A DNA stretch of 37,744 nt from Malassezia furfur (Eukaryota), in NCBI GenBank assembly GCA_052055015.1, contig JBQJIT010000062.1; one strand, written 5' to 3'. The position numbers and the translations under genes were made by a program. The notes below the pieces were generated by a model. The model searched no databases. It worked only from the letters and a program-made list of their open reading frames with translations, and had not been told where the DNA came from. Below are positions 1 to 37,744 of the stretch, one piece after another (the stretch's first letter is position 1; each line of letters opens with the position of its first letter).

Positions 1-355
1 TGCGGGCATATTCGCGCTCCTCGTGCATGCGCTGGATACGTGCGAGGGACTCGTCTAGCTCCTTGGGGCGCTCGTACTTGGGTAGCGGAGGAACGTATAC
101 GCTACCGTTGCGCAGTAGCGTGTCAAGCATGAGCGAGTCATCGTGTTGGGCGCGTCCATACTGTGCAACCTGCACGAGCGTCTCGCGAGGCACGCGCACG
201 GCGGTGGCCCCGTCGAGCGAGGCACTGCTCGACGCGTCGCGGTGCGGCTGCATGTGTCCCTGTAGTGCCTCGCGCACTGCCTGTGGCGTGTCGGGCGCGT
301 GCGCGACGTGCGCGAGACGCGTCGCGCTCGGCGCCGACACCACCCACTCCAACAT
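1..355 (-). CDS. VMA12: Vma12/TMEM199-like ER V-ATPase assembly factor, 5' part (runs off the left edge)
   Basis: Not in the ORF track. Minus-strand ATG at 355 opens MLEWVVSAP...LMLDTLLRNGSVYVPPLPKYERPKELDESLARIQRMHEEREYAR with no stop to the window edge. The LLxG-VYVPP...L.R....EEREY pattern is typical of Vma12. Confidence 0.75.
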   Translation of the reverse strand, partial: MLEWVVSAPSATRLAHVAHAPDTPQAVREALQGHMQPHRDASSSASLDGATAVRVPRETLVQVAQYGRAQHDDSLMLDTLLRNGSVYVPPLPKYERPKELDESLARIQRMHEEREYAR

Positions 356-387
356 TTGTTGTGGAAGGCCACGTGCTTCTCGCGACG

Positions 388-2001
388 ATGCGAACCTTTT
401 GTCCGCGGCCGGCCGGCAGCGTGCTGCGTCCCGCGCGGTGTGTGCGCGCACCGCAGCGTGCGCGGCTAAGCAGCAGTGCTGTGCAGCGGGACGAGGATGA
501 CCCGGAGAAGATGTACCAGCGCCTCGTCGACACCCAGGCGCTGCGTGACGATAGCCACCAGCGCCGGATCGTTGCGAAGCTGCAGCGCCTGCACGAGGCG
601 CTGCGCACTTATCAGCAACCGTCCGTGCCCGACCCTGAGGATGGGCTGGTCGAGACGGTGAAGAAGAAGCCCGGCCTACTTGGTTCGCTGATTTCGCTGC
701 TGCCGCTGCCCGAGCAGGAGGCCGGCAAGTTGGAGCAGTCCAAAATGCTTGGTGTCAGCGAGCAGATGCGGTCGCAGAGCGTGTTTGGTAAGCTGGCCTC
801 GGTCTTCTCGAAGCGCAAAGAGGTGCCCACGGAGCCGGTGCGTCCTGAGGGTGCGCCAATGGGCATCTACCTGTACGGCGACGTCGGCACCGGCAAAAGT
901 ATGCTGATGGACCTCTTCTACAAGACGCTCCCTTCCAATATCACCCGCAAACGCCGCATCCACTTTCATCAGTTCATGATTGACGTGCACAAGCGCTCGC
1001 ACTTTTACAAGTCGAAATACCACCGCGCCTCGGGCATCGTCGGTCAGGCGGGGATGGCCAAGCCCGCGAGTGCGCCGGCGCCCGCCGCGGCCGAAGCGGC
1101 GGGGCCCGAGCACGAGGGCGAAATTGACCCCATTGAGCCGGTAATCCGTGAGATTGCGCAGCAGGTCGAGGTGCTGTGCTTTGACGAGTTCCAGGTGGTG
1201 GACATTGTGGATGCGATGATTCTGCGTCGCATCCTGGAAGGCTTGATGCGCTACGGCGTGGTGAGCGTCATGACATCAAACCGCATGCCCTCCGAGCTGT
1301 ACAAGAACGGCATCCAGCGCTCGAGTTTCTTGCCGTGCATCTACCTGCTCGACACGCAGTACCAGGTGATCGACCTCAACTCGGGGACCGACTACCGCAA
1401 GGTAGAGCAGGCGCGTGACCAGGTCTACTTTGTCGCGACCAACCCCGCGGAGAAAGCCGAGTACGAGAAGCAGTGGGATGGCCTCGTGGCGCATGAGACG
1501 GTGCGCCGCGACCGCGTGATCGAGGTGTGGGGTCGGCGCATCGTCGTGCCGCAGAGCACCAAGCACGTCGCGCGCTTCACGTTCCACGACCTGTGTGGCG
1601 AGCCACGGAGCGCCGCAGACTACATTGCGTTGTGCCAGGCCTTCCACACGATCTTTATCGACGACATTCCGCTGATGAACTTTGACATGCGCGATGTTGC
1701 GCGCCGCTTCATCACGTTCGTGGATGCCGTGTACGAGAGCAAGACACGGCTCTTTTGCACCTCCGAGGTGGAGATCATGAAGGTGTTTAGCGGCGAGTCG
1801 GCTATGGACAAAACGAACAAGAAGCCGTCGGACCAGATGCGCGCGTTGATGGACGACCTCAAGATGACCGTCGACGACATCGGCAGCTCGTCCATCTTTA
1901 GCGGCGAGGAGGAGATGTTTGCGTTTGCGCGTCTCTTGTCGCGTCTGAGCGAGATCAGCACGCACGGCTACCAGCGCGCGGCGATTGCGCGTGCGTCCTA
2001 G
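388..2001 (+). CDS. AFG1: AFG1/LACE1 (ZapE-like) mitochondrial AAA+ ATPase
   Basis: Walker A GDVGTGKS, IHFHQFM, Walker B CFDEFQV, TSNR, ARRFITFVDAVYE. First in-frame ATG is 388, followed by an Arg-rich presequence-like N-terminus. Confidence 0.93.
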   Translation: MRTFCPRPAGSVLRPARCVRAPQRARLSSSAVQRDEDDPEKMYQRLVDTQALRDDSHQRRIVAKLQRLHEALRTYQQPSVPDPEDGLVETVKKKPGLLGSLISLLPLPEQEAGKLEQSKMLGVSEQMRSQSVFGKLASVFSKRKEVPTEPVRPEGAPMGIYLYGDVGTGKSMLMDLFYKTLPSNITRKRRIHFHQFMIDVHKRSHFYKSKYHRASGIVGQAGMAKPASAPAPAAAEAAGPEHEGEIDPIEPVIREIAQQVEVLCFDEFQVVDIVDAMILRRILEGLMRYGVVSVMTSNRMPSELYKNGIQRSSFLPCIYLLDTQYQVIDLNSGTDYRKVEQARDQVYFVATNPAEKAEYEKQWDGLVAHETVRRDRVIEVWGRRIVVPQSTKHVARFTFHDLCGEPRSAADYIALCQAFHTIFIDDIPLMNFDMRDVARRFITFVDAVYESKTRLFCTSEVEIMKVFSGESAMDKTNKKPSDQMRALMDDLKMTVDDIGSSSIFSGEEEMFAFARLLSRLSEISTHGYQRAAIARAS

Positions 2002-5000
2002 GTCTGTAGCGCCCAAATATCCATCTTTTTCAGCAGGCCCTTGAGGTTCTTGCCCGCGCGGAACGAGTTCGCGGCGAGCCACGTCTGCATCTCCTCGCGC
2101 AGCGACGCGAGCGTGTCGTGGATCGGCCACGCGCCCTCGTGCCGCGGGTTGAGCAGCACGTGGAAAAAGCGCGTCCAGAGCGCTGTGTGCCAGTAGCGCC
2201 GTAGCGGCTGCTGGATCTTGTACGTCTTGCGCCCGCGCTCGTCAACGAACGACGTCGTCTCAATGTACTTGCCAAACAGCAGGCAGTACGCGATGCTTGC
2301 GAGCCCGTAGTAGTCCGCCTGGTACGTCCATGGGCGCATCTCGTGCATCTCGACACAGTCCTGCGTGCCCGGCGTCCAGTCCGCCAAAAACGTCTGGCCC
2401 TCGGGAAAACACCGCAGGTCGATCGCGCGCCCAAAGTCGATCAGCATCACGCCACGGCTGCGCCATGCGGCATTCGTCGCGTCGTACGCGCTGGGCCATG
2501 CGCTTCCCTCTGGGACGGGCTGCGCCCGCACAAGACAGTTGTCAATTTTGAGGTCGCCGTGCAGCACGTCGACACGGTGCATCGCCTCGATGAGCTGCAG
2601 AAGATCGATCATGAAAAACATCGCCAGCACCTCTTCGACGCCGCCCGTCGTCCCGCCTGCGGTGCTCGGCACGGCGGCGACGCCGGCGCTGCGCGCATGG
2701 TTCACGAGCTCGAGCAGCGTGCCCTGCGCACCGTACGTCAGCAGCAGCATCGACTCGTCCGCAAACGCCACGAACCGCCGCGCGCCCACCACCGACGCAC
2801 GCAACTCGGGCGGCAGACGGCCGTGCAGCTCATGCAGCACGTAAAACTCCCACCAATTGGCGGGGCGCTCGATCTTGAGCGCAAGCAGCTGCCGGCGCTC
2901 GAGCTCCTCGACGTCGTCCTCGCCGAGGTCGTCGTAGCGCGGCGCCTCCTCGCCGGGCAGCGGAACGCGGCCGTGGGCGTCCTGGGCAAGGAACACGGCG
3001 CCGTAGCCGCCCTGGCCAATCTTTTGGTGGATGGCCAGCACCATGTCGGCGACCTCGATGTCGCACACGGCGCTCGCAGCTTGCAAACCACTGACCGAGC
3101 GCCGCGCATGCGCCTTGACGCGGCGGTCCAGGTCCGCAAGGAAGGTCGACGACGAGGCGCGCGCATCCACAAAGCCGACCAGCGACGAGACAGGTGTCGC
3201 CAGGTTCGCAAGCAGCGCACGCACCACATCAGGATCCGCGGGCGAGCACGGGTTCGCGAGCGCCAGCGACGCTGGATCCGCACGCAGGCCCCCGAGCGGC
3301 GTCGCCCGTGCCGCCGATGCCTCCTCGGCGCGGCTGCGGTCATCGGCGTCCGAGTCGTCGGCGGTCACCGACGTCCAGCGCGACACCTCGGTGCGTTCCG
3401 TGATGGGCGTCAGCGGCTGGAACGGCTCACGCGTGCTTACAAACGGCGCGTCAGGGTCGCGCGCCGTGGCCGCCTCCTCCGCTTCGTCCGCTTCGTCGGC
3501 CTCCTCCGCCTCATCCCATGTGGAGGCGGACGGCGTCCGTGCGGCGAGCGGTGTACGAGCGCCGCCACCAAACGGCGTGCGCGGCGCACCGCCAAACGGC
3601 GTGCGGGGCGTGCGCTGCGGCGTCGCTGCGGCGCGCGGAACCTGTTCATTCTCATCGTACGTGCGGCGCACCAGCACCGCCGGCTCGCCCTCTGACGCGC
3701 TGCTCGCCTCGCTCTCCGACTCGCTTTCCTCGTCGTCGCTCTCACCGTTGAACATGTGGTCCACCTCGAGGATCGCAGCTTTGGTCACGAGCGTCGGTGA
3801 GGCCGCACGGCGCCGCTCAGGCAGCCAGCGACCGTGCGACGCATCAAGCGAGATCCACGGGTCGATGCGGTCGAGCGCGTGCCGGTCACGACGCAGCGCG
3901 CGCAGCTCGTCATAGCATAACTCGTGCGTGGCACGGATGGGACGGTGCTTGTCCGCGACGCACGCGGCAATGTCCGCGCCGGGGTACATGGCCGCGAGCG
4001 GCGCCACGTGCCTTTCGCGCGGCGCAGCGTGCGGCGCCTTGGCCTTGGACCGCGCGCGTGCCTTGGACGGGGCAGGTGCGTCGGCCTTGGGTGTCTCGGC
4101 CCTGGGCGCCATGGCCTTGGGTGTCTCGGCGGGTGGCGCACGCTGCACCTCTTGCTGGTCATAGTACAGGAACGGCGACTTGCGTAGGCGGTCCGTCTCG
4201 GTGTCGGCCGTGCGCTGCGAGATGCCTTTGCGCGGCGTCGGACGCTCCGGACTCGCGTGATCCTCATCGGAGTCGCAAAACACCTCGAGAGCACGCGCCT
4301 GGGTGCGTGGTGTGAGCGTATGCATCGGCTGGAGCGTGCGTGGGGCGCTGGTATTCTCCTTGCGTCGCTGCGGCTCGCTCACAAGCTCGTCCCACTTGCT
4401 TGCGGCACGTGGCGCAGGCGCTTCGTCGCCGTTCTCGTCGCGGTACACGTTCATGGTACGCGCATTGGGGCGCACGGCGCGCGACAGCGGCTGGTGGCCA
4501 CCGAGCACATTGGTCGGTTTGCTCTCGCCATGCGCCGTCTTGGTGCCGAGCACGCTGCGGCCCGCACGCGCCATCGCGGTCGCCAGCGCCTTGGAATAGG
4601 TGGGTGTCTCGTCACTGGAGGACTCGGGCAGCGCCAAGATCCGCGCTTGGTACTCGCCGTAGCGTCGCTTGAGCCGATCGAGCGGCGCGGCCCGGCGGGC
4701 GATGCCCATCTTGTACGTGGCGTCCGCCTCGTCGTACACATTGTGCGCCTCGAGCACCACGGCGAGCTCCTCATAGAGTGCCGCAAGACGTGTCCCAATC
4801 TCGTTGGCGAGCAGGAACTGGAAGACGTCGCGCGGGACGTCGGTATGTTGGGCGTACAAAATCCACAGGCGCAGATAGCGGCTGTCGTTGCGGTACTGCT
4901 CCGAGTCTTTAAAAGTGCGTGTGGCACGCTCAAGCAGTGGCACAATACCGCTCTCAGTGCTCTTGCCGGAGGGATAGTTGTCGACGCACCACTTGACGTA

Positions 5001-5339
5001 CGTACACCACGCCTCAAGCGGGTCGTCAGACTCGAGGTTATCGATGCTCGTGACCACGTGTTCATGCTCCTGCCGCTGCTGCTGTAACAGCTCTTGCCGC
5101 TCCTTGTGGTGCATAGAGAAGGTGGTGCTGAGCGCATGCGCCGAGCGTCCCCGCGCGCGGGGTTGCACATTCTCCTTTTGCTTCTCAATCGTCTCGAACG
5201 GCGTGATGGGCGTGGACGACGTCTGCTCCATCTGCGGCCTGAGTGGCGTACGCAGCGGTGTCTTGACAGGGGTCGCAGCGCCCAGCCCACGCAGCGGGGT
5301 CTGCATCACCGACACCCGACGCGCCTCGCTTCCGTCCAT
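1998..5339 (-). CDS. BUB1: Spindle checkpoint kinase Bub1/Mad3 (MadBub type)
   Basis: KEN box (IEKQKENVQP), TPR region (DDPLEAW...YRNDSRYLRLWILYA), second KEN, GLEBS-like ELCYDELRAL, SPTLVTKAAILEVDHMFN motif, kinase domain (GQGGYG, HGDLKIDN, IDFGRAID). First ATG is 5339. Confidence 0.95.
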   Translation of the reverse strand: MDGSEARRVSVMQTPLRGLGAATPVKTPLRTPLRPQMEQTSSTPITPFETIEKQKENVQPRARGRSAHALSTTFSMHHKERQELLQQQRQEHEHVVTSIDNLESDDPLEAWCTYVKWCVDNYPSGKSTESGIVPLLERATRTFKDSEQYRNDSRYLRLWILYAQHTDVPRDVFQFLLANEIGTRLAALYEELAVVLEAHNVYDEADATYKMGIARRAAPLDRLKRRYGEYQARILALPESSSDETPTYSKALATAMARAGRSVLGTKTAHGESKPTNVLGGHQPLSRAVRPNARTMNVYRDENGDEAPAPRAASKWDELVSEPQRRKENTSAPRTLQPMHTLTPRTQARALEVFCDSDEDHASPERPTPRKGISQRTADTETDRLRKSPFLYYDQQEVQRAPPAETPKAMAPRAETPKADAPAPSKARARSKAKAPHAAPRERHVAPLAAMYPGADIAACVADKHRPIRATHELCYDELRALRRDRHALDRIDPWISLDASHGRWLPERRRAASPTLVTKAAILEVDHMFNGESDDEESESESEASSASEGEPAVLVRRTYDENEQVPRAAATPQRTPRTPFGGAPRTPFGGGARTPLAARTPSASTWDEAEEADEADEAEEAATARDPDAPFVSTREPFQPLTPITERTEVSRWTSVTADDSDADDRSRAEEASAARATPLGGLRADPASLALANPCSPADPDVVRALLANLATPVSSLVGFVDARASSSTFLADLDRRVKAHARRSVSGLQAASAVCDIEVADMVLAIHQKIGQGGYGAVFLAQDAHGRVPLPGEEAPRYDDLGEDDVEELERRQLLALKIERPANWWEFYVLHELHGRLPPELRASVVGARRFVAFADESMLLLTYGAQGTLLELVNHARSAGVAAVPSTAGGTTGGVEEVLAMFFMIDLLQLIEAMHRVDVLHGDLKIDNCLVRAQPVPEGSAWPSAYDATNAAWRSRGVMLIDFGRAIDLRCFPEGQTFLADWTPGTQDCVEMHEMRPWTYQADYYGLASIAYCLLFGKYIETTSFVDERGRKTYKIQQPLRRYWHTALWTRFFHVLLNPRHEGAWPIHDTLASLREEMQTWLAANSFRAGKNLKGLLKKMDIWALQT
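4083..4130. repeat. 18-bp direct repeat (period 30) inside BUB1, encoding AETPKA twice
   Basis: ggccttgggtgtctcggc at 4083-4100 and 4113-4130. Confidence 0.85.
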
Positions 5340-5414
5340 CCGCGGTGGCACAACAACAAGTGGACGCGTCGGTCACGTGCGTGACAAAATTTTGTGGCCG
5401 CGCGCACGACGACC
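5340..5414. promoter_or_regulatory. 75-bp bidirectional BUB1/SSF1 promoter with MCB, CACGTG and RRPE-like motifs
   Basis: ACGCGT 5364-5369; GTCACGTG 5372-5379; palindrome ACAAAATTTTGT 5384-5395 (RRPE-like). Confidence 0.5.
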
Positions 5415-6869
5415 ATGGGGAACAAGCGGCGGAAGAGCAGGACCCACCTCAAGGGACCCATCCAGAACTCGCTGACGGACACGCGTGCGCCCAAGAGCTT
5501 CGTGATCCGTGGAGGAAAGGTTGGCCGAAGTGTCGCAGGGCTCGTCCATGACGTACGCCGTGTCATGGAGCCCAATACGGCGTCGCGACTCAAGGAGCGC
5601 GAGAAGAACCGGCTGCGTGACTTCATGAGCATGGCCGGGCCGCTCGGCGTATCGCACATGCTCGTCTTCAACCAGACCGACGCTGGTACCAACATGCGCA
5701 TCATCCGCTGCCCACGCGGGCCGACGGTGACGTTCCGCGTGAACAAATATGCGCTCGCCAGCGACATTATGCGCTCCTCGCGCCGGCCCATCGCACCGGG
5801 CTCCGAGTTCACCACACCGCCTTTGCTCGTGCTGAACAACTTTGGCAGCGACGAAAAGCACGTCAAGCTCCTCGTCACCGTCTTCCAGAACCTGTTCCCG
5901 CCGCTCCACGTTCACACAATGCGCCTGTCGCAGGTGCGCCGCATCGTGTTGCTCAACTACCACGCCGAGACCAAGACGGTGGATTGGCGCCACTACTTGA
6001 TCTCAGTGCGGCCCGTTGGCGTGTCCCGCTCAGTGCGTCGCGTGATCGAAGGCTCGACCCGGCCGTCGGCGGCGAGCACAGGCAGTGTCACCGGACACGG
6101 CGGCTCTAACAAGCGCCACGGCCGTGCCCTCGTCAACTTGGCCAACATGACCGATATCGCCGAGTACGTCATGCGTGGCAGCGCCGCTGGTGGCGGCGAG
6201 GATACCGATACGAGCGAGGCCGAGTCGGAGGCCGAGGACATTGCGGACCCGCGCAACGCCGTCGAGCTGCCGCAGTCATACTTGGGTCGTGGAAACGATG
6301 CCAATACACAGCGCGCCGTGCGTCTGCGTGAGATTGGCCCGCGCATGGAACTGAGACTTGTCAAGATCGAGGAGGGGCTTAACGGCAGTGAGGTGCTATA
6401 CCACGACTATGTACACAAGACCGCCAAGGAGGTCGCCGAGCAGACGCGCGTCGTCTCAGCGAAAAAGCGTCTCGCCGCCGAGCGCAAGGCTGAGCAGGCC
6501 AAGAATGTGGAGCGCAAAAAGGAGGAGAAGGCCGCGCGGAAAGTGTCGTTCCGTGGTGGTGACAAAGATGTGAGTGAGGATGAGTCGGAACCCGAGGATG
6601 CTGAGGACGTCGACGATGAAGAGGACGAGGAAGACGAGTTCGCCTATGAAGATCAGGCTGGCGGTGGCCAAGTCGCCAACGATGTGCTCCACAGCGACGA
6701 GGAGCTCTTTGATGACGCCGAAGACGCCGACGAATACGGTGCACCCGACTCTGATGCGGAGGATAGCGACAGCGACACTGAGCCCATCGCGCTTGGCGCC
6801 ATGGAGCACGACACGCCCTCGCCGCCGTCCAAGCGGTCGCGACCGAGCGCCGCGCACAGACGTAGATGA
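5415..6869 (+). CDS. SSF1: Brix-domain 60S biogenesis protein Ssf1/Peter Pan
   Basis: KRRKSRTH, PKSFVI, RRVMEPNTASRLKER, GPLGVSH, PRGPT, LREIGPRMELRLVKIEEG and an acidic C-terminal tail. ATG at 5415. Confidence 0.95.
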   Translation: MGNKRRKSRTHLKGPIQNSLTDTRAPKSFVIRGGKVGRSVAGLVHDVRRVMEPNTASRLKEREKNRLRDFMSMAGPLGVSHMLVFNQTDAGTNMRIIRCPRGPTVTFRVNKYALASDIMRSSRRPIAPGSEFTTPPLLVLNNFGSDEKHVKLLVTVFQNLFPPLHVHTMRLSQVRRIVLLNYHAETKTVDWRHYLISVRPVGVSRSVRRVIEGSTRPSAASTGSVTGHGGSNKRHGRALVNLANMTDIAEYVMRGSAAGGGEDTDTSEAESEAEDIADPRNAVELPQSYLGRGNDANTQRAVRLREIGPRMELRLVKIEEGLNGSEVLYHDYVHKTAKEVAEQTRVVSAKKRLAAERKAEQAKNVERKKEEKAARKVSFRGGDKDVSEDESEPEDAEDVDDEEDEEDEFAYEDQAGGGQVANDVLHSDEELFDDAEDADEYGAPDSDAEDSDSDTEPIALGAMEHDTPSPPSKRSRPSAAHRRR

Positions 6870-6942
6870 GTAAGCATTTTCTCCGGCCGAGACCCAGAGG
6901 CGCCACCGGACGCGTGCACCACCGACGGGTCTCACCTTCGCC

Positions 6943-8619
6943 ATGGCGCAGATTTTTCAAAACAATCCGCGCAGCGCGGGCCTGTTCCTCGGTGGAAACC
7001 GGTTGACGGGGTCGGATATTCGTGACCAAAATGTGTTGGCGGTGCAATCCATCGCGAACATCGTCAAGACGTCGCTTGGGCCAGTCGGACTGGACAAGAT
7101 GCTCGTCGACGACATTGGTGACGTAACCATCTCGAACGACGGGGCGACTATCCTGCAGCTCTTGGAAGTCGAGCAGCCTGCCGCAAGGATTCTGGTGGAA
7201 CTTGCGCAGCAGCAGGACAAAGAGGTGGGCGACGGCACGACGTCAGTGGTTGTCCTGGCTGCCGAACTTCTGCGCCGCGCGAATGAACTGGTCAAGAACA
7301 AGATTCATCCCACGACTATCATCACGGGCTACCGCCTGGCATGCCGCGAGGCGATCAAGTACATCCAGGACCAGCTCGCAGTCAAGGTTGACGGGCTCGA
7401 CCGGGAGAGTCTGCTGAACGTCGCCAAGACGAGTGTGTCGAGCAAGGTGATCGGCAGCGACGACGACTTCTTCGCGCAGCTTGCTGTGGATGCCATGCTC
7501 GCGGTCAAGACGGTGAATGGTCGCGGCGAGACCAAGTACCCCGTCAAGGCGGTCAATGTGCTCAAGGCGCACGGCAAATCGGCGCGTGAGTCGCTCTTTG
7601 TGCAGGGCTACGCGCTGAACTGTACCGTCGCATCGCAGATGATGAAGACGCGCATCACCAACGCCAAGATTGCATGCCTCGACATTAACCTCGTCAAGCA
7701 GCGGATGCATATGGGCGTGCACATTACCATTGATGACCCCGAGCAGCTCGAAAAGATCCGCGCGCGGGAAAGCGAAATGGTGCTGGAGCGTGTGCGCAAA
7801 ATCCTCGCGACGGGCGCCAACGTCATCCTCACCACCAAGGGTATCGACGACCTGTGCTTGAAGGAGTTTGTGCAGGCAGGCGCCATGGCCGTACGCCGCT
7901 GCCGGAAGGAGGATTTGCGCCGGATTGCCAAGGCGTCGGGTGGTCAGTTTGTGAGCAGCTTCGCGAACCTAGATGGCGAGGAATCCTTTGACGCAAACAG
8001 CCTGGGCTACGCCGACGAGGTTGTGCAGGAGCGCATCAGCGACGACGAGCTCATCATGGTGCGTGGCACGAAGCAGTACAGTTCGAGCTCGATTGTGTTG
8101 CGCGGTGCGAACGACTATATGCTCGATGAGATGGAGCGCGCGCTGCACGACAGTCTGAGTGTCGTCAAGCGCACGCTTGAGAGTAACTCGGTGGTTGCGG
8201 GCGGCGGTGCTGTGGAGACCGCTTTGGATATCTACTTGGAAAACTTCGCCACGACCCTTGGCTCGCGCGAGCAGCTGGCGATTGCCGAGTTTGCGCAGGC
8301 GCTGCTGACTATCCCCAAGACGCTCGCTGTGAATGCGGCCAAGGACAGCACGGACCTCGTCGCGAAACTTCGCGCATATCATACCGCCGCCCAGAATGCG
8401 GGGGTTGACGACCCTAAAAAGACGCTTCGCTTCTTCGGATTGGACTTGCTGAACGGTACGGTGCGCGACAACCTGCGTGCCGGTGTCCTGGAGCCGACTG
8501 TGAGCAAGCTGCGTTCGCTCAAGAGCAGTCTGGAAGCTGCGACGAGTCTCTTGCGCATTGACGACGCGATTACGATTCCCCCGGAGCAGCCGCGTGAGGA
8601 TCCGCACGACCATATGTAA
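6943..8619 (+). CDS. TCP1: Chaperonin CCT/TRiC subunit alpha
   Basis: [52 protein letters not shown]. Intronless, 558 aa. Confidence 0.97.
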
Positions 8620-8650
8620 CTCGTTGCTAGGATTGTCTAAAAAAGTGACA

Positions 8651-9935
8651 CTATACCTTCGCGTGCGTCCCATTCGTTTTGTCGCCATGGTATATGGAAT
8701 GGAACTTCGACACAAGCGAATTCCAGCCCCAACTGCTGCGTCGCATATGGCCCCCTTCCTGCACGGTCTCGGGCTCGTGGTGCGCCGGGTGATGCCCAGT
8801 GGCGTCCTCGCCTGACTCCTTGTCGGCATGGTATTGTGATGGCGTAAACGCCGGCTCCTCGTCATCCGAGAACAAGGGCGACGACGGCTCGTCACGGTTC
8901 TGCGCAATTTCGGCCGCCTGGTTGAACCTCTGGGTGGCGCGTACAGCCGCAATCGCCGTCTTCCACTTGCTCCGGTAGTTATCGCGAAGACCGGCGCTGA
9001 TGTCTTGCGTTTGGTCTCCGTCGCGCTCCAGCACCATCTTGAACCAGGGGTGCTCGAGCGCTTCTTCAGCGGTGATGCGTTTCTCGGGGTCCAGGGTCAA
9101 ACACCGCTTGACGAAATCGATCGCCTCTGGGCTCACCGAGCTCCAGTACTTTTCGTGGAACTCGATCTGGCCGCGCTCCAACTGTTTGCGGAAGAGGTCC
9201 GGATCTGCCGACGAGAAGGGGGCATATCCACACAGCATAGCATACGTCACCACGCCAAGACCCCAAATGTCCACGGGTTTCCCGTGCCCTTGCCGCGCAA
9301 TGACCTCGGGCGCCGCGTACCCTACACTGCCGCACAGCCCCTGCAAGTCGTGGTTGCTGTTGTTGCGTAGGTGCGCCGCAATGCCGAAATCGACCAGCAC
9401 AATGTTAGCGTCTTCAGCCGGTGTGCGGTACAGGATGTTCTCGGGTTTGATATCCCGATGCACCGTGTTGTGTCGGTGCATGTATGCGATGGCATCCACG
9501 ACGACATGGATAGTGCGGCACGCAGCTAGCTCCGTGAACTTTCCGCGTGCTAGGCGATCAAACAGCTCGCCACCGTCGGCTTCTTCGAACACAAGATAGA
9601 ACTAGACTTGTTAATGGCGTGAATGACATACCTTGTCCTTGGATTCGAACCATTCAATTAGCTTCACAATGTGGGGATGATCGAGACCCTGTACGGTCTC
9701 GATCTCGCGCATTACCACTTCTTCGTGACCTTTGAGCAGGTGCTTGCTCACGACCTTGACAGCAACATTCCGTGGACCGCCTGCCTCATTGCGTGTGGCT
9801 GCTCGGACCACTCCAAAGGTGCCCTTGCCTAGTGTCTTATGAAAGGTATAATCTTGTTTTTTTGGCTGGTTGTCAGAGTGTGGGGCACGAACCATACGAT
9901 GGTGGCTGGCGATGCAGCAAGTCCGACGCCGTCAT
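8651..9935 (-). CDS. CMK1: Ca2+/calmodulin-dependent protein kinase (Cmk1/Cmk2 family), spliced
   Basis: GKGTFG, VAVK, FESKDK/FYLVFE joined by a 30-nt intron at 9602-9631, HRDIKPEN, DFG, YAAPE and a CaM-binding-like KWKTAIAAVRA. Probable exon 1 (MTASDLLHRQPPSY) from ATG 9935 with a 27-nt intron at 9866-9892; the first-exon frame is problematic (see findings). Confidence 0.88.
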
Positions 9936-10194
9936 GTTGTGTGTACAAGGACGCAAGAAGGGGAGGCTCGTCCGATACTTCCCCCAAGAGACCTCGCACT
10001 TGCCACGATTGCGGATTGACTTAGCACGTGGCGCCAAGGTTAGAACATCTATCCACAATGTCGTATCTAAAACAATGCCCGTCTTTCGTTATCATGCACT
10101 GATTGGTTCACGTTCTCAACAAAAAATTGCCCCGCAAGAGAAATCGCGACTGAGCCGAGATAAAATCGCAATTGTTTTGCTTTCGGCTGCGAAC

Positions 10195-10202
10195 AAAAAA
10201 AA
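10195..10202 (-). terminator. Pol III oligo(T) terminator of the tRNA-Gly gene
   Basis: A8 run on the + strand (T8 on the - strand) 3 nt after the discriminator base. Confidence 0.8.
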
Positions 10203-10205
10203 GCT

Positions 10206-10285
10206 TACGGCGTGAGGGACTCGAACCCCCCATTGTTGCTGTTCTAAAGTGGAAGGCAACTGTTATACCCCTTAACTAACGCCGT
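10206..10285 (-). tRNA. tRNA-Gly (anticodon TCC) with a 9-nt intron
   Basis: Minus strand ACGGCGT-TA-GTTA-AGGGGTA-TAAC-A-GTTGC-CTTCCA-[CTTTAGAAC]-A-GCAAC-AATG-GGGGG-TTCGAGT-CCCTC-ACGCCGT-A folds as a cloverleaf. Anticodon at 10251-10253, intron at 10241-10249 (position 37/38). Confidence 0.9.
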
Positions 10286-10409
10286 GTCGGTTAGGACAGG
10301 CAAGAGCCTTTCCGAATTTCATTTAGGCCTTGTGCACTATCAATGACTATGGGCTGACAAATGCTCGCGAAAGAAATTTTGAGATGCACAGGCCGGCCTT
10401 TTTGCAACG

Positions 10410-10763
10410 ATGGCCAAGTCCCTGCGTTCGCACTCCAAACTCAAAGCACGCAATCTCAAGCGGTACACGGCCGGTTCAGACTATGCGGTGACGGCAGCAG
10501 CACGTCTAAACAAGGTCGCATCGCGCCTGCAGCAGCGTGCTGCTGCGCCCAAGGGCCAGGAAGGCGATGAGGAGTGGATGGACGACGAACCCGCACAGGA
10601 AGCAGACGTGTCTACGGGTGAGGCACAAATGCAGGAGGATGCGCCGCAGCCTCCCAAGAAGATTAGTACTTCGGGTCCGCGTGGATCGCGGAACGAACAA
10701 TGGCGCAAAGCGCACAAGGTCAAGGGCAGCAAGAACAATGGACGCGCCAAGCGTCGGCGGTAG
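10410..10763 (+). CDS. DUF2423 / YBL028C-like small basic nucleolar protein
   Basis: N-terminal MAKSLRSHSK...R, KISTSGPRGSR and a Lys/Arg-rich C-terminus. Upstream GAAATTTT-GAGATG (10373-10386) resembles RRPE/PAC ribosome-biogenesis motifs. Confidence 0.8.
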   Translation: MAKSLRSHSKLKARNLKRYTAGSDYAVTAAARLNKVASRLQQRAAAPKGQEGDEEWMDDEPAQEADVSTGEAQMQEDAPQPPKKISTSGPRGSRNEQWRKAHKVKGSKNNGRAKRRR

Positions 10764-11003
10764 ACGACCGGCGCCGAATGTGTTGGCGGGCTGTATTTGC
10801 GTCGCGAGTTGTGCCACTGTGTGCACCCGATGAACTAGACATACATAGCGAGGTCTATTCTGTACATGTATCAGGCGGCATCCGACTCGTGTGCGGCTGC
10901 ATCGGGCGGCTGAAGGCAGGAAATGGCCCGATTTCAGAAAACAATGCAGTCCGGATCTACCGGTGGGCGCTACAGTACAGATCGGGTCGGGTGCAGTGCA
11001 CCG

Positions 11004-14000
11004 CTACTTGGTGCACTGGATCACATTGTCGTGAATGTATCCATCAAAGGCACCCTCGTAAGGGATCGCTGGCGCACTGAGCAGCAGCGAACTCTCGATC
11101 GGTGCCAGCACATTGGTGGTCGGCCGGCTCAGCGTAATGAGCACCAGTCCCGCCGCCTTGATCGAAGGGACCAGTTCCGGGACACACTCAAGGAGCTCGG
11201 TGTTGGCCATAACACCGAGAAGGTTGTTGCCCTTGGCGAAGCGGACGCCCTCGGCGATACTCGACTGCCGCGGGTCTGCCCTGGCCGGAAGCTGGGCCAC
11301 AGCCGCATCGTGCGCCAAAGTGGTCTCGAGGATGAAGAAGACGGCGTCTGGGTGAGTGCGGAAGGTACATACAGTTGGGCTGCTTCCAGTTCAGTGCGAC
11401 ACACACGCCCGGCGAGGCGCTGCTGAAGAACAGCTGGCGGCTTTGCCCGCGGCTGCGGTCGGCGGCGTCGTACACGGCGTGTAGCGTCGCGTCCACGCAA
11501 TCGTTCACCGACACGGGCGCCGCGCCCGAACCCGGGGCGGCGTCGAGGTGCACCTCCAGTGCAAGCCCCACGGTGGGGGGTACGGTGGCCAGCAGCGTGT
11601 CGAGCGGGACGAGGGCGTTGGCGAGCTGGTTGCTCCAGTCGGCCATCGTTCGTGCCTCGGCGTCCTGCACGTCCCATCCGCGGCCGGTTTGTGCGGCGAT
11701 CTCGAGAAATTCTTGCTTGGTAACCTGGGACACGAGCGGTGCCCACACGGAAAGCGGGAGCGTGCGCTTCACGCAAGCCACTGGCACCATGTCGCTGGTG
11801 TAGCGCACCACCACGCGCAGATAATCGCCCGACAGCGACGAGGCAGTGACGTACGATGTGGACTCGGACGTGGGCGCGTCGGGCGCGCGCGGCACATCCG
11901 CGCGCGTCGCGGGCACCGCGGCCGGGCGTACGGTGCCTGCGGCGAGGTGCGAGAGGCCCGTGATGCGACGCTCGCTCGACGACGCGGGTACGAGCGAGAT
12001 GGGCTGGTTGCTGGACGGCAAAGTGCTCTTCCAGTACGTCTCGACGCGACCGCCGATCTCCAGCTGGACACTGCCGAACGGGCGCACGCACTCGACGGCG
12101 ACATCGATGTGGCCCACAACGTTTAGGTGCCAGTCAAACAGGGGCAGTTGGAGCATGCCACGACTCGGAAGCGTGCCCAGCATGTCCGGGAGCAGCGCCG
12201 TTTTGGCGATGCGCGACGAGCCAAACGGCGGGAAGAGCTCCCACTCGAGGTGGAACTGGTCGAGGTTCGCAATCTGGAAGGTGATGTCGTCGCGGTCGTC
12301 GGCCATGGGCAGGATGAGCGTGTGCGGAATGCCCGCCTCGGCACTCTGCTCCGCGCTGCGCGGCGTTAGGACAAGCTTCAGCGAGGAGGTGTGGCCCGCA
12401 AACAGCTCAAAGCGGTCCGGCACAGGACGTTTGTGCAGCACGATGCTCTTGTTGGACAACGAGATGGTGAGCAGCGAGCGCTTGTCGAGGTAGTTGTGCC
12501 CGTATGTGCGGAAGGGGATGATGGGCGGCGGGAGGTACAGCGAGGGGATGCCGTCCGCGTCGCCGTCCATGTCCATGTCCACGTCCGCATGGCCCTCAGG
12601 CGACGGCTTGAGCGCCGCGGGAGATACCTGCGATGCCGACGCTCGGGTCGACGTCGGTGCCTGCGTACGCGCAGTATCGAGGAGCAGACGCGTGCACGCC
12701 ATCCATCCGTTCCACGCTGCATAGAACACGGCGTGTCGCCCCTTTTCGTCGATATGGGCGAGCGACGCGCCGCGGTCAAGCAGCAGATGCACGCACGTCA
12801 TATGCCCGGCCTCGGCGGCGTAAAAGAGTGGCGTCCAGAGCGTGCCCTTTTCCGTGGCGTCCACCTCGACCCCCGCGTCGAGCAGCACGCGTAGGCACTC
12901 GGTATGCCCCGCGCGCGCCGCAAGTGCCTGCGGCAGCAGGCCCTCGGTGTTGGGCTCGATCTTGGCACCGCGGTCCAGGAGCAGGCGCGTGATGTCCACG
13001 AATCCGCCCTCGGCAGCGAGCGCGAGCGGTGACAAATCCGACGACTCGGTCTTGCCGCGCGGCGCACTCCCGACCGACGCCTTGTGGTCGAGCAGGATAC
13101 GCACGATCTCGGTATGCCCGCGCACCACCGCATGGATCAGCGGCGAGAAGCCATCGAGGTCGACGGCGTCGACGAGCGACGCAGCGTCAACGGCGTGCGC
13201 CGACTCGCGACTCGCTGGCAGGCTCAGCAGGTACCGGCAGATGTCCTCGCGGCCGTGCATCGCCGCGTAGGCGAGCGCCTCGCGCCCGTACACGTCGCAG
13301 GACCGCACCGGTACGCCATGTTCCACACATGCTTTGACGAGCTCGAGCTGGTTGGCGAGCGTGCTGATGTGCAGCGTTGTGCGTGCATTGATGTCGTCGA
13401 CAAACGCGTAGTTGGGCAGCTCTGCGACGATGGCGGCATGAATCGCCGGCGCAGACGCGGTGGCCAACGCGCGCCACACCTGGTGCTCCAGGCCGCTGGC
13501 GACGGGCGCCTGCGGGTCGAGCTTGTCGTCGCGCGCAGCTGTGTCGCCGAGCGCGGCCTGCATGTCTGACCAGGTCTCGCGGCGTGCGTCGGCGAGAAGC
13601 TGCTTGGCGTCGTCGGTGCGCGACTCGTGCACCGCGGCGTTGATCTGCTCACCGATCTCGTGGAGGAAGCCCTTGTCGGCGGATGAGTCACGCTCCGCGT
13701 CAAAGTCCATGCGGCGCTCCGAGTCGAACACGAGCGCGTCGCTGCCGGTAGGTGTGTTGGCGGCATGCAGAAAGATGGAGCCGGGGATGTTGGTCGCTGT
13801 GTATGGCAGGGCGCCCTTCAGGATCGCCGCCTCGTTCTGGTTCGACGATGCGGGCAGCTCGTGGCCCTCGGCGAGGCTCTCGAGCTGCAGCACACTCGCC
13901 GCGGCCAAATCGCTCATCTCGGCGATAAACTCGCGGTTGAAGCAGGCTGGGTGAGCAAGGTGGGCGACGTACGCTGCGCATCAACCTGGCGTGCCAGGTA

Positions 14001-14610
14001 CAGCTCCTTGGTCTGCGACTTGGACCGCTTGTCCCACTTTTTCAAGATCTTTCGGAAGCCAGTCGCATTGATCTCGATGAACTGCTGCAGTTTGGCCAGG
14101 TCCTTCTCAAAGTAGTGGAAGCCCTCGAGGAGCGCGACAAACGACGGCGAGTCCTTGGAGATGGCCACTTGCCCCGCGTGCTCGCTGCCCGGGCGCGCAT
14201 GGCCTGTCGCCGAGGCAATCAGATGGCGCTTCTTGCTAATGAGCGTTGTGAGGCGTGCGCGCAGGTCTGACTCCTTCTGCAGGTAGAACGCATTGATCTT
14301 TTCGAGCTCGCGCTCCAGCTTAAAGAAGAAGGCGGCCTTGTGGATCTGCAGCTCAGACGCCGGTGAGTCGGCTGCGAGCGGCGGCTGGTCGCTCGGCGCA
14401 TCCGAAGGTGGGCGCACACTGGTGGCGAACAGCGCGGCATCGCCGAGCCGGCCCTTCTCGAGTGAGTTGATGATCTGGGGTCAGTGCGGAGAGGACGTGC
14501 CTTCTTCAAGAACTTGTAGTCGAGGTAATACGACCCCCATCCTGAGATTTGCTGGCTGAGAATTTGCTTGCCGAACTGCGGCGTGAGCATACGCGCCAAC
14601 GCACCTTCAT
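11004..14610 (-). CDS. PHO81: Pho81/Nuc-2 CDK inhibitor (SPX + ankyrin repeats + GDPD-like domain), 5 exons
   Basis: Spliced MKFGKQI...YLDYKFLKKIINSL (SPX), FFFKLERELEKINAFY, INATGFRKILKKWDKRSKS, ankyrin repeats, IPSLYLPPPIIPFRTYGHNYL, LNWKQPNYAVFF. Introns: 14576-14604 (29 nt), 14475-14500 (26 nt, GC-AG), 13947-13972 (26 nt), 11348-11372 (25 nt). Confidence 0.93.
14475..14500 (-). other. 26-nt GC-AG spliceosomal intron in PHO81
   Basis: AAG|gcacgtcctctccgcactgaccccag|ATC. Removing it restores the SPX motif DYKFLKK-IINSL; branch CTGAC lies 5 nt before the 3' end. Confidence 0.8.
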
Positions 14611-14696
14611 TCTCGCGCACCGGTGCCGTGCACCCGAAGCGAGCGCGCAACGGTAACGCCGCGTACGGCCCCGCCTTGGGTCCTGCGAGCGACCGT

Positions 14697-14721
14697 GCCC
14701 ACGTGCGGACGCGCCCACGTG
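14697..14721. promoter_or_regulatory. Tandem Pho4-type E-boxes upstream of PHO81
   Basis: GCCCACGTG at 14697-14705 and 14713-14721 (CACGTGGGC on the PHO81 strand), about 90-110 bp upstream of the ATG. Confidence 0.6.
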
Positions 14722-14869
14722 ACGGGCGCCCGTTTGCCACTACACCGCGGTCGGACGTGTGTCACTTGGTCCGCAACGCCACGAGCGTGACGAAAAGGTT
14801 GGATCAGCTCCGCTGCAGCTTGACAAGAGCTCTGCGTTAATTGAGCGAGCGTCAGCCGTCCTATACAGT

Positions 14870-17800
14870 ATGGCGTCCATGGAGGTAGGTCAGCGACGTG
14901 TGCGGCCATACTGACGCGTCCAGGCGATTCTTGACTTTAGCCAGGAGCTCGATTTGGTGCTCCTGGACAACATCGTGGCTGCCATGTATACCGGCGCTGG
15001 TCCTGACCAGAAGCTGGCGCAGCAGACACTAGCACAGTTTCAGGAGCACCCGGATGCGTGGCAGCGCGTCCCGGTGATCCTGCAGCAGAGCAGCAGCTCG
15101 CAGACGAAATACATTGCGCTCCAAATCTTGGACCGGCTCATCTCGACGCGCTGGAAAGTGTTGCCCGTGGACCAGCAGCAGGGCATCCGCAACTTTATCG
15201 TCGAGATGATCGTCCAGTTGTCGTCGGATGACGAGTCGCTGCGGCGCGAGCGCACGCTGCTGGGCAAGCTGAACACGACGCTCATTCAGATCCTCAAGCA
15301 GGAGTGGCCGCACAACTGGCCCAACTTTATCCCCGAGATCGTGTCGTCGTCGCGCGGCTCGCTGTCGATTTGCGAAAACAACATGGCCATCTTGCGCCTG
15401 CTCTCCGAAGAGGTCTTTGATTTCTCGGCGGAGCAGCTGACGCAGGCCAAGGCGCGCAGCCTCAAGAACCAGTTCTGTGGTGAGTTTGGCGAGGTGTTCC
15501 AACTGTGCACCGAAGTCCTCGAAAAGGCCACGAAGCCGTCGCTGATCAAGGCGACGCTTGAGACGATGCTGCGTTTCCTCAACTGGATCCCGCTCGGGTT
15601 CATTTTTGAGACGAACGTGATCGACCAGCTCGTGACGCGCTTCCTCGAGGTGCCCGACTTCCGCAACGTGACACTCAAGTGCCTGTCGGAGATTGTCAAC
15701 CTGAACGTCGGGAGCGAGTACGACCCCAAATTTGTGGTGCTGTTCAACATGGTGATGACCTCGGTGAACCGTATGATCCCCCCGTCAACCGACATTGCTG
15801 GCGTGTACGAGACCAGCACGGATGCGGACCAGGAGCTTGTGCTGAACCTGGCGCTGTTCTTGAGTAACTTTCTGATCTCGCACGTGCGTCTCCTCGAGAA
15901 CGCTGAGAACCAAGAGGTGCTGCTGAACGCGCACCTGTACTTGATCAAAGTCTCGCAGGTGCCCGAGCGCGAGGTGTTCAAAATCTGCTTGGAGTACTGG
16001 GCGAAGCTCGTGAGCGAGCTCTACGAAGAGTACCAACAGTTCCCCATGAACGACGTGAGCTCGGTGTGGGGCCTCAACCTCGGCGGCGCTGCGCCTCAGC
16101 GCGCCGCAACGGGCCGCAAGGCGTTCTACACGAGCATTTTGTCGAACCTGCGCTTGGTGATGATCGAGCGCATGGTCAAGCCCGAGGAGGTGCTGGTGGT
16201 GGAGAACGACGAGGGAGAGATTGTGCGCGAGTTCCTGAAAGAGTCGGACACGATTGTGCTGTACAAGGCGATGCGTGAGGTGCTGGTCTACCTGACGCAT
16301 CTGGACGTGCTCGACACGGAAAACATCATGACCGAAAAGCTTGCCAAGCAGGTGGACGGCTCCGAATGGTCCTGGGCAAACCTCAACACGCTGTGCTGGG
16401 CGATCGGCAGCATTTCGGGTGCAATGAACGAGGAGACGGAGAAGCGTTTCCTGGTGACCGTCATCAAGGATTTGCTCGGTCTGTGCGAGATGAAGCGCGG
16501 CAAGGACAACAAGGCGGTGGTGGCGTCCAACATCATGTACATTGTCGGGCAATACCCCCGCTTCCTCAAGGCGCACTGGAAGTTTTTGAAGACGGTGGTG
16601 AACAAAAACTTTGAGTTTATGCACGAGACACACGAGGGTGTACAGGACATGGCGTGCGACACCTTTTCGAAGATTGCGCAAAAGTGTCGGCGCCACTTTG
16701 TGATGCAGCAGGCGGGCGAGCAGGAGCCGTTTATTGACGAGATCCTGCGCAACCTGTTGCAGATCACGGTGGACCTGTCGCCGCAGCAGGTGCACACCTT
16801 CTACGAGGCGGTGGGCTACATGATCACCGCGCAGCCGAACCGTGCGACGCAGGAGCGACTCGTGGAGAAGCTCATGGAGCTGCCCAACAACGCGTGGGAC
16901 AACCTGATGAAGCAGGCGCACAGCAATGTTGACGTTCTGAGCTCGCCCGAGAACATCAAGGTGCTCTCCAATGTGCTCAAGACCAACGTGTCGGCGTGCA
17001 CGTCGATCGGCCCCTACTTTTTGCCGCAGATCGGGCGTATATACCTCGACATGCTCGCGCTGTACCGCAGCGTGAGCGGCATCATCAGCGCCAAGGTCGA
17101 GGCCGAGGGCCTGATTGCCACCAAGACGCCCATGGTGCGCGGTCTGCGTGCGATCAAAAAGGACATCCTGCGCCTCGTCGACACCTACATGCGCCGCGCC
17201 GACGACCTCGAGTCGGTCAACGCGAACCTGATCCCCTCGCTTCTCGACGCGATCCTTGGCGACTACCACAACAACATCCCCGCTGCGCGCGACGCCGAGG
17301 TGCTCAACGTCATGGCGACCATCACCACGCGACTTGGCAGCTTGCTTACGGACAAGATCCCACCGGTGCTCGATGCCGTGTTTGAGCCGACGCTCAACAT
17401 GATCAACCAGGACTTTGCCGAGTACCCCGAGCACCGCGTGGGCTTCTTCAAACTGCTGCGTGCCATCAACCTGCACTGCTTCGCTGCGCTGCTCGATTTG
17501 CCCCCGGCCAAGTTCAAGCTGACGATCGATTCGATCATCTGGGCGATCAAGCACACGATGCGCGACATTGCCGACACGGGCCTCAACATCTGCGTGGAGC
17601 TAATCAACAACATTGCCAACACGGACCCGGCGATCTCGAGCGCCTTTTTCCAGCAGTATCTGCTCAACATGCTGCAGGACATTTTCTACGTGCTCACCGA
17701 CGCCGACCACAAGAGCGGCTTCAAGACGCAGTGCCTGCTCCTGGCGCGCATCTTCGAGCTGATCGAGACGGAGCGCATCACTGCGCCGCTCTGGGACCCG

Positions 17801-18169
17801 TCGCAGGTCACCGACCCGAACATGAACAACCGCCTGTTCATCCGGCAGTACACGGCGAACCTGCTCCGCTCGGCCTTCCCGCACGTCCAGCCGCAGTACA
17901 TCGACCAGTTCGTCAGCGGACTGTGCGAGCACGCGTCGGACCTGACGCAGTACAAGGTGCACCTGCGCGATTTCCTCATCACCTCGCGCGAGGTCGCCGG
18001 CGGCTCGGACAACTCGGACCTTTTCCTCGAGGACAAGGAGGCCGAGCAGCTGCGCAAGGCCGCCCAGGAGCGCGAGATGGCCGCCAAGGTGCCGGGCATG
18101 CTCAAGCCGTCGCAGATTACCGAGGAGGACGAGGAGCTGGTACGTCGCCCCCCACACTTACCCCAGTGA
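14870..18169 (+). CDS. CRM1: Exportin-1 Crm1/Xpo1, 3 exons
   Basis: Exon 1 (MAS)ME, then a 39-nt intron at 14885-14923, gives MEAILDFSQELDLVLLD. Contains DLLGLCEMKRGKDNK (leptomycin-B-reactive Cys) and GVQDMACDTF. A terminal 27-nt intron at 18140-18166 precedes the TGA. Alternative ATG at 14879. Confidence 0.97.
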
Positions 18170-18214
18170 CTCTTGCGTGAACTCTTGTACTAGGCTCATA
18201 GCTGCCCTTTTTTT

Positions 18215-18959
18215 TTACCCACGCGTGCCGACCGTCAGCAGCACAAACACACACACGCCGATCAACACCGCAACAATCACCGTGTCGCGGCGCCGACGGC
18301 GCGAAATGAGTGTCAGAATGCCGTTCAGCCCTGGGATCTGTGCTGCGGCATGCGTCATCCGCTGCAGCGTCTGCTGCAGCTGCGCGCGCTGCGCACGGAA
18401 CGCGTCCTGGGTTGCGAAAGCTTGACTGCGTTGTCAGTTGCGCAACGTACTCGAGTGTGTCGTCCATCATGCGCTGCGACCGGTCCAGGCGTTCGCGCTC
18501 GTTCAAGTACGCCTGCGTCTCAGAGGTGTGATCCGCACGATACGCATCAATATCTTCCTTCACATGGCCTAGCAGCTGCTGCCGGCTCACCGTGTGCTGC
18601 AGGTGTGTCTTGGTGCGGAAAAAGTCACGCTCCAGTTCCATAAGCAGTTCGCGGTGTCGCTGGATGGTATGGAGCTGCGTCTGAGTTGGTGGTAATGCAG
18701 GATCATTGAGAAACGTCGAGAGCTCGGCCTGTGCCTCGGCATATTGGGCCAGGAGCGTCTGGATCTCGACCTCGAGCGACGCGGGGTCCGGCGTTGTGGA
18801 CGACGTCCCACTGCTCATATCAACAGTAACGGCAGGAGTCGTGCTAAACGGCGATGCAGATACGGCCACCTCGGTCGCCAGCTGTGCATACGCGCTCAGC
18901 TTTGCGTCGAGCCGCTGCTGTGCCTGCCGCACGCGCCGTGCCTGCGCGTCCCACGACAT
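18215..18959 (-). CDS. GOS1: Golgi Qb-SNARE Gos1
   Basis: MSWDAQARRVRQ...IQRHRELL...ERERLDRSQRMMDDTLD. A 25-nt intron at 18426-18450 restores QAFATQ...IPGLNGILTLISRRRRRDTVIVAVLIGVCVFVLL (C-terminal TM anchor). TAA at 18215-18217. Confidence 0.9.
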
Positions 18960-19308
18960 GGTCGGCACGACCTCCACTTCATGTGGAGCCACGTGGTTTT
19001 CGGGTCCGCGTGGGGCGGCACGCGTCGCAGCTGTACATGTGGCGTGCCGCGTGGCGCACGCGGATTCCCCCGTGCGGCGGGGGGACGCGCAGCAAAACCT
19101 CGTCTCCTCCTCCTCCACCCTTTGGTTGCTGGGGTCGTGGAAGCGCGTTCTGCGGCTCAATCGTGCGGGTTTTTGCTGCTTGGAAAGCGCGTGAACGTCT
19201 CAGCTCCCCTGATCTCTTCGCTGGTTGTGCGTACTGCTCGTGCGCTCCCCTCTTTGCCGCTTGAGGCTCTCTTTACGTCGTTGACCATCACCTCCACCTC
19301 CACCTCGT

Positions 19309-20841
19309 ATGGCGGACTACATGGAGTCTGCGCCGCCGCCGCCGCCCGCTAGCTACCAGGCGAGCGTCGAAGAACCGTCCAAGAAGGAGACGCACGCGCG
19401 TCCCGATGATCAGGGCGAAGAACCGCCGATGAAATCGGCCAAACATGACGAAAACGGCTATGCCGGCAAGTCGAACGAGGAGTACAACACGATCGACTTC
19501 CTCGGCAATGTGTCGGGCGGCCCGCACGCGGCCGCCGCCGAGGCACTGGCCACCTTCTCGTCGTCGGTGGGGGGCGAGAGCGCGAACAACGCCAATATGT
19601 TTGTCCACGTCCCGCCCCACAACCCGTCCGCACCCGTGTCGAACGCCAGCCACAACCAGGCGTCGGGCACGAATGCACCGAGTGCTACGCCGCACGGCCC
19701 GCCATTCTTGTGCCCGACGTGCAACACGAGCTACTCGCGCTTGGAGTACCTCCGCCGCCACGAGCGCCGCCACGCCGACATCCGTCCTTTCTCGTGCGTG
19801 TGTGGAAAGAGCTTCTCGCGCAGCGATGTACTTGCGCGCCATAAGACCAAATGTCGCGTCGTACTCGCCGGCGATGCCGACGGCTCGTCTGAGCGCAAGG
19901 CTGAGCGGCGCCCGAGTGCGCCGCGCGCCACGCGCGCGCGCACCGCGTCACAGTCGTCGCGCAAGGCAGGCGGCGACGAGATGGCCGACTTGTCGGTCGA
20001 CCCTGCGCTGTCGAACGCAGTCGACATGTCGATGCAGCCGCCGCCACCACTCGAGGGCGAGGCGCCGCCGCATGGCGACGTCGAGGGTGACTCGTATGCG
20101 TTCAGCGGCGGCGCGCCTGGCTACCCCCACGCGTCCTACGGCGCGGTGGAGGGCAACGAGCACGGCGCGTCGGGTACGGCCAAATCGGCGGCGCACTATG
20201 CCGGCGCGCCGCCGCCCGGCACGAATGCGCACGGGGTGCCACACCGCTCACACGACGGCAAGGTGTATGCGCAGCATGGCGGTGCACCCGCCTCGGCGGT
20301 GCGCAGCAGCTCGTACGTGAGTGGCTCTGCGGCGATCCACCCTGAGCTCTCTGCGCGCAACGCGCCCGTGTACTCGCACAGCGGCGCGCACACGCCGACA
20401 GGCAACCATGGTGCCAACAGCCCGACGTCGAACCCCGCGTCCAGCAGTCCGTTTTACGCACATGCCGACGCTCCGACGCACGCGTCCTACCTTTCGAGCA
20501 ACCTGCGCGAGAGCGACGCGACGCCGAGTGGCGGTGCACCGCCTGCGAATGCGCCGGGGAATAGCGCGTCGAATGCGCCACCGTACCCGCTGGGTAAGGA
20601 GCCTGCGCGGTACTCCGTGTCGAGTTCTGGGCCGCTGTCGCCCTTCTCGAACACGGCGCTCAACTCGACCATGTCGCCGTACCTGTCTGCGTTTTCGTGT
20701 GCGCGGGACATTCCGCACTCGTCATCGCCACGGCCGTCGAACAGCGGTACTTCGTCGAGTGGTGCGCCGCCCGCGCCGCCCGCGACGTCGAGCGCGCCCG
20801 ACGCACCCGCGCCCCCTGCGCCGTCTGACGGCACCTCGTAG
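19309..20841 (+). CDS. C2H2 zinc-finger transcription factor (two fingers, low-complexity tail)
   Basis: CPTCNTSYSRLEYLRRHERRH-ADIRPF-SCVCGKSFSRSDVLARHKTKC; the remainder is Ser/Pro/Ala-rich. Confidence 0.85.
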   Translation: MADYMESAPPPPPASYQASVEEPSKKETHARPDDQGEEPPMKSAKHDENGYAGKSNEEYNTIDFLGNVSGGPHAAAAEALATFSSSVGGESANNANMFVHVPPHNPSAPVSNASHNQASGTNAPSATPHGPPFLCPTCNTSYSRLEYLRRHERRHADIRPFSCVCGKSFSRSDVLARHKTKCRVVLAGDADGSSERKAERRPSAPRATRARTASQSSRKAGGDEMADLSVDPALSNAVDMSMQPPPPLEGEAPPHGDVEGDSYAFSGGAPGYPHASYGAVEGNEHGASGTAKSAAHYAGAPPPGTNAHGVPHRSHDGKVYAQHGGAPASAVRSSSYVSGSAAIHPELSARNAPVYSHSGAHTPTGNHGANSPTSNPASSSPFYAHADAPTHASYLSSNLRESDATPSGGAPPANAPGNSASNAPPYPLGKEPARYSVSSSGPLSPFSNTALNSTMSPYLSAFSCARDIPHSSSPRPSNSGTSSSGAPPAPPATSSAPDAPAPPAPSDGTS

Positions 20842-20919
20842 TCGTTCCTGTATCGGGCCCTGCTTGCTGACATAACCCCCTGTTCGCTCCACACGCCCCG
20901 CCCCGCCCCGCACGCCACG

Positions 20920-23316
20920 ATGCCCACGACGGGGGGCGGCGACGCGGATGCGAGCGCATCGCATGTATCCATGGACACTGGTGAGCCCCTTGTAGGCGAT
21001 TTTCCCGCTCCGGGCACGGGTCCGTTTGCGCGACACGAGCTCGTGCGGGTGCTGCTGCAATCGCTCCGTGATCTTGGGTTGCAAGAAACGGCGCGCGCGC
21101 TCCAGCACGAGTCGCATGTCGATCTCGAGGCGCCCGTGATCGCCGCGTTCCGCACTGCCGTGCTGCGCGGGAATTGGGACGCCGCTGAACACGAGCTTGG
21201 GCGTGCCGCGAGCGACGCCTCCATCCATATCTCCGCGCCACCGTCGGGCGCCCTGAGCGACGACCCGCCGAGCCCCAGTGCGTCCAGCGCGCACGCTCAA
21301 GGCATTGCGTACATTCGCTTTCAGCTGCACGAGCAACAGTACCTCGAACTGCTCGAGAGCGGGCAGATACCCAGTGCGCTGCGCATCCTTCGCGAGCGGC
21401 TCGCGCCGCTGGCGCCGCGTGCCCAACGCCTTCAGGTGCTGAGCAGCCTGGTGCTATGTGCGGACGTCAACGAGCTGTACACGCGCGCAAACTGGGACGG
21501 CGCGCGTGGCACATCGCGGCGTGCGCTGCTCGACCGTATCGAACGCGTGGTGGACTCGGCGTCGATGCTCCCCAATGGGCGCCTCATCCACCTACTCGAA
21601 CAGGCCGTTGCATTCCAACGGCTCCAAGACCCGTACTACTCGGCGGACACAACGCGAACCACACCGCCGAGTTTGCTGACCGACTTTGCGGGCGACCCAC
21701 AGCACTTTCCGCGGCACAATAGTCATGTCCTTCAGGGCCATGCGGACGAGGTGTGGACACTACGTTTTTCGCCCTCGGGGCGACTACTCGCGACCGCAGG
21801 GCGTGACCGTATCGTGACCGTGTGGGATGTCGATGACCATTTTGCCGTGCGTGCTCGCCTCGAGCACCGTGATCCGGTCGCGAGCATCGACTTCTCCCCC
21901 GACGAACAGCAGCTCGTGGTCGCCAGCGAGGAGGAGGTCACGCTGTGGGACCTTGACACGAAGCATGGTGTGACGTTTGTCGAGCACCAGCACACGGTGT
22001 CGACGGTGCGCTTCCTGCCTGCACCAAAGCATGCCTCGTCGTCGCAACGTGCTGCGGCGTTTGTGAGTGGCGCCATGGACCATGCAATGCTCTTCTGGGA
22101 TGCACAAGGAAACGTGGTTGCGCGGCACGATCTCGGGCCGTACCGTGTTACCTCGCTTGACGTCTCGCCCGACGGACGCACGCTTGTCGCTGTTGCATGG
22201 CAGCCGCCGCCGGCCAAGGCGATGACGTCGCCCGACGGCTTTGCGCGCGGCGGGAGGATGCGTCGCGGCACGTCAGACGACTCAGTGATGACGCTTCTCC
22301 CGCTCTCACTTACGGGCGGCGCCTTTATTCCGTACGATATTCGACACTACTCGGGCATTGCCGGGACACGCGCCGCGGGGCTCGACCTGCTCAACTTTCC
22401 CAATGAGCAACCGGATGAGCGGCCAGGGACCCGGCGCGCGCGGCAGGCGCTCGAGCGCACATACGACGCGCTCGAGGGCCGTGCCGATGACGCCGAGGCG
22501 TCACGCTCCTCAGACGCCTCCGCGCACACCGAGCGTTCGCGTATCCTGGTATTTGACCTGACCACCCAGCGCGAGACCGGTTCCCTCTACGTCCCCGAGA
22601 CACTCGATCATGTCGCCATCTCGCCTGACTCGCAGTCGGCGCTGCTGAGCGGGATCGGATGCGACGTCATCCTGCTCAACATTGCCTCGCGGACGCTGCA
22701 GCAGCGCTATCATGGCCACAAAGCGGATGAGTTTGTGATTCGTGCAACGTTTGGCGGGCACGGCGAGCAGCTCGCGGGCGGCCTCGGCGCGCCGTTCGTT
22801 GTGAGCGGCTCCGAGGACGCACAAATCTACTTTTGGCACCGCGCGTCGGGCCGTCTGATTGAGAGCAGCTGCCGACACGCCCATGGTGCTGTGAACGACA
22901 TTGCCTGGCGGCCACAGCACGACGCGGTGATGGCGTCGTGCGGTGACGACGGGACGGTACGGATTTGGCAGCCTACGATGCCGAGCAAAGAGTCGGTCCA
23001 CTACGCTACCGAGCAGGAGCCTATCATGCCCATTCGACGCACGGGTACATACGCTGCAGACGACTGGAAACGTCCGTACGAGGAAAAGGAGGTACCGATG
23101 GACGACGGTGCTGACGACGGGGGCACCCCGGAGCCGGGGCCGGTCAATCTGAATCTGGGCGCTGGCGCCGGCGCCAGCGCCGCACGGCGCGCCGAACTGC
23201 ATGCCGACGTACGCCCGATCCCACCGGGTCGGATCAGGCCCCCAACGAGCCCCGAGCACGAGCCCTTGGCGAGTTCGTCGCCGCCCGCGGCACGGCCGCC
23301 GCTCCTACCCTGGTAG
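20920..23316 (+). CDS. LisH/CTLH + WD40 protein, Gid7/WDR26-like
   Basis: ELVRVLLQSLRDLGLQETARALQHES (LisH), FRTAVLRGNW, EQQYLELLE, WDGARGTSRRALL, PNGRLIHLLEQA, GHADEVW, FVIRATFGG, SGSED. Confidence 0.88.
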   Translation: MPTTGGGDADASASHVSMDTGEPLVGDFPAPGTGPFARHELVRVLLQSLRDLGLQETARALQHESHVDLEAPVIAAFRTAVLRGNWDAAEHELGRAASDASIHISAPPSGALSDDPPSPSASSAHAQGIAYIRFQLHEQQYLELLESGQIPSALRILRERLAPLAPRAQRLQVLSSLVLCADVNELYTRANWDGARGTSRRALLDRIERVVDSASMLPNGRLIHLLEQAVAFQRLQDPYYSADTTRTTPPSLLTDFAGDPQHFPRHNSHVLQGHADEVWTLRFSPSGRLLATAGRDRIVTVWDVDDHFAVRARLEHRDPVASIDFSPDEQQLVVASEEEVTLWDLDTKHGVTFVEHQHTVSTVRFLPAPKHASSSQRAAAFVSGAMDHAMLFWDAQGNVVARHDLGPYRVTSLDVSPDGRTLVAVAWQPPPAKAMTSPDGFARGGRMRRGTSDDSVMTLLPLSLTGGAFIPYDIRHYSGIAGTRAAGLDLLNFPNEQPDERPGTRRARQALERTYDALEGRADDAEASRSSDASAHTERSRILVFDLTTQRETGSLYVPETLDHVAISPDSQSALLSGIGCDVILLNIASRTLQQRYHGHKADEFVIRATFGGHGEQLAGGLGAPFVVSGSEDAQIYFWHRASGRLIESSCRHAHGAVNDIAWRPQHDAVMASCGDDGTVRIWQPTMPSKESVHYATEQEPIMPIRRTGTYAADDWKRPYEEKEVPMDDGADDGGTPEPGPVNLNLGAGAGASAARRAELHADVRPIPPGRIRPPTSPEHEPLASSSPPAARPPLLPW

Positions 23317-23608
23317 CACCGCCAACCCTGCACCAATGACGTCGGGCTGCGTTTCCTTGTGGGGAACGGCCGTAGGCACGAAATCGAGTCATACGTTATC
23401 CACGCTCGCTGATTGGTTCGTCTGTCGGAAATTCTTAGCGACGTGCTCGAGTTTATCAGTAACTATCGCATTGGGCCTGTAAGCGTTGGGCACACTCGGC
23501 CGTCGCCGGGGTTCGATAACGTGCTCGCGCCTTGGCAGGACGGGCAGAATTATATAGTGAGTGACTCGGCCAGACTTTGTCTCTTCCTTCCGCACAATTT
23601 CTTTCATC

Positions 23609-23814
23609 ATGACCCTTTAAATTATACGATTGAACTGAAACGAACTTGTGCAACCTTGCGCCCGTCTTTCCCTTGAACTTAGATGCGCCTCCTATTATCG
23701 GAACCGTACAGCTAATCTGAGCTGTAGTAAGTCACTATCATCATGATGCTGCCTCAACACTCTTGTGACGCTTCGGAGCCTTTCTCTGAAGCTTATGAAC
23801 CACTGCCTACGTAA
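23609..23814 (+). promoter_or_regulatory. Three upstream ORFs in the GCN4/CPC1 leader
   Basis: uORF1 23609-23620 (MTL*), uORF2 23683-23715 (MRLLLSEPYS*), uORF3 23743-23814 (23 codons, overlapping the in-frame ATG 23795). TATATAG at 23551. Confidence 0.75.
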
Positions 23815-24946
23815 AAAACCACACGCTTTACCTGCCGAGCCACACACGCCGGAAGGTACCTTGCCTATCGAACCGTGCATTCGTCCGCTACAACGAATGC
23901 CATTCGACTTCCAATTTGACACGCCCGCGTCCTTGGCCCCCCAGGCGCTTGGACTCAAGACTGAGGACACCGAGCTCTCAACGAGCTTGTCCCTCTTTCC
24001 GATCACGCACCTCAACGGATGCGAGAACCTCGAGTCGACCTGGAGCGACGACTCACCCGGCATGTCCGAGTCGCTCCTGTCTTTGGACTTTGACTCGGCC
24101 AACGAGCTCGGCTCGTCGGCACTGCAGAGCGGCAGCTTTTCGGATCCTTCGCCCACGCTGGTGACGCCTACGGACCCGGCCCACCAAACATTGTTTTCGC
24201 CTCTTTCTGGTGATATGTTTGCCCCGGAGTCGCGAACCGGCTCCTGCCAGGATGTGTCGGCACCCGTCTCTAAGCGCGCCTGCTTGGAGCTCGACAAGAC
24301 GAGCATGTCGTTCCCTGGAACGATGGCCGACTTTACGCTCTTCCCTAAAGAGGACGAAAAGAGGATGCCCTCGGCCACTCACTCGTCGAGCCTGAACCAA
24401 CATGCTCAGAGTGCCGATGTCCTCAACCTGCTCAATACGCTGAACGCGCCGATGCGCGAGGCCAATGAGCAGCAACTGGGCGACAAACAGGAGCCGGTCA
24501 TGACAGCGTCGCTGCCCGAGATCAGCAACATACACAAGAGCCCTGGTGTGCCCACTCGTGGAACGCGGCGTCGTCGCCGCGATGCAGACGAGTTGCTCCC
24601 AATTGACGCGCCCATCCAGCCCAGAACCTACCACACCGAGTCGGCCACCTCCAGGCGCGACTCGACGGGAAGCAAGTCGAGGTCCACATCGCCACGCGAG
24701 GCACAAGACTCGCCGCGTACGCCGAGCGTCCTGCTGGAAAACAACCCGGACATGGACGCTCGTTCGCTGAAGCGACTGAGTAACACCCTCGCTGCGAGGC
24801 GTTCGCGCCATCGCAAGGCCGAGGAGTTGAAGAAGCTCTACGACACGATCGAAGAGCTTCGCCAAGAGGCCGCGATGTGGAAGAAGCGTTGCGAGGATGC
24901 CGAGCGCCAGCGCGACCAGCGCTGGCTCTCTACGCCGTCCATGTAA
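23795..24946 (+). CDS. GCN4: Gcn4/Cpc1-family bZIP transcription factor (general amino-acid control)
   Basis: Basic region KRLSNTLAARRSRHRK plus a short zipper; LLPIDAPIQPRTYHTESATSRRD resembles basidiomycete Cpc1 proteins; acidic N-terminus; uORF leader. Start uncertain (ATG 23795 or 23897). Confidence 0.8.
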   Translation: MNHCLRKKPHALPAEPHTPEGTLPIEPCIRPLQRMPFDFQFDTPASLAPQALGLKTEDTELSTSLSLFPITHLNGCENLESTWSDDSPGMSESLLSLDFDSANELGSSALQSGSFSDPSPTLVTPTDPAHQTLFSPLSGDMFAPESRTGSCQDVSAPVSKRACLELDKTSMSFPGTMADFTLFPKEDEKRMPSATHSSSLNQHAQSADVLNLLNTLNAPMREANEQQLGDKQEPVMTASLPEISNIHKSPGVPTRGTRRRRRDADELLPIDAPIQPRTYHTESATSRRDSTGSKSRSTSPREAQDSPRTPSVLLENNPDMDARSLKRLSNTLAARRSRHRKAEELKKLYDTIEELRQEAAMWKKRCEDAERQRDQRWLSTPSM

Positions 24947-25054
24947 TGTGTTTCGGTATTTGCACGTAGTTTGGGTTTTCGTTTTTTTTTTTTAGCATGA
25001 GTGCGTATGTGCAATTCGCTCGTACCCATTGGCTGATCGGCTACTGAACGTTGT

Positions 25055-25570
25055 CTACTCAGCCTTGGGCTTCTCGCCCGGGGCATCTTGAAGCAGGCCC
25101 GCCTTTTGCAGCATAGCCTCGAGCTCGCCACTCTGGTGCACTGTTGTTAGTGTATGGCTTCGCGTACTGTTCAGCATAATATCACAACCACCAACGAATT
25201 CGCCGTTGATGTACACCTGGGGGATAGTGGGCCAATCACTGAATTCCTTGATCCCATCGCGCAACTCCTGGTCTTCCAAGCAGTTGTAGGTAGCAACCAG
25301 GTCCGGCTTCACACCCTGGACCTGAAGAATTTGGAGCACAGCACGACTGAAACCACACTGGGGCATCTCCGGCGAGCCCTTCATGAACACCACCAGGGGG
25401 TCCTCGTGGACCGCCTTCTCGATCTTCTGACGAGTCTCCGTCGAGAGAAGACGCATAAGCGAGGGCATCGCCGGCGCACGGGCCGCGAGGCGCGGCACAG
25501 CGGTAGTCGGGCGCTGGAATTAGAGCGCAATACCTACCAAGAGGGTCGCAGCCGCCTGACGAACGAACAT
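25055..25570 (-). CDS. GRX5: Mitochondrial monothiol glutaredoxin Grx5, 3 exons
   Basis: FMKG...[22 protein letters not shown] 25570 gives presequence [15 protein letters not shown]. Introns at 25514-25537 (24 nt, contains an in-frame TAA) and 25141-25167 (27 nt). Confidence 0.95.
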
Positions 25571-25693
25571 GACAGTGGTGGCGAACCGAGCGATGACGTT
25601 CCGTGCGCATTTATTTCCCTGCATGGGAATTACAATCGCCGTTCTTTTTCTTCCCAGCACATTTTTTTCGGTGGTGTGGATTGCACTGCATTG

Positions 25694-25884
25694 GTATGTA
25701 ATAGTGGGCGGCATCGCAGGGATGATTCTTTTAGATGACGAGTATGAGGACTGGATCGTATGCATTCCGTGCTGCCCCAGAGCGGCGCCAACCTTGGCCC
25801 GCGAATCCGATGCTTCCAACATTGGCTACCAAACCTGAGCTTGATATGCCGCCTGCCCTCGGTGTGAGGACGTACTGACCTCAG
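25694..25884 (+). other. 191-nt 5'-UTR intron of TSR4 (snoRNA host)
   Basis: Donor GTATGT at 25694, branch TACTGAC at 25873-25879, acceptor CAG ending at 25884, 2 nt before the TSR4 ATG. Confidence 0.7.
25719..25838 (+). ncRNA. Box C/D snoRNA, snR75-like (predicted guide for 25S Gm2288 equivalent)
   Basis: Box C GGGATGA 25719-25725; guide TTAGATGACGAG 25731-25742, complementary to LSU rRNA CTCGTCATCTAA; D' ATGA 25744-25747; TTGGCTACC 25822-25830, complementary to the neighbouring rRNA GGTAGCCAA; box D CTGA 25835-25838; flanking stem GGCGGCAT (25707-25714) / ATGCCGCC (25846-25853). Confidence 0.85.
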
Positions 25885-25886
25885 TC

Positions 25887-27423
25887 ATGTCCGCTCTCAG
25901 ATACGACGAAGACTCTGATTACGGGTCCGATGAAGAAGAAGGAGTGTCAACCGTGCATCTCGGTCTTGCCGATGGTCCGCTTGAGGGCGACGACGAAAGT
26001 AACCCACTCGTGTCCCGTATTGGTGGTCGCCCGGCATGGTTGCCACTCGCTGCGAACAACCTGCCACCTGCCTCGCTCATTGAGTGTTCGCAATGCAAGC
26101 AGCCCATGGAACTGTTGGTACAAATCTTTGCCCCACTCGAGGATTCTCCCTATGATCGCAACCTACTGGTTTGGGGTTGTGCGCTTGCGGAATGCCAGCG
26201 CAAAGCGCAAGGCAGGTACGTTGGAAATGCGGTGCAGCAGGATGAGAAGCAATTTCTTCACTTGAGTTTGTAATGAAACCAAACCCAACTTTGACTATTT
26301 TATACCTTGGCTGATCTGCACCGCATGACTGTGAACCGGGCTAACCCTCAGTGTGCGCGTCATTCGCATGTTGAAATACAATGCCCGATGGGCAGCTAAG
26401 CTCGAAAAGCAGCGCAAGAAACAACAAGCGCGGGAGGCGCGACTCGCCGAGCGCAAGAAGAAGGAAGCAGACGCTGAGGCAGAGAAGGCGCGTCGTGAAC
26501 GGGCAACCAACCCCTTCAGCATGTCTGCCACAACGAACAGCAGTTCACTTTTTGGTACTGGCTCGCTCTTTTCTTCTGCGCCTCAACTGTCAGAAGCAGA
26601 CAAAAAGGAAGACACTTTGGCGCAACATACCCCATCGGAAACCAACGATGCCGACGAATCTGAGGATGAAAGCGCGAGCGAGTACGATGAAGATGAACGG
26701 CTCGCGGAAGAACTGGCCATCAAGGCGTCGCTCGAGCAACAACGTGAACAACTCGGCGCAGAAAACGACTGGGCGGCTACTGCGCCCTGCTATACCCCCG
26801 CACTCTATCTCAACACTATCCCGGAGCCGTCGCGCACGTCGGAAAAACTGGACCCGCCATCCAATGCGACCCTCGAGCGTGCTGCCGAGTCCGGTGCGGA
26901 CATGGATCAGGGCGATGAAGAAGAGTATGAGCGCATGCGTGTCGAAGGAATCGATGAAGTCTTCGAGCGTTTTACGGAGCGTCTCGGCTCCGAGGCACGC
27001 CAAGTGGTCCGGTACGAGTTTGATGGGATGCCGCTACCCTTCACGGGGCTTGGCAGCGTCTACCGTCAACTCTGGCCTGCCAATAAGTACGATGGATCCA
27101 AGGTGCCACCGTGCCCGCAATGCGGTGCACCTCGTGTTTTTGAGGTACAGCTTATGCCAAACCTTGCCAATCTCTTGCGTGCAGAGCAGTTGAAGCACCG
27201 CACGGCTTCGACAGCAGGCGCGGACGAAGAAATGCGACGCCGCGCAGAGATCGCCTCGACGCTTGGCATTGAGGTGGAAAAGGCGGGCGATCGATCCATG
27301 CTTCCCACGGGTATCGTGTGGAGCACGGCCATGGTGTTTGTATGCAGCAAGGACTGCAGTCAGCACGACGGTGAGGGTTGGGCCGAAGAATGGACGGCCG
27401 TGCAATTCGAGCAAGAGATATAG
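25887..27423 (+). CDS. TSR4: Tsr4/PDCD2L (uS5/Rps2 chaperone, PDCD2_C domain), 2 coding exons
   Basis: VHLGLADG, SRIGGRPAWL, CSQC...MELLVQIFAPL, WGC; a 136-nt intron at 26216-26351 gives GSVRVIR; QVVRYEFDG.PL, CPQCGAPRVFEVQLMPNL, WSTAMVFVCSKDC, EEW. Confidence 0.9.
26239..26314 (+). ncRNA. Box C/D snoRNA, snR47/U36C-like (predicted guide for 25S Am2220 equivalent)
   Basis: Inside the TSR4 coding intron. Perfect 11-bp terminal stem ATGCGGTGCAG (26227-26237) / CTGCACCGCAT (26316-26326); box C AGGATGA 26239-26245; guide AATTTCTTCAC 26251-26261, complementary to LSU GTGAAGAAATT; D' TTGA 26262-26265; C' GTAATGA 26270-26276; box D CTGA 26311-26314. Confidence 0.85.
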
Positions 27424-27426
27424 CCA

Positions 27427-29307
27427 ATGTATACTATCCCATTACTTCTACCTCCACATTGCTTGTCGTCCAGTATGACGGGCCCTCCGCGACGCGAGGC
27501 TTCGCGGATCGACGAAAAGTTGGCTGAGAAGGGCGAGCAGAATGTCTGGTCGCTGGAATTCTTCCCGCCAAAAACGAACGAGGGTCTCGCCAACTTGTTC
27601 TCCCGTATCCACCGGATGACCAACAACCTAAACCCGGGATGGGTCCATGTCACTTGGGGGGCAGGAGGTTCCACGCGCGACAGCTCACTGGAGCTTGCAA
27701 TCCGTGTGCAGAAAGGCGCATTGGATCCGAACACCTCATGGGAGGAGGATGATCCGGCGCGCTCGCCGCTCGATACGGCCGGGTGTGATGTGTGTTTACA
27801 TCTGACCTGCACCAACGTCGAGCGCGCGATCCTCGATGCTACGCTCGAGCGGGCTCGGTGCGCTGGCATTCGCAACATTCTCGCCTTGCGCGGAGATCCA
27901 CCGCGCGGAGAGGAGTACTGGGTCGCGTCTGATACGCGCTTCCAGCATGCGATCGACTTGGTACGCTACATTCGCGCCAAGCACGGCGACTATTTTTGTA
28001 TCGGCGTGGCCGGCTATCCCGAAGGCCTGACCGAGGACGCGCAGCGCAGCGTGTACACCGACCTCGAGTTTCTGAAGCAGAAACAAGATGCCGGCGCGCA
28101 GTTCATTGTGACGCAGTTCTTCTACGATACGGACCGCTTCCTCTCCTGGGTGCGCCTGTGCCGTGAGCGAGGCATTACGGTCCCTATCATCCCGGGCATC
28201 ATGCCGATCCAGAACTACAACAGTTTCCGTCGTATGTCCAATTTGTGCCGCGTGCATGTCCCCCCTGCGCTGCTCTCCTCGTTGGAGCCGCTCAAAATGG
28301 ATGACGCCAAAGTCAAGGAACACGGCGTCCGCCTCGCAGAGAAGATGGTCGCTCGAATTCGCGCAGAGACGGATATCCGTGCGTTCCACATCTACACCCT
28401 GAACCTTGAAAAAAGCACGACTCAGCTCATCCAGGCCGCCGATGTGCCGTACGGACGCCCTTCGACGCCGCCCCTGACCCACGTCCAAGCTGCTGCCAAG
28501 TCGCCCTCGGCCAACTGGCCCACCGTGTCTGGATGGGAGACATGGGACGAGTTTCCCAATGGTCGATATGGTGACCCGCGTAGCCCCGCGTTCGGTGAGC
28601 TCGACGGCTATGGCGCGAGCCTCAAGGTGCCCCCAGAAGACGCGCGCAAGTTGTGGGGCACCCCGGTTGATGAGGATGACATTGCGCGGCTGTTCACTGC
28701 GTACGTGGAAGGCAAGTTGTCGTGTATCCCCTGGTGCGATATCCCGGTCTGGGATGAAACCGTGCAGCTTTTGCCGTCGCTCTTGCGCCTCAACCGGCCC
28801 AAGAGCGAAGGGGGGAAGAGCTGGTGGACGGTTGGCTCGCAGCCGGCAGTCGACGGCATTGACAGCGCGGACCCCACGTTCGGGTTCGGGCCGAGCAATG
28901 GCTTCATCTTCCAGAAATCGTTTGTGGAGCTCTTTGTCACCGAGTCGGAAAAGCAGGCGTTGGTGCAAGCGATCCAGGCCAGTCCCGTGCCAGTGACCTA
29001 CTTTGCCGGTACGAGCAACCCCCAAGACTTTGAGACCAACGTGGAGCCGAATGGCTTGAACGCCGTGACGTGGGGTGTCTTTCCCGGCAAAGAGGTCGCC
29101 CAATCCACTATCATCGAGGAGCAGTCGTTCCGGGCATGGTGTGAGGAGGCCTTTGCGATCTGGCGCGAGTGGGAGCTGCTTTTCCCACCGCGCTCGGCAA
29201 CGCACAAGTTACTTCGCAGCATTCACGATACAAGGTGGCTCGTGACGGTGGTCCACCACGACTACAAGGACCCCGAAGCGCTCTGGAAGCTCCTCGAGTC
29301 CCTTTAA
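27427..29307 (+). CDS. MET12: Methylenetetrahydrofolate reductase, Met12-type
   Basis: SLEFFPPKT, VTWGAGGST, CLHLTCTN, NILALRGDPPRG, GVAGYPEG, IVTQFFYD, TWDEFPNGRYGDPRSPAFGELDGYG, WWTVGSQPA, NAVTWGVFPG. Start may be 27475. MET12 versus MET13 is a judgement from motifs. Confidence 0.85.
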   Translation: MYTIPLLLPPHCLSSSMTGPPRREASRIDEKLAEKGEQNVWSLEFFPPKTNEGLANLFSRIHRMTNNLNPGWVHVTWGAGGSTRDSSLELAIRVQKGALDPNTSWEEDDPARSPLDTAGCDVCLHLTCTNVERAILDATLERARCAGIRNILALRGDPPRGEEYWVASDTRFQHAIDLVRYIRAKHGDYFCIGVAGYPEGLTEDAQRSVYTDLEFLKQKQDAGAQFIVTQFFYDTDRFLSWVRLCRERGITVPIIPGIMPIQNYNSFRRMSNLCRVHVPPALLSSLEPLKMDDAKVKEHGVRLAEKMVARIRAETDIRAFHIYTLNLEKSTTQLIQAADVPYGRPSTPPLTHVQAAAKSPSANWPTVSGWETWDEFPNGRYGDPRSPAFGELDGYGASLKVPPEDARKLWGTPVDEDDIARLFTAYVEGKLSCIPWCDIPVWDETVQLLPSLLRLNRPKSEGGKSWWTVGSQPAVDGIDSADPTFGFGPSNGFIFQKSFVELFVTESEKQALVQAIQASPVPVTYFAGTSNPQDFETNVEPNGLNAVTWGVFPGKEVAQSTIIEEQSFRAWCEEAFAIWREWELLFPPRSATHKLLRSIHDTRWLVTVVHHDYKDPEALWKLLESL

Positions 29308-29366
29308 TCGCACGCAAAACCGCTCCAACAGCGGGAGAAGGTAGGTCTGTACATTCAACTGGGCGA

Positions 29367-31550
29367 CTATGTAAGTTTGGGTTGGTCTTTTCCGGTATCA
29401 GGACGCTGGTCGCCACGCTTCCCGCGCCAGACGCCCGTAAAGGGATCCACGCGGCCGTAGATGTGCGTGGATTGGTTTCGGCGAAGGGCCGTGACCCATT
29501 CAGAAACGATTTGCTTGCTGTCAACCATGACGTTGATTTCCTGCGAGTGGAACCAGCTCTGAGTATCTTGGTTCCCGCTTCCCAGGATGCCGACACGGCC
29601 GTCAATCGCGGCAAATTTCACATGACAGTTGCGCTGCTTGCGCACGGCATTTAGCGGTCGATCCATGTCCTTGCCCGTATACCAGTACACTTCGAGGAGC
29701 TGCTCCTTTCCTTGGCCCTCTTGGCGAAGCGTCTTGTACAAGTGACTCACAACTTGCTCGTTGGTGCCACCCTGGAAAGGCATACTTTCGCTCTTGTCAT
29801 TGAAGCCGAGGTCAAGCCACAACTCGACACGCACGCCGCGTCGAACACAAGCCAATATGGCTGCCTTGACCGGGGTCGCATTCAACGTCGGACTTTGGAC
29901 AAATACATGCCGCTGAGCGTAGCGGAAACCAGCGAGCCACGCAGCCGCCTGGGGGTTCTCAATATCGGTATGACCGGGCGTACCAAAAGGTCGGCGGTTA
30001 ACCAATGCCATGGGCACGGGCTTGTGTGGGGCATGTAGAATCACTGGCTCAAAGTCGAGCAATCCCATGATGTTTTGTGCAGCCCATCCACCCCTGCTCT
30101 TTTCAATGACTTCGGGACGCAGCTCGCCCTGCACGCGCGAGTTGTTGGCAAAGTCGAGCGAACGGGTAATGCGTACCAGGCGCTGAGCAGCGAAGTTGGG
30201 GTCCACCTCGTTGCCCCGCATGTTCTCGAGTCGGATCCGCTGCACATTCCACGTGCTGCTCTTGTCTTTGCCGAGAATGCGCAGGGCACTCTCCGCCAGG
30301 GGTCCTGGAATAGTCGTCGCATTCGATTCGCGTTGCTGCTTCGAAGCATCCGCCTTCTTTTTCCACACGGCCGCAGCACGTCGTGCTGCGTTTTCGGGGT
30401 CCACTTGACTTGTACTCGGCGAGACGCCCGTCTGTTGTTGATCGGTTGCGCTCGCGCGCGCTTGGATCATGGACTCGACCAAGTCGGCCAGTTGTACACG
30501 CATCGGTATGTGCTCCTGCCGAACTGTCTCCTGGTCTTCGCTCATGAGCTGGCTAAGAGCAGTCCGTGATTGCTCCTCCAGCTTTTCACGCGTAAGCTGG
30601 GGTAGTTTGAAGGCCTCTTCGCCCACATGCGGGGAGGCGGGCTTGCCAAGACAGGGCAGGGGCGGATGCAGCTCATTTCCCCATGAAATCATAGCATGAT
30701 CGTATACTGCATTAACAATATCGCCTTCGAGATGTACGCAGGCTTCAAGATTGGGGCGGTCTTGGATATTAATGCTGTTCAACAACGCCAACGAGCGGTC
30801 CACAAGCAGTAATTTGGCATGGAATGTGCCCATGATGGGTCGGTGGTAGTTGAGGATCTCCATGTCAATGTGCGTGAGCTCTTCTGGAGTCGGTAGTCCG
30901 TTCTGTTTCCAACTCGCTGGCGGCACAGGTTTCCGGCTGCGGAACAAGTCCGAGACCGACTGTGGTCCACGGTCCCACATTATCTTAAATACGATCTTGG
31001 CATCGCCCCTTGCTGAAGCCCTTCGGTTCAACTCACGGATCGCTTCGGCGATTTTATCGACGTTTCGGCCTTGCTGCCAATAGTTCGTAAGAAGGACCAC
31101 TTCTTCTTTGGCGGCCACAATACATTGATAGTAATGGTCAATAATATCCGGTCCCGTTGAGAATATAGACAGAGGAACGACACCGGTCGATGCCATGATT
31201 TGCGGCGAAGTGACGCCGCTCAATGGCGCACTCGCTAGGGAAAGCATGGCATCCGCGAGGAGCTTCAAGTAAAGATCGCTCGGACCACCTTCAGATTCCG
31301 GTCCATAGCCATAATGGTGACGGACAAAGTCCAGCTCCTCCGGGCTCGGTGCCTTATTTTTTGCCGAAGTCGCACCGTTGTGCCAGTCCCAGTGTTTCGC
31401 ACGAACAGCGACGGGGGAATCCGCAAGCCAGCCTTCGAGTGGGCCTTTAAGCAAGCTGCGGATAATCGAATTTGCCGACTCATATTTACGCTCAGACAAA
31501 CGCGCAGTAACGGTGTCACCTGCGTACGCTGAGGCGGGAGCGGCGGGCAT
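29367..31550 (-). CDS. Phospholipase D / nuclease superfamily protein (two HKD motifs)
   Basis: FHAKLLLVD...NSINIQD and CHVKFAAID...GSGNQDTQSWFHSQEIN; no obvious signal peptide or PX/PH domain. Confidence 0.85.
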   Translation of the reverse strand: MPAAPASAYAGDTVTARLSERKYESANSIIRSLLKGPLEGWLADSPVAVRAKHWDWHNGATSAKNKAPSPEELDFVRHHYGYGPESEGGPSDLYLKLLADAMLSLASAPLSGVTSPQIMASTGVVPLSIFSTGPDIIDHYYQCIVAAKEEVVLLTNYWQQGRNVDKIAEAIRELNRRASARGDAKIVFKIMWDRGPQSVSDLFRSRKPVPPASWKQNGLPTPEELTHIDMEILNYHRPIMGTFHAKLLLVDRSLALLNSINIQDRPNLEACVHLEGDIVNAVYDHAMISWGNELHPPLPCLGKPASPHVGEEAFKLPQLTREKLEEQSRTALSQLMSEDQETVRQEHIPMRVQLADLVESMIQARASATDQQQTGVSPSTSQVDPENAARRAAAVWKKKADASKQQRESNATTIPGPLAESALRILGKDKSSTWNVQRIRLENMRGNEVDPNFAAQRLVRITRSLDFANNSRVQGELRPEVIEKSRGGWAAQNIMGLLDFEPVILHAPHKPVPMALVNRRPFGTPGHTDIENPQAAAWLAGFRYAQRHVFVQSPTLNATPVKAAILACVRRGVRVELWLDLGFNDKSESMPFQGGTNEQVVSHLYKTLRQEGQGKEQLLEVYWYTGKDMDRPLNAVRKQRNCHVKFAAIDGRVGILGSGNQDTQSWFHSQEINVMVDSKQIVSEWVTALRRNQSTHIYGRVDPFTGVWRGKRGDQRPDTGKDQPKLT

Positions 31551-31644
31551 GGCTGTTCACGGACCGAGATGGGATGATGAACGGAACGACCAAGAATGAA
31601 CTGCGCCGTTTTGGGACGCGGGTCATGTGGAGGTTCCTGCCGTC

Positions 31645-32463
31645 ATGCAGCGCGCGGATTTGGAAGCATCGTTGGCGTATATACGCGCCGCAGAACGGAG
31701 TTTACGAACAGCTATGGGAGAGGGTGACGATAAAGACAGCATCGAGCTCCCACATGATCTGCCTGCAGCATATTGCAGGCTTCTGAAAGATTATCGCGCA
31801 CTATGTGCTCAGTACGAAAACGAGCGGAAGGCATGGCTTGAATTCAAGGATTGGTGGCGTGCGCGTATACGCGAGCGACGCGCCAAAAAGCGATTGAAAC
31901 CCGAGTTGAAAGATAAGGACGTGATGAGCTCTCCTTCGTCGCGTCGAAAAACCCGCCCACCGCGTAAAACAGATGCTAGCCCAGAACACGGTGCTTCTAA
32001 AGAGAACGCCACGATACCCTCACCGCGCCGGTCGCGCGAACGAATCTTGGAGCACCGTTCGCAAATCCGTGCCCTTCTACACGAGAATCCTAGTTTGTTC
32101 AAAGGAATCGGCCGTTATGCGCATTCCGCCCCTCGCTCAAATACGAATGCCCCAGCAACTGACCCCTCCAAGTCGAATCGAAGGGTCATGCACGCTTCGG
32201 ATTGCGCGTGCTGTCGAGATGTAGGTGTCTGGAGCTAACCTTAGTATTACGCACTCGTTGGGCGTGCATCCACGTCCCACGTAGAGGCGCCCAGCCCTAC
32301 GGATGAGACGCGAAAACAAATCTCATCAAGACATCGACACATGCAACAGCATGATCCCACCCCGCCGGACTATTGGTACGCTATGGGGCTCACGTTTAGG
32401 CAACTCGGGTTCCCCTCGTCAGGCGAGGCCCTCGAAATTAATCGCCGTGCACGGGCGGATTAG
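31645..32463 (+). CDS. SAE2: Sae2/Ctp1/CtIP DNA end-resection factor, 3 exons
   Basis: N-terminal coiled coil. Splicing two 24-nt introns (32221-32244 and 32376-32399) gives MHASDCACCRDYY...SSRHRH...TPPDYWQLGFPS, i.e. the CxxC, RHR and TPPxYW hallmarks. TAG at 32461-32463. Confidence 0.88.
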
Positions 32464-32492
32464 GTGGAGGTGTATAGCCACGATTGCAGCTT

Positions 32493-34220
32493 ATGCAGCG
32501 TGCGCGACGGACCTCGTCACGCCTCGCTGCACGCTTAGAACGGCATGATGAGTCTCAGAAACCCCAGCAAGAAACTGTACTGAGCAATAATGAGGCTATA
32601 AGTCGACCAAAACGTGCAACCGCGGCGACACGTGCGACGCCGCAGGCACAGGATACCCCCTCGCCCGACCCTTCACTGCCGTCCAAGTTAGCGGGCTCGC
32701 GAAGCGATGCTCGGAAACGAAAGGACCGAGACGACGAGCTCGAGAAGATGAAACCTCTGCACAAAGAGATCGAGAAGCGAAAACGCCCGCCCAACGTCTC
32801 TGCGTCTCCGCCTCCGGCACCGGACGCCGAGGCACCTGCCCAGGTAAAACGACGCGCGCGTGCCTCCGCATCAGCTGCCGACATGGCCCGGTCGCTACCT
32901 CCCCTTGCACTACCTGCACGTCCTAACTCACTCCACTCACTTCCTGCTGCCACACTGGCCAAGCTGAGTGCTCATGAGCGGGCACGGCGATTGCTGCACG
33001 TGGGTGCAACGCCCGAAGCGCTTCCTTGCCGCCAACAACAGTTTCTTGATGTGGTACAATGTACGACAGATGCGTTGCAGGCCGGTGCCGGCGAATGTGT
33101 ATATATCTATGGGGTTCCCGGCACGGGCAAGACAGCCACGGTGCGCGAAGCGATCCGTACCCTTGAGCGGCGCATGTCCACCGGAGAGGTGCCTGCCTTT
33201 CGCTTCGTTGAAATCAACGGCATGAAGCTCGCCAGTGCTATGCAGGCCTACACTGAGCTATGGAGTGCGGTGCAAGGCGGAAAACGACTGCACCCCCGGG
33301 CGGCATTGTCAAAACTCGCGGCCCATTTCAATGCCGGCGACGCGCAAGAGAGCCGGGTGCCAATCGTGGTACTCATGGACGAGCTGGACATGTTTGTGAC
33401 GTCACGCCAGGACGTCATCTACAACCTGTTCCACTGGCCCAATCTGCCGCACAGTAATCTCGTGGTGATTGCGGTCGCTAACACCATGGACCTGCCTGAG
33501 CGAACCCTGCAGCCCAAGGTGGCGAGCCGTCTTGGTATGACACGGATCCCATTCATGCCGTACACCGACCGCCAGCTTCTTGACATTGTGCGCGCGCGTC
33601 TCGATATCGACGAGCAGGGTACACGCACGAGCAACGAACCTGCTACGGCTGGGTGCGAAAAGGTCTTCAAGGTCGACGCCTTACTGTTCGCCGCAAAGCG
33701 GGTAGCCAACGTATCGGGGGACGCACGACGTATGCTTGATGTGTGCCGCCGCGTTGTGGAGCTCGCAGAACACCGCGCGGCGGTGAACCGCCAAGAACCC
33801 GCGCCCATCTCCATCCTCGAGATGCGCGAGGTCCTAGATCGCATGGCTCGCTCAGGCCGAGCGGCACACATCGCGGCACTCTCGCTGCATGGAAAATTGC
33901 TTCTGGCGAGTATGTATGCGTGTGTGCGCAAGACCGAAGTGGCCGAGGTGGAGTGGGGCGAGGTGCTTTCGCACCACGCGGCGCTCTGTCGGACACACTC
34001 GGTGGCGCGAACAGGTACGACTCAGGAGGCAGGGATTCAGGACTACAATGAAGACGAGCTGCTACGACCACTTGCGACACTTTGTGCATTGGGTATCGTG
34101 GTGGCTGTCGGTACAGGTGCTGGTTCGGCACGTGCAGGTCCTTTTGCACGGTACATGGTCATGGTACCAGAAGAGGAGGCCAAGCTAGCAATGCAAGATG
34201 CCCGACTTCCCGGTCTCTAG
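32493..34220 (+). CDS. ORC1: Origin recognition complex subunit 1 (AAA+), no recognisable BAH domain
   Basis: LPCR, YIYGVPGTGKTATV, VEINGMKL, LMDELD, IYNLFHWP, VANTMDLPERTL..KVASRLG.TRI.F.PY, VSGDARRMLDVCRR. First ATG is 32493. Confidence 0.9.
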   Translation: MQRARRTSSRLAARLERHDESQKPQQETVLSNNEAISRPKRATAATRATPQAQDTPSPDPSLPSKLAGSRSDARKRKDRDDELEKMKPLHKEIEKRKRPPNVSASPPPAPDAEAPAQVKRRARASASAADMARSLPPLALPARPNSLHSLPAATLAKLSAHERARRLLHVGATPEALPCRQQQFLDVVQCTTDALQAGAGECVYIYGVPGTGKTATVREAIRTLERRMSTGEVPAFRFVEINGMKLASAMQAYTELWSAVQGGKRLHPRAALSKLAAHFNAGDAQESRVPIVVLMDELDMFVTSRQDVIYNLFHWPNLPHSNLVVIAVANTMDLPERTLQPKVASRLGMTRIPFMPYTDRQLLDIVRARLDIDEQGTRTSNEPATAGCEKVFKVDALLFAAKRVANVSGDARRMLDVCRRVVELAEHRAAVNRQEPAPISILEMREVLDRMARSGRAAHIAALSLHGKLLLASMYACVRKTEVAEVEWGEVLSHHAALCRTHSVARTGTTQEAGIQDYNEDELLRPLATLCALGIVVAVGTGAGSARAGPFARYMVMVPEEEAKLAMQDARLPGL

Positions 34221-36171
34221 TCGATGTCGTGCGGCGGCGCATGCTGCAAGAGGCAATAGTCACCGTAGCGAAGCGTCTCTTCCCAGCGGGGTATGTGACG
34301 CGTGAGGGTGCCCGGGAGCCACAGTGTCCGTGCGAGCGTGGCCAGAACGCGCCGCCCAAGAGACGAACCGCGCGCAGCCTCACGGCTGCCCTCGGCATCC
34401 AGGAATGGCACGCAGGAGACTTTGGTCCATGCCTCGCTCTCTGCATAGTTGGGTTCGCGAGGCGTGGGGTTCCGGGCAGGGAAGTGAACATCCACCAGGT
34501 AGTCGCACGTGGCGATGTCGACGTAGCGGTCGGGCTCTTCCTGGTTGAGTTCATTTACATTGTCCAAATGCCGGCGCGTTGCCCCCGCCCAAGGCCACAC
34601 GAGGTTACTGAGCTCGTCCACGGGGCCATCCACAAAGTGAGCGGGCAAAATTCCGTGAAAATCACTGGGGATAAATTGGACGTGCACGTTGGGCGGCACG
34701 AAGAAGTGCGACGGGAACCGATGCCATTCCTTGCCGTAGCAGAGTGTTGCAGTCGAGTTGGGTAGCGCCTGAAGCACGTCTATCGGTGCATGGTAATGTT
34801 GGACAAGACCCACCAAACGCAGGCAGCCGGTCACTGCAGCCAATACCAAGGGCGTTAGCATGCATAGCGGGAACAGCCAGGTTCGCGATGCTCGATACGG
34901 CGAGCGCGTGAGGCGCAAATAGGCGGCTTCAATCCACGCACGCCCAATATACAGCGTAATGGCGGCATTCATGCACATGAGTGGATACACCGGATACAGG
35001 AACCGCTCCTCTTTGTGTGCCTGGAGGCTTAGCACCCCAATCCATATATACACAGGGAGCACCCGCAGCGCAAGCAACACCGACGGGTCTGAACCCGGTG
35101 CATGAATTGCACCGGACTTTCGGGGAGTCTTGGTTCCGGGAAAATCTCCCGTGAAACGTGCAGGCGTGCGGTGGGCAGTCATAAGCACGGCGGGGAGCGA
35201 CAACAGTGCAAGAGGGAACACGACTCCCAGGTTGAGCAGCAAGTTCACGGGATAGTATGTCCACGGCTCCGTACCATACAGCTCGGGGCTAATGCCCCGC
35301 GCATGACCCAGCACGTTGTAGAGCACTGTGTTGAGCGCAACAAGAGTCGCGTGTCCATACGCGAGCGAGTCCACAGAAACGATCGGAATAGCCAGCAAAC
35401 TTGCCGTCACCACGGCAAGAATCGCACGGGACCAACGACGCAGGATCCAGGGACGCGTCTCCGTCGCCGGTACGGCATCTGTGCCATACATGAAGAGCTC
35501 TTCGTAGACAAAAGGCAGAGAAAGGAGCAGCGCGTAAGGCCAACCTCCCAAAGCGCCAAGAGCAAAGGCCAGCGTTGCACCAAAAGCCCGTCTTTGGTTC
35601 CGAACAGAGGCACGAGACAGTGCATATGCCATCCCCAAGCTGCTAGTGTACATCACGAAACTCGATGGCAGCAAAGCAACCGACGCCATAGTGGTCCCCG
35701 CAGACGTCAGCAGGAAGATGAGTAAGTAGCGACCGACGCGCGCATTTACTGCTTGGACCGCACTCCTGTAGAGTGTAGCGTCTGCTGCTGCAGATGCAGC
35801 AGCAAGCACCATCCGAAGAACGTAGAATGCAAACGGTCCCTGGAGCACACGAGTTGCCAACGCCGTGGGGATAGCATGCAGCAAAATGTAGGCCCACGAG
35901 CGGATTGCAAACTGCGGAGCATATTCCCAAGTTTGAAACGCAGGGATAGGATTCGTGCGCAGCGCATGAGTCGCTGCGAGAAGATGGACGGGCTCCCAAT
36001 AGTTATACACTGAATGAGTTCGAACCACGCACCTTCGTCGCAGTCACCAATGATCATCCATACCGCTGCTATTCCTCTTACAATGAGTAGGAGTAAAAAT
36101 GCCGTTTTCCAGTTTGGTACCCATGGCTGGCGCAGCTTGGGATGATCCCGTAGCAGCGGCGCGTTGAACAT
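34217..36171 (-). CDS. ALG9: Alg9 alpha-1,2-mannosyltransferase (GT22), 2 exons
   Basis: IGDCDE/VYNYWEP joined by a 23-nt intron at 36010-36032; QTWEYAP, IRSWAY, LLPSSF, LYGTEP, HKEERFLYPVYP, CYGKEWHRFPSHFF. Confidence 0.95.
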
Positions 36172-36182
36172 TCAGTGGTACA

Positions 36183-37536
36183 ATGGAGGTCGCCCGATCC
36201 CCGATCGTGTTGGCCACCGCGATGTCGTTCCAGGTTTTGACGCTCAATTGCTGGTACGCAAGTCTCTGACGCAGGGGACTCAAGTACTTTTCTAAACTGC
36301 GCGTTGAGCGCCTGCGTGCGATAGCGGAACGGCTTGCGGAGACTCAGTACGATGTCGTGGCACTGCAGGAGATTTGGGTCGAGTCCGAGGATTGGCGTTA
36401 CATGCGCGAAGCATGTCTGTCGCAGTATCCCTTTGGAAAATTTTTCCTTACGTATGTCGTTGCGATGCTCATGCAGCGGCTCCTTCGGTTCCGGACTAGC
36501 AATCTTATCTCGACACCCCATTGTGGATATGGAGTCATATATGTACTCCCTCACCGGTGTTCCTATTTATGTGCATCAAGGCGACTGGATTGCTGGGAAA
36601 GCATGTGGTCGAGCGACCATCTCACACCCAGACCTAGGGCTGGTTGACGTGTGGAACACGCACGTACGTGCTTGAATGACTTATGCAGTTCACTGCCGTC
36701 GGGGGACAAATTGGCCCCGAAACCCAACGTGCATTCCGTACGGTGGAGGCTTTCGAGTTGGCCGATCGGTGCTTGATCAGTGCAGACCGCGGCCGGCATG
36801 TACTATGTATGGGCGACTTAAATTCGTTGCCTGAGTCACTTTGCATGACCCTCTTGCTAAAGTTCGGTCGCATGTATGACTCGTTTGCCAGCGTGGACAG
36901 CGTGGACGCCGAGTCGCCAGACGCGGGAATTACTTGTGACAGCCCCAAGAATACATGGAGCGCTGGAAAGCATTTGGATGAACGCGCATTGCGTCACAAT
37001 GGGAAACGATTGGACTATGTCCTATTTCGGGGACCTACAAAAGGACCGTTGCGTCTGCATTGCACGCAACACAAAGTGGTATTCATGGAACCCATTATGA
37101 CACTTGGAGTGTCCTATTCAGATCACTTTGGTGTGGAAGCAACGTTCCAGATTACTGGCGACGCTCATGCCAAGACCGAACCAGAAGCACCATCTGTGGA
37201 TGTCTTGAGCCAATGCTTACCACTTATGGACGACGCTTTGCAACAGGCTATAAGGTGTCAACGCAAGAGCTTGCAGGTTTTTGCATTGCTACTTGCTTTC
37301 GCGGGTGTTTTAATTGCGGGCAACTCCTGTGCTGCAGCATGGCTGCAGCATGGTCGAAGCGTGCCAGCGGCTGTGATCACAGCGTTTTTGCTAGTCCCTA
37401 CCGCATGGGCGGGTACAACAGCCCTCTATGACGGGGTAGTATGGGGAGAATGGCTCAAACGTAAGTGCAAGGAGAATCGCTCACACCAGGTTCTCTGCGT
37501 ACTGCGATCGACCGAATGGAGACAATGGCCAGCTGA
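36183..37536 (+). CDS. ISC1: Inositol-phosphosphingolipid phospholipase C / neutral sphingomyelinase, 5 exons
   Basis: LTLNCWGLKY, DVVALQEIW, GSGLAILSRHP, GDWIAGK, NTH, MGDLNS, TCD, KRLDY, SDHFGV and two C-terminal TM segments. Introns at 36254-36274 (21 nt), 36452-36476 (25), 36664-36688 (25), 37461-37489 (29). Alternative ATG at 36222. Confidence 0.92.
36254..36274 (+). other. 21-nt spliceosomal intron in ISC1
   Basis: TG|gtacgcaagtctctgacgcag|G. It contains an in-frame TGA, and removing it restores NCWGLKY. Confidence 0.85.
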
Positions 37537-37662
37537 GCTCGGATCATTTTTGTATTTTTACATTGAATCATTATTTCGTGTGACTATGATGAGGCATGAA
37601 AACAAACAGATCGATACTTGCGTGTATCGTTGTTGCAGTGTTCGGTAAATGGGGAAAGAAAT

Positions 37663-37744
37663 TTAGCAGTTGGCGCACTGGCAATTGTTGCCGCACTTGC
37701 AGGTGCTGCCACAGTTGCAGCTGTTACTGCACGCAGACTTGGAA
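37663..37744 (-). CDS. Metallothionein-like Cys-rich peptide, 3' end (starts beyond the right edge)
   Basis: Minus strand reads SKSACSNSCNCGSTCKCGNNCQCANC* (8 Cys in 26 aa, three CxC motifs, no aromatic residues). TAA at 37663-37665. Not in the ORF track. Confidence 0.75.
   Translation of the reverse strand, partial: SKSACSNSCNCGSTCKCGNNCQCANC

Follow-up and report, generated by a model that had tools for sequence, protein, structure and literature searches.

That retained introns may carry snoRNAs in fungi with few introns is an idea already in print: RPL7 (hosting snR59/39) and NOG2 (hosting snR191) are described by Lim et al. (2021, PMC8476143) as keeping snoRNA introns in species of this kind, Malassezia sympodialis being one of those studied. 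According to Table 2 of PMC5389616, the curated annotation of M. sympodialis comprises 5350 introns with a mean of 30 bp, and the available text of a 2017 paper (PMC5209728) indicates that the M. sympodialis genome annotation included no snoRNAs. Among the matches listed in literature searches, there was no title on Malassezia snoRNA genes and nothing on TSR4 with an intronic snoRNA; TSR4 was likewise not found in the accessible part of PMC8476143.

Two families of box C/D snoRNAs are the closest described systems for the locus presented here. The first is snR75 (RF01185, sharing clan CL00045 with U15), together with the plant SNOR75 (RF02539). As described in the available sections of the sources, snR75 guides methylation of yeast Gm2288 (PMC3116282, PMC8307265), has a second guide region whose extra base-pairing beside the target was experimentally shown to matter in yeast (PMC3116282), and is located in a polycistron in Ascomycota (PMC3116282; fungal snoRNAome survey). 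The second family is SNORD36, that is U36 (RF00049) and snR47 (RF01203), grouped in clan CL00051. In the accessible text, snR47 guides yeast Am2220 (PMC8307265), and Table 1 of PMC3511168 lists both the G and the A sites among the methylations shared by Arabidopsis and yeast, with the A site shared by human too. Members of the snR47/SNORD36 family are double guides, also directed at 18S Am619/Am668. In yeast, snR47 has an independent gene of its own; in human, U36 is carried by introns of RPL7A.

We analysed a stretch of 37,744 nucleotides from Malassezia furfur (contig JBQJIT010000062.1, hereafter the window), in which TSR4 very probably hosts two box C/D snoRNAs, one per long intron. Tsr4 is the uS5 chaperone. 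The two candidates, called sno1 (5'-UTR intron) and sno2 (coding intron), both read on the plus strand as TSR4 itself, are by their sequences members of known families placed in a lineage-specific host. The arrangement recalls the RPL7 and NOG2 introns, as far as the available part of PMC8476143 describes them: in each case a ribosome-biogenesis gene keeps a guide-encoding intron amid intron loss or shrinkage, and the co-expression of host and guide proposed there may be proposed for TSR4 as well. TSR4 differs from these cases in the host and in the snoRNAs, in combining two box C/D guides in a single gene, with the 5' UTR as the site of one, and in that the host acts on the 40S subunit whereas both guides would act on 25S rRNA.

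The coding sequence of TSR4 starts at an ATG at 25887. Coding exon 1 (25887..26215, 109 codons plus 2 nt) is 62-71% identical to the N-termini of full-length orthologues, and coding exon 2 (26352..27423, including the stop codon) contains a PDCD2_C domain (Pfam PF04194, E = 8.7e-26, 90.5 bits). By this domain and by the names of its homologues (n = 87, several being called 'related to TSR4' or PDCD2), the product is a PDCD2_C/Tsr4 protein, in agreement with the host originally predicted. The 136 nt in between (26216..26351) display the succession GTACGT...GCTAAC...CAG. Left unspliced, the reading frame runs into stops; without this segment, the protein aligns colinearly and gap-free with full-length orthologues, and shows 100% identity to the 466-aa protein NCBI KAI3626093.1 of M. 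furfur CBS9595, exon 1 corresponding to residues 1-109 of that record. Because the spliced product is colinear with orthologues, 26216-26351 is confirmed by sequence comparison as a coding intron. It is already present in at least one public record (KAI3626093.1), and for this intron the arrangement cannot be called unannotated, as had been suggested it might be. Public TSR4 models disagree because of the presence of the putative snoRNA-bearing introns, with 351, 466 and 518 aa in M. furfur and 370 aa in M. brasiliensis, one of the models beginning within a snoRNA guide and another lacking exon 1.

The other long intron, of 191 nt (25694..25884), is a putative one located in the 5' UTR and recognized from splice and branch signals: a GTATGT 5' splice site whose first G is position 25694, a TACTGAC branch site (25871-25877), and, 2 nt before the ATG, a 3' splice site CAG whose G is position 25884. 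These signals match those of the verified short introns of the window. Both long introns had been predicted at exactly these coordinates, and they are upheld there on different grounds, the 5' one, as a putative intron, by its signals and the coding one by orthologue alignment. Short introns were identified by a codon-bias map and a junction search rather than from complete gene models; five join reading frames (9602-9631, 11348-11372, 13947-13972, 18426-18450 and 25141-25167) and three were placed by splice signals and position (14885-14923, 25514-25537 and 32221-32244). The claim that the window holds 18 other introns of 21-39 nt is borne out as to their short size, the eight verified ones all measuring 24-39 nt, but the count of 18 was not reproduced. 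No further convincing long intron was found in the window by the same map and search, again used in place of complete gene models. The window has a GC content of 61%, at which intron finding by open frames alone is too noisy.

Located in the coding intron, sno2 (26227..26326, about 100 nt with its stem) is a putative box C/D snoRNA of the snR47/U36 (SNORD36) type, from its fold (z = -2.67 relative to shuffles), a structural scan and a sub-threshold Rfam match that aligns over the full length of the model (positions 1-77 of 77). Fold and scan agree on a terminal stem of 11 bp, separated from the boxes by 1 nt, in which 26227..26237 pairs with 26316..26326, and the scan delimits a C box AGGATGA (26239..26245, G for U at position 2) and, as does the sequence itself, a D box CTGA (26311..26314). 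The non-canonical D' box TTGA (26262..26265) is placed by the Rfam alignment and an antisense scan, and directly follows an antisense element of 11 nt (26251..26261) that is exactly complementary to LSU rRNA and equals the SNORD36 consensus guide, the pairing reaching 13 nt when it is extended over the initial two letters of D'. Opposite the fifth nucleotide of the element stands the A that corresponds to yeast Am2220, which makes the predicted target the same as that of snR47/SNORD36 (yeast Am2220 / human Am3703). Downstream, a C' box-like AATGAAA (26272..26278) aligns with the C' region of SNORD36 and appears as 'MK' in the read-through peptides of P0089 and P0003; the C' boxes of sno1 and sno2 are both weak. 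An accessory antisense element of 8 nt (26288..26295) has its LSU rRNA pairing site immediately 5' of the guide duplex, with a 2-nt overlap, in the manner of the additional antisense stretches near the target reported for snR47 in the available part of PMC3116282; taken alone, this 8-mer is weak, as chance occurrences of its degenerate motif are found in coding parts too.

Apart from its host, a TSR4 coding intron, sno2 differs from snR47/SNORD36 in having no 18S guide. The D-guide region (26296..26310) is without a convincing rRNA target: no conserved target was found for it in three rDNAs, and at the 18S-A619 site it is not among the leading duplexes, ranking 17 of 367 and 30 of 352. This region is apparently a decayed form of the 18S-A619 guide of the family.

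In the 5'-UTR intron, sno1 (25704..25856, about 130-153 nt with its external stem) is a putative box C/D snoRNA of the snR75 type, recognized from fold, structural scan and sub-threshold Rfam matches, although its fold is no better than that of shuffles (z = -1.37). The closing stem indicated by fold and scan, between 25704..25714 and 25846..25856, has 11 bp including 2 G-U, and is external, 4 and 7 nt from the boxes. The C box GGGATGA (25719..25725, G for U at position 2), found by the structural scan, aligns with the consensus C box of snR75/SNOR75, and is followed in the same order as in this family by a spacer, an antisense element and D'. The antisense element, of 12 nt (25731..25742), shows exact Watson-Crick pairing to LSU rRNA and has the same sequence as the consensus guide of snR75/SNOR75. 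The D' box is a non-canonical ATGA (25744..25747, from the Rfam alignment and the antisense scan), and the nucleotide in fifth position upstream of it is paired with the G corresponding to yeast Gm2288. Towards the 3' end, an accessory antisense element of 9 nt (25822..25830) lies 4 nt from the D box CTGA (25835..25838), the latter recognized from sequence, structural scan and read-through peptides, and pairs with LSU rRNA 4 nt 5' of the guide duplex. Methylation is not expected from 25822-25830, and no convincing target was found in three reference rDNAs for a D-side guide of sno1. A single methylation guide on the D' side, combined with extra D-side pairing beside the target, is also what characterizes snR75/SNOR75.

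In contrast with these likenesses, only the 5' half of sno1 aligns with snR75/SNOR75 (a local match), and the candidate differs from them in the form of its C box (GGGATGA) and D' box (ATGA), in its 11-bp external stem 4-7 nt off the boxes, and in a structured insertion of about 50-60 nt between D' and C'. Two hairpins are predicted by folding in this insertion (25751..25802), which is variable among close relatives: P0088, P0139 and P0121 differ from the window there, while the flanks are conserved. The genomic context differs too, sno1 lying in a putative TSR4 5'-UTR intron and Ascomycota snR75 in the snR72-78 polycistron. Each intron had been described as containing C, D' and D boxes, a flanking stem of 8-11 bp and an antisense element of 11-12 nt, and all of these were found, with stems of 11 bp and guides of 12 and 11 nt; the predictions made earlier at the level of sequence were upheld throughout.

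The two guides converge on one region of the LSU rRNA. The predicted A target of sno2 lies 68 nt upstream of the predicted G target of sno1, exactly the difference between 2288 and 2220 in yeast; the suggestion that the guides act roughly 70 nt apart agrees well with this Gm2288/Am2220 spacing. A pattern made of the two target sequences separated by a gap of 45-75 nt, matched against metagenome sequences, retrieved at least 84 stretches, almost all of them 80 nt long among the matches listed. The three pattern loci examined all corresponded to complete eukaryotic rDNA according to Rfam, and both guides match the same LSU site in all three of these reference rDNAs, which belong to metagenome eukaryotes and not to M. 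furfur itself.

How would these RNAs be produced and act? Transcription would start from the TSR4 promoter, the 5' intron would be spliced out, and the RNAs would be processed, assembled into snoRNPs and active in methylation. The excised introns would be debranched, and exonucleases would degrade them up to the portion shielded by the core snoRNP proteins; these would bind the kink-turn that the C and D boxes form when the 11-bp stem brings them together. The D'-adjacent antisense element would pair with pre-25S rRNA, allowing fibrillarin to methylate the ribose opposite the fifth position upstream of D', namely the G equivalent to yeast Gm2288 for sno1 and the A equivalent to yeast Am2220 for sno2. 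In each RNA, the second, non-methylating antisense stretch on the D side would adjoin the guide duplex and stabilize docking, sno2 having presumably lost the 18S-A619 guide usual in the snR47/U36 family.

Conservation was read from the intron read-through peptides of ORF-called homologues by degenerate back-translation, and not from nucleotide alignment; compared on this basis with the translated introns at the functional elements, these peptides gave 18 matches, versus 1 with reversed peptides. For sno2, the guide and D' are compatible with the read-through tails of P0089, P0091-P0094 and P0097, the read-through peptide of P0090 ends at the TGA of D', the C box is compatible in P0091-P0094 and P0100, and the accessory element is kept as 'TLT(IL)' in the read-through of P0003, P0089 and P0092. 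For sno1, the accessory element and D box are compatible in 6 of 6 N-terminal extensions, and the corresponding motif gave no match in the coding parts of 121 proteins (39,976 aa). The guide motif also matches genuine coding sequence in P0057, which means that chance compatibility occurs. For the C box and D' guide of sno1, matches came from very close relatives alone (P0121 and, belonging to the other M. furfur lineage, P0124/P0135), and no deeper conservation was seen in a search with the spurious 89-aa ORF spanning sno1, which matched only itself and one near-identical variant. Guides and boxes persist in relatives with only 64-77% identity in the exon 1 protein, while neighbouring intron residues differ. 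Taken together, these comparisons indicate that guide and box sequences are conserved across Malassezia. The qualification of the arrangement as lineage-specific is appropriate relative to yeast, for which the statement that snR75 is not hosted by TSR4 is also correct (it is polycistronic in Ascomycota, as far as the available sources go), but read-through peptides across Malassezia indicate that it is not private to the genome of the window.

The sno2 arrangement probably extends to smut-like relatives, and the family D-guide (18S) consensus is compatible with the intron read-through peptides of three more distant relatives. A tentative scenario, somewhat less probable than its opposite, is that TSR4 is an old, Ustilaginomycotina-wide host of an snR47/U36-type snoRNA, of which smut-like relatives would keep the double guide (25S-A2220 and 18S-A619) in the same intron and Malassezia would have lost the 18S guide. 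If so, 18S Am619 would in Malassezia be either lost or guided from elsewhere, and the distribution of the snR47/U36 family, reported as Saccharomycotina-only in the accessible part of the fungal snoRNAome survey, would be extended. In minimal-intron genomes, an intron above about 100 nt would then be nearly diagnostic of a non-coding RNA embedded in it, and a foreseeable source of broken gene models. At the scale of the locus, two snoRNA genes with assignable targets would be added for a human skin commensal and opportunist, providing another case where the only long introns amid introns of about 30 nt are those carrying functional RNAs. Two ancient guides would have switched host gene, and a 40S-assembly factor would share one transcript with two 25S guides. 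The example is sound, yet the arrangement is a known one and the case fairly ordinary, and it leaves the understanding of snoRNAs unchanged.

Could sno1 be real without being intronic? It would then be transcribed from its own promoter or cut from the unspliced TSR4 leader, the splice signals being fortuitous or unused, a reading which we consider unlikely. A UTR intron offers no reading frame against which splicing can be tested, strict combinations of intron signals do arise by chance outside the coding sequences of the window (some 30 candidates, of which many are spurious), and many fungal snoRNAs are independently transcribed, as exemplified by the polycistronic snR75 of Ascomycota. Against this, the signals match the verified introns and intron 2 in form and spacing (CTRAC, 2-7 nt, CAG), the 3' splice site stands just ahead of a conserved start codon, and, among the 10 relatives extended N-terminally by at least 8 residues, 8 have a peptide that is compatible, by eye, with CTRAC...YAG just before the Met. 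The distance to the branch site is also about the same for sno1 and sno2, and the distance from the glutaredoxin ATG (about 25571) to 25694 is no more than about 120 nt, leaving little room for a separate promoter; the whole gap between the divergent glutaredoxin gene and TSR4 is 315 nt. The intronic location of sno1 in TSR4 is the reading preferred here.

The families expected from Rfam, snR75 and SNORD36, were indeed the best matches between 25600 and 26450, but all scores were below the gathering thresholds: 17.8 bits (E = 0.36) versus 40 for snR75, 18.2 versus 50 for SNOR75, and 18.0 versus 30 for SNORD36. No Rfam match at E <=10 was obtained in a control region (14300-15000); over the whole window, only a tRNA passed the gathering threshold, and the TSR4 intron locus was absent from the whole-window E-value scan as well. 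Complementarity by itself stood at background level: antisense elements of at least 10 nt beside NTGA numbered 11, compared with 8.9 in shuffles (n = 200), and those of at least 11 nt numbered 4, compared with 2.3 in shuffles (n = 200). The significance lies in the conjunction of features and not in complementarity alone.

This conjunction was evaluated on both strands of the whole window with a structural scan that required a flanking stem around a C box, in which 1 mismatch was tolerated, and a CTGA located 45-170 nt further downstream. The scan returned 4 matches, 2 of them with stems of at least 9 bp, namely sno1 and sno2 only; in the shuffled window, such stems gave a mean of 0.19 matches (100 shuffles). 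That the box, stem and antisense combinations are a product of chance or relics without a functional snoRNP, the introns being long for other reasons such as the regulation of TSR4 expression or splicing by a structured RNA, agrees with the sub-threshold Rfam scores, the imperfect boxes, the background complementarity and the decayed D-side guide of sno2, but is very improbable against the restriction of C box, D box and 11-bp stem to these two loci, the identity of both guides to the consensus of the matching family, their aim in the right register at two deeply conserved methylation sites, and the persistence of guides and boxes in relatives with a diverged exon 1. The scan also returned a C/D-like structure with an 8-bp stem at 14467-14559, rejected as a chance occurrence (it lies within minus-strand coding sequence and has no Rfam match), and a further match with a 7-bp stem at 7243-7325 on the minus strand.

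The finding of two candidate box C/D snoRNAs in introns of TSR4, one of snR75 type (sno1, 25704..25856, +) and one of snR47/U36 (SNORD36) type (sno2, 26227..26326, +), is genuine and has good support in the sequence. The gene at 25887-27423 (+) harbors a PDCD2_C domain, and Malassezia and smut-fungus proteins named TSR4 or PDCD2 are among its homologues; Tsr4 is the chaperone of uS5. Without 26216-26351, the gene encodes a protein that matches KAI3626093.1 (NCBI, Malassezia furfur CBS9595) at every one of 466 residues (100% identity), so that the window is M. furfur, or indistinguishable from it at this locus. Public gene models at 25694-26351 conflict (proteins P0001, P0122, P0123, P0124): WFD45935.1 (M. 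furfur, 351 aa) lacks exon 1 and begins in exon 2, WFC93858.1 (M. brasiliensis, 370 aa) skips ~80 conserved residues around the intron, and KAI3627759.1 (M. furfur, 518 aa) starts within the sno1 antisense element and is read on across the 5' intron. The only model with the structure that orthologues support is KAI3626093.1 (466 aa). TSR4 is followed downstream by a methylenetetrahydrofolate reductase gene, and upstream, on the opposite strand, a divergent glutaredoxin-domain gene (25058-25571, -) contains two tiny introns, at 25514-25537 (24 nt) and 25141-25167 (27 nt). Only ~120 nt separate the glutaredoxin ATG from the TSR4 5' splice site, and both genes thus probably have a common promoter region.

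The coding intron of TSR4 (26216-26351, +, 136 nt; GTACGT...GCTAAC...CAG) is required by the reading frame, as exon 1 continued past 26216 meets stop codons, while its removal yields ...CQRKAQG-S-VRVIRMLK..., colinear without gaps with full-length orthologues of M. psittaci, M. yamatoensis, M. caprae, M. cuniculi, Violaceomyces and Sporisorium. ORF calls of smut-like homologues (P0108-P0113, P0038-P0044) break at the same position, right before the conserved (L/V)(R/K)V(I/V)R, and the intron position therefore seems conserved well beyond Malassezia. The second long intron is a putative non-coding one (25694-25884, +, 191 nt) that opens with GTATGT and carries a TACTGAC preceding its CAG by 8 nt, the CAG itself lying 2 nt ahead of the conserved start codon. 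Upstream of this 5' splice site, an ATG at 25623-25625 would not share the reading frame of the TSR4 start once the intron is spliced out (71 + 2 nt), and would open a short uORF overlapping the main start if transcription begins upstream of it. A survey of individual introns in the window verified eight others, all of 24-39 nt, five because they join reading frames and three by splice signals and position; the 18 other introns of 21-39 nt counted in the original prediction were not reproduced in full. This contrast between long and short introns agrees with the 'very short introns' mentioned for Malassezia genes (PMC7426719) and with the curated M. sympodialis annotation, whose Table 2 gives 5350 introns averaging 30 bp (PMC5389616).

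Both candidates, all elements of which lie on the plus strand, are closed by an 11-bp stem. In sno1, the 5' stem strand (25704-14) is followed by a C box (GGGATGA, 25719-25), a 12-nt antisense element (25731-42), a D' box (ATGA, 25744-47), a structured insertion between D' and D (25751-25802), a 9-nt accessory element (25822-30), a D box (CTGA, 25835-38) and the 3' stem strand (25846-56). The corresponding elements of sno2 are a 5' stem strand (26227-37), a C box (AGGATGA, 26239-45), an 11-nt antisense element (26251-61), a D' box (TTGA, 26262-65), a C'-like AATGAAA between D' and D (26272-78), an 8-nt accessory element (26288-95), a D box (CTGA, 26311-14) and a 3' stem strand (26316-26). The fold of sno2 is better than that of its shuffles (z = -2.67); that of sno1 is not (z = -1.37).

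In combination, such elements exceed chance expectation. A structural scan of the whole window on both strands required a C box with no more than one mismatch, a CTGA 45-170 nt further downstream and a stem flanking the two; it returned four matches, among which only sno1 and sno2 have stems of at least 9 bp, against a mean of 0.19 such matches in 100 shuffles. The two others, at 14467-14559 (+; 8-bp stem, inside minus-strand coding sequence and lacking an Rfam match) and 7243-7325 (-; 7-bp stem), were taken as chance. An independent scan for rRNA complementarity of at least 10 nt ending at NTGA gave 11 matches versus 8.9 in shuffles, so that complementarity by itself means little. The D' guide of sno1 is its longest match, at 12 nt, and that of sno2 is among its three matches of 11 nt. 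Another 11-nt match, lying in the sno2 3' stem, is spurious.

Public metagenome contigs, rather than M. furfur rRNA, served as the rRNA reference, and were searched for both predicted target sequences 45-75 nt apart. At least 84 stretches were recovered, nearly all with an identical 80-nt span, and the three loci looked at are all complete eukaryotic rDNA units according to Rfam. In one of them (L024), pairing of the sno1 guide covers LSU 2599-2610 and puts its fifth position opposite G2602, while pairing of the sno2 guide covers LSU 2530-2540 and puts its fifth position opposite A2534; the guides meet these sites in all three rDNAs. The predicted targets are 68 nt apart in L024 (roughly 70 nt was initially proposed), a distance equal to 2288 minus 2220 for yeast Gm2288 and Am2220. 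These two positions are ascribed to snR75 and snR47, respectively (PMC8307265; PMC3116282), and Table 1 of PMC3511168 places both among conserved sites, with AtU15 corresponding to snR75, and AtU36a and human U36 to snR47. The sno1 accessory element, 4 nt from box D, pairs with LSU 2586-2594, ending 4 nt short of the guide duplex on its 5' side, and that of sno2 pairs with LSU 2524-2531, right beside the sno2 guide duplex. The former fits, by description rather than letter by letter, the 'extra base-pairing' described for yeast snR75, located in its second guide region, whose mutation lowers L2288 methylation four- to five-fold (PMC3116282).

Below-threshold Rfam comparison of 25600-26450 placed the two families originally named, snR75 (17.8 bits, E = 0.36) and SNORD36 (18.0 bits, over all 77 model positions), among the best matches, along with plant SNOR75 (18.2 bits). 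The guide letters are those of the family consensus in all three, but these scores are far under the gathering scores (40, 30 and 50, respectively), so that the candidates are not members by Rfam's own test; at E <=10, Rfam matched nothing in a control stretch of comparable length. The snR47/U36 family normally guides 18S Am619 as well. For sno2, the three rDNAs offer no conserved target to the D-side region (26296-26310). The duplex of this region is not among the best at the 18S Am619 site (ranks 17/367 and 30/352), and it differs at several positions from the family 18S guide in the Rfam alignment; it resembles an 18S-A619 guide that has decayed.

Conservation was read from ORF calls on unannotated contigs that run from TSR4 exons into introns, the matches being degenerate back-translations of peptides rather than nucleotide alignments with genomes of related fungi; taken together, they form a strong pattern. 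Peptides trailing exon 1 (tails), or leading into exon 2 or the start codon (heads), agree with the translated window introns at functional elements in 18 matches, versus one with reversed peptides. Tails compatible with the sno2 guide and D' come from P0089, P0091-P0094 and P0097, and P0090 terminates at the D' TGA; exon 1 of the clusters with such tails is 64-77% identical to the window. One of the eight guide-motif matches, in P0057, is due to chance, since it lies in true coding sequence. Tail residues from the 5' splice site to the C box vary among these relatives, and conservation is thus focused on boxes and guide. For sno1, the accessory element and D box are compatible in six of six cases, each of them an N-terminal extension (P0088, P0093, P0099, P0101, P0103, P0121), with no other compatible place in 121 proteins (39,976 aa), and the C box and D' guide are seen in very close relatives only (P0121, P0124, P0135). 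The sno1 hairpin insertion (25751-25802) is the main site of the small indels and substitutions that set the close relatives P0121, P0088 and P0139 apart from the window, whereas no change is seen in the accessory element, D box and stem beside it. The only peptides compatible with the family 18S guide consensus plus a following NTGA are intron-derived heads from three relatives at greater distance (33-38% identical), P0053, P0058 and P0065, and the 25S guide is likewise visible in P0053. These peptides suggest that this TSR4 intron once held an older snoRNA with both guides, and hint that the 18S-A619 guide was lost in Malassezia.

Introns of ribosome-related genes are textbook snoRNA hosts, and yeast snR47 is an independent gene. 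Our literature search found no link between TSR4 and an intronic snoRNA, nor, among the papers listed and judged by title, anything on snoRNA genes of Malassezia. Snornas-bearing introns of RPL7 and NOG2 are described as kept in intron-poor fungi including M. sympodialis (PMC8476143). According to a survey of fungal snoRNAomes, the snR75 family dates back to the Dikarya root, and snR47 is reported in Saccharomycotina only. On present sequence evidence, sno1 and sno2 are two new predicted members of known snoRNA families, and TSR4 is a host not described for snR75 or snR47/U36, in a predicted arrangement conserved across Malassezia. Elsewhere in the window, a tRNA gene (10206-10285, -; 51.6 bits) carries 11 extra nt after the anticodon-loop position, which is what a tRNA intron would look like.
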